Virus record (IMG/VR): IMGVR_UViG_3300029190_000103
Length of the DNA: 64,000 bases
From: a virus
Reading direction: 5' to 3' (one strand)
The translations under genes and the position numbers were made by a program. The notes under the pieces are model-generated. The model was not told where the DNA came from. It searched no databases and saw nothing but the letters and a program-made list of their open reading frames with translations. Positions 1-64,000 of this stretch are shown here, piece after piece; position 1 is the stretch's first letter; each line of letters opens with the position of its first letter.

Positions 1-119
1 CTTGATAGTAATAAGTCCTTCTTTATCGACTGCAACCACACTTGCGTTATCATTATTCATAACAATGGACAGTATTTCACCAGTTTCTTTATTCTCATAC
101 GCGAATGAACATGTACTTA

Positions 120-365
120 TCATAACTCAATACCCTCATCATTAGCACGTTCTTCTAACAACATTATGTATCTATTCATTGTATGCAACTGTTCACGTAA
201 AACACCCATTGGGCATTTAGGTTCAAACAATAATGTACCATTGTCAAATTCATAAATCATATTGTCTAGCTTTTCTGCTCTGATTTTCAATTGATAGTAT
301 TCTGCTCTGAATCTATCCTTATAATCGTCACTTTCCATTAATTCAATTGTTTCTTTTAATTCCAT
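120..365 (-). CDS. hypothetical phage protein (81 aa)
   Basis: ORF in track; packed into the minus-strand early gene array; no recognisable motif. Confidence 0.4.
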   Translation of the reverse strand: MELKETIELMESDDYKDRFRAEYYQLKIRAEKLDNMIYEFDNGTLLFEPKCPMGVLREQLHTMNRYIMLLEERANDEGIEL

Positions 366-391
366 ATTTTTGTCCTTTCCTTTATGTGCTT

Positions 392-697
392 TTATTCTTC
401 CTCTATAATGTCATAAGTCTTTTCAAAGATATCAGGCTTGCATGGATACAATTCTCCATTTACACCCTTAATGACATAATCACCAACACTAACATGATGT
501 TTGCCTTCCAACGTGTTGATCATAAGTTCGGCTGGCTTTCCTTCATAATCTTCAAAAAACATTGTTCCATTCATTAGTGCTTGTGCAGCCCATATTGGTA
601 TATATTGCATTCCATTGGTATACATAAAATCCCCATCGTATTGAAATGCTTCTACTTCTACTGGTTTCTTTCTTGCTTTCATTCCACTACCATCCAA
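392..697 (-). CDS. Gp49-like phage protein (N4 Gp49 / Sf6 gp66 family-like)
   Basis: About 100 aa; N-terminal KKPVEVEAFQYDGD motif typical of this small phage family; a paralog lies at 12240-12557. Confidence 0.4.
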   Translation of the reverse strand: MDGSGMKARKKPVEVEAFQYDGDFMYTNGMQYIPIWAAQALMNGTMFFEDYEGKPAELMINTLEGKHHVSVGDYVIKGVNGELYPCKPDIFEKTYDIIEEE

Positions 698-1173
698 TCA
701 TCTGATAACATATCAGCTTGAGATGCAAGCCATCCAAGTTGCACACCACTTGTGCCAACAAAAGCAATTGTTTTATTTCCCATGTCGCTATGGTCAACAT
801 TAACAACTTCATCATTAGTATTCTTATAACTAACGTTAGTAGCTAGTTCAATGTATTGGTTCTTTCCATTCCATCCTTTTCTAGCTAACTTCAATCCTCT
901 CTTTACAAGCTTGATAGCATCTCCAAAACTCATATATGCTACTCCGCCTAAGATGGGAGTATCTTCATCTCTCGCAAAACCCCACTCATCAGATAAAATA
1001 TTTTCCAAAGTATAATCAACTCGTTGGGTTTCTCTAATATCTAATACCTCTCCATCTTTTGTATACATCATGATGGTTTCTTTTTCTTTATCCCAAGTCC
1101 AATAACCACACCAACTTGGTAGTTTCATTTGATATCCAAGTTTTAAATAAAATAACGCTTCTTTAAAATCCAT
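679..1173 (-). CDS. tandem DUF2829 (Thoeris anti-defence Tad2-like) domain protein
   Basis: Two copies of the DUF2829 pattern: N half FKEALFYLKLGYQMKLPSW...YTLENILSDEW and C half FGDAIKLVKRGLKLARKGWNGK...WLASQADMLSDDWMVVE. Confidence 0.5.
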   Translation of the reverse strand: MDFKEALFYLKLGYQMKLPSWCGYWTWDKEKETIMMYTKDGEVLDIRETQRVDYTLENILSDEWGFARDEDTPILGGVAYMSFGDAIKLVKRGLKLARKGWNGKNQYIELATNVSYKNTNDEVVNVDHSDMGNKTIAFVGTSGVQLGWLASQADMLSDDWMVVE

Positions 1174-1185
1174 TTTATTATCCTC

Positions 1186-1470
1186 CTATAGCTTAATAGC
1201 TTTATTGTCCCATTTCTTGTATGCATCTAAATATATTTCTTTTTTATCGCCATTATAAGTTATTTCATAATACATTCCATCACTTATATTTGTACTTGCT
1301 AAAGCTTTGTTATTCTGTAACGTTTTGCATGACCAAACAATATATATATCATTCTCTGTAATTTTCTTTTTGTCTGTCTGATCAACGTTACTATTAAAAT
1401 AGTTTGCTACAATTTTTTTGCATAATTGTAAAAATTCGTTATTACCCATATTATTTATCTCCTTCACCAA
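1186..1470 (-). CDS. hypothetical protein (94 aa)
   Basis: ORF in operon context. Confidence 0.4.
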   Translation of the reverse strand: MVKEINNMGNNEFLQLCKKIVANYFNSNVDQTDKKKITENDIYIVWSCKTLQNNKALASTNISDGMYYEITYNGDKKEIYLDAYKKWDNKAIKL

Positions 1471-1488
1471 CAGGTTTACTTCTTACTC

Positions 1489-1911
1489 TCATTCTATTTC
1501 CTCACTTATTCCTAAAATATATTCTATTTTCCATGGTTCAGTATCTTTATCTTCTATAAATGTAAACAGGTCATTAAACATATCATTTGAATCAATATAA
1601 TTTATACTGCCAGATGGTAACCATATATCGTTATTTTCTTTATCTCTGTATGGTTTATCTTTCCAGCAAGTAACCTCACCCTCATCTCTAGTGATCCATT
1701 TATATCCTTTATCTAAATAATACTTTAAACATTCTTCTTCCAATGTAGACAATTCAGGTACTAATGATGGTATTTCAATGTCCATTGGCGTAAATAACTC
1801 GAAGTTTGAACATCCTTCTTTAAGGATGCAACCGTGACAACCATTACAATTGTGACAATAGTTCTTAATTGTATTTAATGCTTTTATTACTTCTATTTTT
1901 TGTTTTTCCAT
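1489..1911 (-). CDS. Cys-rich hypothetical protein (CxNCxGCHGC)
   Basis: ORF; cysteine cluster CHNCNGCHGCILKEGC suggests metal binding. Confidence 0.4.
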   Translation of the reverse strand: MEKQKIEVIKALNTIKNYCHNCNGCHGCILKEGCSNFELFTPMDIEIPSLVPELSTLEEECLKYYLDKGYKWITRDEGEVTCWKDKPYRDKENNDIWLPSGSINYIDSNDMFNDLFTFIEDKDTEPWKIEYILGISEEIE

Positions 1912-1912
1912 A

Positions 1913-2317
1913 TTAAATATCCTTTCTAATGGCGCATATGATACGTTTAAATACGTTTTTATTGCGGAATATACGAATTCTATACATTAGTTCGTTATAC
2001 TTATCTTCATACTCTACCAAACGTTTACATTGTCTGTCGTATCTTTCTTCCCATGGCTCTTGATGTATGCAACCCCAACCATCTTTCCAAGTTGTTTCAT
2101 ATTTATTTAATTTTGCTTCATATTCACCCAACTGCTTATTTAATTTATTGATCTTCTTATTATTTTCCTCGAACCATTTAATGAATTCTTCTTTAGACTT
2201 AACATTAAATGTTACTTGTGTTCCATCCTGTAGATTGATAGTCAAACCAGCATTTTCACTTGTGATACCTCTAATGACTGCACTACTTTCATTTAATTCA
2301 ACTAATACATTTTTCAT
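1913..2317 (-). CDS. hypothetical protein (134 aa)
   Basis: ORF; charged and coiled-coil-like. Confidence 0.4.
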   Translation of the reverse strand: MKNVLVELNESSAVIRGITSENAGLTINLQDGTQVTFNVKSKEEFIKWFEENNKKINKLNKQLGEYEAKLNKYETTWKDGWGCIHQEPWEERYDRQCKRLVEYEDKYNELMYRIRIFRNKNVFKRIICAIRKDI

Positions 2318-2437
2318 TATTACTTGTCAACCTCCTCAATATAGATATTAATTTCACAGACATCATCTTGATTATCTCCTGCAATTTCATATGCTTCATC
2401 TTCATTTTCAGCTTCAATCTCTAATTCTGCATAGCCT

Positions 2438-3364
2438 TTATATATTGCTTTGTATTTTTTCTTCATGCCTATCCTTTCCTTCACTCATTTTCCTGTAACC
2501 TATTCTACGATATTCATCATATACAGGCTTCCATATGTATTCACATTGCTTACGTTCAGCTGGAAGTAATTCTTCCATTACATCTAATTGTTCTTTCAGT
2601 TTAATTGCGAATGGACACCCTTTACATCCTGTGCGTTCAAAGTTGAATGGCGGATAATATAGTTTACATAGTTCAATATCACGCTGTTTTATATACCAAT
2701 CCATCCAATCATCAGTAACTGGATTCAATGAATTGAATACTTTTATATTTCTTTTTTTGTCATATATAACGCATTCATGATGATTTGCTCTGGAACCACC
2801 TTCACTCATACGAACCCCTGTAATTGGTATTTTTCTAGTTGTCTGTTTTTCATATTTATGAAAGTTTTGTTTTTTAAAAAGCTCACAACATTTTTCGCTT
2901 ATTTTTAAATCATTTTCACATGTAAATTGATATTTAAGACAATTAGGACATTTAAATAAACTCCCTGTACCATCTGATTTTGTTCCATTTAAATAGTTAC
3001 GTGGTGACATGGTTAGACCATTCCTCTGATACTCACTTACTTTCTTTGAATGCATTTTAGATTTGAATGGATATCCATATTCTTCTAATGATAATTTAAT
3101 ATTTCGTTCATTGTTAATGATTACGAATCTATCATCATTTTGACAAAAAGATTTCACAAATTTTACTATATCCACAAATTCCAATCCAGTATTAATAAAT
3201 ACCCTTTCAATTTTATTGTTAGGTAATGCTTCATCCATCAAGTAATGTAATACCGTACTGTCTTTACCACCACTAAACGAAATATAGAAATTTTCCTCTC
3301 CATATTTATTGATGACCAGCTTGATCATCTCAATACGGTCAAATAATAATGTTTCGTTATCCAA
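2438..3364 (-). CDS. phosphoadenosine phosphosulfate (PAPS) reductase family PP-loop protein (DndC/IbrA-like)
   Basis: PP-loop motif SFSGGKDSTVLHYL near the N-terminus; C-terminal Cys clusters (CPNC...CC, TGCKGCPF). Confidence 0.65.
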   Translation of the reverse strand: MDNETLLFDRIEMIKLVINKYGEENFYISFSGGKDSTVLHYLMDEALPNNKIERVFINTGLEFVDIVKFVKSFCQNDDRFVIINNERNIKLSLEEYGYPFKSKMHSKKVSEYQRNGLTMSPRNYLNGTKSDGTGSLFKCPNCLKYQFTCENDLKISEKCCELFKKQNFHKYEKQTTRKIPITGVRMSEGGSRANHHECVIYDKKRNIKVFNSLNPVTDDWMDWYIKQRDIELCKLYYPPFNFERTGCKGCPFAIKLKEQLDVMEELLPAERKQCEYIWKPVYDEYRRIGYRKMSEGKDRHEEKIQSNI

Positions 3365-3372
3365 GTGGTTAC

Positions 3373-3654
3373 CTATTCATACTCCTCATAGTAGATTATC
3401 ATTCTTACTGTTTCAGCGTAATGATGTTCTAATGTTGCACCTTCACTGTATTCCCAACCTTTTAACATGTATATTGCATCGCAATATTTAAGCTCACACA
3501 GTCCCATATCAATATAATCTTTGTAATTAAATCCTTCTGGTTTAACAGGATTGATTACAATGTGTCCTTGTGCTTCTAGTTCCTTTTGTTTCTTTTCAAA
3601 CTGTTCCTTATAATTAGGATTTCCAGTTATTCTGCCTGCTAAATAGATTTTCAA
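3373..3654 (-). CDS. DUF4406 / nucleoside 2-deoxyribosyltransferase-like protein
   Basis: MKIYLAGRITG...VINP pattern of the phage-common DUF4406 fold; TTG start overlaps the upstream gene stop. Confidence 0.4.
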   Translation of the reverse strand: MKIYLAGRITGNPNYKEQFEKKQKELEAQGHIVINPVKPEGFNYKDYIDMGLCELKYCDAIYMLKGWEYSEGATLEHHYAETVRMIIYYEEYE

Positions 3655-4358
3655 CTATTAACCCTTTCCGTTACCTCTTTTATTCTTTGTTCAGCTATAT
3701 TAAAATATTGTTCATCCAACTCAAAACCAATATAATTACGTTTTATTTTAATTGCAGCAATACATGTGCTTCCAATTCCAATAAATGGATCTAGTACAAC
3801 TCCGCCCTCTTTTGACGAATTATCAATCAGTATTTCCATCAACGCTACAGGTTTCTCAGTATCATGAAGGTTCTTGCCATTTTTATCTTTTGTCTTCTTG
3901 TTCGGGATATCAAGTATATCAGATGTACCACAATGGTTTATCTTTACACCTTTTCCTTTTCGGAAGAATAAGATATACTCAAATTGTGACATGTAGAATT
4001 GCCCCATAATTTTATTACCTTTATTCCAAACAAGTGACTTAATAAACTTAAATCCACATTCAGTAGCTGTATTCAACATATTTTGCAGATTTACATGATT
4101 AGTCATTATGTAGCAGTGAGAACCATCTTTCAGAACTCTGTATAATTCAGGCAAATAATCTATAGGTTGTATATCATTATGATTAAATACCTTACCTTGC
4201 ATGTTTATCTTCTTTTGCATCATTCCGCCACTATTGCCAGCATTTCCTCTTGCTGTTGTTTTATATGGTGGATCTGTTATTACTAAATCTATACTTTTAT
4301 CAGGTATTTCTTTCATTAATTCAAGACAGTTCCCTTGCTTAATAAAGCTGTTATTCAA
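3651..4358 (-). CDS. DNA methyltransferase (N6-adenine/N4-cytosine, beta class)
   Basis: DPPY motif IV near the N-terminus (VITDPPYK) and motif I FIGIGST near the C-terminus (PF01555-type); gene ends with TGA, showing TGA is a functional stop here. Confidence 0.8.
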   Translation of the reverse strand: MNNSFIKQGNCLELMKEIPDKSIDLVITDPPYKTTARGNAGNSGGMMQKKINMQGKVFNHNDIQPIDYLPELYRVLKDGSHCYIMTNHVNLQNMLNTATECGFKFIKSLVWNKGNKIMGQFYMSQFEYILFFRKGKGVKINHCGTSDILDIPNKKTKDKNGKNLHDTEKPVALMEILIDNSSKEGGVVLDPFIGIGSTCIAAIKIKRNYIGFELDEQYFNIAEQRIKEVTERVNS

Positions 4359-4374
4359 TCACGATTCCTTTCCG

Positions 4375-4989
4375 TTACTCGTTACAAACCATCGTTATAG
4401 TTTTTAACATTCCTACTATGTCGTACTCATAGTTTACTTTCTTTTTACGTCTATCGACCTTAATTCCAATCTGTTCAGCATCATCTTTATTGATACTCTT
4501 TTTGCCACAGTATCTAGTCCATTCTACAAAGTCTACAATTGGAATTGCATATGTACCACCTTCGGTTGTTTCACCCTTAGAATTAGTTCTATCGGCGTAA
4601 TCAAGTACTAACATCGCATACACATTATCAAAGTTTGTACGCTTCAATAATGACCTGACCTGATGTGGTTTTATCATTACTTTTTTCTTTGTATCTTCAT
4701 ATGATGGTTGATTAAAGCTTATACTTGTATTCTTAGTTGCTTTTAATTCAACATAGAACAGAGAATAGCTGTCAAACAAGAAACAGTCGCAAGGAGAATT
4801 AAGCGTAAACCTAATTGCTCCTCCATTGTTCTGTCCAAACTTGTTTCTATTCTGTCCAAACTTGTTGCTATCTGGAAAGCGTTCATATAACAAATTCTGT
4901 TTTTCTGCTGAATCTTTGAAGTTATCTTCAAATACTTTACCGTTATTTCGCACTCTCGTCACCATACGATTCTGCAACGTCAATCCCAA
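4375..4989 (-). CDS. RecU-like Holliday junction resolvase (PD-(D/E)XK)
   Basis: FYVELKATKNTSISFNQ...IKPHQV resembles the RecU core ([20 protein letters not shown]...QIEHM). Confidence 0.45.
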   Translation of the reverse strand: MGLTLQNRMVTRVRNNGKVFEDNFKDSAEKQNLLYERFPDSNKFGQNRNKFGQNNGGAIRFTLNSPCDCFLFDSYSLFYVELKATKNTSISFNQPSYEDTKKKVMIKPHQVRSLLKRTNFDNVYAMLVLDYADRTNSKGETTEGGTYAIPIVDFVEWTRYCGKKSINKDDAEQIGIKVDRRKKKVNYEYDIVGMLKTITMVCNE

Positions 4990-5197
4990 TCTGTCTCATG
5001 TCGAATACAGATTGTTCTAAACATTCCATTTCTGTGTACATATAAAATAAGATATCTTTACATTGCTTTGTACTTTCGTATTCACCTATAACAAATTTTT
5101 CTCCATCACGATAAGCATATATGTATGTAAATTCTATACTTACATAATCTACTTCACCAAAGAACATACCGTTTTGACTTAAAACAGTTATTTTCAT
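4943..5197 (-). CDS. hypothetical protein (84 aa)
   Basis: ORF. Confidence 0.35.
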   Translation of the reverse strand: MKITVLSQNGMFFGEVDYVSIEFTYIYAYRDGEKFVIGEYESTKQCKDILFYMYTEMECLEQSVFDMRQIGIDVAESYGDESAK

Positions 5198-5485
5198 TTA
5201 TTTATCCAAAGGCTCCCAGTATGTTTCTTCGATTATGCGTGTTTTTCTCGTAACTTCATATGGCTGGTCGTGTACAAAACTTTCTTGGTGTTCTGTAAGT
5301 CCTTTTCTCCAGTCTAATGCAAAATATCTACCGCCAATTTCTAAAATAGTTTGTACATTTTGTGTCCATCTTCCGCTATCTCCTTCTATTTCCTCAAATG
5401 TAAAGGTGTATAATATATCCCACAAATCTCCTTCATTAAACTCATCCCCTGAATCAAATCTTTGTAAAAATTCTTGTTCTGTCAT
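5198..5485 (-). CDS. hypothetical protein (95 aa)
   Basis: ORF. Confidence 0.4.
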   Translation of the reverse strand: MTEQEFLQRFDSGDEFNEGDLWDILYTFTFEEIEGDSGRWTQNVQTILEIGGRYFALDWRKGLTEHQESFVHDQPYEVTRKTRIIEETYWEPLDK

Positions 5486-5665
5486 TCTACTTTCCTTTCT
5501 TTACCTTTCGTTTCTTTCTATTGATTGCATGTCTACAAATCTTTCTCACAACCCAAGCTTCCAGCTTATTCAAATGGATGTGTAGTTCATTTTCTAATTG
5601 AATATCAGGATTTCTCCTGTAATATTCATATGTAATCTGTCTTTGTCTTTGTGTTAATGCTCCCA

Positions 5666-6658
5666 TTAATTCTCCTTCCTATACTTTTCCTGAACATATT
5701 TTGTTCTATTCAAGTAATCCTCTAATGTTTCAATGCTTTGTAAACAACCTTTTACTTCTGAGTCTTTCTTTATTCTACATACAACGCACTTACCATTCTT
5801 TAGCAAGTCAATATATTGTGTATACTTGTTTGCGAACACTGTAATATCAAATGTAACATTACCAACACCTAGATTGATGAACGCCATTTTTTTACCTTTG
5901 TTCTTGCCATTCTTAATTACGTTGGTCTTACAGTTGATGATGACTCCACCAACCCAACCTTCTTCTTCAACATTGACCTTATTCCAATCAGGAAGATAAA
6001 CACCTTCAAATGGATTACCAGATAGGTGTACATTCAGTACTTCCATTTCCCAATCTAACTCCGTTCCTTGACAGTATTTATCCTTGAATTTACTCCATTC
6101 TAGGCGCATTCTATGGTCATTGAATATATGTGTACAAAGTTCTTTATCGTCTTGCTGTTCAGGTGTAATAAGCCCCATATCGAACAGCTGTTTAATATTA
6201 GTCTTGTTAGCCTTTTTGATTGGTTTTTTATCTTCTTTGCCAGCATTAAATCTTGCAATAAAGTACTGTTGAAATAAGAACATCTTTCCTTTATTGGTTA
6301 ATGAATCTAACGCACCTGACTTAATCAGAGCAACAACGTCACCTTTATTCATTGTAATTGCTGTTGTCATGAAGTCTGTTATAGATACGAATGGTCTATT
6401 AGCAAGGATTGTTTTTAAACCATTCTCTGTTAGACCTTTAATGGAACCTAAACCAATCAGAATTTCATTATTTCTTTGATTAGGTGTATATGACAATCCA
6501 GAATTGTTGATATCAGGATTGTTTAATTCAAAACCTAATCGCTTTGCTTCTGATAACAATGTTGAGGCTTTATCTGTACCTTCATCCATAATCAGACAAG
6601 CGGTAAGATACTCAATAGGATAATGAACTTTCAGATATGCGGTAAGATATGACAACAA
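5666..6658 (-). CDS. dnaE: DNA polymerase III alpha subunit (DnaE-type), C-terminal segment
   Basis: Begins in the conserved AYLKVHYPIEYL motif. It is in the same frame as 6680-7786 and separated from it only by an in-frame TGA at 6680-6682. Confidence 0.7.
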   Translation of the reverse strand: MLSYLTAYLKVHYPIEYLTACLIMDEGTDKASTLLSEAKRLGFELNNPDINNSGLSYTPNQRNNEILIGLGSIKGLTENGLKTILANRPFVSITDFMTTAITMNKGDVVALIKSGALDSLTNKGKMFLFQQYFIARFNAGKEDKKPIKKANKTNIKQLFDMGLITPEQQDDKELCTHIFNDHRMRLEWSKFKDKYCQGTELDWEMEVLNVHLSGNPFEGVYLPDWNKVNVEEEGWVGGVIINCKTNVIKNGKNKGKKMAFINLGVGNVTFDITVFANKYTQYIDLLKNGKCVVCRIKKDSEVKGCLQSIETLEDYLNRTKYVQEKYRKEN

Positions 6659-6679
6659 AGCATACGCTACAGCGTGTCC

Positions 6680-7786
6680 TCAGGGTCGATTGAAGCAATA
6701 TTCAGACTGTTTTAATAACAAGTTCCAAATGGCTTCAATCTGTTCATCACCCCAATTCCTTTTTCTAAGACCTTCTTCAAACTTAGGTCGTAATGTTCTC
6801 ATTACATTTTCTTTTTTCTTACCAATTGCTCTACGACCAGTTTCTACTTCAACTTCTGGAAAGCCAGCATATCGCAATAATGATAATGCTTGTTCCTGAT
6901 ATAACAATACACAATGAGATTGTTTGAATAATCTCTTTAAATCTGGATGAATGACTGTTATATCGTATGGATGTAATTTATTGTGACAATAATCTGGGAA
7001 GCTGTCCTTAGTACCTGGTCGGTTAGCACTGTTTACAACAATAATATCTTCAATGTTGTCTGTCTTAGCTTCAATAAGCATTCTTCTAGCCTCTGCCGAC
7101 TCCATTTGAAATACGCCTACTGTTTCACCAGTCTTGTATACTTCATCATATACTTTTCTATCATTTAAATCTAAATGGTTTATATCAACATCTTCCCATG
7201 TAATTCCAGCAAACTTTAATGTCATATCTGCAATTGACAAATTCTTTAGCCCAAGTGAGTCCATCTTGATCAGTTTGATATCATCCATTAACGCATGCAT
7301 TTCAGCTTGGTGCATAATTTCGCCATCTTTGTTGTAACAAACAGGACAATATTCTGTTACAGGCTTTGGTGTAACCATGATTGCTGATGCATGACAACCT
7401 CTTGACTTAGGAAGTCCTGATAGCTTTAATGCGTATTCAAACCACATTGGATATTGCTTATACAATTTTTGTAGCTCATCATTACCTTTGATTGCATCCT
7501 TTAGCGATACATCTATCTCAATTTCATTTCCATCTTTATCAACTTTTTTGATAACAGGAATAGTTTTAGATACAAGGTCACGTAATTCAGGTGTAATCAT
7601 TCCTTTATATGGACTATCTTCTTTATCGTTTAGAACACGCCCTATATCTCTGATTGCAACCTTGTTTGAGAACGTATTGAATGTTGAAATATTACATACA
7701 TTTTCTTCTCCAAACAAATCTTTCATTACTTGGATCATATCTCCACGTTTTAATTTATCAACATCATAATCATACACTTTATCCAT
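6680..7786 (-). CDS. dnaE: DNA polymerase III alpha subunit, polymerase core segment (exon 2)
   Basis: DYDVD (PDIDID-like), GCHASAIMV (polymerase core) and ...EYCFNRP (GYAFNKSH-like) motifs. Confidence 0.7.
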   Translation of the reverse strand: MDKVYDYDVDKLKRGDMIQVMKDLFGEENVCNISTFNTFSNKVAIRDIGRVLNDKEDSPYKGMITPELRDLVSKTIPVIKKVDKDGNEIEIDVSLKDAIKGNDELQKLYKQYPMWFEYALKLSGLPKSRGCHASAIMVTPKPVTEYCPVCYNKDGEIMHQAEMHALMDDIKLIKMDSLGLKNLSIADMTLKFAGITWEDVDINHLDLNDRKVYDEVYKTGETVGVFQMESAEARRMLIEAKTDNIEDIIVVNSANRPGTKDSFPDYCHNKLHPYDITVIHPDLKRLFKQSHCVLLYQEQALSLLRYAGFPEVEVETGRRAIGKKKENVMRTLRPKFEEGLRKRNWGDEQIEAIWNLLLKQSEYCFNRP

Positions 7787-8590
7787 TATTTCTAATGGTG
7801 TAGACTATATCTTACCCTACAGCTTTACTGTTTAGGGTGGTGACACTTCCAGCAGTAACCAATCCTCTGCTGTACTCCCTTATGGGATAGTCGTTGCACC
7901 TTTGTTTAAAATAATTTTATATCCATTAGATGTAAAATATTTTCCTAGTGAAGAATAACTTAGCCCTATGGTTTTGCCATACCTACATGCATCACTAATA
8001 GAATTAAATTCTTTCACTAATTTTCCTTCTGGGTTTACCAATGAACACGGTCTAAAATTTCTTATATTGGAACAATATTTAAACGAATGCACCATATTAT
8101 ATTGATGAGTACACCATTCTAAATTTTCGTAATAGTTATTTGTACAATTATGGTCTATGTGATTAATCTCGTCTAACCCTTCAATACGTGGTACAAACGC
8201 TTCTGCGACCAATCTATGTATTAAATAATGTTTTGATTTTCCATCTTTGCATAAATTAACTGAATAATATCTATGCCTATTGTCAATTTTAGACAATGCC
8301 AAAATCTTTTCTGATTTCATTGAGTAAACTCTACCATGGTCTGATATATAATAATCATCAAGACCATTTATTACTTTCCATCTTTCTTTCATTATCCTCC
8401 TTTTTTATTTTAAACACTTGGCACAGGATTGCCTTCACCATAACGTGCTAAGGTTCCCCTGTTAGCTATATCATTGATATAACACCCCTTGGTAATAGGG
8501 TTCATCACCTTAATTATTCGTAATATTTCTACTACGCCAGACAATGACTTATCTGCCAGAGTTCCTTTTCTGCCTATATTTGCAAACCTA
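7787..8590 (-). mobile_element. group-I-like intron carrying an HNH homing endonuclease ORF, inserted in dnaE (boundaries approximate)
   Basis: DnaE homology stops after RFANIGRK (codons near 8565-8590) and resumes at YDYDVD (near 7786-7800); the interval holds a free-standing HNH ORF; the 5-prime intron part is translated in frame after RFANIGRK without DnaE similarity. Confidence 0.55.
7880..8392 (-). CDS. HNH homing endonuclease (intron-encoded)
   Basis: INHIDHNCTNNYYENLEWCT HNH motif, N-terminal NUMOD4-like region; sits between the dnaE segments. Confidence 0.7.
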   Translation of the reverse strand: MKERWKVINGLDDYYISDHGRVYSMKSEKILALSKIDNRHRYYSVNLCKDGKSKHYLIHRLVAEAFVPRIEGLDEINHIDHNCTNNYYENLEWCTHQYNMVHSFKYCSNIRNFRPCSLVNPEGKLVKEFNSISDACRYGKTIGLSYSSLGKYFTSNGYKIILNKGATTIP

Positions 8591-9765
8591 CTAAAGTCCA
8601 ATCCCCAGCGAACACTATCAATTTGCGTTACATTTAACATGAACAGACACAAACAGTTAGCTCCACTACCTCTTGAATACCCTAATGGTATCTTTCTTCT
8701 TCTGCATTCTTCTGAAATCATATTCAGCATGATAAGGTAATCAACAAAGTCAAGTTCCTCCAGTACAGGGATTTCCATTTCAATTCTTTCTCTACGAATT
8801 TGCTGTTCTTCCTCATTCATCCAACCAAACTTTTCATAGAATGTCTTATAACATAAATACCTTAAATATTCTGTACTATTCTTATATTCGCTAGGAACCT
8901 TGATATGTGGCATTTGCGGTTCATTATCTAACCCAACATCTACTTGTTCGCACATATCTACTATCTCTTGTGTAGCTTGCATACCTTGTTTTATAGCACC
9001 AATAGGTAACTGGTTACTCAATATATCCAATACATCTTTTTCATTCTGCATGAAGCAATCAGTGTATTGCTCTGATAATTCTCTATCCATGCTTACTTCA
9101 ACGAACATTGCATGAGAGTCTACATCATCTTTTGCTATCATATGCGCATCAGTTGTAATAACGTATGGGTAATCATATTCAACAGCAAAGTCATATATCA
9201 ATTTATTAGCTTCTAACTGACTTTGAGTACTATGAGATTGAATTTCACAATACACTTTGTCAAATGTATCGTCTAAATCATCCATATACTCCTCAGCTTC
9301 TTCTTCCATACCATTTACTAGGTATTTGCTCAAACGCCCAGCCTGACATGCTGTTAAACAGATTATTCCTCGCCCCCAATCGTTATTCCTAATACGGTTA
9401 ATATCAATTCTTGGTTTTATATATTGACCTTCTGTATTGGCATATGACACGATATCATACAGGTTATGTAAACCAATATTGTTTCTTGCAATTAATAATA
9501 AGTGATATCTTGTTTCTTTATATTCCTTTGTATTGTTCTTAAATGTATCGTCATCAACTTCGTAAATTTCACAAGCAGCTAAACATTTAATACCTTTTTC
9601 TCTTGCTAATCTTTGACTTAAAATAGTAGCTGACATATTTCCATGATCAGAAATGCATACAGCAGACTGACCGTTCTCTACAGCGTATTCTACTATTTGT
9701 TCGACTGTAGCAATAGAATCTAACAATGAATAGCAACTATGCACATGCAAGTTAGAAAATGCCAT
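8410..9765 (-). CDS. dnaE: DNA polymerase III alpha subunit, N-terminal PHP-domain segment (exon 1; true exon end near 8565)
   Basis: LHVHSCYSLLDS PHP motif, GRGSGA...RFANIGRK region. The last roughly 55 codons of the ORF are intron read-through. Confidence 0.7.
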   Translation of the reverse strand: MAFSNLHVHSCYSLLDSIATVEQIVEYAVENGQSAVCISDHGNMSATILSQRLAREKGIKCLAACEIYEVDDDTFKNNTKEYKETRYHLLLIARNNIGLHNLYDIVSYANTEGQYIKPRIDINRIRNNDWGRGIICLTACQAGRLSKYLVNGMEEEAEEYMDDLDDTFDKVYCEIQSHSTQSQLEANKLIYDFAVEYDYPYVITTDAHMIAKDDVDSHAMFVEVSMDRELSEQYTDCFMQNEKDVLDILSNQLPIGAIKQGMQATQEIVDMCEQVDVGLDNEPQMPHIKVPSEYKNSTEYLRYLCYKTFYEKFGWMNEEEQQIRRERIEMEIPVLEELDFVDYLIMLNMISEECRRRKIPLGYSRGSGANCLCLFMLNVTQIDSVRWGLDFSRFANIGRKGTLADKSLSGVVEILRIIKVMNPITKGCYINDIANRGTLARYGEGNPVPSV

Positions 9766-10230
9766 TTACTTCCTCACAAAATTAAGTTTATAGCCTGAAA
9801 AACCAAAATAATGATTATCCAAAACAAACGATACTATTTTAAATCCAAATAATTTATTATTGATTATTTTTGATTTTAACATATGGTATAAATCTTCGCT
9901 TATTTCAATCGAGTATGCTTCTTTTGTAATTCCCCATAGCTCACACAATTCATGGAAATTTTTTGTAAACATTTCTATTCCTTCTAAAAAATAATTTTCT
10001 GTAAAGCATGTACATACACGCTCACTCTCACCTTGTATCTCAGCAAACAGTCTATCAATCTCAAAACCATTTACTACTTTTACAATTTCTTTGATATTAT
10101 CACCCATACCGCATTTATGTTCAAATAATGGATACTCACAACAATGATAATCTTTATATTTATTACATATATCTTTTCTTACCTTCAGAAATTCTTCATC
10201 AATCAATGTTATTTCCTTTCCGTTCATCAA
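9766..10230 (-). CDS. hypothetical protein (154 aa)
   Basis: ORF. Confidence 0.4.
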   Translation of the reverse strand: MMNGKEITLIDEEFLKVRKDICNKYKDYHCCEYPLFEHKCGMGDNIKEIVKVVNGFEIDRLFAEIQGESERVCTCFTENYFLEGIEMFTKNFHELCELWGITKEAYSIEISEDLYHMLKSKIINNKLFGFKIVSFVLDNHYFGFSGYKLNFVRK

Positions 10231-10342
10231 ATTCCTTATTCAGTTGGTGTATATGTTGGATAGCATCTTTATACAATGCATATCCAACAAAACTAAATAT
10301 AAACACCAAACCTATACTAAGGACTGTTAAAAATCCTTCCAT
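10199..10342 (-). CDS. small hydrophobic protein (47 aa, one predicted TM)
   Basis: ATG-started ORF MEGFLTVLSIGLVFIFSFVGYALY...; below the ORF-track threshold; overlaps the start of 9766-10230. Confidence 0.3.
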   Translation of the reverse strand: MEGFLTVLSIGLVFIFSFVGYALYKDAIQHIHQLNKEFDERKGNNID

Positions 10343-10353
10343 GTTTCACCTCG

Positions 10354-11058
10354 CTACTTCTTTGTCTTTTTCTTTACTTTAGACTTAACCTCTTTTGGTT
10401 TTACTTTACGTAAACCTAATTTATCAATAGCCACTTCTGACCAATTTTCAAAGTTAGTTCCTTTATCGATCAAGTCATTAAGTTCTTCCACTGTCACCCA
10501 TTGACCTTCAAGTTTATCAACTTCATTGATTTCTATTTCACTGCATCCATTATATAGTTCAACCTCTGTTAAGATACAGATATGAACTCTTGATACGTCT
10601 GATGAGTCATCAATGAATACGTCTGATAACTTGATATTCAATTCTCCATTTAGTCCGTCATATGTGGTTTCTTCACGTAATTCACGTTTGATACAATTAA
10701 TAACTGTATTGCGGAAGTCAACGATATCATTTACACCTCTACCACGCTCATAATCGGCATGATCTACATGTCCTCCGACACCAATTGAGTGTTGACCTAC
10801 CAGTCTTGAATCGCCTTTCAAACGCTTTGTAATGAGGTATTTACCGTCATTCTTTAACACAACATATGGAATGACTTGTCTTAAACTTGTATCAAGTTCA
10901 GCTTTGTATCTGTATTCGTAATATCCTCTTTTAGTAACAGCGTTCTCTAACGCTTTCATGGGGCTTTCTCCAACTCTCAACCATGATTCATAATAATCGT
11001 TTTCTACGACCAGTACCTTTTCATTTCCGTATTTCTGTTTTAATTCTTGTTCAGTCAT
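10354..11058 (-). CDS. Nudix-like hydrolase
   Basis: GVGGHVDHADYERG...IKRELREETTY resembles a Nudix box (REx2EE) with an atypical insertion. Confidence 0.4.
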   Translation of the reverse strand: MTEQELKQKYGNEKVLVVENDYYESWLRVGESPMKALENAVTKRGYYEYRYKAELDTSLRQVIPYVVLKNDGKYLITKRLKGDSRLVGQHSIGVGGHVDHADYERGRGVNDIVDFRNTVINCIKRELREETTYDGLNGELNIKLSDVFIDDSSDVSRVHICILTEVELYNGCSEIEINEVDKLEGQWVTVEELNDLIDKGTNFENWSEVAIDKLGLRKVKPKEVKSKVKKKTKK

Positions 11059-11067
11059 GTTCCTCCT

Positions 11068-12045
11068 CTATATTTTGACCGTATTTTCTTTAGGCAACGG
11101 TATATCCTTTCTCAAATAAAACTGTGCATCATCACATCTTAAATCCCCATAATATCCAAACGGACACCAGCTACAGATGGGGGTTGATTTACTCTCATAG
11201 CTAAGGTTCTCAGGTTGATACATTCGTCTAAATGCCTCAATCAACTCATTATTGATATCCTCAATCGTTCGTTGTTTATCTTTAAGCTGACCTTTTTTAG
11301 CACCAGTCTTGAAGTAAGTTTTATTGGCTACACCATCATTCAGTGCCAATGGTACAACATCCTGCAACTTATCAAAACGTGTGAAGTAATAAGCGCATCT
11401 TGTTGGCAATACTCCAAACTTTTCATAAATGACAAGTGAATATATAGGTAACTGTAAGTTATGTTTAAGTTTTGCTGGTTTAAACAATGACTTACCTGTT
11501 TTATGGTCTATTACGATATATTCACCTGTTTTCTTATCTCTAAGTACCAAGTCAATAAATCCATTCAGGTAGACCTCGTTATATTCCTCATCTGCGAACA
11601 ATACAGTGAATGGAAGATCTACTTTCAATCTGAACTCCATTTCCTGTGCTACAACGTCGCATTTATCTAGTAATTCTGCTAGTTCTCCGTCGCAAGTGAT
11701 AAATCCTTTCATCATCTGTTTGTGCGTTTCTAGCAGTTCACTTTCTGTTTCTTTATCAAAGTACATTTCACGTTTACTTAGATTTTCTTCAACTAAGTCC
11801 TGTACTTCACCTATTGTCCATTGATATCCTTCTGATAATTTCTTACAATACTCTTCAATGCTTGCATGTATCTGTGTCCCAAATTGTGTAGCATCTGAAT
11901 CACTATATTCCCCAAGTCCTAACAAGTATTGATATTTCCATCGACGTGGGCAATCTAAGAAAGTTGACAGCTGTGAATATGACACTGCCAATACTTTCTT
12001 AGTTACTCCATTTATGTCGAACTCTTTGAAGATTTTAGTTTTCAT
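11068..12045 (-). CDS. PD-(D/E)XK nuclease, Cas4/RecB-like exonuclease with a C-terminal Cys cluster
   Basis: YSQLSTFLDCPRRWKYQY N-terminal motif, DLVLRD...VIDHKTGKS catalytic core, C-terminal CSWCPFGYYGDLRC. Confidence 0.65.
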   Translation of the reverse strand: MKTKIFKEFDINGVTKKVLAVSYSQLSTFLDCPRRWKYQYLLGLGEYSDSDATQFGTQIHASIEEYCKKLSEGYQWTIGEVQDLVEENLSKREMYFDKETESELLETHKQMMKGFITCDGELAELLDKCDVVAQEMEFRLKVDLPFTVLFADEEYNEVYLNGFIDLVLRDKKTGEYIVIDHKTGKSLFKPAKLKHNLQLPIYSLVIYEKFGVLPTRCAYYFTRFDKLQDVVPLALNDGVANKTYFKTGAKKGQLKDKQRTIEDINNELIEAFRRMYQPENLSYESKSTPICSWCPFGYYGDLRCDDAQFYLRKDIPLPKENTVKI

Positions 12046-12247
12046 TTAGAACCTTTCCATGGATTAAGAATTTTGGAACTGAAACTACTTCTGTTCTGAA
12101 TGTTCCCCATGCTGTAATACCTCTAACCTTAATCAGGCATAATAACTTACCCATTGTTATAATTTGTCCTTTCCATATACCGCTTTCAAAGTCAAGGTTA
12201 ATCATTCTAAAGTAAACCATATCTCCACATTTTATATTATCAGACAC
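12035..12247 (-). CDS. hypothetical protein (70 aa)
   Basis: ORF. Confidence 0.35.
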   Translation of the reverse strand: MSDNIKCGDMVYFRMINLDFESGIWKGQIITMGKLLCLIKVRGITAWGTFRTEVVSVPKFLIHGKVLNEN

Positions 12248-12557
12248 CGAAGTCCTCCAATGTTGTTTGCCCTTCTACTGGTTCATTCTTGGATTTTTCA
12301 ATTACTGGCTCGTAATCCTCATAAAATGCATAGTCGCTCATAACAACCCAAAATATTTCCTTAGATAATTCATTCGCAACTCCGACTACATAATCAGTAT
12401 CTCTAATTCGATATGCACGATCATTGCGGAATACATAATATTCTCCATTAAGCTCAATAACATCTTCACTTTCGATTAAATCTTTTAACCACTGAGGTTC
12501 CTCTCCTTCATGGTACTGATATGCTTCTACATATTCTGGTTTTCTTTTGTACTTCAC
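12240..12557 (-). CDS. Gp49-like phage protein (paralog of 392-697)
   Basis: KPEYVEAYQYHEGEEP N-terminus parallels KPVEVEAFQYDGD in 392-697. Confidence 0.4.
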   Translation of the reverse strand: MKYKRKPEYVEAYQYHEGEEPQWLKDLIESEDVIELNGEYYVFRNDRAYRIRDTDYVVGVANELSKEIFWVVMSDYAFYEDYEPVIEKSKNEPVEGQTTLEDFGV

Positions 12558-12582
12558 TTGCTGTCCTTTCCTTTACTACACC

Positions 12583-13455
12583 TTATTTCTTATCTGTTAC
12601 AACTGTTCCAGCACCATTAACAGTAACCCAACCATGTTTTAAACGTGCTTCTGCTTCTTTCATCTTGATCAATTCTGGTGTGATTGACTGTGATTTTAAT
12701 TTATTAGCTTCTGCTTCTCCTTTAGCCTTTTCAATTGCTACAGCAGCTTCACCTTCAGCTTTAACTTTATTAGTTTCAGCTTGTTTCTGTGCTGTTACAA
12801 GGTCTAATTCAGCCTTTTCAGCATCCTGTTTAGCTTGTTCTTTAGCTTTAACTTTCTTCATCAATTCATCATCTAACTGAACATCAATAATGTTAACTGA
12901 TGATACTTTGATACCATATTCATCTAACAGCTTTTCAGTTAAGTATTTAGAAATACTTTCTCCAACCAAGCTACGTTTCTCGCTATAGATATCCATAACA
13001 GAGAACTGTGGTGTAACATCTTTGATGTATGAAATAATCTGGTTCTGGACACGATTTTCAACGATATCTTCGCCATCCATTCCACCGAAATTCTCATATA
13101 GTTTTACGACCTTATCAGCCTCAAAGTTATAATTAATACTTACATTAAGTTTTACCATACCACCGTCTGCTGGTGCATCTACATGCCAGTCTTGGTGTTC
13201 ATCTTTATTGTAATCAGCTGGATTATTACTCAATACCAACTGCTGTTGTTTTACTGGGAACTGTTTTACTTTCAACAATGGATTAATGAAGTGATAACCT
13301 GTTGTTAACACATCTTCCTGAACTCCATCACTCATTGAATATACGACACCAACATTCCCTACATCTACTTTCTCGAATGAAGCAACTCCATATATTGCTC
13401 CTACTACTGCTCCAGCGATTACAACTCCAGCTAAAATACTACCTGTTTTATTCAT
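12583..13455 (-). CDS. SPFH/band-7 (HflK/C, prohibitin-like) membrane protein
   Basis: N-terminal TM helix, SPFH core, C-terminal Ala/Lys/Glu-rich coiled coil. Confidence 0.7.
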   Translation of the reverse strand: MNKTGSILAGVVIAGAVVGAIYGVASFEKVDVGNVGVVYSMSDGVQEDVLTTGYHFINPLLKVKQFPVKQQQLVLSNNPADYNKDEHQDWHVDAPADGGMVKLNVSINYNFEADKVVKLYENFGGMDGEDIVENRVQNQIISYIKDVTPQFSVMDIYSEKRSLVGESISKYLTEKLLDEYGIKVSSVNIIDVQLDDELMKKVKAKEQAKQDAEKAELDLVTAQKQAETNKVKAEGEAAVAIEKAKGEAEANKLKSQSITPELIKMKEAEARLKHGWVTVNGAGTVVTDKK

Positions 13456-13603
13456 TTAAATTACCTTTCCTTTCTTGCTCCTTTTGAGCTTCATATTTAT
13501 CATTTGATTTTTTAATTTGAATAATTACTTGGTTGAATACTAATGCAACAAATGAGAAAACTAGCAATAGTCCAACAAAAATTCCTAAACCTATCAACCA
13601 CAT
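13448..13603 (-). CDS. small membrane protein (51 aa)
   Basis: ORF MWLIGLGIFVGLLLVFSFVALVF...; start overlaps the stop of 13603-13932 (TAATG) and stop overlaps the SPFH start. Confidence 0.35.
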   Translation of the reverse strand: MWLIGLGIFVGLLLVFSFVALVFNQVIIQIKKSNDKYEAQKEQERKGNLNE

Positions 13604-13932
13604 TATTTATCTTCTGACTCCATATTTGGTTTCTTAATTTCTTGTATCTTATTTTTAATTTGCTTTGAGAAAATAATGCACATAACCAATGCTAAAATCA
13701 GTGTGAATGGCACAAATACCTTCCATAGTAAGACGAATAAACATATGAAGATTGTTGTTAAGAATGATAAAAATGGAACACCAATTACAACCACAAATAA
13801 CATTATTTTCATATCTCCCATGTCGAAATCTTCAAATTTTTCATCTTCCTCAAAATCGTGTCTAATACCCCATGCAGTCAATAGCTCACTTAATATAGTT
13901 ACTACAATAAATACTACTAGAAACATCTTCAT
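13603..13932 (-). CDS. membrane protein (109 aa, about 3 TM)
   Basis: Hydrophobic segments throughout. Confidence 0.45.
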   Translation of the reverse strand: MKMFLVVFIVVTILSELLTAWGIRHDFEEDEKFEDFDMGDMKIMLFVVVIGVPFLSFLTTIFICLFVLLWKVFVPFTLILALVMCIIFSKQIKNKIQEIKKPNMESEDK

Positions 13933-13933
13933 G

Positions 13934-14215
13934 TTACTGTATCTCCTTCTTCAACCATTCTGTGATATCCTTAAATACGTCACTTGGTTTCTTCTTGAAT
14001 ATAAAGTAATAACATCCAAGAACTAACAACGTTATCGGTACACTTAGAAAAGCTAAACCACTAAATACGATTCCACCAAACAATGTCATCAAGAGTATAA
14101 GGAATACATCAAAACCATCAGTACGTTCAGTGTGATATTTTCTAAATAGAACCATTTCATAAATCAACGATATTAATGTGACTATATCTGCAACAATTAC
14201 CATAAACATATCCAT
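13934..14215 (-). CDS. membrane protein (93 aa, about 3 TM)
   Basis: Hydrophobic segments throughout. Confidence 0.45.
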   Translation of the reverse strand: MDMFMVIVADIVTLISLIYEMVLFRKYHTERTDGFDVFLILLMTLFGGIVFSGLAFLSVPITLLVLGCYYFIFKKKPSDVFKDITEWLKKEIQ

Positions 14216-14218
14216 AGT

Positions 14219-14488
14219 TTACCACCCATATTTAATTGATAAAGTTTTAGCTTTTATCCACATGAGTAAAAGCACTGATATTTCAACGCCTGTTCCTTCA
14301 TTCATATATTTATTATCAATCTTTAAAACTTCTTTATCGTAAGATTGTAATATATGCTTTCCAGATTTTTTATACAATAAATCAATAACATGAGTATAAT
14401 TTTGTGGTTCTTGTTTTTCGTATGTTACCCCATATTCATCTTCTTTTACTAGAATATATCCTTTTCTTTTCATTAATGCATTGATCAT
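14219..14488 (-). CDS. hypothetical protein (89 aa)
   Basis: ORF. Confidence 0.4.
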   Translation of the reverse strand: MINALMKRKGYILVKEDEYGVTYEKQEPQNYTHVIDLLYKKSGKHILQSYDKEVLKIDNKYMNEGTGVEISVLLLMWIKAKTLSIKYGW

Positions 14489-15162
14489 ACTTCTCTCCTA
14501 TATTTTCCTAAGTATTTTTTAACTGTTTCTGTATTCCTACCTAAAAAGGATGCTACATCTCTATAGTTGTCAAAACGATGTTCTCTCATATATTGTTTTT
14601 CTGCATCTGTATAAATAGGAATCCCACCGACATTATTTTGAAGGCCATTTTTATACGCATGTAAAGTATTTTCGCTTCGCGTAACCCATTCTAAATTTGA
14701 AGCATCATTATTTGCTTTGTTGCCGTCTATGTGATTAACGAAATCTTTTCCTGTTTCTCGTTCGCAGAATATTGAAGCTATAATTCTATGGAAACCTTTA
14801 GTTTTTCCATTGAAGGTTCCATATATATAGCCATCACGATTTATGTGTCCTACCTTTTTAACCCCATGTAAATTAAAAATCATACCATTAGAAAATGCTA
14901 TATAGTTGTCTTCAAATACAATTCCATCGTTTATATCTAATCCATATTCTTTGACTCTTGATAATAATCTATCTGCTCTATAGTTAAACACTGATTCTTT
15001 GGCTTCTTCAACAGTATCATAAGTTCCAAAAAATATAGAATCACCTCGGTTTGAACAAAATGCTTCGTATCTTCCTTTTTTAGTCCTTCTATATCCTTTT
15101 GCTGAAAGGTTACGGATAGCTTCCTTCCATCCGACTACTTCTGTATCTTCAAATTTAATCAT
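14485..15162 (-). CDS. free-standing HNH homing endonuclease (AP2-like N-terminal domain)
   Basis: VNHIDGNKANNDASNLEWVTRSEN HNH motif; N-terminal YEAF...GTYDTVEEA AP2-like segment. Confidence 0.7.
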   Translation of the reverse strand: MIKFEDTEVVGWKEAIRNLSAKGYRRTKKGRYEAFCSNRGDSIFFGTYDTVEEAKESVFNYRADRLLSRVKEYGLDINDGIVFEDNYIAFSNGMIFNLHGVKKVGHINRDGYIYGTFNGKTKGFHRIIASIFCERETGKDFVNHIDGNKANNDASNLEWVTRSENTLHAYKNGLQNNVGGIPIYTDAEKQYMREHRFDNYRDVASFLGRNTETVKKYLGKYRREV

Positions 15163-15406
15163 TACTATCTCCTACCTCATGTAAAACTTCTTCTGCGTTA
15201 TCTTTCATATATTCTGCTAATTTCATATATCCATTAGTGTTTGTATCTTCATCAAAACCTCTATAGCTCACCCTTGCTGGATATACATTTAATGTGTTAC
15301 CAACACGTTCAAAAATTATAGCCCAGCCAAATGCATGTAATATCATATTTACGAACCACAGCAATCCACTTTCCTGAAATTCATTCCATGTTTTACGTCT
15401 AATCAT
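15155..15406 (-). CDS. hypothetical protein (83 aa)
   Basis: ORF. Confidence 0.35.
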   Translation of the reverse strand: MIRRKTWNEFQESGLLWFVNMILHAFGWAIIFERVGNTLNVYPARVSYRGFDEDTNTNGYMKLAEYMKDNAEEVLHEVGDSND

Positions 15407-16275
15407 TAATCACGTTCCTCTAATACTACATATTCACCAAGTGACAATTTTACATTTAATCCAGTTTTTGTATTTGTAAAAATACCTTTATCATCTATAC
15501 ATTTTAAAAATTCATTTTTTGAGATATAATTATTTGAATATGGATATATCATATCACATACAGTTCTTACATACTCGCCAGCTTTTGCTTCACGATTTAC
15601 TTCTATGTATAATATAGATCCTTCAAGAACATATCCTTCTTCTAGCAATACACGACAATCTTTACCATTTGATAAGTTTCTCCCTTCAAACCATGAAAGT
15701 TCGTAAGTATAATCAGTAGATTCTACAAGTATAATATCTCCAAGTTTATATTTGTTTTCTGTATCTAATAGATTGTTAACAAAGAACAAATCTCCTTTTT
15801 TTACTTGGTTGCCTATTTTAGTGTATGAATATGAAAAATCATCATGATATCCAAAAGTTCTCGCTAATTCAACAACAGATTCTTCTCCATTTTCAACATT
15901 AAACCCATTATCTTCGAGAATTTTTCTGATATTTTTATATCTATAACCTTGTTTCTTTAATAAGCACATCATTAAGCCTTTTTCAATATCAAACTTTTCT
16001 CCATGACATTTTGATACGAATTTATCACCGTTATCATCCCAATAAACTGTCACATTGTCATTTACCAATAACTTATTAGATGCCATTTTCTTGAAATGTT
16101 TTGGGTCTATATAATATATTTTCCCTGCTTTTTCACCTTTACATCTTATTACCTCAGCTTTAAATGAAGAATCACTTTCAATTGACACGATCCTTCCTAC
16201 AAATTTATTTTCTAAATTAGTAATTAGGTGGTAATCATCTATTGCCTTTACAATATCTCCAACTTTAAATTTCAT
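15406..16275 (-). CDS. hypothetical protein (289 aa)
   Basis: ORF; N-terminal MKFKVGDIV motif also begins the small ORF at 27002-27169. Confidence 0.4.
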   Translation of the reverse strand: MKFKVGDIVKAIDDYHLITNLENKFVGRIVSIESDSSFKAEVIRCKGEKAGKIYYIDPKHFKKMASNKLLVNDNVTVYWDDNGDKFVSKCHGEKFDIEKGLMMCLLKKQGYRYKNIRKILEDNGFNVENGEESVVELARTFGYHDDFSYSYTKIGNQVKKGDLFFVNNLLDTENKYKLGDIILVESTDYTYELSWFEGRNLSNGKDCRVLLEEGYVLEGSILYIEVNREAKAGEYVRTVCDMIYPYSNNYISKNEFLKCIDDKGIFTNTKTGLNVKLSLGEYVVLEERD

Positions 16276-16289
16276 TAAATTCCTTTCCG

Positions 16290-17285
16290 TTAAATTTCTT
16301 CTAAATCATCTACTAAGTCAAACATTGCTTCATCATCTAAATCTGCAATGCTATCCTTTTCAACATCTGAATACCTTTCCATTGGAAGCTTTATAACTTC
16401 CACAAATTTATAACATTTGTTATAAACCTTTTGATTTAATATCTTGCCAGCATCGTCATTATCTCCACATACAACTATCTTCACGCCAAGTTTAAGTAGT
16501 AATGTTACCTGTTCTTCCGATACGCTACTTCCCATGCATGCTACAGCATTTTTGTATCCCCATTCATGCAATTTCATTACTGACTTAAACCCTTCAACTA
16601 AGATTACAAATCCATACTTTATAACCTCATTCTTTGCTCGTGAATAATTGAATAATGTCAATGTTTTCTTGGTATCACCAATAATACGATATCTTGGTTC
16701 ACTTCCATCTATTGACCGACCTGAAACGCTTAATATCTGCCCATCTGGACTATCAATTGGGAATGTTATCCTGTCTTTTACTGCACCATCAATTCCAAAC
16801 CCTATATTGAAATAACTAAGTGTTTCGTCTTTGAACCCTTGTTCCAATATGTAAGGATGATGATAGTCAATGATATCGTTCAATATAATTCCTGATACTG
16901 GTTCAATATCTTTATGCTTCTTCTTTTTTTTACTTTTAATAAGTGTGTCTAGCAATTTCATTCTATTCCTAGCTTCTATTTTTTCTTGTGTTATATCAAT
17001 CGCACTATCTTCAAGTTTAACTTTGTTTTTCAACCATTTGACCGCATCACTGTAGTTTAATGATAATTGTTTTTTCACAACGTCAACGATTGTGTACGAT
17101 CTATGACATTCACTGAAACAGTAGAACTTTAAATTCTTATATTTAAGATTGTTCTTGACTCCTCCATGAAACATGCAAGGCATTGACAGCCATTCGTTCT
17201 CTCTAACAAAGTCAATCTCTAAATCATCAAGAATATCCTCAATTACTTCGTCACACTTTTCAATCAATACCTTTGAATCAATCAC
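16290..17285 (-). CDS. DNA primase (DnaG-like: zinc-binding domain plus TOPRIM)
   Basis: N-terminal C/H zinc motif (CMFHGG...CFSECH); TOPRIM region ILVEGFKSVMKLHEWGY...VVCGDNDDAG. Confidence 0.7.
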   Translation of the reverse strand: MIDSKVLIEKCDEVIEDILDDLEIDFVRENEWLSMPCMFHGGVKNNLKYKNLKFYCFSECHRSYTIVDVVKKQLSLNYSDAVKWLKNKVKLEDSAIDITQEKIEARNRMKLLDTLIKSKKKKKHKDIEPVSGIILNDIIDYHHPYILEQGFKDETLSYFNIGFGIDGAVKDRITFPIDSPDGQILSVSGRSIDGSEPRYRIIGDTKKTLTLFNYSRAKNEVIKYGFVILVEGFKSVMKLHEWGYKNAVACMGSSVSEEQVTLLLKLGVKIVVCGDNDDAGKILNQKVYNKCYKFVEVIKLPMERYSDVEKDSIADLDDEAMFDLVDDLEEI

Positions 17286-17290
17286 ATAAG

Positions 17291-17509
17291 TTAGTTCACA
17301 TCCTCATCATCTATTTCTACAACTTCATATCTATGCTTTACAAGTTTGTTATTCTGTAAGCACCGATATATCGTTGTCTTAGATACATCTAAAAACTTAC
17401 ATAGCCCTGACAATCTAAATATGCCCAACACTATATCTTTGTCTTGTGTGTCATATACAGCATAATATTTAGACGTCATCCTCATCTTCCTCGTAAGACT
17501 CATCTTCAA
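17291..17509 (-). CDS. small putative HTH DNA-binding protein
   Basis: LCKFLDVSKTTIYRCLQNN helix-turn-helix-like segment. Confidence 0.35.
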   Translation of the reverse strand: MKMSLTRKMRMTSKYYAVYDTQDKDIVLGIFRLSGLCKFLDVSKTTIYRCLQNNKLVKHRYEVVEIDDEDVN

Positions 17510-18869
17510 GAAGTCCTAACGCATATTGATTGTCAATCGCTTCTTCAAACACTGCCTTACTTTTATCAAATTTGAAATTGATACCTTTGGACTCATCTTC
17601 CATATTTACACCATTACGGTTTTCCTTAACAAATATGTACATGTTTCCGCCAACATCAATTCCTAAATCATCTGCGATCTGTTCTTTTGACTTCTTAACA
17701 AAATAGCAAATGGTTGAGGCATATTGCTTAATCTGATTACTTCCCCAAATTCTTAGTTCGCCTTCAGTTTTTGAGTAGTCTGAGGTCTGAGCCATAGCAA
17801 CTACAGCAAGTTCTAATTCTCCAGCAACTTGATTTTTAAGGAAGTTTGTAAGGTTAGCTAGTTCAGTGTTTTCTTTCTTCTTTTCACTAACATTTTCAAC
17901 CTTCAGATAATCCCACACTACCATTTTCAAGTTAGCTTGTTTCTTTAATCGTTTTATTTCATTGTATACTTCGTTTTGTGACCAACCAGCAGTGTATTGA
18001 TGATAAATCGGACACTCGGATAGCATATCCAATGTTTCGTTGTACTTTTTAACAGCCCATTCATATTTCTTGTAATGACCTTTTTTGATAAAATTAAAGT
18101 TAACATTCATGATTTTAGCAGCTAGTCTTGAAGTGAATGTTTCATCTGTCAACTCGGTATCAACAACTAACATTGGTATTTTGTTTACGACTGAAAGGTT
18201 ATATATCATATCAACAACCCACTGTGATTTACCGAATTTAGCTGGTGCTGAGTAGATTACCAATTCACCAACTTCATATGTAAAGAACTTATCTAGTGTT
18301 TGATATCCTGTTGGGAAACCACTAAATTCTGTAGTTGTATATCTATCAAGTTTCTTGCGTATCTTGTCCATTCTATCGCCAAGTTTTACTATCTTATTTC
18401 CAGCTGTAAAATCACTTCTTACATCCATTAATTGACCTTCTAAGGTGTCATACAGCTCTTTTACGGTCATTTCTTTCTCAGTATCAAGAGTTGTTTGGGC
18501 ATATAGTAAAACATCTCTTAAACGGTCTTTAAAGGCACATTTGATAACGTTATTTACATGAGGTTTCAAGTCATCATATGTGTAATCCTCACCTAATTCT
18601 TGAAGTTTATCTAGGTATTCTATACCGTCATTTTGCTCTAACATTTTATTGTAATCAGCATTTGATGATACAAAGGCAAAGATGTCTGCAATTGATATGC
18701 TTTCGGCTCCACCTTTGTATAAGATGTTAATAACTGTATACAGCATTTTGTCTAACTTGTTACTAAAGTATCCAACTTTTAAATCTTTCAACTCCAACAA
18801 CAAGCTAACATCATTTATCAAAGCACCAATGATGATATCTTCTGAAAGTGATGCTGTATATAAGCGCAT
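17469..18869 (-). CDS. replicative DNA helicase (DnaB-like)
   Basis: N-terminal DnaB-like helical domain, Walker A SAPAKFGKSQWV, RecA-like core; about 466 aa. Confidence 0.7.
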   Translation of the reverse strand: MRLYTASLSEDIIIGALINDVSLLLELKDLKVGYFSNKLDKMLYTVINILYKGGAESISIADIFAFVSSNADYNKMLEQNDGIEYLDKLQELGEDYTYDDLKPHVNNVIKCAFKDRLRDVLLYAQTTLDTEKEMTVKELYDTLEGQLMDVRSDFTAGNKIVKLGDRMDKIRKKLDRYTTTEFSGFPTGYQTLDKFFTYEVGELVIYSAPAKFGKSQWVVDMIYNLSVVNKIPMLVVDTELTDETFTSRLAAKIMNVNFNFIKKGHYKKYEWAVKKYNETLDMLSECPIYHQYTAGWSQNEVYNEIKRLKKQANLKMVVWDYLKVENVSEKKKENTELANLTNFLKNQVAGELELAVVAMAQTSDYSKTEGELRIWGSNQIKQYASTICYFVKKSKEQIADDLGIDVGGNMYIFVKENRNGVNMEDESKGINFKFDKSKAVFEEAIDNQYALGLLEDESYEEDEDDV

Positions 18870-19004
18870 TATTCAAAGTCCTTTACTGTCATTTTCCATG
18901 GACAGTGGAAGAAAACAATATATTTCCCTTTACAACACGTTACATGAAAATCTGTTATAACTCCTTTGTTCTTATTTCTGAATTCTATAAAGTTATCAAT
19001 CTGT

Positions 19005-19640
19005 TTATTGTTTAGTTTCAGTTTGTGGTACATCTAACCCTGTTTCCTCCCGTAATTCCTGATATGCTCTAGCTTGATTATCAATAACATTATCGACCAT
19101 CTTCATGACTTCTAAGAATGTATCTTCAAGGTCTTTTGAGTTATCAATTACATAGTCAAACTTTGACAAATCAGGTGTCGTCGCAATTTGTTCTGATTCA
19201 TGTTTTGCTACATTTCCTTTTAAACCATGTTTGTTTTTATTATCAATATATACGTTAACGATAGTTAGATAATGGTTATATGGTTCAGGTCGCATTTCAT
19301 TTTCAAAACGTGCATCAGTCACAATGAAATATTGGGTATTGCTCATCATAGTTACGATTAAATCCCAAACTACCTGTACAAAGTAATCTTCGTTATTCTG
19401 TCTAATAACATCTCCAACGTTTTGTAGAATTGCTCTGTCTTTGTCCTTATCTCTATATCCATAGTTACGCACACAGATATCTTTTAAAATATCTGCATAC
19501 GCAAGCTGAATGGATGAGCTTTCATATTTACTTTTTAACAGTTGTTGAATCATAACTGCAACAGTATCTTTTCCAGACTGTGCTTTCCCAGTTAATACAA
19601 ATACTACATTTTTAAGCATCAGGGAACCTCTCTGGGTCAT
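19005..19640 (-). CDS. deoxynucleoside monophosphate kinase-like P-loop kinase
   Basis: VFVLTGKAQSGKDT P-loop resembling T4 gp1 dNMP kinase (GVKRSGKDT). Confidence 0.5.
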   Translation of the reverse strand: MTQRGSLMLKNVVFVLTGKAQSGKDTVAVMIQQLLKSKYESSSIQLAYADILKDICVRNYGYRDKDKDRAILQNVGDVIRQNNEDYFVQVVWDLIVTMMSNTQYFIVTDARFENEMRPEPYNHYLTIVNVYIDNKNKHGLKGNVAKHESEQIATTPDLSKFDYVIDNSKDLEDTFLEVMKMVDNVIDNQARAYQELREETGLDVPQTETKQ

Positions 19641-20547
19641 AACCTTCTAGTACGACATAGTCTGATGAATCTGAATGTAAGTAGCAAATAAGCTCTTTAC
19701 CTAATACTTTAGCCTTGCAAGCATTATTTAAATTTTCTCCTCTTATTACTTTCATTACAGTACCTACTTCTACATTAAACAATATATTTTTATCTGAGAA
19801 TCCATGTTTTTTATTAGTAGTCATGATATATTCACCTGTTTTAGCAGTTCTAATAACAGCTCTATAAACAAATTCAACATCTTCTTTGGAAACTGTGACA
19901 TCACCTTTAAATCCTTCTTCAATCTCAATTTCAACAACTACTGTATAATCTTCAACTTCTTTTATATGTCCGTAATATCCACTACAAATATTTACCTTTA
20001 CTCTATCATTAGGTTGTAGAGAAAATTCTTCAATTTGTTCTTCTTCATATTCTTCTTCAACTAGAACTTTTTCATTGTCATTAAGACCTAAGCCAAATAA
20101 TCTAGCAAATGCATAACTTGCACCTGTTTTAAAGTCAAATTCATCTAATAAATTTAATCTTGCAATTGCTTCCTTCGCTACTTCACCATGTTTGATAAGT
20201 TTAGCAATAGTTTTTATTCCATCTGTTGTGATTTCAACTTTTGGAAATTCTTCTTCCCATTCAATATCGCTATATTTGATAAATTCCACATCATCTAGGA
20301 AGGTACATATTTCTAATCTTTCAATATATAACACACCTATTCTAGTTGTTGTCCAATTTCTACCATACATAAGATACTTTAAAACTTCCTTATGCTCAAA
20401 TTTCTCATAATCCAAAATATCTCCACTAGCCCATCTAAACCCATTTTTATCTAATTTTTTAAATATTTTTTCATTTATTTCATCATTTTCCATTTCTAAT
20501 ACTATTTTTCTTTTTTTAAAAGCTTCTACAAATTCCTTTTCTGTCAC
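19612..20547 (-). CDS. hypothetical protein (311 aa)
   Basis: ORF. Confidence 0.4.
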   Translation of the reverse strand: MTEKEFVEAFKKRKIVLEMENDEINEKIFKKLDKNGFRWASGDILDYEKFEHKEVLKYLMYGRNWTTTRIGVLYIERLEICTFLDDVEFIKYSDIEWEEEFPKVEITTDGIKTIAKLIKHGEVAKEAIARLNLLDEFDFKTGASYAFARLFGLGLNDNEKVLVEEEYEEEQIEEFSLQPNDRVKVNICSGYYGHIKEVEDYTVVVEIEIEEGFKGDVTVSKEDVEFVYRAVIRTAKTGEYIMTTNKKHGFSDKNILFNVEVGTVMKVIRGENLNNACKAKVLGKELICYLHSDSSDYVVLEGYDPERFPDA

Positions 20548-21012
20548 TTATTTTCCTTTCCGTATATATACTTCATGCCATTGCACACCATACTGTTCAC
20601 TTTCAGCTTCTGAACCATAGAACAAGTCAATGATGTTTCCTTTAATCGCTCCGCCTGTATCTTCTGCAATGTATACTTGTCCATCAAATTTAACCTCAGA
20701 ACCAAGCGGAATGATATTTGGATCTACAGCAATCGTTCTTCCTTTTTGTGGTACTGTTCCACTGAACGTTAGACCACCACAGCCAACACAATCTGAACCA
20801 TAAGCAGTAATCTTGAATGTTCCTAAATTTACCCATTCTTCTACCTTTTTCTTAGGCTTTACTTGCTTTTTAGTTTCTTTTTTAATTGGCTGTTTTATGA
20901 TTTTCATTACTTTACTACGAAAATCATCCTTTTCCTTTGCAATAAATGGTTTCTTTTCAATCGCCTTTGTGAATTTTCTTTTATCAGGCATAATACTCAT
21001 AGAAAACATCAT
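20548..21012 (-). CDS. 3D-domain (MltA/YuiC-like double-psi beta-barrel) protein, possible peptidoglycan-active enzyme
   Basis: ITAYGSDCVGCGG...IAVDPNIIPLGSEV...AEDTGGAIKGNIIDLF 3D-domain signature; basic N-terminal region. Confidence 0.65.
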   Translation of the reverse strand: MMFSMSIMPDKRKFTKAIEKKPFIAKEKDDFRSKVMKIIKQPIKKETKKQVKPKKKVEEWVNLGTFKITAYGSDCVGCGGLTFSGTVPQKGRTIAVDPNIIPLGSEVKFDGQVYIAEDTGGAIKGNIIDLFYGSEAESEQYGVQWHEVYIRKGK

Positions 21013-21201
21013 GCAAACCGCTAATATAATTTTCGTTAATTTGATACAATCACCTCAATCTGTAATATTCACATGTTTTTACAGGAACACATTTCCCGTC
21101 AATATACATGTTTTCAATAATCTTGTATCTATATGCAAACTGTAACCAGTGCTTATTTCCATCAATCATGATTGGTTTCCATAAGAACACTTTACTTTTT
21201 T

Positions 21202-21699
21202 CTACCATTCGTCATCTTCCTCTAGCATCTTTGAAAGGTCTACTTGCTTATTGCCATGAAATGTTTCTTTATGTTCAAGTTCAAATGCAAGTTTATTTTC
21301 TTTTTCTTCTCTCTGTTTCTTGCGTTCAATGATATCCTGAATACGATTTTCGACTGAACCAAAGCCCCAGAAACCACCTTGTGTATCAATACATTCATTA
21401 AGTGCATAAATCATGTCACTGTATGAATATCCTTGTTCCTTAAGTTTCTTGATACGAGGTGTAAGTGCTTTAAAGTTCAATCTAACATTAGGATTTTCCT
21501 GATAGAAACCTTTTGGACATTCATTGCGATATTTGACAATGAGGTCTGTTAGTTTTTTGTAATCTTCCTTATCTTGTTCAGATAATGTTCTATCGACTTT
21601 GCTTTTAGGACACTTTTTGTGACATAAGTTGCCATCGACTAGCAATACATTCTTGCTAGTCCTGACAACTTTTCTACCACATAATGGACAAATATCCAT
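21202..21699 (-). CDS. zinc-finger hypothetical protein
   Basis: N-terminal CPLCGRK...CHKKC. Confidence 0.4.
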   Translation of the reverse strand: MDICPLCGRKVVRTSKNVLLVDGNLCHKKCPKSKVDRTLSEQDKEDYKKLTDLIVKYRNECPKGFYQENPNVRLNFKALTPRIKKLKEQGYSYSDMIYALNECIDTQGGFWGFGSVENRIQDIIERKKQREEKENKLAFELEHKETFHGNKQVDLSKMLEEDDEW

Positions 21700-21700
21700 C

Positions 21701-22483
21701 CTAACCTCTTTCGCACAGAGGTAAATATCCGTGTTCTTTTAACAAGTTGTAAATGAACATTCTACCTTTCTGAGTCCACTTAGTAGTTGTGAATGCGTGT
21801 GATACACCACGTCTATCTTCTCTGTATGATGTATCTGATTCTGTATATCCTAAATCAGAATACTGAGAATATAATAACCATTGTTTGTTGACCTTATACT
21901 GAACACCTAAATCATGCAATAAATTGTTAAAGAACATAGCGGAATATCCATAATCTTTCGCAATCTGTGAGGCTGTTAAACAGTCCTTAGTTTGAAGAAT
22001 GATTTCACAGTATTCAGCTTTTGGTTGTAATTCTTCAATTTTTTCATCTTTTGCTTTATTCTCAATTTTTAACTGTTCATTCAGTTCAACTTCATCTGCC
22101 AGTTTTCTAAGTGCATCAGGTAATGTTCTTGGTAATTCAAACATTTCTTTTACTTTGAAATATGTATCTTCTAAATTATCAAATTGTTCCCATGCTTTAT
22201 CAGTGTCCAAAATTTTGCAATGACGATCAGCACCTTTTTCAGTCCAAAGATATAGGATAGATGCAAATTTAATTGAAGGGTCGTTACTATTAGTTACCAT
22301 CCTCTTAAATTCCTTTAAATCATCGCCTTTTAACACATAATAATGTTTCCCAGCAACAAAGCGTTCTTTATTTCTGTTGAAATTAGTTTTAATATTTGTT
22401 TCTGATGTTTCATAAACCTCAGCTAATTGCTGGGTTGTCAATACTCTTTGATTAGAGTATTCAATTACCTGTAATTCTTGCAC
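21701..22483 (-). CDS. phage antirepressor (ORF6N/KilA-N-like N-terminus plus ANT/KilAC-like C-terminus)
   Basis: N-terminal QVIEYSNQRVLTTQQLAEVYE; C-terminal ASQIAKDYGYSAMFFNNLLHDLG. Confidence 0.55.
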   Translation of the reverse strand: MQELQVIEYSNQRVLTTQQLAEVYETSETNIKTNFNRNKERFVAGKHYYVLKGDDLKEFKRMVTNSNDPSIKFASILYLWTEKGADRHCKILDTDKAWEQFDNLEDTYFKVKEMFELPRTLPDALRKLADEVELNEQLKIENKAKDEKIEELQPKAEYCEIILQTKDCLTASQIAKDYGYSAMFFNNLLHDLGVQYKVNKQWLLYSQYSDLGYTESDTSYREDRRGVSHAFTTTKWTQKGRMFIYNLLKEHGYLPLCERG

Positions 22484-22671
22484 TACTTAACTCCTTTTAA
22501 CACATTTACCGTTTTCATACTAAATGCTGAATCTAGCCATTCTTCATTTGTCTTTACATCTAAATTCCCTATTTGACAAAATTTGGCTAATTTATCAAAG
22601 CCTCTATCAAATGACTCCATCTGGCTGTTTGTCATATGATATTTGAATTTGCCTTTGTATCTTTTATGCAT
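22483..22671 (-). CDS. hypothetical protein (62 aa)
   Basis: ORF. Confidence 0.35.
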   Translation of the reverse strand: MHKRYKGKFKYHMTNSQMESFDRGFDKLAKFCQIGNLDVKTNEEWLDSAFSMKTVNVLKGVK

Positions 22672-23009
22672 TATGCCTCTCCTTTATATTCAATGAATTG
22701 TGCGAATAATTTATCATTTAAATCTTCTAATGATTTAATACCGCAATAATCTATACCATTATCACCTGTTATAGTACCGTTTTTCACTTTATACACTTTT
22801 CCAAGCGTAAATGATTCATCACTTTTTTTAACACATACAACTTTGTAATCTATACTCTCAATAGATTTTAGATATTTATAAAGAGCATGGTCTATTCCAA
22901 TTGATATATCTCCAATATTTTTGTCTGTATTGATAGCTATTGTTCCAGTACTAAGTTCTGAATGTATATCATTACTTAATATAAATTTTAATTCTAATGT
23001 TGTTTTCAT
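22671..23009 (-). CDS. hypothetical protein (112 aa)
   Basis: ORF. Confidence 0.4.
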   Translation of the reverse strand: MKTTLELKFILSNDIHSELSTGTIAINTDKNIGDISIGIDHALYKYLKSIESIDYKVVCVKKSDESFTLGKVYKVKNGTITGDNGIDYCGIKSLEDLNDKLFAQFIEYKGEA

Positions 23010-23035
23010 TCCTTTACCTTTCCTTTATATATAAA

Positions 23036-23054
23036 GGGTAGAACTTGTCTACCC
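23036..23054 (-). terminator. candidate intrinsic terminator downstream of the Sak4-like gene
   Basis: Hairpin GGGTAGA-ACTTG-TCTACCC; on the minus strand it is followed by UUUAUAUAU. Confidence 0.4.
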
Positions 23055-23068
23055 TATTGATCATCTTC

Positions 23069-24196
23069 CTACGCCTTATATTTTTCAATAAAGCCCATCA
23101 ATGCTTCTGCATTGGTTGTATCTTTAATTTTTTCACTGCCTAGGAATTCTTTAACCTTAGCTTTAGCAACATCTAATCCTTCTGCGGACTTAATTGCCAT
23201 TCTTACAGCTTTAGCTTCTTCACGTAATGTTTCGATATCAGGCATTGGTTTAACATCTTCTTCTGATGATGTTACTTCTTCTTCAATTTCATCCTCATTT
23301 TCCACTTCTGTACCAATTTCTTCGCCTTCATCTTCATCTTCGTCATCTTCTAAACCAACTTTAACTGGTTCTTTGACTGGAAGTTTATTGTTATCAGCAT
23401 TTGGGTTGCTTACATCTCCACCATCATCCTGAATTTTCTGAGTTACACGTACACCTTCATTAAATGCTTCAAGGAATTTATCAACCCCTTCTTCAACATC
23501 ATCAAAGTCAATGTACTCAGGCAATCCATATAATGGAACTTTAAGTTTTAACATAGGATGACCATGCAACCATAAACGTCTGAATTCGTGTTTTTTACCA
23601 TCTTCATCTGTTTCATTAACAACTTCCATATACATAATGAAGTCGCAATCACCCTGAACTAAGTGTTTAATCTGATTGATTGTATCAGGAACAACCTGAT
23701 CATACTCATTACCTGTTGCTGTTGTAATCTTTCTTTGTTTATCATGCGATACAAAGTTGACAATCAACCCCATATTGCGTAAATCACGAATTTCATCTGT
23801 GAATCCTTGTCCAATGACGTTATACTGGTCACCTTTCAATTCATCCCATCCATTTTCATCCATGATATATTTTTTACACATTTTAGCAGCTTCACCAACT
23901 GTATCAATGATAGTACTATCAAATGGTAATGCTTTGCCTTCTTTAATTTGCTTTTTGGTCTGTTTTTTGAACTGAAGGAATTCTTTCCAATTCTTGAATT
24001 GAATTACCTTTAACCCAACTACCGACTTAAATCTATCCTCAAAACCACATGTAAATGTTCTTCCTTGACGTTTCATTAAAGAATTCATAAATGTAGTTTT
24101 TCCAGATCCATCAGTACCAACTAAATTAATACTATAATGGTTGATATTTCCATCAATCGGCTGAACAGCCAATTCCCATAAATTAAAGTTAGACAC
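23069..24196 (-). CDS. RecA-like/AAA ATPase (Sak4-like recombination ATPase) with acidic C-terminal tail
   Basis: Walker A VGTDGSGKTTF; long Asp/Glu-rich C-terminus. Confidence 0.5.
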   Translation of the reverse strand: MSNFNLWELAVQPIDGNINHYSINLVGTDGSGKTTFMNSLMKRQGRTFTCGFEDRFKSVVGLKVIQFKNWKEFLQFKKQTKKQIKEGKALPFDSTIIDTVGEAAKMCKKYIMDENGWDELKGDQYNVIGQGFTDEIRDLRNMGLIVNFVSHDKQRKITTATGNEYDQVVPDTINQIKHLVQGDCDFIMYMEVVNETDEDGKKHEFRRLWLHGHPMLKLKVPLYGLPEYIDFDDVEEGVDKFLEAFNEGVRVTQKIQDDGGDVSNPNADNNKLPVKEPVKVGLEDDEDEDEGEEIGTEVENEDEIEEEVTSSEEDVKPMPDIETLREEAKAVRMAIKSAEGLDVAKAKVKEFLGSEKIKDTTNAEALMGFIEKYKA

Positions 24197-24199
24197 TTA

Positions 24200-24988
24200 T
24201 TATTCGTCATCCTCGTTACTAGCGAAATCTTTTACAATAAGGTTTTTATCTCCTTGTTTAAGCTTTTTCGCTTCCTTATATAATTGCTGGTCGCATTTTT
24301 CAACATCATCTTGTGATTTTCTAATTGTACCGCTATGTACTTGATATTCACGTACACCGTCATTCATATAGTCGCCATATTTGTCTTTCTTACCAAGACT
24401 ACTAATGATATCTCCTTTAACTTCGATGTAATCACCTTTATTGACATCTTCAAACTTTTCCAACATTTTCTCGCCACGAACATATACTGTTTTATATTGA
24501 ACGCCCGAAACTTCTTCTTGGCTGTTTCTATAGCTGTAAAATCCAATCTTGATTTTGATGAATTCTACTTCATCTTCATCATCTTCAACTTTATTTACAG
24601 CATCAACAAACCCTGTAATATTGAATGTCGCATAATCATCTTCATCTTCTGATGTATACAAGCCGTTAACCGTATGATTTTCATATAATTCGCCTTTGTC
24701 ATTTACGAATTCATCACAATTACCATAAATGAATACTTTTACATTTCTTGATTTGTTGTTGTTGTTCTTATCCAAGAAAAAACTTTCTAATGCTCCAAGC
24801 GTTGTATCTTCCTTATTAATTTGTAAGTTTTTGCGATCGTACAGAACACCTCTTATATAGCTTTCTGTATCGTTGTCTTTTACTCTGAAAGCCATATCTG
24901 CTTTCTTCTTTTTCGTTTGCTTCGTTTCTCCAATTTTGAAATTTGTTACGATTCCTTTGATTGTAATTCTGTTTTCAGTTTTTAACAC
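24200..24988 (-). CDS. possible single-strand DNA-binding protein
   Basis: Sits beside the Sak4-like ATPase; acidic C-terminal end NEDDE; no firm OB-fold motif. Confidence 0.3.
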   Translation of the reverse strand: MLKTENRITIKGIVTNFKIGETKQTKKKKADMAFRVKDNDTESYIRGVLYDRKNLQINKEDTTLGALESFFLDKNNNNKSRNVKVFIYGNCDEFVNDKGELYENHTVNGLYTSEDEDDYATFNITGFVDAVNKVEDDEDEVEFIKIKIGFYSYRNSQEEVSGVQYKTVYVRGEKMLEKFEDVNKGDYIEVKGDIISSLGKKDKYGDYMNDGVREYQVHSGTIRKSQDDVEKCDQQLYKEAKKLKQGDKNLIVKDFASNEDDE

Positions 24989-24993
24989 TAATT

Positions 24994-25272
24994 TTACCTT
25001 TCCGTTACCTGAATCTTGTTTAATGTTGTCTTAAATTCCTCAAAGTCTTGCGCAAGTTGCTCCATTACCTTTAAATCTTCTTCACTGTTCTTATCCACTT
25101 TGTCGGATATATCTGTCGCAACTCTAGCAAGCTTTAGTGCCAATTGCTGGCTTAATTCGCCTGTTTCATACATCACCTCCAATACAGTTAATTCATCTTC
25201 GATAATTCTTTTGACGTTATCACTACACATGTTACTTTCTCCTTCTTGTTTAGTTGTATAAAGTTCGAGCAT
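24994..25272 (-). CDS. hypothetical acidic protein (92 aa)
   Basis: ORF; its first codons (MLELYTTKQ) lie in a roughly 30 nt sequence repeated at 26144-26175. Confidence 0.4.
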   Translation of the reverse strand: MLELYTTKQEGESNMCSDNVKRIIEDELTVLEVMYETGELSQQLALKLARVATDISDKVDKNSEEDLKVMEQLAQDFEEFKTTLNKIQVTER

Positions 25273-25288
25273 TATAAATCATAAGGTG

Positions 25289-26107
25289 TTAGTCACACCT
25301 TTGCTTTATATACTCATTTAAAGATATTAAATTATAATAACTCCCACCAATATTCCTATAAACATTGTTTGGCGTATCATATTTAAGTAACTCTGCCTTC
25401 TTTGAGTTTCTAATATCTTCAAGTGTGAACATCGTAAGGCATTTACTTTGAAGTTCTTTTTTCAGAGTTGTTATGATGCTCACTGGACTTAATTTTGTTG
25501 ACACTCTACTTTGGAAAAAGTATCCTTCACGTTCTCTTTTTTCTTTTCCTCGTATTTCTCTACGTTTATTCCAAGTTTTTATTTTATTACATAATTCAAT
25601 ATCATAATTTTTCATATATTTATATAGATCATAGGACATTGTCTTTCCCAAACACTTTTTGTTTAAAAAATCAATGTCATCAGTTTTTAAATTTAATACA
25701 TCATCTACTTTAAATAAATATTCATATACAAGCAGAATATAACATGCAATTGAAACATCAACTTCTGAAGCTATATCCAATATTTCATTCTTTGAAAGTA
25801 TTGTAAATTCATCTTTTCCTTGATCGAGTCGAACTTCTTTTAATGTGTATTTTAGAGTTCCAAGCCCTTTTTCCTCTAAATACATCTTGAATTTCTCTAA
25901 AGAGTATTGTTTCAAATATAGAGTTGCTGAACTATCTTCATTTTTACTTTCTTGTAAGAATATTTCGCAATCACTTTTACTAGGTACTATGAAATCTTCA
26001 CTTGTAATTAACTTTGATATGTTGAATTTATAATTTTTTGCTGTTCTCTCAGAGTTAGTTATGCACACATAATTATAAAAGTCATTCAAAACTTCTTTGG
26101 TTTTCAT
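25289..26107 (-). CDS. hypothetical protein (272 aa)
   Basis: ORF with RBS GGAGG. Confidence 0.45.
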   Translation of the reverse strand: MKTKEVLNDFYNYVCITNSERTAKNYKFNISKLITSEDFIVPSKSDCEIFLQESKNEDSSATLYLKQYSLEKFKMYLEEKGLGTLKYTLKEVRLDQGKDEFTILSKNEILDIASEVDVSIACYILLVYEYLFKVDDVLNLKTDDIDFLNKKCLGKTMSYDLYKYMKNYDIELCNKIKTWNKRREIRGKEKREREGYFFQSRVSTKLSPVSIITTLKKELQSKCLTMFTLEDIRNSKKAELLKYDTPNNVYRNIGGSYYNLISLNEYIKQRCD

Positions 26108-26179
26108 TTTAGTTCCTCCATATTTGTAAAATTAATAGCTGTTTAGTTGTATAAACTTCGAGCATTAATTTATGACTGA

Positions 26180-26208
26180 ATTATATATCTTAAATCTATA
26201 GAAGTCAA
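26180..26208 (-). promoter_or_regulatory. sigma-70-like promoter (minus strand) driving 25289-26107
   Basis: Minus strand reads TTGACT, 17 nt spacer, TATAAT; -35 at 26208..26203, -10 at 26185..26180. Confidence 0.6.
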
Positions 26209-26242
26209 CGCTTTTAAGGGATATTTTTCCATTTTTTGGAAA

Positions 26243-26626
26243 TTATGCGAAATCTTCTAGTGTTTTCTCGTATTTAGGCTTATAATCGTAATCTTTATAG
26301 CTACAAAGTTTAGGATCAGTAATTCTACTTATCGTCTTTTCGTTGTAGTTTGTATTTAAAGCGTCAATAAATTTTTGAAGATATGAAACTTTAGCCTTGT
26401 AAAATCTACGCTCATCTCTAATTTTTTTTAAATCCCATGCAATCGGTATTAATTCCTTTGCTGTAGAAACTTTTTCCATTTCATGAAGTAACTTCTGTTG
26501 TTCAATATTACATTGTCCAACAGCCTTGTATGCCTCATTATATTCATCTTTCGCATCCTTAATCATTAACCCGATCGTCTTTGGATAATTGTTAAATGTA
26601 AATCTACCGCATTTCTCCTGTATCAT
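26243..26626 (-). CDS. hypothetical protein (127 aa)
   Basis: ORF. Confidence 0.4.
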   Translation of the reverse strand: MIQEKCGRFTFNNYPKTIGLMIKDAKDEYNEAYKAVGQCNIEQQKLLHEMEKVSTAKELIPIAWDLKKIRDERRFYKAKVSYLQKFIDALNTNYNEKTISRITDPKLCSYKDYDYKPKYEKTLEDFA

Positions 26627-26749
26627 TGTTGTTCTCCTGTTCTTCCATTCTGCTTATTCGTGATGATAGAATAACGCCAGCACATATTCCAACCATTCCT
26701 AATACCACTAAGCATGAAATTGCGAAAGCTACTATAACTATAAACAATT

Positions 26750-27001
26750 TCATTTGCACTCATTCTCCATAAAATATTTTTCAAAGCATTCTTCACATTT
26801 GTGATTGCAGTTATCACAATCACAATTAGGAGGACACCCATTTTCATATCTTGCTAATCTTGCAAACATTTTCTTATATTTCTCATGTGCAGCACGTTGT
26901 TCTTCGTACATTTCATGTTTGACCTTATTTACACGTTTTAATTCCTGTATCTCTGCTAATAATCGTTCACGATCTTCAAGTATTTCAGTAATTCCACTCA
27001 T
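26750..27001 (-). CDS. Cys-rich small protein
   Basis: C-terminal CPPNCDCDNCNHKCEEC cluster after a coiled-coil segment. Confidence 0.4.
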   Translation of the reverse strand: MSGITEILEDRERLLAEIQELKRVNKVKHEMYEEQRAAHEKYKKMFARLARYENGCPPNCDCDNCNHKCEECFEKYFMENECK

Positions 27002-27164
27002 TTAACCACCTCGCTAATCTTAAGTTATCTTTTGCATAATTTACAGCACAATGTTCAAATTGTACAACAATAGTTTCTTGCATAATTTGTACAACCTTAC
27101 CAATATCATCTTGCTCTGAATATCTCGCAATCGGCGTAACTATATCTCCAACCTTAAAGCTCAT

Positions 27165-27641
27165 TTATTCTTCTCCTATATTCTTCTTTATCATATCTAA
27201 AATTCTTTTCGCACTTTCTACTTCTAAGTAGATATCAGAATGCCCATAGTTTATTGCATTTTTTATTTGAAACTCTAATTCTCTCAGACTACCTTTTGCA
27301 GACTGTTCATCTACATCATCTGGTAGTATGTTATTATCGCTCCAATCTATGACTTGACCACAATTAGGACAACACTTGTAGTCATCATAATCAATTTCAT
27401 ATGTTTTACCACAGTTTGGACAATCATACATATCGTATATCAAATTACCTTCATCATCATAGCCATCGCCCCAAATAGCTGGCTTAATGGGTGTTGCTCT
27501 ATCTACCAATTCTTGTAAAACATCTATGTGCCATCTAGTTTCACAATTACACATATACTCGATATCACATTCCCTGCAACAATTTCCACTTTTGCATGTG
27601 TCTTTAACAAAATTATCCAATGCTAATTGATATTTGCTCAT
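27165..27641 (-). CDS. zinc-ribbon-rich hypothetical protein
   Basis: Several CxxC pairs (CCRECD, CPNCGK, CCPNCGQ). Confidence 0.4.
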   Translation of the reverse strand: MSKYQLALDNFVKDTCKSGNCCRECDIEYMCNCETRWHIDVLQELVDRATPIKPAIWGDGYDDEGNLIYDMYDCPNCGKTYEIDYDDYKCCPNCGQVIDWSDNNILPDDVDEQSAKGSLRELEFQIKNAINYGHSDIYLEVESAKRILDMIKKNIGEE

Positions 27642-27646
27642 ATGTG

Positions 27647-27949
27647 TTACTCCTTAGGTAATTCAGCACGAACACCGTCTTTGCTTTCATGGATAATAAA
27701 TTTTCCATCTCCAGTAAATTGGATACCTGATTTATCTTGTTGTACTATGTACACCTCAGGTTTTTCATCTGCATGCATTGGTCTATATGTACACCAAATC
27801 ATTTCATCATCTTGAATGTTGTAATTAATAAATTTATATCCATCTGGAATATTAATATCTTTTGTTCCACCATATTGTGTTACATTACCATTGCTTCCAC
27901 ATCCACACAAAAGTGTAGCTAATACACCAATCATTAATACTTTTTTCAT
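27647..27949 (-). CDS. predicted small lipoprotein (100 aa)
   Basis: N-terminal MKKVLMIGVLATLLCGCGSNG: signal peptide with a lipobox-like LLCGC. Confidence 0.5.
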   Translation of the reverse strand: MKKVLMIGVLATLLCGCGSNGNVTQYGGTKDINIPDGYKFINYNIQDDEMIWCTYRPMHADEKPEVYIVQQDKSGIQFTGDGKFIIHESKDGVRAELPKE

Positions 27950-27965
27950 TGCTTCTCACTCCTCC

Positions 27966-28172
27966 CTATAACCTTTCAAAATCAACTAAACAACCATTTT
28001 CATCTGTGTTAAAATCACCCAAAGCAAAGAATGTGCCTTCTACATTTACACCTAAAATTGGTTGCTTATCATAAAGCTTCTCAACTTTGTATATCTTACA
28101 TTTTTCAATATCATTTACACATTTGATTTTACTTCCAGCGATAATTCGCTTTCCTAGACGGTCTTTCATCAA
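27966..28172 (-). CDS. hypothetical protein (68 aa)
   Basis: ORF. Confidence 0.35.
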   Translation of the reverse strand: MMKDRLGKRIIAGSKIKCVNDIEKCKIYKVEKLYDKQPILGVNVEGTFFALGDFNTDENGCLVDFERL

Positions 28173-28501
28173 TATTGTTCCTCTACAGCATTTAACTTTT
28201 TACCTCTAAATCTTTTGTTTAAATCTACTACAGTATCTGCAAATCTGCCTTTATAGATATAATTCCCCATATAAACACAAACTTGTTCAATTATACCTTC
28301 TTGATTAATATAAACATAACCTCTTGTGGCGCATAGATATTTAATCAGCATAATACATCCATCGTCATTATCTTCTGCTTTCACTAAATAATGTTCACCA
28401 AAATACTTATTACTTTTATCATTAACCAATGTATCAAGATATTCGGTAAATTCACACTTATACGCTCTCATGTGTTTCACTTCTCCATTCTTCAAACTCA
28501 A
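28169..28501 (-). CDS. hypothetical protein (110 aa)
   Basis: ORF. Confidence 0.4.
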   Translation of the reverse strand: MSLKNGEVKHMRAYKCEFTEYLDTLVNDKSNKYFGEHYLVKAEDNDDGCIMLIKYLCATRGYVYINQEGIIEQVCVYMGNYIYKGRFADTVVDLNKRFRGKKLNAVEEQY

Positions 28502-28745
28502 AGCATTTTAAACGCTGACTTACTAAATTCATTGATGATATAGCTTCATAAAACTTATCTCCAACACAAAGATCAATATAAGTTGCATATGTACCATGGC
28601 AAGAACAGCCCCATCTCTTAATAGGAACTTTCAGTCTGAACACATCTCCTACCTTTAAATCCTTGAATCCTTGACTTGTTGTTTTCTTTAGTATCTTTTT
28701 AACCACATAATACGGTGTATATGCATAAATTACATCATTTCCCAT
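28458..28745 (-). CDS. hypothetical protein (95 aa)
   Basis: ORF. Confidence 0.35.
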   Translation of the reverse strand: MGNDVIYAYTPYYVVKKILKKTTSQGFKDLKVGDVFRLKVPIKRWGCSCHGTYATYIDLCVGDKFYEAISSMNLVSQRLKCFEFEEWRSETHESV

Positions 28746-28879
28746 TGTTTCTTTCCTCTACCAATCTGCACATATCCTCAATATCTTCACGTTTATTGCA
28801 ATAAACATCAATATAATGGTCTTCTACATGAATTCTTGTGTGCCACATAAATATTTGTAACTCAGCAAAAGTTGCCATG

Positions 28880-29128
28880 TTAATTTTTTGCATTGCAATC
28901 ACCACCGTTCTTATTAAACTGCTCTTTATTCAGTTTTCGTTGCTTTTGTTTGTATTTACAATTACCACCTATACAAACTCTGTGAGTACATGTATTGCAA
29001 GCTACTTCATAATGTCCACACGTTGGGCATTTTTCTATCATGTGTGTCATCTCGTGGTAATCACCACAATATGTACAGAGTTCGTCTGATGGTTCTAATA
29101 ACGGTTCGATTTCAATGTCTTTTCTCAT
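28880..29128 (-). CDS. Cys-rich zinc-ribbon small protein
   Basis: CTYCGDYHEM...CPTCGHYEVACNTCTHRVC. Confidence 0.4.
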   Translation of the reverse strand: MRKDIEIEPLLEPSDELCTYCGDYHEMTHMIEKCPTCGHYEVACNTCTHRVCIGGNCKYKQKQRKLNKEQFNKNGGDCNAKN

Positions 29129-29581
29129 TTAAGTTTCCTCCTTGATTACGTACCTTTTTATGTTGTATCCACTTTTCTTGTTCTTAATATCCTTGTACTG
29201 GATATCGTAATATGCCTTACACTGGCTAACTAAGTAAAGCGGTAGCTCAACACCAAATTTATAAACAATCTTCCCTTTGATATCGCTCAAAGTTGCGTTT
29301 TCAATGCATAATCCTTCAATTCCTAAATTATGCAAATACTTGATCAATGTCTTATCACACCCTACTAATACAACGTTGTTAGTTTCAAGGTAATAACTAG
29401 CAGCATATGTGAGTTCATAGAGTGCATTCTTCTTTGTATCACGCTCAATATTAAATCTAAGGAATGAATCTTGTGTAATTGCAACGTAAACGTCAACTCC
29501 ATCAGCATAAGCCTTCTTTGCATGCGCACGATTTACAACTGTCAAATTCAAATTTTGAGGTAATCTTTCTACTAATTCCAT
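29129..29581 (-). CDS. hypothetical protein (150 aa)
   Basis: ORF with RBS AAGGAG. Confidence 0.4.
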   Translation of the reverse strand: MELVERLPQNLNLTVVNRAHAKKAYADGVDVYVAITQDSFLRFNIERDTKKNALYELTYAASYYLETNNVVLVGCDKTLIKYLHNLGIEGLCIENATLSDIKGKIVYKFGVELPLYLVSQCKAYYDIQYKDIKNKKSGYNIKRYVIKEET

Positions 29582-29655
29582 AAAAACACACTCCTTTCCC
29601 TCATAAAATTTGTTAATTTTATACCCATTTTAGGGGTGAAAAAAGTACGTTTCGG

Positions 29656-30075
29656 CTATTTAAAGGCTTCTGCGTACTTGTTCAAAATTCTATTTAATTT
29701 CATTTCTTGTTGATTTAAACCTTCTTTATAATTACCATACGACATTTCACGGTATAATGATGCTTTCCATTCATAATATATTGTATCAATAGATATAATT
29801 AGATAAGCTAAGCAATGCAGATTATCAGCAAACTTATTATATATATAATTATATACGTAATTTTTACCTTTGAATTCTTCAACAACTGCAATAATTGCTT
29901 GATTTTCAATTAAATATAGACCTGAATTTCCCTCTACACAAGTTGAATCATCACTCTTGACCAATAACAATTCATAAAATGAAAGTTTAGCTAACTTTTT
30001 ATATTGTTCCGCTGTAATTTCTAAATCTTTGTCTAAATCTTCAAAATCTAAGTCTAAATCAATCTTATTCATCAT
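29656..30075 (-). CDS. hypothetical protein (139 aa)
   Basis: ORF. Confidence 0.4.
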   Translation of the reverse strand: MMNKIDLDLDFEDLDKDLEITAEQYKKLAKLSFYELLLVKSDDSTCVEGNSGLYLIENQAIIAVVEEFKGKNYVYNYIYNKFADNLHCLAYLIISIDTIYYEWKASLYREMSYGNYKEGLNQQEMKLNRILNKYAEAFK

Positions 30076-30358
30076 AAGCTCCTTCCACTGTTATAACAAT
30101 TCTGTTACATCCTGATAAATACTGAAATTCAATTTCATCAACTTCACTAGTTGCCAATGCTCTTATAATATCATTAAAATCAGGTAATGCTTTTATATTT
30201 CCAATATCATTCATTTCATCAGAGGAAACAATATAAAGTCCATGTGCCAACTCATATAAATTAAATTGTTCATGTCCTTCATAATTCCAGCCTACTCCAT
30301 TTTTACTAAAGTATTTAACATCATATCTCGTTGCCATTTTAATCCTCCTTGGCATCAA
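30065..30358 (-). CDS. hypothetical protein (97 aa)
   Basis: ORF. Confidence 0.4.
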   Translation of the reverse strand: MMPRRIKMATRYDVKYFSKNGVGWNYEGHEQFNLYELAHGLYIVSSDEMNDIGNIKALPDFNDIIRALATSEVDEIEFQYLSGCNRIVITVEGAYDE

Positions 30359-31406
30359 TTCCTGTAATCATTTTGAATTTATCTTCATCAAAATTAGGAA
30401 TATTTCTTATAATATCTTTTTCATGTTGTGTTAATGATTTCCACCATTCTTTTGTCGCATTAGATGTATCAAAAACTTTTAAATAACCGTGAGTCGTTTT
30501 ATAACTAGAATAACGTTCTTTTTCTTCATCAGTCATATCAAAATCATATACCCAATCAACTTTAAAATCTTTAATACGTAATAATATACGATAAGCTTCT
30601 GACCTACGCCATTGTTCAAATGTAATATCAGTATCTTTGTCAAAGAATTTTAACTTTTGATTAATTGTATTAAAACAACCAGAACAGAAAGAAGCTATAT
30701 TCCAATCTCCACTATTTTCATACCCTATATTGTGGTGTCCACTATTGTAATTTCCAGTGTTGTAATCTCCAGTGTTTCGACATCCTTTGTTGTAATTTCC
30801 AGTGTTGTAATCTCCAGTGTTGTGACCACCACTATTGTAGTGCCCGATATTACAATTCCAAGTGTTACGGTAACCTCTATTGCGAATTCCTGTATTCCAA
30901 AAACCTCTATTTTGATTTCCTGTATTATAATCACCACTATTGTAGTCACCAACATTTTTATTACCGCTATTGTAATTACCAGTGTTATTGTCGCCGCTAT
31001 TTTCATCACCAACGTTTCTATCGCCACTATTCCAATTTCCAATATTTTCATTTCCACTATTACGCCTACCAATATTTTTAAAACCTGTATTTAAATGCCC
31101 CATATTAACAAGTTCAAGAACTTCATGCCACGATAATTCACGATCAATTCTGATTTTATTTGTTGCACATTTTGAATCTTCTCCATCGCAATCAACATCA
31201 CCAAGTGCGGTTACTTCTGCTACTTTATTTTCAGGATCAAAAGGATAATAATTAAAACAATCTAGCACATTCTTACAAAAATGAAATCCATCGCTGCAAC
31301 ATTGTGGATTTACTTTTTCTTTAAATGTTCTTCCCACTTCGTACTGAAACCCTCTACACGTCCAATCATGGTTAAAAACTTTATAACCTTTAACTTTCTT
31401 TCTCAT
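30339..31406 (-). CDS. Asn/Gly-rich five-residue-repeat (N-x-G-D/N-x) beta-solenoid-like protein with Cys/His-containing N-terminal domain
   Basis: About 24 consecutive units such as NSGDR NVGDE NSGDN NTGNY NSGNK NVGDY between a C/H-rich N-terminal domain (WTCRGF...QCCSDGFHFC) and a 100 aa C-terminal domain. Confidence 0.55.
   Translation of the reverse strand: MRKKVKGYKVFNHDWTCRGFQYEVGRTFKEKVNPQCCSDGFHFCKNVLDCFNYYPFDPENKVAEVTALGDVDCDGEDSKCATNKIRIDRELSWHEVLELVNMGHLNTGFKNIGRRNSGNENIGNWNSGDRNVGDENSGDNNTGNYNSGNKNVGDYNSGDYNTGNQNRGFWNTGIRNRGYRNTWNCNIGHYNSGGHNTGDYNTGNYNKGCRNTGDYNTGNYNSGHHNIGYENSGDWNIASFCSGCFNTINQKLKFFDKDTDITFEQWRRSEAYRILLRIKDFKVDWVYDFDMTDEEKERYSSYKTTHGYLKVFDTSNATKEWWKSLTQHEKDIIRNIPNFDEDKFKMITGIDAKED
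30745..30821. repeat. exact 32 nt direct duplication inside the repeat-protein gene
   Basis: TTGTAATTTCCAGTGTTGTAATCTCCAGTGTT at 30745-30776 and 30790-30821, 13 nt apart. Confidence 0.8.
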
Positions 31407-31416
31407 ACCAATCCTC

Positions 31417-32142
31417 CTAAATACTCTCTAAATTATCTTTCATATCTTCCTCAAATTGCTCTGATTCTACATATGTTTGATATTCACTTATCCTATCCAT
31501 AACTCTTTTTAATTCATAGTCTTCAAGTTTTCTTTTTACAATTTCTAATTTTTCTTCATCCTTAATAGATTGTAAAAATACGATGTATAGGTCTGTTAAT
31601 AAGTGATATACATGTTGTTCTTTAAAATTGTACATTAGAATATCAAATTGAGAATTATTGTTGGTATACGAATAAACATACGCATCTCTAATTTCCTCAT
31701 TTGTGACACCTTCGCTGTCTAAGAATTCGTTAGCAATACATTCTAACTTCTCATTTTCAATACGCTCCTGTTCCAATAAATTGCCATAACCATCAGCATA
31801 ACATATTAAATGAATTTTTTCATAGTATCCAATTAATCTAAAGATAGTTCCATTTATTCTTTTAATAAGCATATTCACGCTATCACGTTTTATTGGATAA
31901 GCAACTATGTCACTTATTTCTTTGCTACTATACTTGTTTTTAAGTTTGATACAAAATACAATTACACTGTCAATTGTTTTAATTGATTCCATGTTCAATG
32001 TTATTACATAATCGCCATAATCAAATAAAGTCCATATCTTATCCCATAATTTTGGGTTTAAGTAGTTCTTGATGATAAAGCTATAATCCATTTCATATAC
32101 TTTTATTATAGGTACCATTTTATTCCTCCTACGCTTTTGCAA
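31417..32142 (-). CDS. hypothetical protein (241 aa)
   Basis: ORF. Confidence 0.4.
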   Translation of the reverse strand: MQKRRRNKMVPIIKVYEMDYSFIIKNYLNPKLWDKIWTLFDYGDYVITLNMESIKTIDSVIVFCIKLKNKYSSKEISDIVAYPIKRDSVNMLIKRINGTIFRLIGYYEKIHLICYADGYGNLLEQERIENEKLECIANEFLDSEGVTNEEIRDAYVYSYTNNNSQFDILMYNFKEQHVYHLLTDLYIVFLQSIKDEEKLEIVKRKLEDYELKRVMDRISEYQTYVESEQFEEDMKDNLESI

Positions 32143-32911
32143 TTAAAGTCTGAATGTACTCCAAACCTTTTGGTGTTACCATTGTTTCCTTGAATTTCTC
32201 AATCGTTCCGTTATTGTCATATGTACGTTCTGTAACTGTAAGGAAACCATCAGTCTTAGCCTTCTTTAACGGTAATCTCCACCCTGACTTTGTAGACCTT
32301 GTCAATTTACCACGTTCCATGATATCCCACATCTTCTCCAAGTTAGCAATCTTGTATCCATTGCTCACAAGGTAGTTATAGGCTTCCTCGACGGTCAAAG
32401 CATCATCGTCTACAGGTATTTCAGCCAACTGTTCTTCTTGCTTATCAAGACGTTCTACGAGCTTATTGACGATAGCTGTAAGATTATTTACAGTGTCTTG
32501 CATGACTTTGAAACTATCAGCCAATGACATAACGATCGTTGCAAGCTGTTGAGTATTTAATGCTGTTTCTTTTGCCTTTTCCTCAATCGTGACAAAGTAA
32601 TCACGTGCTTGTTCGCCTTTCTCATTATTGGTAGCCATTGATAGTTTCTTGGCAAATTGGGCGGTTAGTTTAGCATCACGTGTTGGTCTACCTCCAAGAG
32701 GGTTTTCTTCTTCAATGAGGAAAACTATATAATCTTCATTTTCTGTTGCAAATTTATTATCTACAATATTTTTATTAAACCATCTGGAATAATTTTTCAT
32801 ATTTAATTCCAAAAACTCATACAGCTTTCTTGCTGTTGTCATTCCATTTTCGTCTACACCTAATGCAATCTCAATCGGTGTTTTGTCTGTTGTTTCAATA
32901 ATGTTATCCAT
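32129..32911 (-). CDS. AntA/AntB-type phage antirepressor-like protein
   Basis: N-terminal TARKLYEFLELNMKNYSRWFNKNIVDNKFATENEDY resembles the AntA domain. Confidence 0.5.
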   Translation of the reverse strand: MDNIIETTDKTPIEIALGVDENGMTTARKLYEFLELNMKNYSRWFNKNIVDNKFATENEDYIVFLIEEENPLGGRPTRDAKLTAQFAKKLSMATNNEKGEQARDYFVTIEEKAKETALNTQQLATIVMSLADSFKVMQDTVNNLTAIVNKLVERLDKQEEQLAEIPVDDDALTVEEAYNYLVSNGYKIANLEKMWDIMERGKLTRSTKSGWRLPLKKAKTDGFLTVTERTYDNNGTIEKFKETMVTPKGLEYIQTLIAKA

Positions 32912-32930
32912 TGTTTATTCCTTTCCTTTA

Positions 32931-32959
32931 TTTACCATCTTTTCACAATATGCTATTAT
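32931..32959 (+). promoter_or_regulatory. sigma-70-like promoter with extended -10 for the lone plus-strand gene
   Basis: -35 TTTACC (32931-36), 17 nt spacer, TGCTATTAT extended -10 (32951-59). Confidence 0.5.
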
Positions 32960-32984
32960 AGTTATTATGAAAGGGGGTTCTACT

Positions 32985-33278
32985 ATGCTTATAACTGAAC
33001 ATTTAGTATTTGATGATATGTCTGATGACGAATTAAGACAATATATTAATGAAGCTAAATTTTTGATTAACCTACTTATCCAAGCAAATGATAAAGATTT
33101 CAAATTAGAATTCAAAGACCTTGCAGATGATATGAATTCCATAAATGAAATGATTACTTTTATCTACGAAAACGGTCAAGAAATTGAAGTGCCTGTTCGT
33201 GATATGATTGAAAAGACCATAATTGCTATGAATAGGGGTAAAAATGTAATGAATGATTATTACGGTTTATCTAAATAA
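32985..33278 (+). CDS. small acidic protein (97 aa) in a reverse-oriented autonomous cassette
   Basis: ATG at 32985 preceded by RBS AAGGGGG 7 nt upstream; a terminator follows directly. Confidence 0.55.
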   Translation: MLITEHLVFDDMSDDELRQYINEAKFLINLLIQANDKDFKLEFKDLADDMNSINEMITFIYENGQEIEVPVRDMIEKTIIAMNRGKNVMNDYYGLSK

Positions 33279-33306
33279 CACATAACTTCATGTGTTATTT
33301 TTTTTG
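33277..33306 (+). terminator. intrinsic terminator (probably bidirectional)
   Basis: Stem AACACAT-AACTTC-ATGTGTT followed by T9; the minus-strand gene 33295-33780 ends inside the hairpin. Confidence 0.65.
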
Positions 33307-33780
33307 TTCCTCCGTTCTGAAATAATACTTTTTCAATCTTTCTTTGCCGATTTCTTCAATTGCTTTTTGTGCTAATTCTGTGGTATCAAAGTAAATTGTT
33401 CCATAATTATAATAGGGACAATTTGGTATAGAAATTTCCGAATTATCTACTTCCATACGTATCATATAATTACTACAATCATGAGAAAACGTTCTTCTGC
33501 CATATTTCAACATGATAACTTCTATTTTTCGGAGTTCATGTTCAAACTCAGCATCTTGTTTTGTTAAAAAAGCACGACCTATTTCTCTTTTATGGATTTC
33601 AACACCATCATTATCCCAATTAATGTTATAAATATCTCCAAAACTATCAATACACCAATATTCATCTCCTTTCTCCAATTCCCATATCGTTTTAGGTTTT
33701 GGTTTCTTTAACACCTTTGCTAGTTCTTCTTCTATCACTTCATAATCTGCATACTTATCCATAATTTCTTTTAGTTTCAT
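33295..33780 (-). CDS. hypothetical protein (161 aa)
   Basis: ORF. Confidence 0.4.
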   Translation of the reverse strand: MKLKEIMDKYADYEVIEEELAKVLKKPKPKTIWELEKGDEYWCIDSFGDIYNINWDNDGVEIHKREIGRAFLTKQDAEFEHELRKIEVIMLKYGRRTFSHDCSNYMIRMEVDNSEISIPNCPYYNYGTIYFDTTELAQKAIEEIGKERLKKYYFRTEEQKK

Positions 33781-33783
33781 ATT

Positions 33784-34026
33784 TTAACCCATCCTTTCTA
33801 CTTCTTTGCATTTACGTTCATATTCACGTTTAAACTCGTCCAATAACGCCTGTTTTGCTTCCTTTATCGTCTTAAAGCAATCAGATTCTTCCATCATATA
33901 TGACATACCATAACATCCGTATAAAACTCTATTAAAATCTAATTTTATATCAGTTACATAACCAAACTTTATCTGTTCTTGGTCAATGTAATAAAATCCT
34001 TCATTTAATTCAAATTTAGCCTTCAT
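33784..34026 (-). CDS. hypothetical protein (80 aa)
   Basis: ORF. Confidence 0.4.
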   Translation of the reverse strand: MKAKFELNEGFYYIDQEQIKFGYVTDIKLDFNRVLYGCYGMSYMMEESDCFKTIKEAKQALLDEFKREYERKCKEVERMG

Positions 34027-34035
34027 ATTTTCCTC

Positions 34036-34275
34036 CTACACATTAATCGTGTTATTTGATACTTCGGCAAATTGCACATGAATTCCATTTTGCTGTAAAT
34101 CTTCAACTAGATCCATAACATTAACTTTTCGTTTCCCAGCATTAGCTTGTCTTATCTTTGCGTTGTAAAATTCACGTTGCAATTGCCTGTATTTAATTTC
34201 TTCATCATTGAAAGTGACGATACCATAGATATTCGTTCTATCCATGGTATCTCTCACAACTGCTGTCTTTAACAT
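34036..34275 (-). CDS. hypothetical protein (79 aa)
   Basis: ORF. Confidence 0.4.
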   Translation of the reverse strand: MLKTAVVRDTMDRTNIYGIVTFNDEEIKYRQLQREFYNAKIRQANAGKRKVNVMDLVEDLQQNGIHVQFAEVSNNTINV

Positions 34276-34532
34276 TTCAAATCATCCTCATCTTTCAAAG
34301 GTTTGAGTTTTTTCTTAACAAACTTGTAAATACGTTCGTTTACCTGTTTATAATCCTCTTTATCAGTGCTAACCATAAGTTTTTTAACACATTCGTCCAT
34401 TAACGGTGTATCAACTACCTCAAACAGACATGAGCGACCACTTCTATCTTTTACATTGAGCTTTTTGTCAATGACCTTACACATTTGCATAATTTCATTT
34501 TCACACGCTAACCTATTTCTTACTACTTTCAT
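34269..34532 (-). CDS. hypothetical protein (87 aa)
   Basis: ORF. Confidence 0.4.
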   Translation of the reverse strand: MKVVRNRLACENEIMQMCKVIDKKLNVKDRSGRSCLFEVVDTPLMDECVKKLMVSTDKEDYKQVNERIYKFVKKKLKPLKDEDDLKC

Positions 34533-34699
34533 TCCAATACCTCCAATGCACCAATCTTGATTTCATAAATCGCTCGCTCATAACCATCTCCATAGCCAAT
34601 CTCATAATCAGCGTTGAAGTAATCTTTTTGCCACAAATAAAGGTTGCCTACGAGCGATACAGCTAACAAGCAACCTAATACACATATTAACTTTTTCAT
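34529..34699 (-). CDS. small secreted/membrane protein (56 aa)
   Basis: ATG ORF MKKLICVLGCLLAVSLVGNLYLWQ... with RBS AAGGAG; hydrophobic N-terminus; below the track threshold. Confidence 0.35.
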   Translation of the reverse strand: MKKLICVLGCLLAVSLVGNLYLWQKDYFNADYEIGYGDGYERAIYEIKIGALEVLE

Positions 34700-34711
34700 A
34701 TCCTAAACTCC

Positions 34712-35524
34712 TTATTTCAGCTTAAAAAGTTCATTTATATTCACGTGGTCAATTCCAATATATACAAATTCTGCTGAATTATCATGTGCTTCTTTTAAGC
34801 TACATGAGTATGCACACATATCTCCAATATAGCTGTCCGCATTAAATTCCTCATGTTCATCTGCTGTTTCTTTAATATAATCTCTAGCAATTTGGAAATT
34901 ATCTGTAATTACATTACTCCATTTTGAGCCATCTTTTTCTTTTATATAAACAATATATGCTTCTTGTTTATTTTCAGGTACATTCCACAAGAAACACTCT
35001 AGTATGCCACATAACATTGTGAAACCATATAAACTTCCATCTTCATTTTCTTCAAAGTTATCTGCGTATAAATCGCCAGCTTTTCTTTCTAACTCAGTTA
35101 ACGTTCTATCAAACAAATTAGGATCGAGCGCTAATTTATCTGCAAAATCCTCAGTATAAATAGCTGGGCAATAGTACTCGCTATCATTTACCATTTCTAT
35201 CCATTCTTGTAACAATGGACTACATGTACTGATATTAGGCTTATTTGTTAACTCACGATAATAGCAATCTTGATTCAAGATATCTTCAATCAGCTGTTTA
35301 TCAACTTCATCATTTTCGTTATATATTTCGCCAGACACGAATACATGACCTTCTTTGTTGTTAACCCAATATATAATGTCGTATAATTCATATTCATCTT
35401 CGCCTTCGGTTATTGTTGTGTCAAAACACGCAACCACTTTGACACCATTAAATTCCTTTTCTCTTTCACCGTTTTTAACTTGTTCTAAGTATCTTAATTC
35501 TGCTTCATTAACTTCTATTGACAT
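34712..35524 (-). CDS. hypothetical acidic protein (270 aa)
   Basis: ORF. Confidence 0.4.
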   Translation of the reverse strand: MSIEVNEAELRYLEQVKNGEREKEFNGVKVVACFDTTITEGEDEYELYDIIYWVNNKEGHVFVSGEIYNENDEVDKQLIEDILNQDCYYRELTNKPNISTCSPLLQEWIEMVNDSEYYCPAIYTEDFADKLALDPNLFDRTLTELERKAGDLYADNFEENEDGSLYGFTMLCGILECFLWNVPENKQEAYIVYIKEKDGSKWSNVITDNFQIARDYIKETADEHEEFNADSYIGDMCAYSCSLKEAHDNSAEFVYIGIDHVNINELFKLK

Positions 35525-35546
35525 ATCATTTTCCTCCTGTCATTGT

Positions 35547-36062
35547 TTAACATTCATCACTTATATCTAAGTTGCTATTAACATCAATAAATTTTATTAA
35601 TTCATCATAAAGTTTTAAAATTGCATTTCTTGAATCTTTAGCATAATCAATTGCTTCATCAATAGAACAATCTCCATTAGCATTTTTCATGTATAATAAT
35701 GCTTCCCTTGTAGTATCAAAATAGTGCCACAATGTATATATTTCACAAATTAATGTTCCAGTATATCCTCCATCATATAATTGGATGTTAAAACGATAAC
35801 CTTCGTCTTTATGTATAAAACAATATTCTCTTACATCAGTTGTAAACTTTTCTACATGCCAACCTAACTCGTTTGCTTTCTTGATAACATCTTCAATACT
35901 TGGCTCGTAATTCGAGTATTTACTAACTTCTCTGTATACTCTATCAATAGCAGTGTTCCAACCTCTTGTAAATTCACTTTTTCCACCATTAGTGTGAATT
36001 TCTGTTATGATTTCCAATACTTTATCTAAGTTTACTAGCATATTAATCATCCTCACTTTCAT
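35547..36062 (-). CDS. hypothetical protein (171 aa)
   Basis: ORF. Confidence 0.4.
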   Translation of the reverse strand: MKVRMINMLVNLDKVLEIITEIHTNGGKSEFTRGWNTAIDRVYREVSKYSNYEPSIEDVIKKANELGWHVEKFTTDVREYCFIHKDEGYRFNIQLYDGGYTGTLICEIYTLWHYFDTTREALLYMKNANGDCSIDEAIDYAKDSRNAILKLYDELIKFIDVNSNLDISDEC

Positions 36063-36534
36063 CTTTATCCCAATATGACTTTATCATTGAAAATTCATAA
36101 ATACCGTTTTTCTTTTCGTATGTAACCGCAAATAAATCTCTTTCTGTACATAGCTCATCTCTAAATACCATTATTTCCATTTCTCCACCTTTACCATATA
36201 TACCTTCATAACTTATATCGGTGTAGCGGCCTAAACGTTTTTCTAAATATTCCTCAATATAAGCAACATCAACCTCTTCAAAAGTGTTGCTAAAATGTTC
36301 TAAGCACTCAATAATTATTTTGTCTATTATTTTATGTTGCTTATCTAAATCATTCATTATCCTACTTTTTATTTCTTCTAAATTACGTAAATTTTGCTCA
36401 ATATTTTCTAAGTTTTCATATTCTTTCATGTCATTAGTCCTCACTTTCTTATAATGCATTTCTACATATCTTTTTAAGATTTCCACATATCTTGCTAATA
36501 CTCGTACGATTGATTCGTTGTTTGCACAATTCAT
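36043..36534 (-). CDS. hypothetical protein (163 aa)
   Basis: ORF. Confidence 0.4.
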   Translation of the reverse strand: MNCANNESIVRVLARYVEILKRYVEMHYKKVRTNDMKEYENLENIEQNLRNLEEIKSRIMNDLDKQHKIIDKIIIECLEHFSNTFEEVDVAYIEEYLEKRLGRYTDISYEGIYGKGGEMEIMVFRDELCTERDLFAVTYEKKNGIYEFSMIKSYWDKDESEDD

Positions 36535-36805
36535 CTTCTAAAGCATCACATTCCTCCTTAACTTCTAAAAATCCATTTCTATAGCTTTCACACTCTGCTT
36601 CAAAGCATTCACAATCTGTTTGAGCCTTATGATATGCAACGTCTGTTTGCTTGATAAGTTCTTGTATTAATTCGCCTAAATCATCACTTATGTTCTGCCT
36701 TACATGTTCAGCTATTTCTTGATAGCTTTTAAAGAACTCATACTGCCCATTAATATATAATTTCATGTATATTCCTCCTAAAACATTCTTCTTGAATGTT
36801 TGCAT
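36449..36805 (-). CDS. hypothetical protein (118 aa)
   Basis: ORF. Confidence 0.35.
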   Translation of the reverse strand: MQTFKKNVLGGIYMKLYINGQYEFFKSYQEIAEHVRQNISDDLGELIQELIKQTDVAYHKAQTDCECFEAECESYRNGFLEVKEECDALEDELCKQRINRTSISKICGNLKKICRNAL

Positions 36806-36856
36806 ATAATCTGTTAAAATGAAGGCAGGAAGTATTACTACAACCTGCCTAAGTAA

Positions 36857-37042
36857 TTAGCGGTCAATCCACTTTTTAGGGAAATAGACAGCTATATTAG
36901 GAGCATTGAGTACCACCATAAACAGCACTAAGCCGATGATAAGTGCTGGGTAACTCAATGTGCAACAAAACGTGTAATTTAGTGTCATGCTTGCAAGGGA
37001 TAACGCTACAAACACACGTTTTTTTGGTGTATAACGATACAT
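36857..37042 (-). CDS. small membrane protein (61 aa)
   Basis: Two hydrophobic segments. Confidence 0.35.
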   Translation of the reverse strand: MYRYTPKKRVFVALSLASMTLNYTFCCTLSYPALIIGLVLFMVVLNAPNIAVYFPKKWIDR

Positions 37043-37134
37043 ACTATCATCTCCTTTCGTATCGTTTGAGGTGTTGGCAGATGATTTACTGCCCCCGTTG
37101 ACACCTCATGTAAGCTATGAATGGTTTTATTAAA

Positions 37135-37166
37135 GGGTGCCTTTTACAGCACCCTGTGTTTTTTAT
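37135..37166. terminator. intrinsic terminator hairpin (either or both orientations)
   Basis: GGGTGC-CTTTTACA-GCACCC followed by TGTGTTTTTT on the plus strand and preceded by A/T-rich sequence; lies just past the end of 37163-37414. Confidence 0.5.
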
Positions 37167-37414
37167 TCTACAATTTCCCAGTCGGCATAATGCCCATTTC
37201 TTCCATAATCAATAGGATTTTCATTTAGATCTAGACCGTCATTCGTGCCAAACCAATTACGGACATATAATTTCTGTCCTGTTTCTGTGCCAATGATATA
37301 GATATTTTGTTCTGTAAAACATGCGTTCTTGTCTGCTAATTCCATTGCCTCGTCGATTGTGTCGGCATATAGATTGCCAGCACCTGTACCAAAATCTACC
37401 ATATATTTTTTCAT
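37163..37414 (-). CDS. hypothetical protein (83 aa)
   Basis: ORF. Confidence 0.4.
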   Translation of the reverse strand: MKKYMVDFGTGAGNLYADTIDEAMELADKNACFTEQNIYIIGTETGQKLYVRNWFGTNDGLDLNENPIDYGRNGHYADWEIVE

Positions 37415-37429
37415 ATTATTTACACCCTT

Positions 37430-37633
37430 TCATTTTTCAAATGTGATTTCTGTGATACGCCCAATTTCTCTTGTTTCATCTGTAAACTTAAGCGTTACAT
37501 ATTCCTTTAATTCTTTAATATACATTTCAACTTCATCTTCATCAAATGTAAAGTTTATATGTGCCCATTCGGGGAATAGTTGTTCTATGCTTTCGATAGT
37601 TACACGTTCATCATATGGGAAACATTTGTTCAT
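37430..37633 (-). CDS. hypothetical protein (67 aa)
   Basis: ORF. Confidence 0.35.
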   Translation of the reverse strand: MNKCFPYDERVTIESIEQLFPEWAHINFTFDEDEVEMYIKELKEYVTLKFTDETREIGRITEITFEK

Positions 37634-37736
37634 TAATTCCTTTGTGATAACCTCATTTATTTTGTTACGTTCTTTGATAAATTCGTTCTATATCTCGTCA
37701 ATTCTGTTTAGTTTAATCATTATTCTTCCTCGCTTT

Positions 37737-38132
37737 CTAATCCATATAATGAATTGTTACATTATTTGTTATCATATCTTTGATAAAGAAATAACCACTT
37801 TCCAATCCAGCACATTCCATATCAATGAATTTCCAACCATCAATTTCCTTGTTTGTGTTTAATTTTACAATTCCTTTTTGCAAGCATTCTTTCATCTCTG
37901 TTACTGTTTTCCACATGCCTTTCCCTGTTTTTACACATATAAACACGATTTCTTCAATGCTATAGTTATCAACATCAAGCTTGATAGTTTGCATTTCTTT
38001 ACCGTTTGATACTTGTATTTCATATTCTTTATTTCTATCCATTCTTAAAATGCTCTTAAAATCTTTCTGCCTGTCTTTTTTCCACGTAGCAGTCATTTTG
38101 ATTACCTCTTTTCTTGACATTATGCCAATCAA
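37737..38132 (-). CDS. hypothetical protein (131 aa)
   Basis: ORF. Confidence 0.4.
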   Translation of the reverse strand: MIGIMSRKEVIKMTATWKKDRQKDFKSILRMDRNKEYEIQVSNGKEMQTIKLDVDNYSIEEIVFICVKTGKGMWKTVTEMKECLQKGIVKLNTNKEIDGWKFIDMECAGLESGYFFIKDMITNNVTIHYMD

Positions 38133-38156
38133 AAGGTACCCGATTAAGGTACCTTG

Positions 38157-38372
38157 TTAATTAATTATTGCTGTTACATATACTATATCGTCTTTGTAAG
38201 TCGCTTCCATGCATGTAATATGTCGAGCAAGTGTACCAGCGATGACATCCTTAATCTGTATTGTATCGCCATGGACAAGTACATTACCTTGTGCATCCAT
38301 TACAACTAAACGACCATATATCATGCAATCTAATAGATTGTAAAGAGTAAGGTGTTGACGAAAACATTTCAC
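38157..38372 (-). CDS. hypothetical protein (71 aa), overlaps 38284-38643 by 89 nt
   Basis: ORF; the unusual overlap may mean an alternative start or a frameshift. Confidence 0.3.
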   Translation of the reverse strand: MKCFRQHLTLYNLLDCMIYGRLVVMDAQGNVLVHGDTIQIKDVIAGTLARHITCMEATYKDDIVYVTAIIN

Positions 38373-38643
38373 GATTTATGAAGTCAATAATAATATTGTT
38401 GATATAATAACACAATCCTTCTTCACTCTCACAATAATATACTTTCCCACCGTTAAAGTAATCATGTGTTATAGCAAACATTGATAATTGGTTGTATTCC
38501 AAATAATCAATTAACATAAAAGGATCAGTTGTATTTATTAGCTCAACGCATTCTAAATTACGTGTTACTGCCTCAATTTTGTGTACACCGTCTTTATAGT
38601 TGTATCGCACATCAACGTATTGCTCAAACTCTTGTTTTGTCAT
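38284..38643 (-). CDS. hypothetical protein (119 aa)
   Basis: ORF. Confidence 0.4.
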   Translation of the reverse strand: MTKQEFEQYVDVRYNYKDGVHKIEAVTRNLECVELINTTDPFMLIDYLEYNQLSMFAITHDYFNGGKVYYCESEEGLCYYINNIIIDFINREMFSSTPYSLQSIRLHDIWSFSCNGCTR

Positions 38644-38655
38644 TTTGTGTTATCC

Positions 38656-38928
38656 TCACTTTTTCTTATAAATGTTCGCCAACATTTCCTTTTTGTTCCA
38701 TGGTTCTAGCCCTAATTGTTGCCTAAACTCGTTTACATGGATAGCCGTTGTTTTAGACCAGTCTTTCCATAAATATCTAAACTCTTTTGTATTACGATTA
38801 TAACTAGCAACTAATGTTCCATAGCTGTACAAATAAATCCATTCAAATAGTGGATTATCATTGATTTCCGCTTTTCTGTAAAATGACTTTTGGCGTGTAT
38901 ATACTGGTTTTAATTCACTCGTAAGCAT
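38656..38928 (-). CDS. hypothetical protein (90 aa)
   Basis: ORF. Confidence 0.4.
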   Translation of the reverse strand: MLTSELKPVYTRQKSFYRKAEINDNPLFEWIYLYSYGTLVASYNRNTKEFRYLWKDWSKTTAIHVNEFRQQLGLEPWNKKEMLANIYKKK

Positions 38929-38946
38929 GTTAATTGCCTCACTTTC

Positions 38947-39327
38947 CTAAAAATCTTCATAATATTCCACAAGCCAGTCATAAACTTGTTCAGAACCACA
39001 TAAAGCCATTAATTTGTTGTAATTTTCTTTACATCCTACAAATGCTTTAAAACACTCAGATGCTTTTGTATAACCAAATGCGTCTTGAAACTCGTCAATA
39101 TCATCATTACATTGTTGCCAAGCCTCAGCATCAGATACAAGAGCACCTAAACAATTGCACAATGTAGGCTTTGAGTAACGAGGGTTACACTGATAATCGA
39201 ATGTGATTTTAACGCCTGTATCTTGTCTTGTTATAGTAACATTGTAACGTTTGTGTCTTGGTGTAAACGTGTTACTCTGGTCTAAACTTGTTTTGTATCT
39301 AAACCCTAAAACATCTAATAAATTCAT
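38947..39327 (-). CDS. hypothetical protein (126 aa)
   Basis: ORF. Confidence 0.4.
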   Translation of the reverse strand: MNLLDVLGFRYKTSLDQSNTFTPRHKRYNVTITRQDTGVKITFDYQCNPRYSKPTLCNCLGALVSDAEAWQQCNDDIDEFQDAFGYTKASECFKAFVGCKENYNKLMALCGSEQVYDWLVEYYEDF

Positions 39328-39329
39328 AA

Positions 39330-39515
39330 TTAGTTACCACCTTTCTCTATTAATTCTCTATGTTTTTCTAGTCTATAAAGACCACAACCATTTTCTCTAT
39401 ATTCTTTTAGTCTTTGCTTTGCTAGTTTAAGTGTGTATTCACTACATTCACATTCCCATTCAGTTCCATAGTTGCCCATGATATCCCAACGATCGATAGT
39501 TTTTCTTTTATACAT
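39330..39515 (-). CDS. hypothetical protein (61 aa)
   Basis: ORF. Confidence 0.35.
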   Translation of the reverse strand: MYKRKTIDRWDIMGNYGTEWECECSEYTLKLAKQRLKEYRENGCGLYRLEKHRELIEKGGN

Positions 39516-39573
39516 TTTATTTACCTTACCTTCCCATAATAAAGGGTGTACAATTTAATACACCCTAGTTTAG

Positions 39574-39783
39574 CTATTCTTCTACTTCTACTATTTCATC
39601 TTCTTCATCAATTACAACGGTAAAATCGCTTGGCGTAACATTTTCAACACCATTTTCATTATAATACTCAATCTTTCCCATGATGTTTTCTTGTGCAAAT
39701 TCTAACGCTTCATTTCTTGTTTCATATCCTTCATCAAAGGCTACCATGTTACCGTCTAACCATATTTCATATTTATATGTCAT
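39574..39783 (-). CDS. hypothetical acidic protein (69 aa)
   Basis: ORF. Confidence 0.4.
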   Translation of the reverse strand: MTYKYEIWLDGNMVAFDEGYETRNEALEFAQENIMGKIEYYNENGVENVTPSDFTVVIDEEDEIVEVEE

Positions 39784-40088
39784 AATGCATAACCTCTTAT
39801 CTTACTTTCCACAATAACAGCCATTCTATCCACATATTGCCATAAATCATAACGTGTATCAAAATCAATTAATTCTAGTTCATGAGCAAATTCTATTATT
39901 CCTTTTGTTTTTTGAATTCTATCATACATAAACCCTAAATTGTTATAATTTTTATAAGCGTAAAATAAAATTTCCAATCTTTCAAGAAATTTAATAACTT
40001 GCTCATTTCTAGTGTCAACGTCTACTACAAGTACAGCTTCTTTAAATTGATATTTCATAATGCTTACCTCGACTTTCTTATAACTCAT
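39780..40088 (-). CDS. hypothetical protein (102 aa)
   Basis: ORF. Confidence 0.4.
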   Translation of the reverse strand: MSYKKVEVSIMKYQFKEAVLVVDVDTRNEQVIKFLERLEILFYAYKNYNNLGFMYDRIQKTKGIIEFAHELELIDFDTRYDLWQYVDRMAVIVESKIRGYAL

Positions 40089-40350
40089 AATATCTTTCTT
40101 TATATGCCAGTAACTCGCTACAATAAAATCTACAATTTACATCTTCTGTTTCAAGTATTTCTCTTAATGATGACACTTCATCAGCACCAACAGCATCTTG
40201 AATTGCCTTGAACATCTCACTCACAATGATACAACCATCAGTATCCAACTTCATTCCATATTCATTTGTTTGTCCACTGTATTCTGTATCTGTTACGTCA
40301 TATTCATTGATTAATTCATTGATTGTCTGTTCTACTTGTTCAAATGTCAT
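40078..40350 (-). CDS. hypothetical acidic protein (90 aa), first gene of the leftward array
   Basis: ORF next to the control region. Confidence 0.4.
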   Translation of the reverse strand: MTFEQVEQTINELINEYDVTDTEYSGQTNEYGMKLDTDGCIIVSEMFKAIQDAVGADEVSSLREILETEDVNCRFYCSELLAYKERYYEL

Positions 40351-40443
40351 GTTCTTTTCCTCAACTTTCGTTGTAATTCAAAGGGCAGACCATTCAGCCT
40401 ACCCTGTTAACCATTCATAATTTACATGAGATATCAACCTCAC

Positions 40444-40460
40444 GCCCTAAAATTAGGGAA
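40444..40460. promoter_or_regulatory. palindromic candidate operator
   Basis: GCCCTAAAATTAGGGAA (CCCTAA/TTAGGG inverted repeat) in the divergent control region. Confidence 0.35.
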
Positions 40461-40464
40461 TTTA

Positions 40465-40518
40465 TTGCAATGTTGCCCCTTTGATAGCTTGCAACATTTC
40501 GTTTGTTTGTGGTATACT
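40465..40518 (+). promoter_or_regulatory. strong sigma-70-like promoter (rightward) overlapping an 8 bp inverted repeat
   Basis: -35 TTGCAA (40489-94), 18 nt spacer, TGGTATACT extended -10 (40510-18); inverted repeat AATGTTGC (40469-76) / GCAACATT (40491-98); a second TTGCAA at 40465-70 could serve a leftward promoter. Confidence 0.55.
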
Positions 40519-40519
40519 A

Positions 40520-41040
40520 TCCTCGTACAGATAGTACACTTTGCAACCTTAGGAACAGTTAGTTCGGTTCCCTCTTAGCCATGTGCCTTTTCAAGTAATT
40601 TCATGGGTAAGCGGGTTGGTCTACACTCGCCACAACGTGTTCATTGCATGGCATACAGCCAAGCTAATACGTTTCTTTACGCTCCCCTTACGGTGTTGCT
40701 GTAAGCTTTGCGTATAACGTTTATGTAGGTCTTAGGGAACCTATCACACATCAAACTAGACAAAGTTAGTTTAGTGTTCCATAGTCTAATTGTCAAAGAG
40801 CTAGAATATTTGTATTCTCACGCTCATACGGCGATTTATCTTTATATGTCTTTAGGAAGATAAATAAACCTGTTGTCTATCTGTGCTAATTAAATTCATT
40901 TTGTCATAACGGCTAGGGTTACACAAGTAACTTTGTCAGGGTTTGTATTGTGTTGCCCTTGTCCTTTGACACCTATACTATAAACCTATTGTTGTTATGT
41001 GTCAACTTATTTTTGATATTTTTTTAAATTTTTTTCTATA
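40520..41040 (+). ncRNA. candidate promoter-driven non-coding RNA or long structured leader (about 500 nt, about 42% GC)
   Basis: No ORF on either strand; GC content well above the window average; several local hairpins (GGAAC...GTTCC, CTTAC...GTAAG); ends in T-rich tracts before the HTH gene. Confidence 0.25.
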
Positions 41041-41098
41041 AATTTTGAAACCTCAAATTCTCTTTCTATATATGGGAATACAAAAAGGATGTGAAAAC

Positions 41099-41362
41099 AT
41101 GGTAAGCAATAAGGTAAAAGCCTTTTTACAAATGCATGATTACAATATAAAAGACCTTTTATCATGGTTAGGTACTACACGTCAAAACTACAATAAAAAG
41201 GTTGATATAGGTAATATAACAATCCGTGAGTTACTAGTTATTGCTAACAAGTGCGATTGTGATATTGCTTTCGTTAGTCGTTCTAGTGGTCGCAATCTCA
41301 TGAGTTTTAACAAATATGATTTAGACGAGATAAACAACAAACGTCATGGCGTAGATAAATAG
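41099..41362 (+). CDS. Cro/CI (XRE)-type HTH regulator (87 aa from ATG 41099)
   Basis: IKDLLSWLGTTRQNYNKKV...ITIRELLVIANKCDCDIAF helix-turn-helix; RBS AAGGA; the track ORF starts earlier at 41045. Confidence 0.5.
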   Translation: MVSNKVKAFLQMHDYNIKDLLSWLGTTRQNYNKKVDIGNITIRELLVIANKCDCDIAFVSRSSGRNLMSFNKYDLDEINNKRHGVDK

Positions 41363-41374
41363 CAACACTCATAT

Positions 41375-41419
41375 GTACCAGTTACCTGTCGGGAACACTC
41401 GCAACTGGTACTATTTTTA
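41375..41419 (+). terminator. intrinsic terminator after the HTH gene
   Basis: GTACCAGTT (41375-83) pairs with AACTGGTAC (41403-11), followed by TATTTTTA. Confidence 0.55.
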
Positions 41420-41439
41420 TGGATCAGTCGACCTACTAT

Positions 41440-41700
41440 ATATGATATTATGTATGCTTACGATTATATAGGTTTATTTGTGTGATATTATGTGATTATA
41501 TGATAGATATAGATATAAGGCATGATATGACATAAGATATACTTATTAAGTATGATGAGTGAGAATGGGATGAAGTAACGCGGAATAGGTATGTAGTATG
41601 AGATACTAGATGATATAGAGTGTGATACTATATTATGAGATGTTCGATGTTAGGACTATATCTAATTAGTATGTTCGATGACAATCGAATGGACTTGGTT
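41440..41700. repeat. iteron-like cluster of short direct repeats (candidate replication origin or packaging site)
   Basis: TGATATTATGT x2 (41442, 41482), GATATA x4, TATGAGAT x2, TATGTTCGATG x2 (41640, 41668); very AT-rich; no ORF. Confidence 0.45.
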
Positions 41701-41716
41701 CCAATGTGAAGTAAAC

Positions 41717-41741
41717 TTCACAACTATATATACGTGTAAGA
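41717..41741 (+). promoter_or_regulatory. third copy of the late-motif core (TCACAACTATATATACGTGTAAGAT) after a hairpin
   Basis: Matches TCAACTATATATGTGAGAGG (46507) and TCAACTATATATATGTAAGAT (51893); preceded by hairpin GTGAAGT-AAA-CTTCAC. Confidence 0.35.
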
Positions 41742-42079
41742 TATATATTACATGCATAGATAATTAACAAATAAACCATGAATAGCAGATAATCAACTGG
41801 TACGATACTACCATATAGATAATATTGATTATGTAAATCGATTATATAGTTAGGTGGGGGTGGTTTACTACTCAAAGTTATGAAAAAGTCTTGAAAATCG
41901 CCCCACCTAGTCAGCTCTAGCAATACCCCAATATTCAAAATATGCCTATTTAATAGGCTTTTTTAATGCTCATTCATATCCCTTGACACCCCCTACCTTT
42001 ATTTTCCAACACACCATTTCAATTACCTAAAAACCCTTTCTCAAAAAAAATTCTGGGACTATTTTGTAAAGTGTAAAGT

Positions 42080-42290
42080 GGTTAAAATTGCCTATTTTTG
42101 CCCTAATTTTGCCCTGTTTTTCTACCCTATTTTTGCACCATAAACATCCAGTTTTGTATACCAAAATCACATGTTTTACAGATGTTGTTTTTACATGTTT
42201 TTTACCGTTGTTACACCGTTGTTGTTTATGTAGTAAAATAGATGTTCCACATGTTCATTTACCTATTCAACGTTACTAAATAATATTCTG
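42080..42290. repeat. phased T-tract/short direct-repeat region (bent-DNA-like)
   Basis: TTGCCTATTTTTGCCCTAATTTTGCCCTGTTTTTCTACCCTATTTTTG (GCCYTATTTT units at about 11 bp phase), then ACATGTTTT x2 and CCGTTGTT x2. Confidence 0.4.
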
Positions 42291-42599
42291 GTATCTATCC
42301 ACACATATTGTTAGTTATGTCTAATATGTAAAGTGTACTTGTCAATTATATTTAGCTTCGCACAGTGAATAGATTAACTGGTATGCTTCCCTCTTACCTC
42401 TCACAATTACCTATCCATTTCCATTTGTACCATTCACACACTCGTAAAATCAATTCTAAGGCACCATACGTTCGTTCTGAGCGACTTTAGCATTTGAAAC
42501 GAGTATTAATTTGGGGTAAACCTTAAAACGTCTTAAATCAAGCGTATTAGCCCTTTTACGGTATATCTATCTCTTTTGAGGTATACAACACCCCTTTTA

Positions 42600-42900
42600 A
42601 GGTATCATACGCGCTGTCTGAGAGGTTTTACAGGTTAACACGAATATCAATTAGGGTATACCCATTAAAACGCTCAGAATGACCTCTAACAAGCTTATAT
42701 GGGCATTGGCACGAATATCAATACACGACATGGAACCTTTTGGGTTAGGTTTAGGGTTAACAGGTATGGTTTACAGGTATTATATTTAACATTAACCATT
42801 AATAGGATTATATAATCAATCATTGTTAACCCAACATATGTTGGATGAGTGAAACGAATACAACAAATGTCATGAATGAGTGAAACGAATGAATGTCATT
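42600..42900. repeat. dispersed direct repeats (candidate integrase arm-type or other protein-binding sites)
   Basis: CACGAATATCAAT x2 (about 42640 and 42708), GAGTGAAACGAAT x2 (about 42849 and 42879), GGTATAyc-like units, CAGGTATGGTTTACAGGTATTAT. Confidence 0.4.
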
Positions 42901-43261
42901 ACAAATCCCATTTGCTTTATTGGTTTATGTGTTAGGTCTTGTGATCAGGAATACAATAACAGGATTGAACGTTCGACATTGTGTAGAACCCTATTACCAT
43001 TCGCCTTCAATGGCGAGTCACAGGTATATGAGTTTTAGCCATCAATGGCGAATACTATCATTCGTCTTGTATGACGATTGATATTTGCCCATCAAACCTT
43101 CATGATCACATAGGTTAACAGGTTCATATTCTTGTGTAATAGGGTTCTTTTACATGACTTGACTGATAATTTAGTATGAATGAAATAGTATTTATGAATG
43201 TAATGAATAAATACTATGTAATGAATACTAAATACTAACTTCTAATTAACTCCTAAAAGAG

Positions 43262-43300
43262 AGAGAAAATATATATACTACGTATATATACAAAAGAGAG
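43262..43300. repeat. near-perfect AT-rich palindrome flanked by GAGAG repeats
   Basis: GAGAGAAAATATATATAC-TAC-GTATATATACAAAAGAGAG; 9 bp arms TATATATAC/GTATATATA. Confidence 0.5.
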
Positions 43301-43391
43301 ATGAAAAGGGTTCTAATAAGGTTTCTTATGTACGTACATATTTAATTATTTAGACATAAAAAAGATGCCCATTTCTGGACACCCAATCTTG

Positions 43392-44537
43392 TTATTTTTG
43401 AATTGAGGTAACTATACCATTATCAAGATAAACATATCTTCCATCACCATAAACCCATTGTTCGCTTGTACCATATTTATTTTCTGTGGTGTTAACTTTC
43501 TTTGGGCTACCCCATTTAGTAGCTTTAACTTGTGCAGCTGTCATCCCAATTTTTGGTTCATTAGGTTTTGATTCATATTCCTTGCGATTTTCTTCAAATT
43601 TTTTGTGTGATTGATATCTGCTGTCTTTTTCACGTTCAGACTGTACTTTGTCATATGGAACAAACTTTGGCATATACTCTGGTGAAACTTTGTGTAGATT
43701 ATACATCTTTTCCCATTTTTCTTTTGATCCAACTATTTCTATTCCTTTCGTTTGTATGATATCTGCACACGCCATATTGTAATTTGGTGGTATTTCTTCT
43801 ATTTTTGAAACAGCATCAACACTTAAATTTCCTTCAATGTCATAAGTTTCTAAAAATTTTTCTAAGTAATAAACTTCTTCAAAGTCTTTTGAGTGAATAT
43901 AATATGAAGTTTTATAATTGAATGAGTCATTATAAGCCTCCTCTAAAACGCAATTGTTTGTATTAAAGTACGCATAACGAGTAGCATTATAATATTTTTC
44001 ACCTTTTTTTATTCCACTGATTAAATAGTCTTGATAAAGTTCGATATCTCTAAGTAAAAATTTTCTCTTTAGCTCACCAAGGTTGTCAATGTTTTCTAAT
44101 TGTAGTAATTTTTGATATTTTTCATATAGTTCTTTGCGGTCTGTAATTTTGTTTATATTCAAGCTTTTCAAAAAATCATTTTTTTCATTCTCACTATTTT
44201 TCTCGTCAATTTTTGTTTTATACAAAACATAATCTGTCTTCGTCATAGCTTCTGGATTTACAGATTTATTATTCTGAAACCATTTTAAATTATTCTTACT
44301 GCCTTCCACTCTAATATCCTGTGAATCAAAATTAACAATACCATCATTTTGTATAAAACCAATTGAATCCTCTTTGTCTTGTAAAACAAACGCCTCATCA
44401 TTTTCTACAAAAATTATTTTCCCATCAGGGAATTTCCAATACCCTTCTAAATCTTCTATGGTGATTCCTTTACTTCCACACCCAACTATCCCAAAGCAAA
44501 GCAGTCCGCATAGTAAAAATGCAAAAACCTTTTTCAT
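43392..44537 (-). CDS. predicted lipoprotein (381 aa), moron-like gene beside the integrase
   Basis: N-terminal MKKVFAFLLCGLLCFGIVGCGSKG: signal peptide with lipobox IVGC; no catalytic motif. Confidence 0.55.
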   Translation of the reverse strand: MKKVFAFLLCGLLCFGIVGCGSKGITIEDLEGYWKFPDGKIIFVENDEAFVLQDKEDSIGFIQNDGIVNFDSQDIRVEGSKNNLKWFQNNKSVNPEAMTKTDYVLYKTKIDEKNSENEKNDFLKSLNINKITDRKELYEKYQKLLQLENIDNLGELKRKFLLRDIELYQDYLISGIKKGEKYYNATRYAYFNTNNCVLEEAYNDSFNYKTSYYIHSKDFEEVYYLEKFLETYDIEGNLSVDAVSKIEEIPPNYNMACADIIQTKGIEIVGSKEKWEKMYNLHKVSPEYMPKFVPYDKVQSEREKDSRYQSHKKFEENRKEYESKPNEPKIGMTAAQVKATKWGSPKKVNTTENKYGTSEQWVYGDGRYVYLDNGIVTSIQK

Positions 44538-44612
44538 TTTTTATTTCTCCCTTCATGCTATACAAAATAATAACACTTATGTCACAAAAAGAAAAGCCCT
44601 TACAAGAGAGCC

Positions 44613-45587
44613 TTACTTTACAAACATATTATACATAATTTTGTCCATATTACATTTTGCTATTTTTGAAGCATGAACGTATCTCATTGTGGTAGATCTA
44701 CTGGCATGCCCCATCAACTTTTGCAGTGTATCTTCATCAGCACCATTCTCAATCATTGCTGTAGCAAACGTGTGTCGCAATGTATGAGGATGAATCGTTT
44801 CGTAATCAAGTCCAGCTTTGATGGCCGCATTCTTGACGATTGTATTGATTGTACCCACAGATATTTTTTTACCCTTACTGTCTGGTTGTGTCGTGTGTGA
44901 TACAAACATATACTCGTTTTTATCTTTCCACGTTAGATTTCTTTTTTCAAGATATTCCGTAAGTTGTACGTACAAGTCTTTGTGAATTATTTCAATACGA
45001 ACCTTGTCTCCTTTTCCCTTTGGTTGGATTACATATGACTCATCACTCTTGAAAATATCCCCAACTTTTAAATCTGTTATCTCAGCACGTCGCATTCCTG
45101 TAGTTAGCATTAGAGTGACAATGATCGTGTTACGGAAACCAGCGATACCTTTTGACATTCCAGCACCTTGTATCAGCCTTCTGCCTTCCTCGATGGATAA
45201 TGCCCTATCCTGACTAAATTCTGATATTGCATTCTTGTATCTGTAACATCCTTCGTCTGTTGATATTGGATTATAGTCCATGACACCAACTGATTTACGT
45301 GACAAGAACTTGTAAAAACTGTTTAGGGCAGCAAGCTTTGCATTTACTGTAGCACGCTTCATTCCCTTTTTAATTTGTTCTGAACTCCAATCGTTGACAA
45401 TTTCAGGTGTTACGCTTCTGATATCTTCCAGCGTAATGTCTTTACTGCTTTTCTTGTTGAAGAACTGCAAGATTGAGCGTGCATAACTATCTTTGGTTTT
45501 ATCTGAAAGATTGTTTGTGTACATGTCTGCATAATTAATTTCGTTAGCTTTTCCTACTTGTGTATCGTTTAACATTATCTGTTTCAT
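44613..45587 (-). CDS. int: tyrosine recombinase / phage integrase (XerC/D family)
   Basis: C-terminal HTLRHTFATAMIENGADEDTLQKLMGHASRSTTMRYVH (R..H..Y catalytic box); N-terminal SAM-like core-binding domain. Confidence 0.8.
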   Translation of the reverse strand: MKQIMLNDTQVGKANEINYADMYTNNLSDKTKDSYARSILQFFNKKSSKDITLEDIRSVTPEIVNDWSSEQIKKGMKRATVNAKLAALNSFYKFLSRKSVGVMDYNPISTDEGCYRYKNAISEFSQDRALSIEEGRRLIQGAGMSKGIAGFRNTIIVTLMLTTGMRRAEITDLKVGDIFKSDESYVIQPKGKGDKVRIEIIHKDLYVQLTEYLEKRNLTWKDKNEYMFVSHTTQPDSKGKKISVGTINTIVKNAAIKAGLDYETIHPHTLRHTFATAMIENGADEDTLQKLMGHASRSTTMRYVHASKIAKCNMDKIMYNMFVK

Positions 45588-45765
45588 AAGTTTATATCTC
45601 CTTTATTTACATCTTTATTATACCACACAGTCTACATAATATCTATATCCCCATAGTAATTTAAAAAGGTTTCACAGTTTTCATAAAAATACTTTCCCAT
45701 ATTCGAGAAACAGGGTTTATAATACAGGTATACAAAGAAAAGCCCATCAAATTAAAAGGAGGTAA

Positions 45766-46155
45766 ATGGTAGAAAAAGTTATTTTTACAACAGCACAGTC
45801 TTACAACAATAGCCCTTTAGACGAACTGTTAGCAAACACACCAATCGAAAAGATTGATCTAGCGAAAATGAAATTATTTTTGAATTTATACACAACAAAG
45901 GTAAAAACGGACAGGAGATTTATGTATTCCCTTGAAGCTGATCTGATTGATTATGTTACTGTAGCCCTCAGTAATGTTGACATCACATCACGTGACAGAG
46001 AGATTTTAGATTTTTATTTGTGCGGATACACCGAGAAAGAGATTAGCAGAATTTTAAAAGTTAGTATAAACACAGTAAACAAACACCTTAAATCAAGTAC
46101 AAGAAAAATTATCGAGCAATTGTACAGTGAAGTAGGCGTGGAGGTCAAACATTGA
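45766..46155 (+). CDS. ArpU-family / sigma-70 region-4-like phage late transcription regulator
   Basis: DREILDFYLCGYTEKEISRILKVSINTVNKHLK region-4-like HTH; about 130 aa; sits just upstream of the packaging genes. Confidence 0.55.
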   Translation: MVEKVIFTTAQSYNNSPLDELLANTPIEKIDLAKMKLFLNLYTTKVKTDRRFMYSLEADLIDYVTVALSNVDITSRDREILDFYLCGYTEKEISRILKVSINTVNKHLKSSTRKIIEQLYSEVGVEVKH

Positions 46156-46469
46156 GAGTAAGTGTTACGATCGGAAACGATGAAATCATTTTGGATGCTT
46201 CTCTTTCAGTAGAAGAACGTATTCAATTTGTTGATGACCTCATCCAGAAATATGAACCATGGTTGACATATCGCATGCCAATCAATTACAAGGACAAAAT
46301 GTGTTCAGGATACAAAGTTGAGTCAATCCTTGAACATTTGGCTTCTTACATTTTAAATGCTGTTAAAGTTGATGAAGAATATCCATGGCAAACATTCTAT
46401 AAAAAACGTCAAAGTATGATAAATGAGTGTAATTTAACAGATTTTGAACAGAAAATGAATAAATTTTAA
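46152..46469 (+). CDS. hypothetical protein (105 aa)
   Basis: ORF overlapping the ArpU-like gene stop. Confidence 0.4.
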   Translation: MRVSVTIGNDEIILDASLSVEERIQFVDDLIQKYEPWLTYRMPINYKDKMCSGYKVESILEHLASYILNAVKVDEEYPWQTFYKKRQSMINECNLTDFEQKMNKF

Positions 46470-46483
46470 TTGTTTTCGTAAAA

Positions 46484-46526
46484 CGGGGTGAAAAAACGGT
46501 TAAAAATCAACTATATATGTGAGAGG
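46484..46526 (+). promoter_or_regulatory. conserved late motif, copy 1 (GGGGTGAAAAAACGGTTAAAAATCAACTATATATGTGAGAGG)
   Basis: Near-identical roughly 40 nt element again at 51871-51913; lies about 25 nt upstream of a TTG-initiated gene. Confidence 0.5.
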
Positions 46527-46549
46527 TAAATTTTAAAGGAAGGTGTAAC

Positions 46550-47491
46550 TTGAATACAGCGATAAAAGAAGAACACATTGCTTTAATGCAACAAATGTAT
46601 GATTGTGGCAAGTCATATACAGAAATTGCATTGGAGATACATGCTCGTTTTGGTATCCCTGTCCATAGTGATAGTGTACGATACTATGTAAAGCGAAAGA
46701 AACAAAAGAAATTAACTAAATTGGAAAAGTTGCAAAATGAAAATATTGAGAAAGTCCTTGTTATTTCAGACTTGCATATTCCATTCCAAAGAGATGATAT
46801 TTTAAAAATTGTAACAGAATACGCAGACGAGGTTAGCTTGATAATCTTAAATGGTGATGTTCTGGACTGTAAGTCCATTAGTTCATTTATTGAGTTAGGT
46901 CGAGGTAAATTAATTGACGAAATGGGAAAAGCACATACATTGTTGAAAATGATTGATGCTTTAACACCAAATACGCCAAAGATCATTACCCAAGGGAACC
47001 ATGAAGTTCGTTTGAAGAAATACCTTGCAAAGAATCCAAATGAATTAAACAATATGCATACAGACAACATTATGAAAGAAATTATTGAAGGGTTTAAGAG
47101 TGTTGATCATGAAACTGGTATAGTTAAGCATTATAAACCTCTGGATAGATATCAAGCATTAGATACGTGGTTTTTCAACTACAAAGGAATGATATGTTGT
47201 CATCCATTGAGTTTTTCTAAAGTACCAGCAAAGACAGCTTATAATGCCGTAGAATATTTCGTTCGTAATGGATACATTTTTGACACTTGCCTTGTGGCAC
47301 ATACACACCATTATGGAAGTTGTATTAATTTAGGTAAGTACACGGTCGAAACTGGATGTTTGTGTAAAGAACAGCCATATGCTGCAACTGGTAAACTGAA
47401 TTACACCCCACAAGACTACGGTTATCATTTGGCTGTATTCAAGGATGGTGTATACGATATTAACCTCAGTAAGAATTACATACTGAAATAA
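46550..47491 (+). CDS. calcineurin-like metallophosphoesterase
   Basis: ISDLHIP...LNGDVLD...QGNHE metallophosphatase motifs; TTG start with RBS AAGGAAGG. Confidence 0.6.
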   Translation: MNTAIKEEHIALMQQMYDCGKSYTEIALEIHARFGIPVHSDSVRYYVKRKKQKKLTKLEKLQNENIEKVLVISDLHIPFQRDDILKIVTEYADEVSLIILNGDVLDCKSISSFIELGRGKLIDEMGKAHTLLKMIDALTPNTPKIITQGNHEVRLKKYLAKNPNELNNMHTDNIMKEIIEGFKSVDHETGIVKHYKPLDRYQALDTWFFNYKGMICCHPLSFSKVPAKTAYNAVEYFVRNGYIFDTCLVAHTHHYGSCINLGKYTVETGCLCKEQPYAATGKLNYTPQDYGYHLAVFKDGVYDINLSKNYILK

Positions 47492-47498
47492 TCAATAC

Positions 47499-47524
47499 GA
47501 CAGAGATAATCTGTCTTTTTTTAT
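47499..47524 (+). terminator. intrinsic terminator after the metallophosphoesterase gene
   Basis: GACAGA-GATAA-TCTGTC followed by T8. Confidence 0.55.
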
Positions 47525-47540
47525 TTCAAGAAGGAGGATA

Positions 47541-48401
47541 ATGGCAGTAAAAAGAAAATCGGTTAGGCGTAAACGACCAAGAGATATAACTACAAAAGAA
47601 GGGTTGATTAAATATCTTGAAAACAATCAAGATACAGAGTTGCCTTTTGTTGAAGAAGCTTGGGAAGCAGCGCTAAAACAATATGAAGAAAAGAAAGACG
47701 TTGAAACGACTGTCAACAAAATTGTCAAAGATGAAGATGGAAACCCTGTAATTTCATCATTTAACGTTAATTACAACAAAAACCCTGTTAGTAACTACTT
47801 TAAGTTAATGGGATTAAAGGCATACAAAGCTAAGGCAAAGAAAATCCAACAGAATAAGATTTTGATGACAGATCGTAGAGCAGAAATAGAAGATGTATAT
47901 TTTAATGATAATGATGATGACATTGATGATGAAGATGACGATGATGAAGAAAATTCATACTCTTTTAAGAAAAATGACTCAATCATATGTTGGATAGAAT
48001 CATTTGCAAGTGATTACGAGAAAACGTATATCAAAAATAGATACATCACTTATATGAGTGAGTATGAAATCAATGAAGGTGTTGGTAAGACCGCGCTCAA
48101 AGGTATATTAAGTATTGAATTAGCTTTGGATAGGATTGATAGGCTTCGTTCTCAGGGTGAAGATGTTGACTATAAAATGGAAAAAGAGTTGAGGAAGTCA
48201 CTTTTAGATTCATTTGATGCTATGAAATGGCAACCAAAACAACGTAATATGCAAGAAGAAATGGCAGCCAACAAATTTACAGTAATGATGGATAGAATGG
48301 TTAAAGAAGGCGGTTTTAAACCTCCAGAACAAAAGATTGAAAAAGACGAAATTGATAAGCTTATGGATATTATTACTGAATCTAGGGAGAAACAGGAATA
48401 A
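47541..48401 (+). CDS. putative terminase small subunit
   Basis: Sits directly upstream of the terminase large subunit; basic N-terminus, central acidic stretch; no firm motif. Confidence 0.35.
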   Translation: MAVKRKSVRRKRPRDITTKEGLIKYLENNQDTELPFVEEAWEAALKQYEEKKDVETTVNKIVKDEDGNPVISSFNVNYNKNPVSNYFKLMGLKAYKAKAKKIQQNKILMTDRRAEIEDVYFNDNDDDIDDEDDDDEENSYSFKKNDSIICWIESFASDYEKTYIKNRYITYMSEYEINEGVGKTALKGILSIELALDRIDRLRSQGEDVDYKMEKELRKSLLDSFDAMKWQPKQRNMQEEMAANKFTVMMDRMVKEGGFKPPEQKIEKDEIDKLMDIITESREKQE

Positions 48402-48838
48402 TGAACAAAAAAGATAAGCAAAGACGTAAGCGTGAGATATACAATGAAGCTGTTGCTTACTGGAGGAAATATCCAGACGTTTACTGCGAGCAAGTTTTAG
48501 GTATCAGAATTAATGTATATCAGAAAGTCATGATGAGGGCTTTTTTCAGATACAAATATATTGCATTTGTAATGGGGCGTGGTGTTGGTAAAAGTTTTAT
48601 CTGCATACTTTGTCTTGTAATATATGCGTTGCTATATCCTGGTAGTAAGATTGGAATTATAGCGCCAACTTTTAGACAGGCTAAACAATTATTATCTGAA
48701 AAGTACAGAGGTGAACTTTGTGAATGGTCACCTTTTCTAAAACAGGAAGAAAGAAAATTTGCGTGTTCTATGCAATCGGCGAGAGTCGATTTTTTTAATG
48801 GTTCATTTATTGAGGCATTTCCACTAGGAACAGATGGT
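48401..48838 (+). CDS. terL: terminase large subunit, exon 1 (ATPase N-terminal part; track ORF runs to 48880 through intron read-through)
   Basis: Walker A MGRGVGKS; homology ends near ...FPLGTDG. Confidence 0.65.
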
Positions 48839-49144
48839 GAAAATATCGCCCCTACATTGAGAAATCTTTGTAGTGCATAATTCAAAATCGGTAGATTCCA
48901 CTGGTAAAGGATAATACCGAGGTAAACAGGAACATCACCTGTCACCGTAACGCATAGGGATTGAGTGTTAAGAGAGCAAAAATATCCCCAAGAGTGAATT
49001 ATACGATAGATTATAGGTCTATCCTTGGCAGAGTTAATCGCCTGTCAAGCCAAACATATAGATGTGGGTAAAAATATATGCTGGGCTTACACGATAGTAA
49101 AGTGTAAGAAGTAGAGGATAAAAAGCCTTTACGGTAACAATTCG
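48839..49144 (+). mobile_element. ORF-less group-I-like intron in terL (boundaries inferred)
   Basis: About 300 nt non-coding insert between Walker A and Walker B regions of terL. The in-frame extension upstream of 49178 gives ...AKIRGARLHVVLIDEAAYV. A splice after U at 48838 and after G at 49144 would give ...LGTDG-AKIRGARLHVVLIDEAAYV. Confidence 0.5.
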
Positions 49145-50353
49145 GCTAAAATCCGTGGTGCCAGACTTCATGTTGTATTGATAGATGAAGCTGCGTACGT
49201 TCCTAGAGAAATCATTCAGACCGTTGTAATGCCTATGTTACTTGTAAAACAGGGATATAAGGTTGGAGAAAAAAATACAGAAGCAAACACAAATAAAATC
49301 GTCATGGCTTCAAGTGCTTCATTCAGATCTAATCACTTCTATACCACTTATACTGATTGGACAAAGGAAATGTTCAAAAGAGGAAATGATAAATATTTCA
49401 CTTTGACATTACCTTGGAAAATTGGTGTGCAAGCTGGATTCATGGAAGAAAGCGACATCATGGAGAAGAAAAAAGAATTGAGCGCTATGCAATTCGCCAT
49501 GGAATATGAAGGCGTATTCCCTTCTTTGATTGATGGAACTTGGATAAATCCAGAAGATTTAGAAGCTTGTCGTAACCTTACTGATTTCCAATTACATGGA
49601 AATAACAAATTTGAATATATCATGTCTGTTGATATTGCTCGTATGAAGGGCGAAGATAACACAATCATAATGGTCTTCAAATTGAAATGGGTAAAAGAAC
49701 ACATAGAACCAGAATTAGTTTATATTCAGTCAATGAATGGTTGTACGTTTGCAGAACAAGCAAAACAGATCAGAGCAGTAAAAAGAAGATATCCTTCAAT
49801 AATCAGAGCCTATATGGATGCAGTTACCATTGGACAAGGTGTTTTTGATGAATTGGCAAAAGAATTCCTTTGCGAAGAAACAGAAACATACGAAGATCCA
49901 TGGATTGATATGAATGATGAAGAAGCCATGAAGAATCGTGAATTAACTCATGCTATTCCATTAATTTATGGTATCAAAGCAACGCCAGAAATCAATCACA
50001 AATGTGGATATGCAGTCAAGAAATATATTGAAAAGAAATGGTTGCATTTGTACACAAGGAACGCTGGCGAAATCGCTCATGTTAACAAAGATACTGATTA
50101 TACATATGAAGAAGAATTAGTATTGAATGAAACTAGACAAACGATAGATGAAGTAATCAATATGCAAGCACAGACACTAAATAGTGGTTTTATGAAATTT
50201 ATCACTCGTGGTAAGCGAAAAGACCGTTGGTCTGCACTAGGATATGGGTTGTATGGCGTTGAAATCATACAAAAGGAAAGAGAAAAGCCAAAGAATGAAA
50301 AAGCAATTTTTGGCTTTACAAGGTTAAATTTAAATAGACGAGGAGGTTTTTAG
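49145..50353 (+). CDS. terL: terminase large subunit, exon 2 (Walker B plus nuclease domain; track ORF 49178-50353)
   Basis: VLIDEAAYV Walker B/coupling motif; about 390 aa consistent with a nuclease domain. Confidence 0.65.
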   Translation, partial: AKIRGARLHVVLIDEAAYVPREIIQTVVMPMLLVKQGYKVGEKNTEANTNKIVMASSASFRSNHFYTTYTDWTKEMFKRGNDKYFTLTLPWKIGVQAGFMEESDIMEKKKELSAMQFAMEYEGVFPSLIDGTWINPEDLEACRNLTDFQLHGNNKFEYIMSVDIARMKGEDNTIIMVFKLKWVKEHIEPELVYIQSMNGCTFAEQAKQIRAVKRRYPSIIRAYMDAVTIGQGVFDELAKEFLCEETETYEDPWIDMNDEEAMKNRELTHAIPLIYGIKATPEINHKCGYAVKKYIEKKWLHLYTRNAGEIAHVNKDTDYTYEEELVLNETRQTIDEVINMQAQTLNSGFMKFITRGKRKDRWSALGYGLYGVEIIQKEREKPKNEKAIFGFTRLNLNRRGGF

Positions 50354-51843
50354 TGTCAAATACAAATAAGACAAAGCCAGTAACCAATCAAATGGTATGC
50401 GGTCAAATTGCAAAGTTAGAAGATGAATATTCTACATATTTCAACAAAAACTTTAATGTTGACGGTTCTCCTGATGATATAGAACTGGAAGATATATTTA
50501 ATGCACCACAAGATCATGTAGATGACATCATCGGATATAGCAAATATTGCTATCGTAAGCATGGAATCATCATGCGTGTAGTCAATATGTACAGAGATTT
50601 TGGGTGTACAAAAATGCATTTGCACTATAAAGAAGATGGTGCGGATGCTGAAAAAGCAAAAGAGGTCATAGATACCTATAACAAACGTGTCAACATGTTA
50701 CATACAATGGGAGAATGTATTTTTGAGATTGCTCAGACAGGCAACCTTGTATTGTATGATAGAAATGGCAAACGTCTTGATATCTACCCTATTGATAGGT
50801 GTGAGCCTGTTCCGTTGTTAGTTAGTAATAAACCATTGATTAAATTTAAGATTGAACAAGATTTTGATATGTCTGATTATGATGAAAAGATTAAGAAAAA
50901 GATAAATAGTGCTTATCCAAAAGAAGTTCTAAAGGCGCAAAAAGCTGGGAAGGATTTTGCAGTTTTAGACATCGATAATACCTATTTTGCAAAGATTAAC
51001 TGTTCACAATATGAAACATACGGTCTTAGTGTTATCGTTCCCGCATTTGAAGATTTATCACACAAGAATTTACTTAAGAATGCAGAACGTTCTACAGCTA
51101 ACGCAGTAATCAATAAAATCTTGTTAATGCAAGTAGGAGATGAAAATAACCCTCCTAATGCGAATTTGATTGCGCAATATCAGAAAATGCTAGAAGGAAT
51201 GAGTGGATCAATCGGTGTATCAGTTCCATATTATGTCAATATGTCTTTCATCGAACCATCAACGGAAGTTTTTGGTTCTGAGAAATTTGTTGAGATTGAC
51301 AAGGATATTCTGAATACATTAGGTGTTTCTGTTTCATTGCTACGTGGCGAAGGCGGAGGTTCTTATTCTGATGGACTGATGAACTTTACGAGCCTTTGTA
51401 GAAACATTGAAGCAGCAAGAGAGCCTTTGCCTGACATTGTTCATGCATTATATCAGGCAGAATTAAAGCGTAATAGAATAGATCCAAAGTATGCACCAAC
51501 TGTTGAGTTTGGTGATGTCATTATTGACAAAGAAGCAAAAATGCAGTTATTAATCAGTCTATTTCAGGATGCTAGTCTACCATATGAATTATTGTATGAA
51601 GGCTGTGGTATGGACTTTGACCACGTTAAGTTATTGAAGAAACAAGAAAAAGCACAAAAACTTGATGAATTGTTTGAGCCACATGCAATGCCATTCCAAG
51701 GTAACCAAGGAGAAGGATCTACTGATGAAGGCGGTGCCCCAAAGAAAACTGATAGCGAACGTAAATCAGACAAGAGTAAATCAAACAACAAGCAAGCAAG
51801 ACCTGATAAGAAATCAAAATCAGGTGTAAAAACGGGTAAATAA
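50353..51843 (+). CDS. portal protein (by synteny and size)
   Basis: 496 aa gene directly after terL; charged Lys/Ser-rich C-terminal tail; no motif confirmed. Confidence 0.5.
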   Translation: MSNTNKTKPVTNQMVCGQIAKLEDEYSTYFNKNFNVDGSPDDIELEDIFNAPQDHVDDIIGYSKYCYRKHGIIMRVVNMYRDFGCTKMHLHYKEDGADAEKAKEVIDTYNKRVNMLHTMGECIFEIAQTGNLVLYDRNGKRLDIYPIDRCEPVPLLVSNKPLIKFKIEQDFDMSDYDEKIKKKINSAYPKEVLKAQKAGKDFAVLDIDNTYFAKINCSQYETYGLSVIVPAFEDLSHKNLLKNAERSTANAVINKILLMQVGDENNPPNANLIAQYQKMLEGMSGSIGVSVPYYVNMSFIEPSTEVFGSEKFVEIDKDILNTLGVSVSLLRGEGGGSYSDGLMNFTSLCRNIEAAREPLPDIVHALYQAELKRNRIDPKYAPTVEFGDVIIDKEAKMQLLISLFQDASLPYELLYEGCGMDFDHVKLLKKQEKAQKLDELFEPHAMPFQGNQGEGSTDEGGAPKKTDSERKSDKSKSNNKQARPDKKSKSGVKTGK

Positions 51844-51870
51844 ATAAAAATTAAATTATTTTAACAAAAA

Positions 51871-51913
51871 GGGGTGAAAAAACCCCTTAAATTCAACTAT
51901 ATATATGTAAGAT
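51871..51913 (+). promoter_or_regulatory. conserved late motif, copy 2 (GGGGTGAAAAAACCCCTTAAATTCAACTATATATATGTAAGAT)
   Basis: Near-identical to 46484-46526; GGGGTGAAAAAACCCC forms a hairpin; about 30 nt upstream of a TTG-initiated gene. Confidence 0.5.
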
Positions 51914-51942
51914 AAAAAATCTCTACACAGAGAGGTGAGAAG

Positions 51943-53022
51943 TTGAAACAGATAACAGAAATCAATCTTACGCAAAAAGATACTGTTGAGTTAGCTTCTA
52001 TTACCAATTTTGATCAGATGCACATAAAGTGTTTTGCCACTACGGAGGGTAAGAACCTAAATGGTACTGAATTCCCCCGTAACACTTTATTAGCATCATA
52101 TAAATCATTAATTGATACGCATGTCTGGATTGTTCCTGACAAGTACGGATTCCCTACTGGTCATGGATTTGATTTTACAAGCGCCGAATTCGATATGGAA
52201 AAAAGAAAGAATATCGGTCATATAAAAAACGCATATCCAGTCATCGTAACCAAAGATGAACAAATTGTAGATGTAAGTGAAATGAATATTGAAGATTTCC
52301 CAGAGGGAGAGTTAAGAATTGTTGCTGATTTGGCAATAGATAAATTCTATTTTTCTGAAATTGCAGACAATCTTAAATATCTTCACAGCATCAACGATTT
52401 GTTTTTTTCTATGGAAGCTTTAACAAAAGGTGTGCAGAAAGAAGATAGGCGAGAATGTAGTGAAATCTCATTTACAGGTCTGGCTATTGTCTCTAATCCA
52501 GCCTTTGTTAACTCAAAGTCAATCGAAATTGCACAAAGAAAAGAGGAGGAACACTCATTGGATTTTGAAAAAGAGTACAACGAACTGAAAACTAAATACG
52601 ATACAGTCGTTGCAGAAAATGAAACATTGAAAAATGCCTCTGCTGGAATTACAGAAGTTGCTACAGAATTAGCTACAGCTAAAACAGAATTGGCAACTGC
52701 TAATAAAACTATTGATGAATTAAAAGTCTATAAAGAAAAGTTTGAAACAGCAGAAAAAGAAAAATTAGGGAAAACAAGAGCTGAACAGATGAAGAAACTT
52801 GGTAAAGAAATTGAAGCATCTGAATTAGCAGAAAAAACAGACGTTGAATTTGCGCAGTTAGTAATTGAAGCTGCTAGTACATTTAAAGCTAAACCTTTAG
52901 AAGATGATGAAGATGACGATGATGAAGTAGAAGTAGCTGGTGTACTAAGTTTTAATCATGGCAATAAAAGTAAATTTGACCAGCTGGATGAATTATTAAA
53001 AGATTTTGAGGAGGATAAATAA
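51943..53022 (+). CDS. putative scaffolding protein (possibly protease-scaffold fusion)
   Basis: TTG start; C-terminal half is Ala/Glu/Lys-rich coiled coil with an acidic tail (DDEDDDDE); sits between portal and capsid. Confidence 0.4.
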   Translation: MKQITEINLTQKDTVELASITNFDQMHIKCFATTEGKNLNGTEFPRNTLLASYKSLIDTHVWIVPDKYGFPTGHGFDFTSAEFDMEKRKNIGHIKNAYPVIVTKDEQIVDVSEMNIEDFPEGELRIVADLAIDKFYFSEIADNLKYLHSINDLFFSMEALTKGVQKEDRRECSEISFTGLAIVSNPAFVNSKSIEIAQRKEEEHSLDFEKEYNELKTKYDTVVAENETLKNASAGITEVATELATAKTELATANKTIDELKVYKEKFETAEKEKLGKTRAEQMKKLGKEIEASELAEKTDVEFAQLVIEAASTFKAKPLEDDEDDDDEVEVAGVLSFNHGNKSKFDQLDELLKDFEEDK

Positions 53023-53025
53023 TTA

Positions 53026-53481
53026 ATGTTACAAAAACACCGTAATAAAGCTTCTATCCCTGATGGGTTATATTATCCAGCAGAGGATATGAAGAAGGGT
53101 ACTGCTGTAATTAGAAAGTTAGATACAGATAAAGGAACATTTGTATTTGCAAAACCTTCTACAGCAGATGAAGCAAAAAGTATTTATGGTTTTATCACTC
53201 GTGATATTCGTTATGATGACCATACAAAGAAATACTATGATACTTGTTTAGCTTCAGAACTTGCAACAGCTTATACAAGAGTTTCTGGGGAGTCATGGAA
53301 AACCACTGAATTTGTTGAAGATTTAGCTGTTGGAGATTTATGTGCAGTTGGATTTGAATCTAATGATGCTGGTAAAGTTCGTAAAGCTAAAACTGGTGAA
53401 ACAGCAACTATGATTGTATTACAAAAGACAGAAGCATTCCAAGGATACGAAGATCCTATGGTAACTGTCCAGTATTTATAG
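53026..53481 (+). CDS. head-associated hypothetical protein (151 aa)
   Basis: Synteny only. Confidence 0.35.
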   Translation: MLQKHRNKASIPDGLYYPAEDMKKGTAVIRKLDTDKGTFVFAKPSTADEAKSIYGFITRDIRYDDHTKKYYDTCLASELATAYTRVSGESWKTTEFVEDLAVGDLCAVGFESNDAGKVRKAKTGETATMIVLQKTEAFQGYEDPMVTVQYL

Positions 53482-53491
53482 AGGTAAAATA

Positions 53492-54457
53492 ATGAAAAAA
53501 AGAACAAAACTGATTAAAAAAGTTGTTAGTGTTGGTGACAAAGTACGCTTAGGAACCATTGACCAGAATGACGAAAAAATCGAAGCAGCAGAAGAAATTT
53601 TAAAAGAAATCTTCGAGACAGAAGATGGGCGTACAGAATTAGCTACTGAAATTAAATCTTATATTGAGGATAAATATTACAAATTTAACTTCGCTGATTA
53701 TGTTTTTGAAAAACGTAGATTTAAAGTAACTGATATTCCAACATTCAAAACGCATAAAAAGGGTATTATTGCATACAAGACAGCACCAGACTCTTATGTA
53801 CCAAAAAGTGAAAACTATGAAACAGAATTCACAATGAATTTCGTTAACATGGGTGTTCGTCCTACTGCCCAGTTAATAGATTTAAAAACTGGTAGAATTT
53901 CTGCATTATCAGAATTAATTAACGATGCTTATGAAGCAATGAACACATTAACAATTAAAGAAAGTCTTGATTGTTTGTCGCAGACTTTTAACGCAACAGT
54001 GAATAAAGACAACTTTGTAGAAACTAACACTGTTAATAAAGCAGCTTTAGATAAGATGATTAATCGTGTACGTAAGAAAACGTTAAAACGCCCAACTATC
54101 ATTGGTAATTATGATTTATTAACTCAGATTGAGGCATTTCCTGAATATAAAGGAATGGAACCTGTATACAATGAAATCAGAAAGGATGGATTGTTAGGCA
54201 TGTATCGTGGATGTAAATTGGTATATGTACCAGACATCGAGGATCCTGTAACACATAAACCTTTATTCCCAGAAGATAGAATTATGATTGTGTCTGAAAA
54301 GGTAGGATTCTTTGCTACACAGGGTGAAATGCAATCTGAACAGGAAAAAGATATCAATGATAACTCATGGAGTTGCCGTATTGACCAGCGTTATGGTTTG
54401 CTAGTAACTCATCCTGAAGGATTAGCTGTAATTAAAATTGTACCATCACAGGACTAA
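53492..54457 (+). CDS. putative major capsid protein
   Basis: 321 aa gene after the scaffold with a strong RBS; synteny-based. Confidence 0.45.
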   Translation: MKKRTKLIKKVVSVGDKVRLGTIDQNDEKIEAAEEILKEIFETEDGRTELATEIKSYIEDKYYKFNFADYVFEKRRFKVTDIPTFKTHKKGIIAYKTAPDSYVPKSENYETEFTMNFVNMGVRPTAQLIDLKTGRISALSELINDAYEAMNTLTIKESLDCLSQTFNATVNKDNFVETNTVNKAALDKMINRVRKKTLKRPTIIGNYDLLTQIEAFPEYKGMEPVYNEIRKDGLLGMYRGCKLVYVPDIEDPVTHKPLFPEDRIMIVSEKVGFFATQGEMQSEQEKDINDNSWSCRIDQRYGLLVTHPEGLAVIKIVPSQD

Positions 54458-54505
54458 AGGGATATTCCCTTTAGTTCTTTTAAATAAGGAAAGGAAAAAC
54501 AAACA

Positions 54506-54940
54506 TTGGAAAAGAATATTGTAACAATTAAAAACACTGGAATTACATCATTGATTTTGGATTTAACACCATATTGTTCAAAAATCATAGATTTAGAAGT
54601 TGGTAGCATTGCTGGTGTAAAAGTAGAAGAATATGAGTATATGCTTGAAATATTCAAAAGTTTTTTTGAAAAAGGAAAATTATCAGTAATTAAAGCTCCA
54701 AAAAATGTTGAAATTATTAAGAATGATTTCAAATATGACGAAAAGAAAATAGATGAAATCGTGCAGATGACTCAGGCAAAATTTAAGACAGAAATTTCTA
54801 AAGTTGATGATATTGAAGTATTAAGAATTATTTTAAAACATTCCATAGATGAAGGAAAAACAGAAAAATTCCTTAAAATTATTGAAACTAGAATTGACGA
54901 GTTAAAAACAGAAGATGTAGCTATTGCTTCTTCATTTTAG
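54506..54940 (+). CDS. head-tail module protein (144 aa)
   Basis: Synteny. Confidence 0.35.
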   Translation: MEKNIVTIKNTGITSLILDLTPYCSKIIDLEVGSIAGVKVEEYEYMLEIFKSFFEKGKLSVIKAPKNVEIIKNDFKYDEKKIDEIVQMTQAKFKTEISKVDDIEVLRIILKHSIDEGKTEKFLKIIETRIDELKTEDVAIASSF

Positions 54941-54942
54941 AG

Positions 54943-55383
54943 GTGCTTATGACTACATTTGATGAAATAGCTTTGAATTTGTCTGTTAAGATACCAGACG
55001 ATGCAAAAGAAGTCATCAAAAAGGATAACTTACGTATTTATTATGGTTTAACGAGAATGTATACAGTATTAGGTATCAAAGATAAGGATATTCATTATGA
55101 TGAAGAAACCAACACAGGATATTGTGAACGTGACTTGTCATATGCTGAAATTCATTTAGCTTCCCTGTATGCTTATGAGTCATACTTGGAAATGAAAGAG
55201 CTTGAATATACAGAGGATATCATGGGTATCAAAACGATTACATTTGAGATTAAATCATTAGATAAGAAACCTGATGCAATTAATAATATGCTGTATCAAT
55301 TAAGGCGCTGGATAAGCGAAGATATTAAACGAGCAACTGGTTCTGCCGTTGTCGTTGGAAAGGCTTGGGAGATGAAATCATGA
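54943..55383 (+). CDS. head-tail connector/adaptor candidate (146 aa)
   Basis: Synteny. Confidence 0.35.
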   Translation: MLMTTFDEIALNLSVKIPDDAKEVIKKDNLRIYYGLTRMYTVLGIKDKDIHYDEETNTGYCERDLSYAEIHLASLYAYESYLEMKELEYTEDIMGIKTITFEIKSLDKKPDAINNMLYQLRRWISEDIKRATGSAVVVGKAWEMKS

Positions 55384-55529
55384 CAAAAGACGAATTGTAT
55401 AAAGAAGCAGTGGATATCCTTCCTCTGTTAGAACTTGTTGTAAAAGACAAAGACCAGTACAAATTGATTCGTAAGCGAATCTTAGATTTAGCTAACGATA
55501 TCAAACGTAGTGATACAGATGGCATTTAG
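55380..55529 (+). CDS. small protein (49 aa)
   Basis: ATG ORF MTKDELYKEAVDILPLLELVVKDKDQYKLIRKRILDLANDIKRSDTDGI overlapping neighbours; below the track threshold. Confidence 0.3.
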   Translation: MTKDELYKEAVDILPLLELVVKDKDQYKLIRKRILDLANDIKRSDTDGI

Positions 55530-56145
55530 ACCTGAACAAATATCAAAAGCACTTGCTAAGGCTGGTAAGACTTATGATGAGGTAATGCAAACGCCTGAAA
55601 TAGCCTTTGACATCCGAATAGATGGTGTCATGACTAGAGGGCAAGTCAAGGACAATGAAAGACTGAATACCTCCAAGGAACAGTACACAAAGACACTTAC
55701 TTGTGGTAAGAAAACAGATGTAAAAAGAGGAAGTTATGTAGAAATACAAAGAAACTCTGGTGACACTGAATTATCGCAAAAAGGTATCGTGATTACTGAA
55801 CCTAACGAAACCCCTATAGACAAGTATTTTACAGCATTATTATTCAATACAGAGGTTACTAGATATAGATACAAGACAAAATACAATGAAATTGGCGACA
55901 TCATAGGAAAAGATATAGAGAAACAGGATACAATCCCCTGCTTTGTACAAAAGATTACAAGAAGCGAAAGAATGCTTGATAGTGGCATTGAGCGTGATAG
56001 CGTGAATGAATTAACGACACTAAAGAAATGGGATATCAAAGTTGATGATGTTCTACAAATTGGTGAACAAAAGTACAAAGTAAATGATTTCAATGAAATT
56101 GATAAGGATGTATGTATCTGCTATATGACATTCTATAGAGCATAA
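55510..56145 (+). CDS. head-tail joining protein candidate (211 aa)
   Basis: Synteny. Confidence 0.35.
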   Translation: MIQMAFRPEQISKALAKAGKTYDEVMQTPEIAFDIRIDGVMTRGQVKDNERLNTSKEQYTKTLTCGKKTDVKRGSYVEIQRNSGDTELSQKGIVITEPNETPIDKYFTALLFNTEVTRYRYKTKYNEIGDIIGKDIEKQDTIPCFVQKITRSERMLDSGIERDSVNELTTLKKWDIKVDDVLQIGEQKYKVNDFNEIDKDVCICYMTFYRA

Positions 56146-56708
56146 TGGCTGAATATCAACTAATGGAGTTCGATGAAGAACTCTTTTTACATGACCTATT
56201 GGATGGTCTAGATCATGCTATGATAAACGCAATTCAAGTTGTATTTGGAAGTCATCCTTATTTTGATGGCAATTCAGAAAAAACACAAACAATGAGTGGA
56301 ATTGAATATGATATCCACTCAACAGATTTCAAGGCATGGATACTTGAATATGGCAAAGGTAAATACCTAGATGAAAGCAATCCATATCTTGATGAATATA
56401 AGAATTCTTTATACTGGAATTCAAAACGTGAATCACACGGAAACGCAATCTTATACAGAGGGAATGGTGTGAATTACTCACAGCTTGATTATCAATCTGG
56501 TAGTGGAACTTATGAAGCTACTGGTGTTGGAAATCCAGACTTGGAAGTTCCTGACTGGGCGCAAGGTGTTAGACCTTCCCCATTTATTGACAAACTTTTG
56601 AAACAAGTTTGGACATTATTCAAGACAGATAGTATTGAGATTATACGGAAAATGGAAGATGCCGCTGACAACTATTTCAGACCTAGTTCTTCTAATACAT
56701 TAAGGTAG
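56145..56708 (+). CDS. tail completion/head closure candidate (187 aa)
   Basis: Synteny. Confidence 0.35.
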   Translation: MAEYQLMEFDEELFLHDLLDGLDHAMINAIQVVFGSHPYFDGNSEKTQTMSGIEYDIHSTDFKAWILEYGKGKYLDESNPYLDEYKNSLYWNSKRESHGNAILYRGNGVNYSQLDYQSGSGTYEATGVGNPDLEVPDWAQGVRPSPFIDKLLKQVWTLFKTDSIEIIRKMEDAADNYFRPSSSNTLR

Positions 56709-57197
56709 GTGTTCATTATAGTAGACTTTAGAGATATATTCGTAAAAACTTTTGTGGCATTAGCCAACGACAGCGAGCTTATAAAGCTTTTAGATATTGA
56801 TTTAGCGGAAGTGACAGATAGCAATGAACGCATGGGTAAGATACGAGAGCAAATAAAGGAATCTATAAAACCTAACGACATCTTGAATAACAATAACACA
56901 CGGTTATGCATACATCCCGAAACTGGTGAATGGCAACCTAGTAGACAGGTAATCAAATACCTTGCTGTAGATGTACATATCACTAATGACCGTGACGAGA
57001 TTGATAGACGTGCTAATAAGATTGTAAAAAGAATTATCGAAGTGTTGGATACACGTGAACGAAAATTGCATAATATGAAGCCATTAGAAATTGGACTAAT
57101 CGGCTTGCAATACAAAAAAGATTCAGCAGAAGAATCACAAAGCAGCGGATGGCAGAAATATTCCGTTGTTTTTGAATATAGATTTTTGAAATTATAG
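56709..57197 (+). CDS. tail component candidate (162 aa)
   Basis: Synteny. Confidence 0.35.
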   Translation: MFIIVDFRDIFVKTFVALANDSELIKLLDIDLAEVTDSNERMGKIREQIKESIKPNDILNNNNTRLCIHPETGEWQPSRQVIKYLAVDVHITNDRDEIDRRANKIVKRIIEVLDTRERKLHNMKPLEIGLIGLQYKKDSAEESQSSGWQKYSVVFEYRFLKL

Positions 57198-57208
57198 GAG
57201 GAAAATTA

Positions 57209-57949
57209 ATGTCAAAATACAGATTTGGAGTATGTGACGTTATCTTACGAGAATTGATTGATAGAAGCAATGTACATATCTTTAACGAATTGCAGAAAGC
57301 TGCATTTGAATCTTCATTCTCAGCCGAAAATGTTACTGGTGGTAACCGTATGTTCCCACTTACATCATGGCCAAAGGATAAATCAGTTAAATTAACGTTT
57401 GATAATGCAGCATGCGATGTAAATATGATTCACTTAACCGAAGGTGCAATCACATCAAAGGCTTCAAAAACATTGATGAAAATTATGGAAGTATTAATCC
57501 CAACTGACGGTGTTATTACTTTAGATGAAGTACCAACGGAAGTATTAGTTGAAGGCTTTAAAGTAGCAACAGCTGATACACCAGCTAAGGGTGAATTTAA
57601 ATTAGGTACAGCTGATAAAACAGTTACATTCGCACCAGCTGATGCGGGTACAAGCGTTAAATTAGTGTACTCTTACAACTCAGGTGCAGATTCAGTTACT
57701 AACACTATTACTGAAGGTACAAAAGGTGTTCCATTTGAAGCATTTATCAATGAGAATATTTACAACGAAAATAACGAAGTAGTTGGTACTCACAATATTC
57801 ACGTATATAAAATGCAGTGTACGACTGGTACAAAGATCGATACATCTCACCAGACACCAACAGTAGAAAGTTTTGAAGCAGAAGCACGTGACCCTAAACG
57901 TACAGATAAAGCGTTATGGGAAGAAACTTACGACTGGTTCACAAAATAA
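57209..57949 (+). CDS. putative major tail protein
   Basis: 246 aa; strong RBS GGAGG; followed by a strong terminator; sits before chaperone and tape measure. Confidence 0.45.
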   Translation: MSKYRFGVCDVILRELIDRSNVHIFNELQKAAFESSFSAENVTGGNRMFPLTSWPKDKSVKLTFDNAACDVNMIHLTEGAITSKASKTLMKIMEVLIPTDGVITLDEVPTEVLVEGFKVATADTPAKGEFKLGTADKTVTFAPADAGTSVKLVYSYNSGADSVTNTITEGTKGVPFEAFINENIYNENNEVVGTHNIHVYKMQCTTGTKIDTSHQTPTVESFEAEARDPKRTDKALWEETYDWFTK

Positions 57950-57956
57950 CAACAAT

Positions 57957-57993
57957 GCCAACACCCATATGGGATTGTTGGCTTTTTTATTTA
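57957..57993 (+). terminator. intrinsic terminator after the major tail gene
   Basis: GCCAACA-CCCATATGGGAT-TGTTGGC followed by T6. Confidence 0.65.
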
Positions 57994-58003
57994 AGGAGGA
58001 CTT

Positions 58004-58678
58004 ATGGTAAAAGGACAAGAATTAGAATTAGCTGTAGGTAAACCAATATTGATATTTGATTTTGCTGATGACAAAGAAGGTAGATTGTGTAAACCATTGA
58101 CTTTAGAAAATTTAGGACTAGGAAAAATTCATTTAGCGGCCATTGACCAAGAAGATATGCAAGCTAATTTCAATGATGAACATAAATTTGAAGCTTTAAT
58201 GAGTTTACTTCAAATGACGATTATAACCGATGATAAAGATGATTTTACTTACATGGTTCAATCTATCGGTGATGATATGTTCCCTGAATTAATCAAAGAT
58301 ATCAAATATATTAGCGGTTTAAAGGAAGAAAGTGATAGTGGGAAATCCTCTTTAAATGAAAATCTTCCTATTACAAACAATCAATCTATTACAGCAATAA
58401 TTACACACACATCATACAAATATGAAGATATCATGAATTTAACGCTTAGACAGTACAAAAGCCTAGTTAGATACATAGAAAAAGAACTTTCATTTGAATA
58501 TAAGTATTCAACTATTTTCTCTGCTGAAGATCCACAAGAATACCTAACGCCAGAAGATTTTCCATTGGTTGATACATATACAGATACACAAGAAGAAGAT
58601 GATGAACCACACCGTACTACAATTGACGATTTAATTAAACGTGGTGTGCAAATTCCAGAAGGAGTTTTAAATAGATAA
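58004..58678 (+). CDS. tail assembly chaperone candidate (224 aa)
   Basis: Acidic protein directly before the tape measure gene; RBS GGAGGA. Confidence 0.4.
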   Translation: MVKGQELELAVGKPILIFDFADDKEGRLCKPLTLENLGLGKIHLAAIDQEDMQANFNDEHKFEALMSLLQMTIITDDKDDFTYMVQSIGDDMFPELIKDIKYISGLKEESDSGKSSLNENLPITNNQSITAIITHTSYKYEDIMNLTLRQYKSLVRYIEKELSFEYKYSTIFSAEDPQEYLTPEDFPLVDTYTDTQEEDDEPHRTTIDDLIKRGVQIPEGVLNR

Positions 58679-61600
58679 ATGGATGATTCCGTAAAAAGAC
58701 AAATGCACGTGGGTGTCGGACTTGATGTTACCGATGCCCAAGGTGGATTAGATTCTGTAAAACAGAAAGTAAATGATATAAACAGTTCTATTCAAGAACT
58801 CGCAAGAAGTGCTAGTGAAGCTGAAAAGACTGTCGGTAACTTATCTAAAGGATTAAACAATAGTACTAACAATACATCATCCGCCGATAAAGCTACTAAA
58901 GATTTTGTAAAAACATTAAAGAATGAAGTACTGGCTGGACAAAAAACTGCTACTCAGGCATTCCAAGAGTTAGAAAAAGAAAAACAAAGATTAACTAAGA
59001 TACTTGAAAGTGACTCATTTGATAAGAATAAAGATGCTGAAAATTATAAGAGTTTGGTTAGTGAATTAGCTAGTATCAATAAACAATTGAATGCCAGTAT
59101 GGTAGCTGAACAAAAAGCAGCTGAAACACAGAAACGTGCTGAGGTAAAAAAGACTACAGCTGAAATAAAGGCTAATTACAAGGAAATAGAAACAGCTGGT
59201 AAACAGTTAACAACTAATCTTAACGCCTCATTCAAAGCTGTAAATACTGCTTATGCTTCCAATAACAAGCTTGGGAATACAATGTTTAATACAGCTATGC
59301 AAGTGTCTGGTGTTAGACAGTTAGCAAGTGAAATTCAAAATTTAGGAACTGCACTTGTTGACATTAACTACAACACAATCAATAATCAACGTTTAATGGG
59401 AGATTTCTCTACTTCCCTACGTGATAAGTTGAATGCTAGTGCGGTTGAGATTGCTAAGAATTCTGGAACATTGATTACTGATGCACAACAAATTGAGGGC
59501 GCATGGATTCGTATCAATGACCAGTATGCTAAGTCACCTAAATTGTTATCAGATATTTCAGATACAACATCTAAATTCATGTCTGTAGGTGAAATCACTG
59601 ATGCTGAAAGTGCGGTTAAGTTGTTGAATTCTTCCCTACTTCAATTTAATTTAGCTGGTTCTGACGCTGCTAAAAACGCCGAAACTATAGCTAATAAGTT
59701 TGCATATATGGCTGATAAGACTGCAATGGGAACAGCTGATGAATATGCAGAGTCAATTGCTAAGATGGGTGCTAATATTAGAAACATGAACGGTGACATT
59801 GATGATGCTATCGTAATGACTTCTATTATTGGTGACAAGCTTGCTAAAAATGGACAAGAGGCTGGTAATGCATTAAATACATTTACAGCTTATATGCAAC
59901 GTGCCAAGACATTGAATCTGTTTGATGATTTGGCTGACCAGTTAGGTGATACTAATATTCGTATTCGTGAAGGCGATAAAGGACTGAAAGATTTTAAAGG
60001 CACATTAGAAGCCATTAGTTCTGCTTACTCACAATTAAAATCTCAGGGTGACCAGCAAGGAATGAATAAGATCATTGAGGCTTTGGGTGCAACACGTCAA
60101 CGTGCAACTGCTCAGGCTTTATTGGATGCTATTTCATCTGATGACGGTCAAAACCTTGAATATTATTATCAGTTATTGACACAAGCTACAGCCCAAGGTT
60201 CATACCTAGAACAACAGAATGAAGTATTGATGACATCATTGAAGAAACAATTCAATGTGTTTGTTGCTTCTATCCAAGAGGCTGGCATGGCTTGGGGAAA
60301 TTCAGGTATTCTTGATGGTGCTTCAATATTCCTGAAAGGTATTAATGGAATTGTTGAAGTTATAGGTAAAATACCAGCACCTATTATGAGTGCAGTAAGT
60401 GCATTTTTGGCATTAAAAGGTGGCTTACTTGCATTTGAAAAGATTGGTGACATTACTGGTTTAACTGATAGATTCACTCAGGCAATGAATGGTGGGACTA
60501 AAGCTAGTCGTGATGTTGCAGAAGCTACCGCTAAGACCACTCAGGCGTTCATTTCTGAACAGCAAATGATGTTCTCTAGTGCAAGTGCTAGTGATAAGTT
60601 AACAGCTTCATATCAAGCGCAATACACTGCTCTGAATGACTTTAAAGCTTCAATGATTGAGCATAACAAAGCATATGCTGAAGGTGCAATATCTGCTGCT
60701 GAATATAATGCTCGTGTTCAGGAGTCAACAAATGCTTATCGTAATAGTATGCAATATGGACAAATGGCAGCCACTACAGATAGTGAAGTTGCAAATGCTA
60801 AGAAACGTGTTGCATCAGCCACAAAAGAACAGAATGTTGCTGAGAATTTAAGTAATAGAACTAAGAAAGAAAAGATCGGATTGCTTGCTTCTGAGAAAGT
60901 TCAGGAAATGGCAAAGAATGGTTATACAAAAGCTGGCACTGTTGCTCAGACTGCTCGCAATGCGGTTGAAACTTTACATAATGGAATATTGAAAGTACGT
61001 GCTGTATTAACAGGTCAAGCTACTGTTGCTGAAACAGCAGATACTACAGCAAAGACAGCTGGAACGGTTGCTACTGGAGGTTTAACAGCTGCCACTACAG
61101 CCCTTGGTGTTGCCTTAAACTTCTTACTGTCACCTATGGTATTAATTACAGCTGCAATTGCTGGTATATCATGGTTGATGGGACAAAGCTCTGCTAAGAC
61201 ACAAGAATTACAAGAAGATATAGATAACCTTACAACTACTGTTAATGAGTCTAAAGAACGTATTGCTGAATTAAAAGACCAGCAACAGCGTTCAGGGTTG
61301 AGTGGTTATGAAGAACAAGAGTTAGACTATCTGCAAAAGAAAGTAGATCTTGAAGAACAATCACTTAAAATCAAGCAACAGGAAAAGAATGCTGATGATT
61401 GGTTCGGTAACCATCATACTTTAGGTAATCCTTTTGGTTTAGGTGGTTCTAATAACTTATCAGAAGATGTTAAAGATTCAATTGCAGATTTCAAAGAAGC
61501 TAAAAACGCTTTAGAAGATTGGGCAAAATATGCTGATGCAAGTGGTAAGTCAATCGAAGAATTAGGTACTGGTTTAAAAACTACAGCTGAATACACAGAA

Positions 61601-64000
61601 GAAATGAATTCCGCTGCTGCTGAATTGGTTCAGTATCGTTCACAATTAGAAGGCGCTATCAATGGTGGAATGTTTAGTCCTGAATATGCAAATCAGGCAA
61701 AAGAAATGCTTGCTAGTCTTGATGAAATATCACCTGAAATTGAAGATACTATTAATTCTACTAAAGAATTAAGTGATGCTACAGCTTCAATTGATACCGA
61801 AGGTTTTAAAACATTAACAGAGGACTTGAAGAAATCACGTCAACAACTAGAAGGCGTAAATTCTGATATATTAGAATTATCAAAGGGCAATGTAACTGCT
61901 GATTACTTACTAGATTTAGCGGATAAGTATGAAGGATTTTCCGAGGTCGCTGGCAAATCTACAAAAGAACAGATTGAGTTCTTACGTGACTACCAGAGTA
62001 AATTAGAACAAACTGTAGTTTCTTCTATTGACTCTAAGATTGATGAATTGAATAAAACCAAGGAATCCTTAGAAAACAAGCTTCAAGGATTAAAAGACCA
62101 GAAGCTTGGAATGGATGACTCTGAGGTTCTAAAGGCAACTGAAAGTTTACGTGAATGCGAGAATGAGTTGCAACAGTTAGAACTTCAAAAAGATATTCAA
62201 TTGAATATTAGTTTGAACAATGCATTAGATTTTTCTAGTTTTGTTAATTCAATGGATGAACTTGTTAACTCAACTAAAGATTTAACACAGGCACAATATG
62301 ACTTGCAGAATGGTACAGCTTTAAGCCAGCAAGAATTATGGAACTTATGTCAAACATATCCTGAATTATTGTATCAAGCTAATCTTTTTGCTGATGGTTC
62401 AGTAAGCGCTCAGGAAAGTGCTATCAATGCTGTCCTTGGGATGAAACAGCAAGAGTTCGATTCTACTATTGACCAGAAGATTGCCGAATTACAAGCAGAA
62501 AAGACAAAACTTGAAAATCAAATTGATATTGAAGGTCAACAGAAACAGATTTTATTAGATTTAGATGCTGATGAAGCCAATGGCAAGATTAATACTGAAC
62601 AACAGTTACAAGATAAATTGACTCAATTCAATAATCTTGAAATGGAGAAATACGCCCAAAAGACCAATGATGAATCTAATATGTCACAAACTGGTGCGCA
62701 AAATATGGTTAATAGCGCAGATCAAGCTAGTTTGAATATATCTAGTATGGCAGTTAGTGTTGGTAACCAGATTATGACTGCTATAGACCAAGGCGCAAGC
62801 AGTGGTGCAAACTCTTTGGCTACAAATGCAAATAGTGGACAAATATCATTATCTGCATTAGCTTCACAGGCTCATGCAACTGCTGAGGCAATTCAAGGTG
62901 CATTCCAAGGTGAAGTTAGAGGTAGTGCCAGTATTCGAGGAATGGTTGATTTTGGTAAAAGTTTAGCTGGTGCCATTAGTCAATCATATAGGTCTATTCA
63001 AAACGGATACAAAGGCGGAACATCCATCAAAGATATTCAAAATGCAAACTATAGACATCAGAAAGAAGAAGAATTAAAAGCAGATATTGAAGCCGCAAAG
63101 CTTAAGGTTGGACAGCTTAATAATGCTATTGCCAATTTAGAGGCTTTCAAAAATGCTGGTTTGTCTAATATTGCTAATAACCTGTATCCTGATAAGTCAA
63201 CTGGTGGTTCTAGTCATGCTGATAAGGCTGCAAAACAGGCGGCGAAAGATGCTGAAAAAGCTGCAAAGGAAGCCGAAAAAGCAGCCAAAGAGGCAGCAAA
63301 GGCAGCGGAAGAAGAACGTAAAGCTATAGAACAGATACGTGAATCTTACATTAAGAATGTTGAAGATTTACAGGATAGAATAGCCAAAGCATTAAAGAAG
63401 AAATATCAACAGCAATTTGATGAACGTAAGAAACTTCTTGAAAAAGAACATGAAGCACGTGTTAAACAAATTCAGGATGAAATTGACCGTTTAAATGGTG
63501 ACAGACCAGAGGATAAGAAAAATAAACTTGCTGGTTTAAAAGAGAAATTAGAAAAGTGGAAGAAAGATGACAGTACTCTTGGTAAACAGAAACAGAAAGA
63601 GTATATGGATCAAATTAAAGACCTTGAAAAAGAAATCAAGATTGATGAATTAGAAAGTCAATTAGATGACGAAAACAAGAAATTTGATACCTTGATTGAC
63701 ACTGAGAATGCTAACTGTGACAAGATACTTGCTACCCTTACCCAGAAAATGGATGATGAACACATCTACAAAGAAGCTAATGACATGATTACTAATGGTA
63801 AGATGACAGAAATCGTTGACTTGCTTACAACTTATGATGCTAAATGGGATGGCTGGGCTACCCTTATGGGGCAGTCTGCTGGACAAATAATTGCAGACCA
63901 AGTTAAAGTGGCAATGGCTAATTATGTTGATGTGTTGAAGAATTCTATAACATCCAATGGTGGTGTTTACACTAATCAAGTAACTGGTAATACATCTAAA
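58679..64000 (+). CDS. tail tape measure protein (partial; more than 1770 codons, continues past window end)
   Basis: Uninterrupted plus-frame ORF from ATG 58679 (MDDSVKRQMHVGVG...) to the window end. It is absent from the track because no stop lies in the window. Ala/Gln/Lys-rich coiled coil with a hydrophobic central segment (GLTAATTALGVALNFLLSPMVLITAAIAGISWL). Confidence 0.8.
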   Translation, partial: MDDSVKRQMHVGVGLDVTDAQGGLDSVKQKVNDINSSIQELARSASEAEKTVGNLSKGLNNSTNNTSSADKATKDFVKTLKNEVLAGQKTATQAFQELEKEKQRLTKILESDSFDKNKDAENYKSLVSELASINKQLNASMVAEQKAAETQKRAEVKKTTAEIKANYKEIETAGKQLTTNLNASFKAVNTAYASNNKLGNTMFNTAMQVSGVRQLASEIQNLGTALVDINYNTINNQRLMGDFSTSLRDKLNASAVEIAKNSGTLITDAQQIEGAWIRINDQYAKSPKLLSDISDTTSKFMSVGEITDAESAVKLLNSSLLQFNLAGSDAAKNAETIANKFAYMADKTAMGTADEYAESIAKMGANIRNMNGDIDDAIVMTSIIGDKLAKNGQEAGNALNTFTAYMQRAKTLNLFDDLADQLGDTNIRIREGDKGLKDFKGTLEAISSAYSQLKSQGDQQGMNKIIEALGATRQRATAQALLDAISSDDGQNLEYYYQLLTQATAQGSYLEQQNEVLMTSLKKQFNVFVASIQEAGMAWGNSGILDGASIFLKGINGIVEVIGKIPAPIMSAVSAFLALKGGLLAFEKIGDITGLTDRFTQAMNGGTKASRDVAEATAKTTQAFISEQQMMFSSASASDKLTASYQAQYTALNDFKASMIEHNKAYAEGAISAAEYNARVQESTNAYRNSMQYGQMAATTDSEVANAKKRVASATKEQNVAENLSNRTKKEKIGLLASEKVQEMAKNGYTKAGTVAQTARNAVETLHNGILKVRAVLTGQATVAETADTTAKTAGTVATGGLTAATTALGVALNFLLSPMVLITAAIAGISWLMGQSSAKTQELQEDIDNLTTTVNESKERIAELKDQQQRSGLSGYEEQELDYLQKKVDLEEQSLKIKQQEKNADDWFGNHHTLGNPFGLGGSNNLSEDVKDSIADFKEAKNALEDWAKYADASGKSIEELGTGLKTTAEYTEEMNSAAAELVQYRSQLEGAINGGMFSPEYANQAKEMLASLDEISPEIEDTINSTKELSDATASIDTEGFKTLTEDLKKSRQQLEGVNSDILELSKGNVTADYLLDLADKYEGFSEVAGKSTKEQIEFLRDYQSKLEQTVVSSIDSKIDELNKTKESLENKLQGLKDQKLGMDDSEVLKATESLRECENELQQLELQKDIQLNISLNNALDFSSFVNSMDELVNSTKDLTQAQYDLQNGTALSQQELWNLCQTYPELLYQANLFADGSVSAQESAINAVLGMKQQEFDSTIDQKIAELQAEKTKLENQIDIEGQQKQILLDLDADEANGKINTEQQLQDKLTQFNNLEMEKYAQKTNDESNMSQTGAQNMVNSADQASLNISSMAVSVGNQIMTAIDQGASSGANSLATNANSGQISLSALASQAHATAEAIQGAFQGEVRGSASIRGMVDFGKSLAGAISQSYRSIQNGYKGGTSIKDIQNANYRHQKEEELKADIEAAKLKVGQLNNAIANLEAFKNAGLSNIANNLYPDKSTGGSSHADKAAKQAAKDAEKAAKEAEKAAKEAAKAAEEERKAIEQIRESYIKNVEDLQDRIAKALKKKYQQQFDERKKLLEKEHEARVKQIQDEIDRLNGDRPEDKKNKLAGLKEKLEKWKKDDSTLGKQKQKEYMDQIKDLEKEIKIDELESQLDDENKKFDTLIDTENANCDKILATLTQKMDDEHIYKEANDMITNGKMTEIVDLLTTYDAKWDGWATLMGQSAGQIIADQVKVAMANYVDVLKNSITSNGGVYTNQVTGNTSK

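What the first reader, a model, noticed from the sequence alone, without database searches (positions are those of the whole stretch)
2438..4989. DNA-modification island: PAPS-reductase-like PP-loop enzyme, DUF4406 (deoxyribosyltransferase-like) protein, DNA methyltransferase and RecU-like resolvase
Four adjacent early genes couple a PP-loop ATP pyrophosphatase of the PAPS reductase/DndC/IbrA type (SGGKDS plus C-terminal Cys clusters), a nucleoside 2-deoxyribosyltransferase-like DUF4406 protein, a beta-class N6A/N4C methyltransferase (DPPY ... FxGxG) and a RecU-like nuclease. PP-loop enzymes and deoxyribosyltransferase-like proteins recur in phage DNA hypermodification pathways. Their grouping with a methyltransferase suggests a composite anti-restriction modification module, not a lone orphan methylase.
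Basis: partly seen in the sequence, partly recalled or inferred. Interest (0 to 1): 0.55.

Follow-up and report, generated by a model that had tools for sequence, protein, structure and literature searches.

The report
Prophage methylase and accessory enzyme cluster
A gut-bacterium prophage carries a DNA methylase next to two poorly understood enzymes in a swappable stretch of probable counter-defence genes, but nothing shows that they build an exotic DNA modification together.

Summary
The four minus-strand genes exist as described. Three family calls hold: PAPS_reduct (PP-loop SGGKDS, invariant CC...CxxC), DUF4406 (minimal nucleoside-deoxyribosyltransferase fold) and a beta-class N6_N4 methyltransferase. 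The fourth gene is a SPbeta YotM-type putative Holliday-junction resolvase and gives no hit to any Pfam family, RecU included.

The "composite hypermodification module" reading is not supported.
- The closest named phage, Clostridium phage Amboise, has neither the PAPS-reductase-like gene, nor DUF4406, nor this methylase. At that position it has an unrelated resolvase and a C5 methylase.
- In 80 non-redundant loci with PAPS-reductase-like homologues, DUF4406 lies nearby in one or two.
- No hydroxymethylase, glycosyltransferase or deazaguanine gene was found among the early-region genes with a precomputed Pfam annotation, and none of the ten largest unassigned early ORFs matches a Dnd, Ssp or BREX model.

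Some weaker links do recur. The PAPS-reductase-like gene sits closer to DNA methylases than other genes of the same loci do (P about 3e-5 to 0.02). Close DUF4406 orthologues keep a methylase directly upstream even though those methylases are only 22-33% identical.

Downstream lie a Tad2-like gene and the integrase. I read the segment as a variable counter-defence and accessory segment. It is a new member of known kinds and of modest interest.

The parts
4375..4989 (-). Putative Holliday-junction resolvase of the SPbeta YotM family. The gene caller's start is at 4965, giving 196 aa. It follows the polymerase III genes, at the position where Amboise carries an unrelated resolvase.
   Evidence: PHROG 843, E 1.8e-19. 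No Pfam hit, RecU included. tblastn to SPbeta yotM, about 32% identity, E 7e-13. Unrelated to the Amboise resolvase at the syntenic place. A D...ELK motif is visible in the sequence.
3651..4358 (-). Orphan beta-class N6/N4 DNA methyltransferase. DPPY suggests N6-adenine. An alternative start at 4316 gives 221 aa. No restriction endonuclease lies beside it.
   Evidence: PF01555, E 1.9e-37. PHROG 67, E 2.7e-68. PADLOC MTase_II, E 1.9e-50. NCBIfam CcrM and PRK13699 hits are below their cut-offs. DPPY precedes FIGIG in the sequence.
3373..3654 (-). DUF4406 protein with a minimal nucleoside 2-deoxyribosyltransferase fold. Putative (deoxy)nucleotide N-glycosidase. Its TTG start overlaps the methylase stop by 4 nt.
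   Evidence: PF14359, E 9.1e-29. AF2 model pLDDT 92.8. Foldseek matches to NDT, BcmB, MilB and DNPH1. A family profile hits T. brucei NDT at 1.2e-5 and MilB/BcmB at about 2e-3, with invariant E76 aligned to the Glu of their conserved (S/D)xGTxxExG motif. Junction sequence.
2438..3364 (-). Stand-alone PAPS-reductase-like PP-loop protein with predicted 4Fe-4S ligands (phage family PHROG 424).
   Evidence: PF01507, E 2.2e-15. PHROG 424, E 7.3e-28 over residues 11-295. BrxP 1.6e-16 and SspD 1.7e-6, N-terminal PP-loop part only. Invariant SGGKDS, C139, C159-C160, C198, C233 and C247/C250. AF2 pLDDT 89.6. Best solved folds are the Fe-S APS reductases 7lhr and 2goy, E about 1e-6.
1489..2484 (-). Three co-directional ORFs of unknown function (54, 134 and 140 aa) between the PAPS-reductase-like gene and the DUF6275 gene.
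   Evidence: No significant Pfam hit. Only weak PHROG hits of unknown function. The ORFs are conserved in sister contigs.
1186..1470 (-). DUF6275 protein.
   Evidence: PF19791, E 4e-35.
679..1173 (-). Tad2-like protein (Thoeris anti-defence 2-like domain), which marks the segment as counter-defence cargo.
   Evidence: PF11195, E 6.9e-22. The same gene is present in sister contig L034, followed by an integrase.
120..365 (-). crAss001_48-related protein (the tool's precomputed Pfam annotation labels PF21825 'Sequestin').
   Evidence: PF21825, E 1.5e-17.

Best explanation
The region is the variable, distal end of the long early (replication) operon of a temperate phage or prophage related to [Clostridium] innocuum phage Amboise. 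In near-identical contigs it lies just upstream of the integrase.

The resolvase probably belongs with the replication and recombination genes. The genes after it are swappable accessory cargo that most likely act separately rather than as one pathway.
1. An orphan beta-class, probably N6-adenine, methyltransferase that methylates phage DNA to escape host restriction. The family is shown. The target site and the protective role are inferred.
2. A minimal NDT-fold DUF4406 enzyme, translationally coupled to the methylase. It most likely cleaves the N-glycosidic bond of a free (deoxy)nucleoside monophosphate or a related adenosyl compound. That would make it a nucleotide-pool or by-product enzyme, not a DNA base exchanger. 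This step is inferred.
3. A stand-alone PP-loop, Fe-S 'PAPS reductase-like' ATP pyrophosphatase related to the sulfur-inserting DndC, SspD and BrxP. It probably adenylates a nucleic-acid or nucleotide oxygen and substitutes it. It would serve counter-defence against phosphorothioate- or restriction-based immunity. This step is inferred from one secondary literature report and from gene context.

The Tad2-like gene further downstream fits the same counter-defence theme.
For: Variable region:
- Amboise shares the polymerase III alpha subunit at 70.6% identity. Nothing distal to that gene is homologous. At the same position Amboise has an unrelated resolvase, a 176-aa protein and a C5 methylase.
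- A 78%-identical PAPS-reductase-like gene (P0002) sits in other prophages with three different left-hand neighbour sets: Dam plus C5 methylases, a PAPS-reductase paralogue plus DUF4406, or an unknown protein.
- A sister contig has the central ~450 bp of the PAPS-reductase-like gene replaced, inside flanks that are 96-97% identical.

No pathway partners:
- The other early genes that could be assigned are replication, recombination and anti-repressor genes. No thymidylate-synthase-like, glycosyltransferase or queuosine/deazaguanine family was found among the annotated early genes.
- None of the ten largest unassigned early ORFs matches a Dnd, Ssp or BREX model.

The PAPS-reductase-like gene is linked to DNA-modification genes:
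- Methylases are its commonest immediate neighbours: N6_N4 in 10, C5 in 3, ParB_N in 4 and Mom in 2 of 141 flanking proteins.
- A methylase lies within +-2 genes in 24 of 35 informative loci against 12.7 expected (P 3e-5). After clustering at 60% identity this is 13 of 24 against 8.1 expected (P 0.02).
- The literature places phage PAPS reductases in variable anti-defence regions, and one is reported to promote evasion of Dnd (PMC13551039 citing Piel 2022).

DUF4406 as a nucleotide N-glycosidase:
- The fold and the invariant Tyr4, Ser70 and Glu76 fit the family, with Glu76 on the conserved Glu motif of MilB and BcmB.
- Structural relatives in phages are fused to MazG-like dATP/dGTP diphosphohydrolase, dUTPase or hydrolase domains.

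DUF4406 next to methylases:
- L041, L042 and L043, N15 gp57-gp58, L045, and the Fontainebleau and Brachyspira prophages show this.
- The DUF4406 proteins are 51-78% identical, while the adjacent methylases are only 22-33% identical.

Counter-defence context: a Tad2-like gene and then the integrase.
Against: - No function was measured here for any of the three enzymes.
- DUF4406 has no experimental literature in the held library.
- The broad DUF4406 sample shows no positional enrichment for methylases beyond being in the same region (8 of 13 against 6.9 expected, P 0.33).
- DUF4406 and the PAPS-reductase-like gene do recur close together in several lineages (window, L022, L037, L146, L162, L167; 3 of 38 DUF4406 loci by the Pfam census). 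A functional tie between them is therefore not excluded.
- The anti-Dnd precedent is a roughly 30%-identical vibriophage family. It is known to me only through a secondary citation.
- Tight packing and start/stop overlap would also suit a true multi-enzyme operon.
Confidence: 0.55

Rival explanations
1. The methylase, DUF4406 and the PAPS-reductase-like protein work together as one DNA hypermodification pathway, for example a thiolated or exchanged base or a phosphorothioate mark. The result would be non-canonical phage DNA that resists restriction.
For: - The genes are co-directional and tightly packed, with a 4-nt overlap and an 8-nt gap.
- The trio is conserved in all near-identical sister contigs.
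- The PAPS-reductase-like protein has the PP-loop and Fe-S chemistry of sulfur-inserting enzymes.
- DUF4406 and the PAPS-reductase-like gene are neighbours in several other lineages (L022, L037, L146, L162, L167).
- PF05014 NDTs have been proposed as helpers in the diaminopurine pathway (bioRxiv 10.1101/2025.10.22.683976).
Against: - The trio is not conserved beyond the species-level lineage. Amboise lacks all three.
- DUF4406 lies nearby in only one or two of 80 PAPS-reductase-like loci.
- P0128, a DUF4406 orthologue at 78% identity, has no PAPS-reductase-like gene within 3.5 kb.
- Established phosphorothioation needs an ATPase and a DNA-binding partner (DndD/E, SspB/C or BrxC; PMC12914056). 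None was found.
- DUF4406 relatives are fused to nucleotide-pool enzymes, not to DNA-binding modules.
- N15 and other phages without any reported hypermodification, to my knowledge, carry DUF4406.
Confidence: 0.12
2. The methylase and DUF4406 form a two-gene unit. DUF4406 would be a helper N-glycosidase that removes a by-product or pool contaminant of methylation, such as S-adenosylhomocysteine or methylated dNMPs. The PAPS-reductase-like gene would be an independent neighbour.
For: - The start and stop codons overlap in the window.
- A methylase lies directly upstream in L041, L042 and L043, and one gene away in the P0128 prophages.
- A C5 methylase overlaps or abuts DUF4406 in N15 and L045.
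- Methylases of three different classes are involved, and they are only 22-33% identical beside DUF4406 proteins that are 51-78% identical. That points to something common to all methylases.
- Methylases are the commonest family among the +-2 neighbours of DUF4406: 10 of 140 proteins from 38 loci.
Against: - The within-locus positional test is not significant (8 of 13 against 6.9, P 0.33).
- Most of the 38 DUF4406 loci have no methylase within two genes (10 methylases among their 140 +-2 neighbours).
- The substrate idea is pure inference.
- The invariant Ser70, which by my recollection marks 5'-phosphate-binding members of the fold, argues for a nucleotide rather than S-adenosylhomocysteine.
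Confidence: 0.15
3. Pure juxtaposition of unrelated cargo with metabolic roles. The PAPS-reductase-like gene would be a CysH-type auxiliary metabolic gene for sulfate assimilation, and DUF4406 a nucleoside-salvage enzyme. Neither would concern DNA modification or defence.
For: - Databases name the family 'phosphoadenosine phosphosulfate reductase' and class it as an auxiliary metabolic gene (PHROG 424).
- A preprint reads Bifidobacterium prophage copies as sulfur-metabolism genes.
- The best solved-structure matches are APS and PAPS reductases.
Against: - The CysH and APS-reductase models score far below their cut-offs (24.4 against 165.1 bits, and 29.9 against 235.3 bits).
- The protein keeps the canonical ATP-pyrophosphatase loop SGGKDS. 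By my recollection of those families, sulfonucleotide reductases have lost it.
- It is positionally associated with DNA methylases, Mom and ParB.
- No sulfate-assimilation partner lies nearby.
- The intragenic mosaic allele suggests arms-race dynamics.
Confidence: 0.1

Closest known systems
Phage 'PAPS reductase' family (PHROG 424) and its cellular relatives DndC, SspD and BrxP
   Same: PP-loop SGGKDS and Cys ligands of the CC...CxxC type. Full-length match to PHROG 424. N-terminal match to the BrxP and SspD models. Location in variable phage regions next to DNA-modification genes.
   Different: A stand-alone 308-aa protein. There is no match to a DndC model at E <= 0.01, and the BrxP and SspD matches cover only the PP-loop part. 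No DUF4007, DndD/E, SspB/C or BrxC partner was found. Identity to the vibriophage members is only about 30%.
Assimilatory APS/PAPS reductases (CysH; P. aeruginosa and M. tuberculosis APS reductase)
   Same: They are the best solved-structure matches (7lhr and 2goy, E about 1e-6). They share the CC...CxxC arrangement for a 4Fe-4S cluster. A Cys lies about 24 residues after the CxxC.
   Different: 13-18% identity, with a TM-score of only 0.46 normalised to the query. Family models score far below their cut-offs. The PP-loop is canonical rather than degenerate, by my recollection. Extra inserts lie at about residues 100-150 and 255-290.
Nucleoside 2-deoxyribosyltransferase superfamily (NDT; CMP N-glycosidases MilB and BcmB; DNPH1/Rcl)
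   Same: The same fold (TM 0.73-0.78 normalised to the query). The conserved N-terminal YxAG and the (S/D)xGxxxE motif are present, with Glu76 on the conserved Glu of that motif.
   Different: It has only 93 residues against 120-160. PF05014 scores below its cut-off. No activity is known for any DUF4406 member in the held literature.
Orphan phage beta-class N6/N4 methyltransferases (CcrM/HinfI-like; PRK13699 type)
   Same: PF01555 over the full length. Motif IV (DPPY) precedes motif I (FxGxG). No adjacent endonuclease.
   Different: It scores below the equivalog cut-offs for CcrM, PRK13699 and PRK11524, so the target sequence cannot be assigned.
SPbeta YotM-type putative Holliday-junction resolvase (PHROG 843)
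   Same: About 32% identity over 86% of the length. It has the same position class, in replication and recombination modules of Bacillota phages.
   Different: There is no match to any Pfam family, RecU included, at E <= 0.1, nor to any solved structure by sequence. Resolvase activity has not been tested.

Membership tests
Pfam PF01507 PAPS_reduct (PP-loop superfamily) | Score above the gathering threshold. PP-loop SGGxDS. | tested here: met
   57.5 bits against 22.5. SGGKDS is invariant in 31 homologues.
DndC / SspD / BrxP phosphorothioation enzymes | Full-length match to the family model. | tested here: not met
   The PADLOC BrxP match covers model positions 115-213 of 779. The SspD match covers 4-74 of 277. 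No DndC model matches at E <= 0.01.
DndC / SspD / BrxP phosphorothioation enzymes | Co-encoded ATPase (DndD, SspC or BrxC) and DNA-binding partner (DndE, SspB or DUF4007). The literature reports these as essential for phosphorothioate synthesis (PMC12914056). | tested here: not met
   No such gene among the neighbours. None of the ten largest unassigned early ORFs matches a PADLOC model. Host-encoded partners cannot be excluded.
DndC / SspD / BrxP phosphorothioation enzymes | Phosphorothioate links in the DNA. | not testable with these tools
   Needs LC-MS/MS or iodine cleavage of phage DNA.
CysH / APS reductase (sulfate assimilation) | Score above the NCBIfam cut-offs. | tested here: not met
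   TIGR00434: 24.4 against 165.1 bits. TIGR02055: 29.9 against 235.3. PRK02090: 25.1 against 154.
IbrA-type PAPS reductase | C-terminal DUF3440 domain and a ParB-like IbrB partner (from my recollection of the family). | tested here: not met
   No further Pfam domain is found in the protein. There is no ParB neighbour in the window. ParB_N is a neighbour in 4 of 141 flanking proteins elsewhere.
Pfam PF14359 DUF4406 | Score above the gathering threshold over the whole domain. | tested here: met
   100.2 bits against 22, covering residues 1-89 on model positions 1-91 of 91.
Nucleoside 2-deoxyribosyltransferase PF05014 | Score above the gathering threshold. | tested here: not met
   17.1 bits against 28.8.
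Nucleoside 2-deoxyribosyltransferase superfamily (fold level) | The NDT fold with the conserved Glu in the (S/D)xGTxxExG motif. | tested here: met
   Foldseek match to 2a0k, E 2e-5, TM 0.76. The family profile hits T. brucei NDT at 1.2e-5, with invariant E76 on that Glu.
Nucleoside 2-deoxyribosyltransferase superfamily (fold level) | Glycosidase or transferase activity. | not testable with these tools
   Needs an enzyme assay.
Beta-class N6/N4 DNA methyltransferase PF01555 | Score above threshold. Motif IV (D/S)PPY lies N-terminal to motif I FxGxG. | tested here: met
   129.8 bits against 26.7. DPPY is near residue 30 and FIGIG near residue 185.
RecU Holliday-junction resolvase PF03838 | Match to the Pfam model. 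| tested here: not met
   No Pfam family matches at E <= 0.1. No solved RecU is found by sequence. The protein matches PHROG 843 and SPbeta YotM instead.
Known phage hypermodification pathways (hmC/hmU derivatives, 7-deazaguanines, diaminopurine, Mom) | Signature enzymes: dNMP hydroxymethylase, glycosyl- or amino-acyl transferases, DpdA/QueCDE, PurZ/DatZ, or Mom. | tested here: not met
   None was found among the early-region genes that were examined. A dNMP-kinase-like protein and a NUDIX protein are present but are not specific to such pathways.

The most novel reading that the evidence does not exclude
The methylase, DUF4406 and the PAPS-reductase-like protein are a three-enzyme pathway that installs a so far undescribed sulfur-containing or exchanged-base mark on the DNA of gut Erysipelotrichaceae phages. 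The PP-loop/Fe-S enzyme would work without the usual Dnd, Ssp or BREX partners. A smaller version of the idea is that DUF4406 is a general helper glycosidase of phage DNA methylases.
Probability: 0.1. Interest if true: 0.8.

Novelty: new member of a known kind. Interest (0 to 1): 0.3.

Why it matters
The region itself is ordinary. Orphan methylases, 'PAPS reductases' and NDT-like genes are common phage cargo, and the literature already places phage PAPS reductases in anti-defence hot spots.

Two by-products are worth keeping.
1. The stand-alone phage PAPS-reductase-like family is large: 4890 proteins at E <= 1e-5 in one search. It is measurably linked to DNA methylases, Mom and ParB rather than to sulfur metabolism. 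This bears on its routine annotation as a sulfur 'auxiliary metabolic gene' in gut viromes.
2. DUF4406 has no function in the literature I could search. Here it shows an intact NDT-type active-site motif, fusions to dNTP pyrophosphatases, and a recurrent place beside methylases. Together these give a cheap, testable biochemical hypothesis.

Tried and rejected
- A megablast of window 1-8000 against the phage collection found nothing. The relatives were found only at protein level.
- Sequence searches of the PDB with the three proteins gave no meaningful hit. Folds had to be predicted.
- The afdb50 fold library was not available.
- The primary paper for the anti-Dnd role of a phage PAPS reductase (Piel et al. 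2022) is not held. I rely on the statement in PMC13551039.
- The review of the phosphorothioation machinery (PMC10853773) says nothing on phage stand-alone copies.
- I considered that the resolvase is part of the module. I rejected this because Amboise has a different, unrelated resolvase at the same place. The YotM-type gene also never accompanies PAPS-reductase-like homologues elsewhere (0 of the 29 IMG/VR loci; the family model built found it only in the near-identical sister contig L034).
- I considered a fixed pairing of the PAPS-reductase-like gene with DUF4406. I rejected it as a rule (one or two of 80 loci) but noted it as recurrent.
- I considered the dNMP-kinase-like and NUDIX genes as signs of a modified-nucleotide pathway. 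They are not specific, and Amboise shares the kinase.
- My ORF caller and home-made methylase models are crude. The counts are lower bounds and the P values are approximate.


Full report
**Observation**

Window 2438-4989 holds four adjacent minus-strand ORFs.

| Coordinates | Length | Call | Main evidence |
|---|---|---|---|
| 2438-3364 | 308 aa | PAPS_reduct | E 2.2e-15; PHROG 424 over residues 11-295 |
| 3373-3654 | 93 aa | DUF4406 | E 9.1e-29; PHROG 5781 and PHROG 355 'nucleoside 2-deoxyribosyltransferase' |
| 3651-4358 | 235 aa | N6_N4_Mtase | E 1.9e-37 |
| 4375-4989 | 204 aa | putative resolvase | no Pfam hit, RecU included; PHROG 843 'Holliday junction resolvase' 1.8e-19; about 32% identical to SPbeta YotM |

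In the methylase, DPPY lies upstream of FIGIG, which is the beta-class motif order. The methylase stop and the DUF4406 TTG start overlap by 4 nt, and 8 nt separate DUF4406 from the PAPS-reductase-like gene. Promoter-like and terminator-like sites are no more frequent than in shuffled sequence. The genes therefore look co-transcribed within a long minus-strand early operon.

**What the element is**

The window is a temperate phage or prophage with about 32% G+C.
- Positions 1-9965 are 100% identical to a human-gut metagenome contig.
- Near-identical contigs continue past window position 1 with two small ORFs, an integrase and then non-phage-looking genes, including a PNP_UDP_1 gene.
- The closest named phage is Clostridium phage Amboise, which infects [Clostridium] innocuum. 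Its polymerase III alpha subunit is 70.6% identical.
- Upstream of the finding lie replication genes: a DnaE-like polymerase interrupted by an HNH endonuclease, an exonuclease, primase, DnaB, a Sak4/AAA_24 protein and a dNMP-kinase-like protein.
- Downstream lie three small unknown ORFs, DUF6275, a Tad2-like protein (PF11195, 6.9e-22) and a crAss001_48-related protein.

**Is it one module? The comparative test**

1. Amboise has, after its polymerase III gene, two small ORFs, a resolvase unrelated to the one here, a 176-aa protein and a C5 cytosine methylase. Searching the complete Amboise genome with tblastn and with family HMMs finds no PAPS-reductase-like gene, no DUF4406, no beta-class methylase and no YotM-type gene. 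Everything distal to the polymerase is non-homologous between the two related phages. The segment is a variable region.

2. The PAPS-reductase-like family is large, with 4890 proteins at E <= 1e-5. I took 29 IMG/VR loci, 80 genome loci and the contexts of the 78%-identical P0002, and reduced them to 80 non-redundant loci.
   - DUF4406 lies nearby in one or two of them, L022 and L037.
   - The YotM-type gene lies in none of them.
   - P0002 sits in prophages with conserved right-hand neighbours and three different left-hand sets. These are a short PAPS-reductase-like protein plus Dam plus a C5 methylase, a PAPS-reductase paralogue plus DUF4406 plus a 156-aa protein, or a 296-aa unknown protein.

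3. The 78%-identical DUF4406 orthologue P0128 lies in a different prophage, in the order PcfJ, N6_N4 methylase, SNF2 helicase, DUF4406. It has no PAPS-reductase-like gene within 3.5 kb.

4. Only contigs that carry the identical resolvase, which are essentially the same phage, keep the full arrangement. In one of them the central ~450 bp of the PAPS-reductase-like gene (window 2701-3152) is replaced by unrelated sequence, inside flanks that are 96-97% identical.

5. No signature gene of a known hypermodification pathway was found among the early-region genes that were examined. None of the ten largest unassigned early ORFs matches a PADLOC model, including Dnd, Ssp and BREX components.

**What does recur**

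- DNA methylases are the commonest immediate neighbours of the PAPS-reductase-like gene. Among 141 flanking proteins, 10 are N6_N4_Mtase, 3 are C5 methylases, 4 carry ParB_N and 2 are Mom.
- A within-locus positional test finds a methylase within +-2 same-strand genes in 24 of 35 informative loci, against 12.7 expected (P about 3e-5).
- After clustering the loci at 60% identity the count is 13 of 24 against 8.1 expected (P about 0.02).
- The PAPS-reductase-like gene is therefore linked to DNA-modification genes of several unrelated kinds. That suggests a parallel role in the same arms race rather than dependence on one partner.
- For DUF4406, the nearest relatives (51-66% identical: L041, L042, L043) have a beta-class methylase directly upstream, as in the window.
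- N15 gp57 overlaps the C5 methylase gp58. L045 overlaps a C5 methylase. The Fontainebleau phage and a Brachyspira prophage have a methylase close by.
- Those methylases are only 22-33% identical to the one in the window.
- In a broader sample of 38 non-redundant IMG/VR loci, methylases are again the commonest +-2 neighbours (10 of 140 proteins), and PAPS_reduct occurs three times.
- The positional test on that broader sample is not significant (8 of 13 against 6.9, P 0.33). The link between DUF4406 and methylases is suggestive, not established.

**The proteins**

*PAPS-reductase-like protein.*
- Thirty-one homologues keep SGGKDS, C139, C159-C160, C198, C233 and C247-x2-C250 invariant, and C274 in at least 90%.
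- The model is confident (pLDDT 89.6). Its best solved matches are the Fe-S APS reductases (7lhr and 2goy, E about 1e-6, TM 0.46 normalised to the query and 0.66 to the target). CysH, the FAD-synthase PAPS domain and the Fe-S tRNA thiolases TtuA and NcsA follow.
- The CysH and APS-reductase models score far below their cut-offs.
- The PADLOC BrxP and SspD models match only the PP-loop part, and no DndC model matches.
- A canonical PP-loop together with Fe-S ligands points to ATP-dependent adenylation followed by substitution, as in DndC or TtuA. This is inference.
- Established phosphorothioation also needs an ATPase and a DNA-binding partner (PMC12914056). These are absent here.
- A 2026 paper states that phage PAPS reductases cluster in variable anti-defence regions, and that one promotes evasion of host Dnd, citing Piel et al. 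2022 (PMC13551039). I could not read the primary paper.
- A preprint reads Bifidobacterium prophage copies as sulfur-metabolism genes. The neighbourhood data here speak against that reading for this family.

*DUF4406.*
- The model is confident (pLDDT 92.8). It matches NDTs, the CMP N-glycosidases BcmB and MilB, and DNPH1.
- A family profile hits T. brucei NDT at 1.2e-5 and MilB and BcmB at about 2e-3. The invariant Glu76 aligns with the Glu of their (S/D)xGTxxExG motif. One MilB entry in the PDB hit list is an E103A mutant, and I take E103 to be that Glu from memory.
- From memory, a Ser at the position of Ser70 marks the nucleotide-hydrolysing members, such as Rcl/DNPH1 and MilB, rather than the nucleoside transferases. 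This is a lead, not a test.
- Structural relatives in viruses are often fused to MazG-like dATP/dGTP diphosphohydrolase, dUTPase or 'hydrolase' domains. That fits an enzyme of the free-nucleotide pool.
- The held literature reports no function for DUF4406.

*Methylase.* It is a full-length beta-class enzyme with DPPY, so probably N6-adenine. It has no neighbouring endonuclease and scores below every equivalog cut-off, so the target site is unknown.

**Conclusion**

The best-supported reading is a variable accessory and counter-defence segment at the end of the early operon. It contains an orphan methylase for self-protection, a coupled NDT-fold nucleotide glycosidase of unknown substrate, and a stand-alone PP-loop/Fe-S enzyme of the family implicated in countering phosphorothioate-based immunity. 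A Tad2-like gene follows. The resolvase occupies the place after the polymerase genes where Amboise also carries a resolvase, so it probably belongs with the replication and recombination genes.

The composite hypermodification pathway is not excluded. I give it about 0.1. It lacks comparative support and it lacks the partner genes that known pathways need. All four families are already catalogued, so I rate this a new member of known kinds, with modest interest.

Noticed in passing
window 5666-9765 (-): The DnaE-like polymerase III alpha gene is in three pieces (451, 368 and 330 aa). A free-standing HNH/NUMOD4 endonuclease gene (7880-8392) lies between the first two. Sister contigs lack the HNH insert and have one 769-aa ORF. 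Another contig has pieces two and three fused into a 704-aa ORF. The interruptions are therefore polymorphic within the phage population.
   Followed up: partly
window 2701-3152 (inside the PAPS-reductase-like gene) compared with L222 6814-7250: In an otherwise 96-97% identical phage, the central ~450 bp of the gene (residues about 72-221) is replaced by sequence with no blastn similarity. The product is the 296-aa mosaic protein P0009, whose two ends are nearly identical to the window protein.
   Followed up: partly
window 679-1173 (-) and 120-365 (-): A Tad2-like (Thoeris anti-defence 2) domain protein and a crAss001_48-related protein (PF21825, labelled 'Sequestin' in the tool's precomputed Pfam annotation) lie just downstream of the finding. 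In sister contigs two more small ORFs and then the integrase follow.
   Followed up: partly
window 1-9965: This stretch is 100% identical to a human-gut metagenome contig (ENA ERZ914930, run ERR589551, contig k127_13787, 81 kb). Many other gut assemblies carry near-identical copies.
   Followed up: yes
window 10354-11058 (-) and 19005-19640 (-): A NUDIX-domain protein (E 1.9e-5) and a dNMP-kinase-like protein (PHROG 139, 1.3e-27; the Pfam DNMK score is just below its cut-off) sit in the replication module. Amboise also has an annotated dNMP kinase.
   Followed up: no
L037 4024-6915: A prophage in NCBI assembly GCA_003603575.1 carries two PAPS-reductase-like paralogues (298 and 304 aa). Between them lie a DUF4406 gene, which overlaps the first paralogue by 23 nt, and a 156-aa ORF.
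   Followed up: no
alignment A2 (flanking genes of L005-L134): Two loci have a Mom-family (adenine hypermodification) gene directly beside the PAPS-reductase-like gene. Four have ParB_N-domain neighbours, which recalls the IbrA/IbrB arrangement.
   Followed up: no
window 44613-45587 (-) and 45766-46155 (+): A second tyrosine-recombinase/integrase-like gene (Phage_int_SAM_1 plus Phage_integrase) and a divergent GerE/sigma-70 region-4-like regulator sit at the boundary between the minus-strand early genes and the plus-strand late genes.
   Followed up: no
protein P0005 (alignment A1, columns 1-100): One 369-aa homologue of the PAPS-reductase-like protein carries a tandem duplication of its first ~73 residues, PP-loop included.
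   Followed up: no

What the first reader, a model, noticed from the sequence alone, without database searches (positions are those of the whole stretch)
6659..6700. Single in-frame TGA inside a conserved DnaE motif (FNRP-TGA-GHAVAYALLSYLTAYLKVHYP)
The polymerase core ORF ends at a TGA at 6680-6682. The next ORF continues in the same frame 21 nt later. Reading through the stop gives ...EYCFNRP*GHAVAYALLSYLTAYLKVHYP, which aligns with the universally conserved DnaE segment GYGFNKSH-AAYALL-YQTAYLKAHYP. An essential gene therefore carries an internal stop codon. TGA is a genuine stop elsewhere in the window (for example the methyltransferase gene ends with TGA), so a genome-wide code-4 reassignment is unlikely. 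The candidates are programmed read-through or suppression (context UGA-G), selenocysteine-independent recoding, a very short translational bypass (CCC UGA GGA), a sequencing error, or a polymerase pseudogene in a decaying element.
Basis: seen in the sequence. Interest (0 to 1): 0.6.

Follow-up and report, generated by a model that had tools for sequence, protein, structure and literature searches.

The report
Stop-containing mini-insert in phage DNA polymerase
A temperate gut phage carries a stable 6-base insert with a stop codon in the most conserved motif of its own DNA polymerase gene, and because the gene has stayed under selection the ribosome probably gets past the insert, which would be a rare natural case of translational recoding.

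Summary
The gene is on the minus strand. The TGA (6682..6680) does not replace a sense codon. It is the second half of a 6-nt insert, CCC TGA (6685..6680), between invariant Arg and Gly of the DnaE motif FNR|GH.

It is not a sequencing error. The same allele occurs on at least 20 contigs from independent runs and in Erysipelotrichaceae isolate genomes.

It is not a decaying pseudogene. A 5.7% diverged relative carries the identical insert, and the part downstream of the stop differs by 53 synonymous and 8 non-synonymous codons.

Two other phage lineages (75% identical) carry 7-nt, frame-shifting inserts with TGA at the same junction. One is listed in 191 blocks of the assembly collection. In other relatives the same spot holds group I introns or an HNH intein.

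Best reading: a minimal insert at a homing hotspot that ribosomes get past. Either peptidyl-tRNA-Arg hops 6-7 nt, or the window's slow Pro-UGA is read through. This works like T4 gene 60 but is far shorter. The mechanism is inferred, not shown.

The main rival is a polymerase made as two polypeptides. The upstream interruption of the gene is a group I intron with an HNH endonuclease.

The parts
8551..9765 (-). dnaE exon 1 (PHP domain and the N-terminal part of the palm). Homology to uninterrupted DnaE ends at ...GRKGTLAD.
   Evidence: Pfam PHP and DNA_pol3_alpha positions 1-99. Comparison with Amboise DnaE. Coordinates.
7775..8550 (-). Group I intron (776 nt) splitting the catalytic ADYDxD motif. 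It carries an HNH/NUMOD4 homing-endonuclease ORF at 8392..7880.
   Evidence: Rfam Intron_gpI 28 bits (E=1.4e-4) at 7782-8009 and 18.8 bits at 8373-8462, both below the gathering score of 50. The exon ends in U and the intron ends in G. Relatives L152 and L173 have an intron at the same site scoring 53 and 52 bits. HNH_3 and NUMOD4 in Pfam, phrog_59 at 2e-39. Intron-less relatives L192 and L194 read straight through.
6686..7774 (-). dnaE exon 2 (rest of the palm, thumb, most of the fingers), ending ...YCFNR. The last codon, CGA (6688..6686), is the candidate take-off codon.
   Evidence: Pfam, translation, joined product of 1105 aa. CGA is 43 of 645 Arg codons.
6680..6685 (-). The 6-nt insert CCC TGA: a rare Pro codon followed by the in-frame stop. 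It lies between invariant R367 and G368/H369.
   Evidence: Absent from Amboise, L005/L088 and 160 other loci. Identical in L002-L004, L192/L193 and L194-L196. CCC is 16 of 398 Pro codons.
5666..6679 (-). Remainder of dnaE (end of the fingers helix GHAVAYALLSYLTAYLKVHYP, then the HhH and OB domains), in frame with exon 2. The stop is at 5668..5666.
   Evidence: Pfam HHH_6 and OB. 53 synonymous against 8 non-synonymous codon differences from insert-bearing L192.
6653..6658 (-). Two tandem TTG codons, the only candidate restart codons for a separate C-terminal polypeptide.
   Evidence: the ORF listing start at 6658. GenBank RHU03258.1 starts at the second TTG. The second TTG is CTG in L192. The nearest SD-like GAGGA lies 18 nt upstream of the first TTG (sequence).
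6688..6740 (-). A 9-bp perfect inverted repeat, GATTGAAGC (6740..6732) and GCTTCAATC (6696..6688). It could form an mRNA hairpin whose 3' arm ends on the first base of the Arg codon.
   Evidence: strand folding: -27.9 kcal/mol, z = -2.7. The same outer stem is predicted in L183, L006 and the insert-less L005, but not in L181. No covariation is available, so its role is unproven.

Best explanation
The window is a temperate Erysipelotrichaceae phage that encodes its own replisome. Its DnaE gene carries two selfish-element features: a group I intron with an HNH endonuclease, and 1.1 kb downstream a 6-nt insert (CCC TGA) between the invariant Arg and Gly of the FNR|GH motif. In relatives, introns and an intein home to that same spot.

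Shown: the insert is a stably inherited allele, not an error and not decay. The coding sequence on both sides stays under purifying selection.

Inferred: full-length DnaE is still made because some ribosomes get past the insert.

My preferred mechanism is a short translational hop. Peptidyl-tRNA-Arg (anticodon ICG) leaves CGA while the ribosome waits on the rare CCC codon. The mRNA slips 6 nt and the tRNA re-pairs with UGA (G.U, C:G, I:A). Decoding resumes at GGA and restores FNR-GH exactly. Ribosomes that do not hop decode CCC and then terminate slowly at Pro-UGA.

The same scheme fits the 7-nt relatives: CGC UGA C CGA and CGC UGA C UGU. The alternative within the same idea is UGA read-through in the window, giving FNR-Pro-X-GH, and a +1 frameshift at CGC_UGA_C in the relatives.

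The insert probably persists because it splits a homing-endonuclease target, as an intron, an intein or the T4 gene 60 gap does.
For: 1. The allele is real and widespread. The exact N-terminal product is on at least 20 contigs from independent runs, some of 0.2-1 Mb. It is in NCBI as DAZ41303.1, and the insert-bearing split form in isolate genomes is annotated WP_118667429.1 and WP_147351188.1.
2. The allele is old and selected. L192/L193 differ from the window at 191 of 3324 nt and carry the identical CCCTGA. Codon differences are 93 synonymous to 22 non-synonymous upstream and 53 to 8 downstream. Divergence does not dip around the insert.
3. Independent lineages are interrupted at the same junction: L006 (TGACTGT) and L007/L183 (TGACCGA). 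L007-type is listed in 191 blocks of the collection, with contigs up to 76.7 kb. L006-type variants keep the insert, with downstream synonymous to non-synonymous counts of 16:3, 21:8 and 19:8.
4. L007-type has no in-frame ATG, GTG or TTG for 25 codons after the insert, and those codons encode the most conserved motif of the family. Ribosomes must therefore arrive from upstream in the +1 frame.
5. All three triplets preceding GGN (UGA, UGU, CGA) can pair with a tRNA-Arg ICG anticodon (sequence; pairing rules from general knowledge).
6. All three inserts contain a stop. If a 2-residue insertion were tolerated, a sense version would give full expression, so retention of the stop argues that it is part of the mechanism.
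7. CCC_UGA is a documented slow-terminating site prone to frameshifting and read-through (PMC3082878).
8. 160 of the surveyed loci have the uninterrupted junction, and no other short insert was found among 180 loci.
9. The AlphaFold model puts the junction at the first turn of helix 367-386, between invariant R367 and H369.
10. The site is a hotspot: group I introns after GH and an HNH intein at FNR|SH.
Against: There is no protein or ribosome data, so every mechanistic step is inferred.

In the window the take-off codon is not followed directly by the stop, and the proposed landing triplet is the stop itself with a G.U first-position pair. This is an unusual arrangement.

Given that a TGA is present, the landing-triplet match is only weakly significant, roughly 0.004-0.05 by my estimate.

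Short hops measured in synthetic constructs are inefficient.

No upstream SD-like stimulator is present. The upstream hairpin also occurs in the insert-less L005 allele.

The window and L006 do have in-frame TTG or GTG codons shortly after the stop, so a two-polypeptide polymerase is possible there.

No endonuclease has been shown to cut this site. L183 has no recognisable endonuclease gene next to dnaE.

Each 7-nt lineage is nearly clonal, so its age is less certain than that of the window lineage.
Confidence: 0.55

Rival explanations
1. Split polymerase. Translation ends at the TGA and a second polypeptide starts nearby: TTG 6658 in the window, GTG in L006. The two fragments assemble into an active DnaE without being joined, as in genes split by homing endonucleases.
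For: Gene callers and the GenBank/RefSeq annotations treat it as two genes. The window has an in-frame TTG 21 nt after the stop, and L006 a GTG 13 nt after it. Purifying selection on the C part is equally expected under this reading. There is precedent for endonuclease-split genes whose halves associate, such as T4 genes 39/60 and the split NrdA case (bioRxiv 10.1101/2022.08.31.505936).
Against: L007/L183, the most abundant lineage, has no in-frame start for 25 codons. It would lose GHAVAYGLLSYLTAYLKTHYPVEF, the best conserved stretch of the family. The restart points would differ in all three lineages, and each would cut the same helix. There is no SD at a usable distance from the TTG. The second TTG, used in the GenBank RHU03258.1 annotation, is CTG in L192. 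No added tails of the kind seen in endonuclease-split genes are present.
Confidence: 0.25
2. Tolerated damage. The insert is a scar at an endonuclease cleavage hotspot that inactivates dnaE. The prophage survives by vertical inheritance or by using host polymerase.
For: The window-type element is a prophage, with an integrase and contigs up to 455 kb in isolate genomes. The site is a target for mobile elements. Several endonuclease genes lie in or next to dnaE.
Against: The insert persists over 5.7% divergence with synonymous to non-synonymous counts of 93:22 upstream and 53:8 downstream, and with no further stops or frameshifts. Three lineages all carry a TGA, where random indels would be expected. 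L007-type is found in 191 blocks, mostly as phage-sized contigs and never above 200 kb.
Confidence: 0.1
3. Reassigned or specially decoded TGA: genetic code 4 or 25, selenocysteine, or a phage suppressor tRNA.
For: Erysipelotrichaceae are relatives of the Mollicutes, which read UGA as Trp (general knowledge). The window reads through in frame.
Against: 15 of 87 genes end in TGA, and only this gene merges when TGA is treated as sense. No tRNA gene is in the 64 kb window. No SECIS or other Rfam family hits near the site at E<=1. The 7-nt relatives cannot be rescued by reading TGA as sense.
Confidence: 0.03
4. Sequencing or assembly error.
For: None beyond prior expectation for a lone internal stop.
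Against: The same 6 nt are found in assemblies from many independent runs and in three sequence backgrounds. A 6-nt non-homopolymer insertion is not a typical error.
Confidence: 0.01

Closest known systems
Phage T4 gene 60 translational bypass with the MobA homing endonuclease cassette
   Same: A non-coding insert containing a stop lies inside an essential phage DNA-metabolism gene, at a homing-endonuclease target. There the insert protects against cleavage and is skipped by ribosomes: the peptidyl-tRNA leaves a take-off codon and re-pairs downstream (PMC5009743; bioRxiv 10.1101/2022.08.31.505936). In L006 and L007 the stop follows the take-off codon directly, as in gene 60.
   Different: The gap here is 6-7 nt, against 50 nt in T4 (20 nt in the shortest known clade). 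There is no room for a take-off stem-loop in the gap, no homology to the gene 60 cassette, and no linked MobA-type gene shown to cut here. Take-off and landing codons match only by wobble in the window. Bypass is not demonstrated.
Synthetic 'stop-hops' in E. coli (Weiss et al. 1987, as reviewed in PMC5009743)
   Same: Matched codons flank a stop, so that about 9 nt specify one amino acid. L007's CGC UGA C CGA is this arrangement with one extra base.
   Different: Those were engineered, low-efficiency events. The review states that no natural in-frame stop-hop is known. Here the sequence is natural and evolutionarily maintained.
CCC_UGA 'shifty stop' and Pro-stop slow termination (E. coli pheL, Listeria phage tail genes)
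   Same: The window has exactly CCC_UGA. This sequence terminates slowly and is prone to +1 frameshifting, read-through and tmRNA tagging (PMC3082878).
   Different: In the window the +1 frame closes after 4 codons (GAG GAC ACG CTG TAG). The documented use of this motif, +1 frameshifting, is therefore unproductive here. Only read-through or a hop would help.
prfB (RF2) +1 programmed frameshift, CUU UGA C
   Same: L006 and L007 have sense codon-UGA-C with the productive frame at +1. UGA followed by C is a weak stop context (general knowledge).
   Different: There is no upstream SD stimulator. tRNA-Arg cannot re-pair at +1 (GCU). The window allele is in frame and cannot use this route.
Cyanobacterial split DnaE intein, and inteins or introns in DnaE
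   Same: The region is the same. From memory, the Ssp DnaE intein sits at EY|CFNK, three residues upstream. Here relatives carry an HNH intein at FNR|SH and group I introns after FNRGH.
   Different: The window has no intein or intron sequence at this site, only 6 nt. Nothing can splice at the RNA or protein level.
'Savior indel' with compensatory low-level recoding (HSV thymidine kinase)
   Same: A disabling indel is kept because it gives protection, while rare recoding supplies enough product (PMC5009743).
   Different: That is a homopolymer frameshift selected under drug treatment. Here the presumed benefit, endonuclease resistance, is untested.

Membership tests
Programmed translational bypassing (gene 60 type) | [quoted passage not shown] | tested here: inconclusive
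   L007: CGC to CGA, both Arg and both readable by ICG. L006: CGC to UGU. Window: CGA to UGA. The last two need a G.U first-position pair. The host tRNA set is not known.
Programmed translational bypassing (gene 60 type) | [quoted passage not shown] | tested here: inconclusive
   Met in L006 and L007 (CGC UGA). In the window a rare CCC lies between CGA and UGA.
Programmed translational bypassing (gene 60 type) | Take-off stem-loop within the coding gap, and a nascent-peptide signal | tested here: not met
   A 6-7 nt gap cannot hold a stem-loop. An upstream hairpin exists but is also present in an insert-less allele. A nascent-peptide effect cannot be tested.
Programmed translational bypassing (gene 60 type) | A single polypeptide lacking the residues encoded by the gap | not testable with these tools
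   Needs mass spectrometry of the junction peptide.
Programmed stop-codon read-through | Downstream ORF in the same frame, conserved and under purifying selection | tested here: met
   The frame is continuous. Codon differences from insert-bearing L192 are 53 synonymous to 8 non-synonymous.
Programmed stop-codon read-through | The same mechanism accounts for the homologous interruptions in relatives | tested here: not met
   The L006 and L007 inserts are 7 nt long. Reading through their TGA hits another stop within 8-17 codons.
+1 programmed frameshift at a shifty stop | The +1 frame is open and encodes the rest of the protein | tested here: not met
   Window: CCC U GAG GAC ACG CTG TAG closes after 4 codons. 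The feature is met in L006 and L007 only.
Pseudogene or decaying prophage gene | Relaxed selection (dN/dS near 1) and accumulation of further disabling mutations | tested here: not met
   Synonymous to non-synonymous counts are 93:22 and 53:8, with no further stops or frameshifts over 5.7% divergence. L006-type gives 16:3 to 21:8.
Selenocysteine recoding | A bacterial SECIS hairpin directly downstream of UGA | tested here: not met
   No Rfam hit at E<=1 in 6400-8700. The downstream sequence is the same in the insert-less allele L005.
Alternative genetic code (TGA as sense) | TGA not used as a terminator, and many in-frame TGAs within genes | tested here: not met
   15 of 87 genes end in TGA. 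Removing TGA as a stop merges only this gene.
Group I intron (the upstream interruption, 8550..7775) | Catalytic core that matches the family model, U at the 5' splice site, G at the 3' end, and exons that join in frame | tested here: inconclusive
   Rfam gives 28 and 18.8 bits, below the gathering score of 50. Boundaries and the joined reading frame fit. A homologous-site intron in L152 and L173 scores 52-53 bits. Intron-less alleles exist.

The most novel reading that the evidence does not exclude
These 6-7 nt inserts are natural 'translational mini-introns'. Peptidyl-tRNA-Arg hops over a stop-containing insert and restores the invariant FNR-GH motif of DnaE. The insert is maintained, and moved between phages, because it breaks a homing-endonuclease target. 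This would be the first natural short stop-hop, and a second, independent and much smaller counterpart of the T4 gene 60 bypass.
Probability: 0.3. Interest if true: 0.9.

Novelty: new variant of a known kind. Interest (0 to 1): 0.75.

Why it matters
Natural translational bypassing is known from very few systems: T4 gene 60 and its relatives, and certain yeast mitochondria. The field's main review states that no natural in-frame stop-hop is known. Here an essential replication gene keeps a stop-containing insert under purifying selection in three phage lineages. One is common in human gut samples and one sits in cultured Erysipelotrichaceae isolates, so the question can be tested directly by inducing a lysogen and sequencing the junction peptide.

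Whatever the outcome (hop, read-through plus frameshift, or a split polymerase), it bears on how phages neutralise homing endonucleases with the smallest possible insert.

It also has a practical consequence. Current annotation, including in RefSeq, calls these two unrelated genes.

Tried and rejected
- Near-identity DNA search of the phage collection found nothing.
- Exact 32-mer scans of the viral and genome collections found nothing.
- Degenerate pattern scans of the viral collection for other short inserts returned only unrelated proteins containing GHAVAY.
- A search of 1.84 billion representative proteins with the last 150 residues of exon 2 found no further short-insert alleles in the top 150. 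It found only proteins that read into an intron after FNRGH.
- Rfam at gathering threshold found nothing in the whole window.
- No tRNA genes are present.
- Folding around the junction gave no structure shared by, and specific to, the interrupted alleles. The upstream hairpin is also in the insert-less L005.
- I looked for an endonuclease gene linked to the insert in every lineage. The window has one in the intron and L006 has a free-standing HNH-AP2 gene upstream of dnaE, but L183 has none nearby. No consistent cassette emerged.
- I considered the insert as a leftover of an imprecisely deleted intein or intron. The 6-7 nt do not resemble either element's ends, and the intron site is 6 nt further downstream.
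- I considered a duplication of neighbouring sequence and found no repeat.
- I considered RNA-level repair by the neighbouring RNA ligase. The window lacks that gene (compare).
- The literature search for UGA read-through in Bacillus gave no usable source. My statement that UGA is leaky in Firmicutes therefore rests on memory only.

Full report
**1. What is in the sequence**

The gene lies on the minus strand. ORF 7786..6680 (368 aa) ends ...LLKQSEYCFNRP-TGA. The same frame continues GHAVAYALLSYLTAYLKVHYP... down to 5666. Pfam finds the DnaE palm and fingers before the stop and HHH_6/OB after it. A further piece, 9765..8410, carries the PHP domain and the start of the palm.

The standard code accounts for the window, and treating TGA as sense merges only this gene. 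Of 87 predicted genes, 15 end in TGA. There are no tRNA genes and no Rfam family at gathering threshold.

**2. The stop is part of a 6-nt insert**

The closest annotated relative is Clostridium phage Amboise (62% identity). Its DnaE is one 1107-aa ORF reading FNRGHAVAY. Codon by codon, the window has AAT CGA [CCC TGA] GGA CAC where Amboise has AAC AGA GGT CAT. A protein 99% identical to my 'repaired' sequence exists in public assemblies (P0001). Its DNA (L005, L088) reads AAT CGT GGA CAC.

The junction was uninterrupted at 160 sites in a survey of 180 loci from viral, metagenome and genome collections, and no other short insert was found. F365, N366, R367 and H369 are invariant. An AlphaFold model puts the junction at the first turn of helix 367-386.

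**3. The upstream interruption is a group I intron**

Homology to Amboise breaks at ...GTLAD (8551) and resumes at YDYDVD (7774). This splits the catalytic motif. The 776 nt between them hold an HNH/NUMOD4 ORF. They give sub-threshold Intron_gpI hits.

Relatives have a clear intron at the same site, and intron-less alleles also exist. Joining the exons and removing the 6 nt gives a 1105-aa DnaE.

**4. Not an error**

The exact 368-aa product is on at least 20 contigs from independent runs, some of 0.2-1 Mb. It is in NCBI as DAZ41303.1. The insert-bearing split form is also annotated in Erysipelotrichaceae isolates, Absiella sp. AM27-20 among them (WP_118667429.1 and WP_147351188.1).

**5. Not decay**

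L192/L193, from two further runs, are intron-less and differ from the window at 191 of 3324 nt. They carry the identical CCCTGA. Codon differences are 93 synonymous to 22 non-synonymous before the insert and 53 to 8 after it. Divergence does not dip around the insert, so it was not recently copied between the two.

The Absiella-type allele (L194) also has the insert and lacks the intron.
- The window equals L194 in exon 2, the insert and the C part, but differs at 43 sites on the exon 1 side.
- The window equals L005 in exon 1 and the intron, but differs at 51 sites from the intron boundary to 135 nt past the insert.

The simplest history is as follows. The insert-bearing, intron-less form is ancestral. 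The intron then homed in from an insert-less donor. A short co-conversion tract produced the window, which kept the insert. A long tract produced L005, which lost it.

**6. The same junction is interrupted in other lineages**

Two phages about 75% identical in exon 2 read as follows.
- L006: TTC AAT CGC [TGACTGT] GGA CAC
- L007/L183: TTC AAT CGC [TGACCGA] GGC/GGA CAT

Each has a 7-nt insert with TGA directly after the Arg codon, and the rest of the gene is in the +1 frame.

L007-type is listed in 191 blocks of the collection, mostly as 50-77 kb contigs and never above 200 kb. L006-type has several variants that all keep the insert, with downstream synonymous to non-synonymous counts of 16:3, 21:8 and 19:8.

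The interrupted alleles are not a clade. L007 is closer to the uninterrupted P0006 and P0007 than to L006. Yet in the ~100 nt upstream of the insert the three interrupted alleles group together, while identity between L007 and its nearest relative drops. All three encode W-G-DEQIEAIWNLLLKQS, whereas the uninterrupted window-type variants have W-N-DEQ. This suggests that the insert has moved with some flanking sequence, although phage mosaicism in general could give a similar picture.

**7. The site is a hotspot for mobile elements**

Relatives carry an HNH intein at FNR|SH (P0011 and P0013). Others carry group I introns directly after FNRGH (L151-L155, L173, L174, P0203, P0212). In these introns P1 is formed by the GH codons. 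HNH endonuclease genes sit in or beside dnaE in the window, L006 and L181.

**8. How it probably works**

Three observations mean the downstream part must be translated from ribosomes coming across the insert, at least in L007-type.
- Selection on the downstream part.
- The lack of any in-frame start for 25 codons in L007-type.
- The fact that those codons encode the family's best conserved motif.

One mechanism fits all three lineages: a hop by peptidyl-tRNA-Arg. The take-off codons are CGA or CGC. The triplet just before GGN is UGA, UGU or CGA. All of these can pair with an ICG anticodon, and the product would be the native FNR-GH.

This would also explain why every insert keeps a stop. Ribosomes that fail to hop terminate, instead of making a polymerase with two extra residues between invariant positions.

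The alternative is lineage-specific: read-through of the slow Pro-UGA in the window (PMC3082878), and a +1 shift at CGC_UGA_C in the others. Each would add two residues. In the window the +1 frame closes after four codons, so the well-known CCC_UGA frameshift is not productive.

The closest parallel for the benefit of the insert is T4 gene 60, whose gap protects against MobA (PMC5009743; bioRxiv 10.1101/2022.08.31.505936). That role is untested here.

**9. Rivals**

A two-polypeptide polymerase is the main rival. It is possible for the window (TTG at 6658) and for L006 (GTG), but fits L007 poorly. A tolerated dead gene is contradicted by the selection data. A code change and selenocysteine are contradicted. 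Sequencing error is excluded.

**10. Verdict**

It is one of a small family of stop-containing 6-7 nt inserts, kept under selection at a homing hotspot of phage DnaE. Recoding is the best-supported reading (about 0.55), and within it I favour a short hop (about 0.3). I rate it a new variant of a known kind, with interest 0.75.

Noticed in passing
window 7775-8550 (minus strand): A group I intron of 776 nt with an HNH/NUMOD4 homing-endonuclease ORF (8392..7880) splits dnaE inside the catalytic ADYDxD motif. The ATG at 7786 that gene callers use lies inside the intron.
   Followed up: yes
window 6545-7790 against L005; exon 1 against L194: All 51 differences from L005 within dnaE (of 53 over 8.1 kb) lie between the intron boundary and 135 nt past the insert. 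All 43 differences from L194 lie on the exon 1 side. This pattern is typical of intron homing with co-conversion tracts of different lengths, one of which erased the insert.
   Followed up: yes
window 6688-6740 (minus strand): A perfect 9-bp inverted repeat, GATTGAAGC and GCTTCAATC, has its 3' arm ending on the first base of the Arg codon before the insert. The predicted hairpin has z = -2.7. It is also present in L183, L006 and the insert-less L005. Its role is unknown; it could be a bypass driver, an endonuclease site or chance.
   Followed up: partly
L151, L152, L153, L155, L173, L174 at about 3586 onward; P0203, P0212; P0011, P0013: The same FNR-GH spot holds group I introns (inserted after the GH codons, with P1 formed by GGGCAU and GUGCCC) in several clades, and an HNH intein at FNR|SH in another clade.
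   Followed up: partly
L006 4286-4981; L181 2504-3001: Free-standing HNH endonuclease genes lie directly upstream of dnaE. The one in L006 matches phrog_374 at 7.5e-44 and has a weak AP2 domain. Whether either cuts the FNR-GH site is unknown.
   Followed up: no
window 6743-6745 (codon GGT, minus strand) and the equivalent codon in L006, L007 and P0182-P0192: All three interrupted lineages encode Trp-Gly-Asp-Glu-Gln 21 codons upstream of the insert. Every uninterrupted window-type variant has Trp-Asn there, a two-base change. This could be linkage through co-transfer, or a functional requirement of the nascent peptide.
   Followed up: no
window 44616-45587, 16293-18869, 11071-12045, 23072-24196: The window is a temperate phage with an integrase and its own replication module: DnaB-like helicase, primase, exonuclease and a Sak4-like annealing protein. 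Hosts named in public records are Erysipelotrichaceae (Absiella sp. AM27-20, [Eubacterium] hominis).
   Followed up: partly
window 6689-6700 (YCFN codons): The Cys in EYCFNR recalls the CFNK C-extein of the cyanobacterial split DnaE intein, which from memory sits three residues upstream of this junction. It may be a relic of past intein occupancy.
   Followed up: no
GenBank/RefSeq records RHU03258.1, RHU03259.1, WP_118667429.1, WP_147351188.1, DAZ41302-DAZ41304: Public annotation lists the pieces of this polymerase as separate, unrelated proteins ('DNA polymerase III subunit alpha', 'helix-hairpin-helix domain-containing protein', 'PHP domain-containing protein'). Neither the insert nor the intron is noted in those protein names.
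   Followed up: no

Follow-up and report, generated by a model that had tools for sequence, protein, structure and literature searches.

The window analysed here is a 64,000-nucleotide stretch of viral DNA (IMG/VR record IMGVR_UViG_3300029190_000103), and its minus strand carries a complete coding sequence of 355 aa at 30339..31406, opening with an ATG and closing with a TAA stop at 30339-30341. A Shine-Dalgarno-like AGGAGGA, read from the sequence, is found on the same strand a few bases 5′ of the ATG (31412..31418). On the upstream side the neighbouring gene ends 10 nt short of the ORF's start, and the ATG of the downstream gene, at 30337, follows 1 nt after the stop of the ORF, a spacing that is matched by the gene calls on an identical metagenome contig. 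This tight spacing on either side indicates that the gene belongs to a tightly packed co-directional operon. Scanning for promoters and terminators gave no convincing site adjoining the gene, and the count of candidates was not above that of shuffled sequence. The encoded protein consists of three modules, namely a DUF7666 domain, a run of Pentapeptide_2 repeats and a conserved C-terminal domain; the ORF is thus real and the three-part layout that a sequence-only reading had claimed for it is correct. An identical protein is present in NCBI nr as DAZ41308.1 under the name 'PPE-repeat protein', and the best PHROG match was PHROG 14105, of unknown function (E 1e-126). NCBIfam yielded no match for the protein, megablast of the 29-33 kb region against isolated phages returned none either, and sequence searches of the PDB with the full protein, the N-domain profile and the C-domain profile gave nothing meaningful.

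The repeat region spans aa 106-235 (30702..31091, minus strand) and comprises 26 in-register pentapeptides, so that the run of tandem pentamers announced earlier is real and its number, 'about 24', was slightly low. The pattern N-x-G-x-x was exact in 25 of the 26 pentamers, the exception being NTWNC, and Asn at position 1 and Gly at position 3 were each found in 25/25 units. Across the family the repeat consensus reads N-[ST]-G-[DN]-[RWCY], and at the DNA level Tandem Repeats Finder reported periods of 15, 30 and 45 nt. The Pfam model Pentapeptide_2 (PF01469) recognized six stretches of the protein with an E value of 6.6e-36 and 122.4 bits, a score so far over the cut-off of 26.4 that chance is excluded. 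Contrary to what had been proposed, the repeat is not a novel type, since PF01469 repeats have already been predicted to form a minimal β-solenoid with 10 residues, that is two pentapeptides, per coil (PMC9663297; see also bioRxiv 10.1101/2024.10.30.621056). It does lie outside the classical A(D/N)LXX family, as the same reading had stated: PF00805, PF13599 and PF13576 gave no match to the protein in Pfam even at E<=1, while a true PF00805 protein encoded at a related locus scored E 3.5e-33 with the same tool. In the full-length AF2 model the repeat region showed periodic strands, but with pLDDT<50. AF2 over-predicts solenoids for repeats, and we know of no experimental structure of a β-solenoid with a 10-residue coil. 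Most likely, aa 106-235 would form a very narrow β-solenoid rod of two pentapeptides per coil, in which Asn, Ser and Thr are predicted to face the inside and positions 4-5 the outside.

The length of this presumed stalk is variable. Two copies of an exact 32-nt direct repeat, at 30745..30776 and 30790..30821, are identical and stand 45 nt apart, which bears out the duplication described before. A natural allele of 340 aa (P0124), ~100% identical otherwise, is devoid of aa 196-210 (nt 30777-30821), and the missing segment corresponds to exactly one 45-nt unit bounded by the 32-nt copies. The suspicion that recombination changes the number of repeats therefore held. Natural alleles, of 340, 345 and 355 aa, differ in steps of whole pentapeptides, and among 121 relatives the repeat region contained from 5 to 39 units. 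Recombination or slippage between the DNA repeats may alter repeat length with ease.

Three degenerate capping units (NIASF CSGCF NTINQ) follow the pentamers and, together with a conserved α/β domain for which Pfam has no model, make up aa 236-355 (30342..30701, minus strand). This C-terminal domain (~105-120 aa) is a separate and conserved entity that follows Pentapeptide_2 repeats in every case examined, and the pair also occurs without DUF7666. The best explanation for aa 236-355 is that they cap the rod.

The N-terminal domain (aa 1-104; 31095..31406, minus strand) is the most informative functional clue in the protein. Its aa 5-98 matched Pfam DUF7666 (PF24703) over model positions 1-94 of 95, with an E value of 5.5e-36 and 123.4 bits against a cut-off of 27. 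The Cys/His-bearing domain noticed in the sequence-only reading is indeed present, with 7 Cys and 4 His within ~105 aa; what that reading had missed was the DUF7666 family and its predicted ADP-ribosyltransferase (ART) fold. The model of the N-domain was confident (pLDDT 92.8) and superposed on ART structures over 69-85 residues at 2.4-3.1 Å; the closest was BC2332 (PDB 2aua), followed by PARP catalytic domains, Arr, Tpt1/KptA, TreTu and MbcT. The full-length model gave the same ART fold matches. As modelled, aa 1-104 contain the split β-sheet ART core (SCOP d.166.1). BC2332 itself has been assigned to the ADP-ribosylation superfamily of SCOP (PMC3000352), and its match to the active site of diphtheria toxin has been described (PMC3024214). 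At the sequence level, no link from the DUF7666 domain to any ART family was detected in Pfam at E<=10, and neither a PDB profile search with the N-domain nor hhalign of its profile against Arr-2 produced an ART signal, the profiles being shallow (Neff ~2). When DUF7666 was aligned with DUF5758, hhalign reported a weak local match (31 columns, E 0.006, probability 6%) and Pfam a hint at E 0.15; a literature search found no paper on DUF7666 and none on DUF5758.

Residues invariant across distant relatives are K9, F11, C17, G25, G40, H42, C44, F51, Y53, Y54 and G69. E90 and R18 are each kept in 7 of 8; the homologue of the Rheinheimera phage has Phe in place of E90. Conservation suggests that K9, H42, Y53 and Y54, together with the nearly invariant E90, would fit an active or ligand site. 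When compared with the ART triads (H-Y-[EDQ] or R-S-E), the candidate counterparts are K9, H42, Y53/Y54 and, in less than universal form, R18 and E90. On the other hand, C17, C44 and H42, alongside the frequent C37, might together bind a structural zinc ion, and in that event H42 would coordinate the metal instead of contacting NAD+. To our knowledge, every ART characterised as active is larger than this domain of ~95 aa.

More than 8,000 sequence clusters of DUF7666 proteins were found, with a range that reaches from Firmicutes to Proteobacteria and cyanophages, and the architecture of the present protein occurred in at least 7,971 protein clusters. Phage members such as ES18 gp53, phi2 gp13, fEg-Aba01 gp28c, Barba and AR1086-1 gp123 share a homologous N-domain at 30-51% identity, behind which comes a stretch of tandem repeats whose length is unstable, and their genes occupy an early or accessory position. 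Of these phages, phi2 infects Pseudomonas, fEg-Aba01 Acinetobacter, AR1086-1 Clostridioides and Barba Rheinheimera, the Barba proteins being named 'pentapeptide'. DUF7666 is also joined to other repeat types and other tails. In ES18, phi2 and Vibrio homologues the repeat has nine residues (S-A-A-[ST]-N-T-G-x-x) and the C-terminal domain is unrelated, whereas Lactobacillus phage SAC12B carries DUF4116 instead. All three modules at close identity were seen only in AR1086-1 and metagenomic relatives; the Barba proteins align with ~33% identity over 98% of the query, and a search with the C-domain alone missed them.

Here the gene lies within a minus-strand module, downstream of an AntA/KilAC antirepressor gene and upstream of genes for Sak4, DnaB, primase and polymerase, and the structural module is ~15-20 kb away on the opposite strand. 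In the PL operon of Salmonella phage ES18, gp53 directly follows N and precedes cIII/kil, and the titles and abstracts retrieved in a literature search pointed to no paper on gp53. In fEg-Aba01 the homologue is located between cI and xis/int, and altogether the homologues in ES18, fEg-Aba01, AR1086-1, Barba and CRP-811 sit among early, regulatory or nucleotide-metabolism genes. Gene neighbours, here and around the ES18 homologue, thus agree with the earlier assignment to an early region, in the sense of a non-structural early/accessory module. None of 12 window neighbours recurred beside homologues in 82 related loci. A clustering of neighbours was of qualitative use only, as related phages of one metagenome dominated it and single linkage had contaminated the largest cluster. 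Among the neighbours, no conserved macrodomain, ARH or immunity-gene partner was seen. The best explanation for the gene is that its product is an accessory protein of three modules, belonging to a temperate phage or prophage of human-gut Erysipelotrichaceae (Absiella / [Eubacterium] hominis).

The reading that we favour, with a probability of about 0.45, is that this protein is an early accessory effector with a predicted ART-fold head on a variable, presumed solenoid stalk and a putative targeting domain; both its catalysis and its target are putative. After synthesis from the early/accessory operon, the head would bind NAD+ and transfer ADP-ribose to a macromolecule of the host or of a competitor, or might otherwise consume or bind an NAD-derived ligand, and the solenoid and C-terminal domain would serve as a spacer and as the part responsible for targeting or binding. 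Such an action would resemble that of phage T4 Alt/ModA/ModB or of the anti-CRISPR ART AcrIF11.

The first alternative, which we hold to be serious yet rather doubtful, is that the head is a zinc-stabilised, catalytically dead ART-like scaffold that acts by binding, as an inhibitor, adaptor or ligand sponge. PARP13, TASOR and RCD1 are scaffolds of this kind. The interface would then be formed by the solenoid surface, where positions 4-5 display D/N plus R/W/C/Y, and by the C-domain. The richness of the invariant set in Cys and His (C17, H42, C44, often C37), the non-universal candidate catalytic Glu and the failure to detect sequence similarity to active ART families all speak in favour of it, and the lack of a conserved antidote or immunity neighbour is as expected of a non-toxic protein. 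Against it, conservation within the family is highest in the N-domain, and K9, H42, Y53 and Y54 remain invariant down to 30% identity, a pattern typical of residues at a ligand or active site. Moreover, a study using BLASTP and HHpred annotated the fEg-Aba01 homologue as an ADP-ribosyltransferase, its record noting similarity to the structure of rifampin ADP-ribosyltransferase, the active enzyme Arr (PMC7354433).

The same study, by Badawy et al., proposed that this Acinetobacter phage homologue and its upstream gene form a toxin-antitoxin pair (PMC7354433). Along these lines the protein would be a prophage toxin or defence module whose ART-fold toxin head (cf. DarT, ParT/RES, Tre) serves lysogen stabilisation, abortive infection or superinfection exclusion, with the variable solenoid as sensor or regulator. 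Genes of the family are indeed present in temperate phages near lysogeny modules, several phages have 2-4 paralogues and rapid repeat variation would fit an arms race. However, neither the protein nor any of its four neighbours matched PADLOC-DB at E<=0.01, the neighbours did not recur beside homologues, the ES18 homologue lies within the PL early lytic operon, and the family extends to large lytic-type phages (a 130-kb Clostridioides phage, Herelleviridae SAC12B and 80-kb Rheinheimera myoviruses). We consider this role unlikely.

Much less credible still is the DNA mimic advanced in the sequence-only reading, a pentapeptide solenoid like Qnr or MfpA that binds a DNA enzyme, be it gyrase, a restriction enzyme or some other. 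A five-residue period, a probable β-helix and an early genomic position would accord with it, and related phages do have classical PF00805 proteins in their repertoire, encoded a few genes away in ~22 loci. The 20-residue quadrilateral helix of MfpA and Qnr has B-DNA dimensions. The repeat studied here, by contrast, matches neither PF00805 nor Pentapeptide_4, has a central Gly instead of Leu/Phe, and its predicted PF01469 coil of 10 residues (PMC9663297) would have half the circumference of that helix. Quantification of charge gave 11 K/R and 11 D/E in the repeat region, a net charge of 0 (-5 for the whole protein), and in the 121 relatives the repeat-region net charge ranged from -21 to +7 with a mean of -2.4, so that no consistent negative charge is present; Arg, Trp and Tyr are as frequent as Asp at the exposed positions. 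A rod that varies between 5 and 39 units is also hard to square with mimicry of a defined DNA segment. The Qnr analogy consequently fails on charge and on length conservation, and the protein looks more like a candidate host-modifying enzyme. A virion fibre or spike, suggested by β-helix matches that stem from the low-confidence part of the model, can be given hardly any weight, with the structural module distant and on the other strand, the homologues of all five phages named above among early, regulatory or nucleotide-metabolism genes, and a PHROG category that is unknown and not structural.

The protein sequence had already been catalogued (Pfam DUF7666 and Pentapeptide_2, PHROG 14105, NCBI DAZ41308.1); the predicted ART fold gives a DUF of thousands of phages, ES18 included, an enzymatic hypothesis that can be tested. 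In the conflict between phages and hosts, ADP-ribosylation has served as a weapon repeatedly (T4 Alt/Mod, AcrIF11, DarT). As a wider and more tentative proposal, DUF7666 proteins may be miniature ADP-ribosyltransferases or NAD-ligand binders of phages, a very large family so far unrecognised, whose head, borne on a minimal β-solenoid of hypervariable length, would modify or neutralise a target of host takeover or immunity. If so, they would represent a new class of early phage effector and offer, from nature, a tractable case of the shortest β-solenoid possible. Were the head inactive, the protein would be just one more accessory protein from a large, uncharacterised phage family. Its repeat stalk provides a natural case, with polymorphic length, of the predicted solenoid with a 10-residue coil.

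Like T4 Alt/ModA/ModB and AcrIF11, the protein is phage-encoded and non-structural, but relative to the ART superfamily its head is much smaller (~95 aa), Cys-rich and carried on a repeat stalk, with neither detectable sequence similarity nor an established H-Y-E or R-S-E triad. Classical PF00805 proteins (Qnr, MfpA, AlbG) likewise have a five-residue period, are often small accessory proteins and have a β-helical repeat, a feature that is predicted for the phage protein; the phage repeat differs from theirs in its central Gly, its predicted coil of 10 instead of 20 residues and the absence of a conserved acidic surface. With mycobacterial PPE-MPTR proteins (PF01469, N-x-G-x-G-N-x-G) it has the N-x-G core, the five-residue period and the predicted minimal β-solenoid (PMC9663297) in common. 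The PPE domain (PF00823, ~180 aa, N-terminal) was not found, Pfam at E<=1 giving DUF7666 and Pentapeptide_2 only, and there is no ESX-type secretion context; the NCBI names 'PPE family protein' and 'PPE-repeat protein' mirror the repeat only. It is instead a cytoplasmic-type phage protein of Firmicutes whose repeats stand between DUF7666 and a specific C-terminal domain, and in which positions 4-5 read [DN]-[RWCY], whereas in PPE-MPTR they are mostly Gly or small residues.

The pentapeptide-repeat gene proposed in the sequence-only reading is a real ORF (30339..31406), which lies on the minus strand and encodes 355 aa from an ATG start to a TAA stop. An AGGAGGA Shine-Dalgarno motif could be read a few bases 5′ of the ATG, and both the sequence and the gene calls of an identical contig placed 10 nt between the end of the upstream gene and the pentapeptide gene start, and the ATG of the next gene 1 nt past its stop. 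Further ORFs within the repeat (30657-31094, plus; 30725-31072, minus; 30982-31248, plus) are by-products of its periodic sequence. On the gut contig L090, the gene upstream of an identical pentapeptide protein (L090:3823-4383 vs window 31417-32142) is shorter, 186 aa vs 233-241 aa, with ∼155 nt between the two; otherwise near-identical phages thus vary at the junction just 5′ of the pentapeptide gene.

The encoded protein belongs to a catalogued family that is functionally uncharacterised. An identical protein is present in NCBI nr (DAZ41308.1, 'MAG TPA: PPE-repeat protein [Caudoviricetes sp.]'), whose 90% cluster includes WP_ entries of Erysipelotrichaceae/Absiella and [Eubacterium] hominis, and it is also encoded on contigs from human-gut metagenomes, 81 kb and 0.2-1 Mb long. 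A search of 5.8 billion clusters returned at least 7,971 significant related clusters; among the matches listed, 120 of 120 combined DUF7666 with Pentapeptide_2, in lengths of 256-442 aa. PHROG 14105 (unknown function) matched the protein at 1e-126. Relatives were found in 183-186 isolated-phage records, 115 of them Rheinheimera 'Barba' phages in which the relative is annotated 'pentapeptide', and the relative of Clostridioides phage AR1086-1 showed 46% identity over its full length. Phage genomes among the IMG/VR contigs of metagenome 3300045988 (L028/L069, L055/L071, L040/L075, L042/L076, L035/L078, L077/L079) carry at least two DUF7666-pentapeptide paralogues ∼12-13 kb apart, and ORF clustering revealed three copies within 17 kb in 13 loci, often adjacent.

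The head of the protein contains Pfam DUF7666 (aa 5-98, E 5.5e-36), a name for which a literature search found no mention. The closest structure to the predicted fold of aa 1-104 is BC2332, which SCOP places in the ADP-ribosylation superfamily (d.166.1.6; PMC3000352) and which matches the catalytic site of diphtheria toxin (PMC3024214). The homologue in Acinetobacter phage fEg-Aba01, also a DUF7666 protein (PF24703, E 3.6e-37), was independently annotated 'putative ADP-ribosyltransferase' in a study using BLASTP and HHpred (PMC7354433), a label given for its likeness to the rifampin ADP-ribosyltransferase (ART) structure. Across eight relatives (30-51% identity), K9, F11, C17, G25, G40, H42, C44, F51, Y53, Y54 and G69 are invariant, and E90 and R18 are conserved in seven. 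The motif G-F-H-F-C-x8-Y-Y is reminiscent of G-[IF]-Y-[FS]-[AT]...Y in PARP1 and diphtheria toxin, which we take as a lead only. At the sequence level, Pfam gave no link to ART families at E≤10, a PDB profile search with the domain returned no ART match, and hhalign against the verified Arr-2 sequence was negative. Moreover, the invariant Cys and His residues may form a site for structural zinc. Weighing the fold evidence against these searches and the possible zinc site, we assign a predicted ART fold to DUF7666 with good confidence, a new and useful point, and do not assign catalysis. The best-supported reading, with a probability of roughly 45%, is that of an early accessory effector whose head would bind NAD+ and ADP-ribosylate a target of the host or a competitor, the predicted narrow solenoid serving as a rigid spacer of variable length and the C-terminal domain as a targeting or capping unit. 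The same possible zinc site would suit a zinc-stabilised pseudo-ART acting through binding, a conceivable alternative that we nonetheless hold to be unlikely.

The accessory-effector reading also draws on the genomic setting, which is that of a phage or prophage. A long array of minus-strand genes starts with the integrase (44613-45587); its AntA/KilAC antirepressor (32129-32911) is the second gene upstream of the pentapeptide gene. Further along come Sak4, a second antirepressor belonging to the same operon as the first (ORF6N + KilAC, 21701-22483), DnaB, Toprim primase, exonuclease, a polymerase in pieces and PAPS reductase. The plus strand carries terminase, portal and capsid genes, starting at about 49 kb. 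The PHROG-405-type DNA polymerase is split into minus-strand ORFs at 8410-9765 and 6680-7786, between which a free-standing HNH_3/NUMOD4 homing-endonuclease ORF is inserted (7880-8392, minus); an ORF with HHH_6 and OB-fold domains (5666-6658, minus) is the third of this region (5666-9765). The minus strand also encodes an SPFH/Band 7 protein in the replication module (12583-13455) and a second, weak integrase-like ORF (25289-26107; PF00589, E 1.5e-4, below cut-off). The ES18 homologue immediately follows N in the PL operon, ahead of cIII and kil, that of fEg-Aba01 is located between cI and xis/int, and those of AR1086-1, Barba and CRP-811 are found among small early genes. These positions support an early or accessory role. 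None of the window neighbour genes recurs beside homologues and no PADLOC model matched; a toxin or defence module of a prophage, an idea raised for the Acinetobacter homologue, appears improbable.

A profile of the C-terminal domain matched 1,542 representative clusters among 1.84 billion. The domain followed Pentapeptide_2 repeats in nine of ten architectures examined, with DUF7666 (3), without DUF7666 (6) or in duplicate, and Roseobacter phage CRP-811 gp20 is a headless repeat plus C-terminal domain. The DUF7666 proteins of ES18 (gp53, L084:4001-4849), Pseudomonas phage phi2 (gp13, L085:2965-3990) and Vibrio phage 1.021.A (L086:3001-3571) have a common C-terminal domain unrelated to that of the window protein and a nine-residue repeat, S-A-A-[ST]-N-T-G-x-x (last two [NDY]-[WQRY]); the Vibrio gene is split, head and C-terminal domain being annotated as two overlapping, nearly repeat-less genes. 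Lactobacillus phage SAC12B joins DUF7666 to DUF4116, and six metagenomic relatives (P0034, P0037, P0050, P0054, P0067, P0120) carry two tandem DUF7666 before pentapeptide repeats that start from ∼aa 200. Since the head and the repeat plus C-terminal domain each occur without the other, the window protein joins two mobile modules, the ART-fold head and a predicted solenoid with its cap. In fEg-Aba01 gp28c (L083:3959-4546), (T-Q-Q-A-L-L-L-A-T)n runs from DUF7666 to the protein end; in this 195-aa form, the ES18/phi2 repeat may be read in a shifted frame. In L040:2158-2889 and ∼22 other related loci, a classical pentapeptide protein (PF00805, E 3.5e-33) with a C-terminal DUF5758 is encoded one to four genes upstream of the DUF7666 gene, and the DUF5758 end motif C..G-I-H-F-F resembles C..G-F-H-F-C of DUF7666. 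By sequence comparison (Pfam cross-match E 0.15; hhalign E 0.006, probability 6%), these two pentapeptide-associated domains are possibly distantly related.

The repeat itself comprises 26 pentamers in a single register (aa 106-235), 25 of them exact N-x-G-x-x, directly followed by three degenerate capping units; the tandem array was therefore correctly recognised from sequence, its number, given as about 24, being slightly low. Tandem Repeats Finder detected periods of 15, 30 and 45 nt. The repeat matched Pfam Pentapeptide_2 (PF01469; E 6.6e-36, 122 bits, cut-off 26.4), and so is not a novel class. The PF01469 model derives from N-x-G repeats of mycobacterial PPE-MPTR proteins. No PF00805-type model matched at E≤1, in agreement with the view that the repeat is not of the classical A(D/N)LXX family. 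A minimal beta-solenoid with 10 residues per coil had been predicted for Pentapeptide_2 (PMC9663297), and according to a later study four predictors concur on the family (bioRxiv 10.1101/2024.10.30.621056).

Repeat number is polymorphic between alleles, which is new and useful along with the fold of DUF7666. No base differs between the 32-nt copies (30745-30776 and 30790-30821), and allele P0124 ([Eubacterium] hominis, 340 aa) differs from the window protein only by H306Y and the clean loss of aa 196-210. The missing stretch corresponds to nt 30777-30821 and is exactly one 45-nt unit delimited by these copies, which bears out the predicted variation by recombination. In allele P0126 (345 aa, 96% identity), aa 161-170 are missing, and Rheinheimera phages of one host strain have genes of 966, 951 and 936 nt, in 15-nt steps. 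Of 121 relatives, 118 have a repeat block whose length in residues is divisible by five. Homologues in the three Acinetobacter phages of Badawy et al. are 195, 345 and 291 aa long (PMC7354433), the last two being sister-phage versions of fEg-Aba01 gp28c.

The suggestion that the solenoid mimics DNA fared poorly. With 11 K/R against 11 D/E, the net charge of the repeat region is 0; among 121 family members, with the consensus N-[ST]-G-[DN]-[RWCY], this charge spans -21 to +7 (mean -2.4) and repeat number 5 to 39 units. In addition, the quadrilateral helix of Qnr/MfpA has twice the circumference of the predicted Pentapeptide_2 coil. These features do not support a conserved DNA-like surface, and we consider a DNA mimic very improbable. 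For this early-region gene, a virion fibre is more improbable still. All in all, the non-classical repeat, its recombination and the early position are what endure of the sequence-only interpretation, without the new class or the DNA mimic, and the protein is likened to known kinds, phage ART-type effectors and Pentapeptide_2 solenoids.
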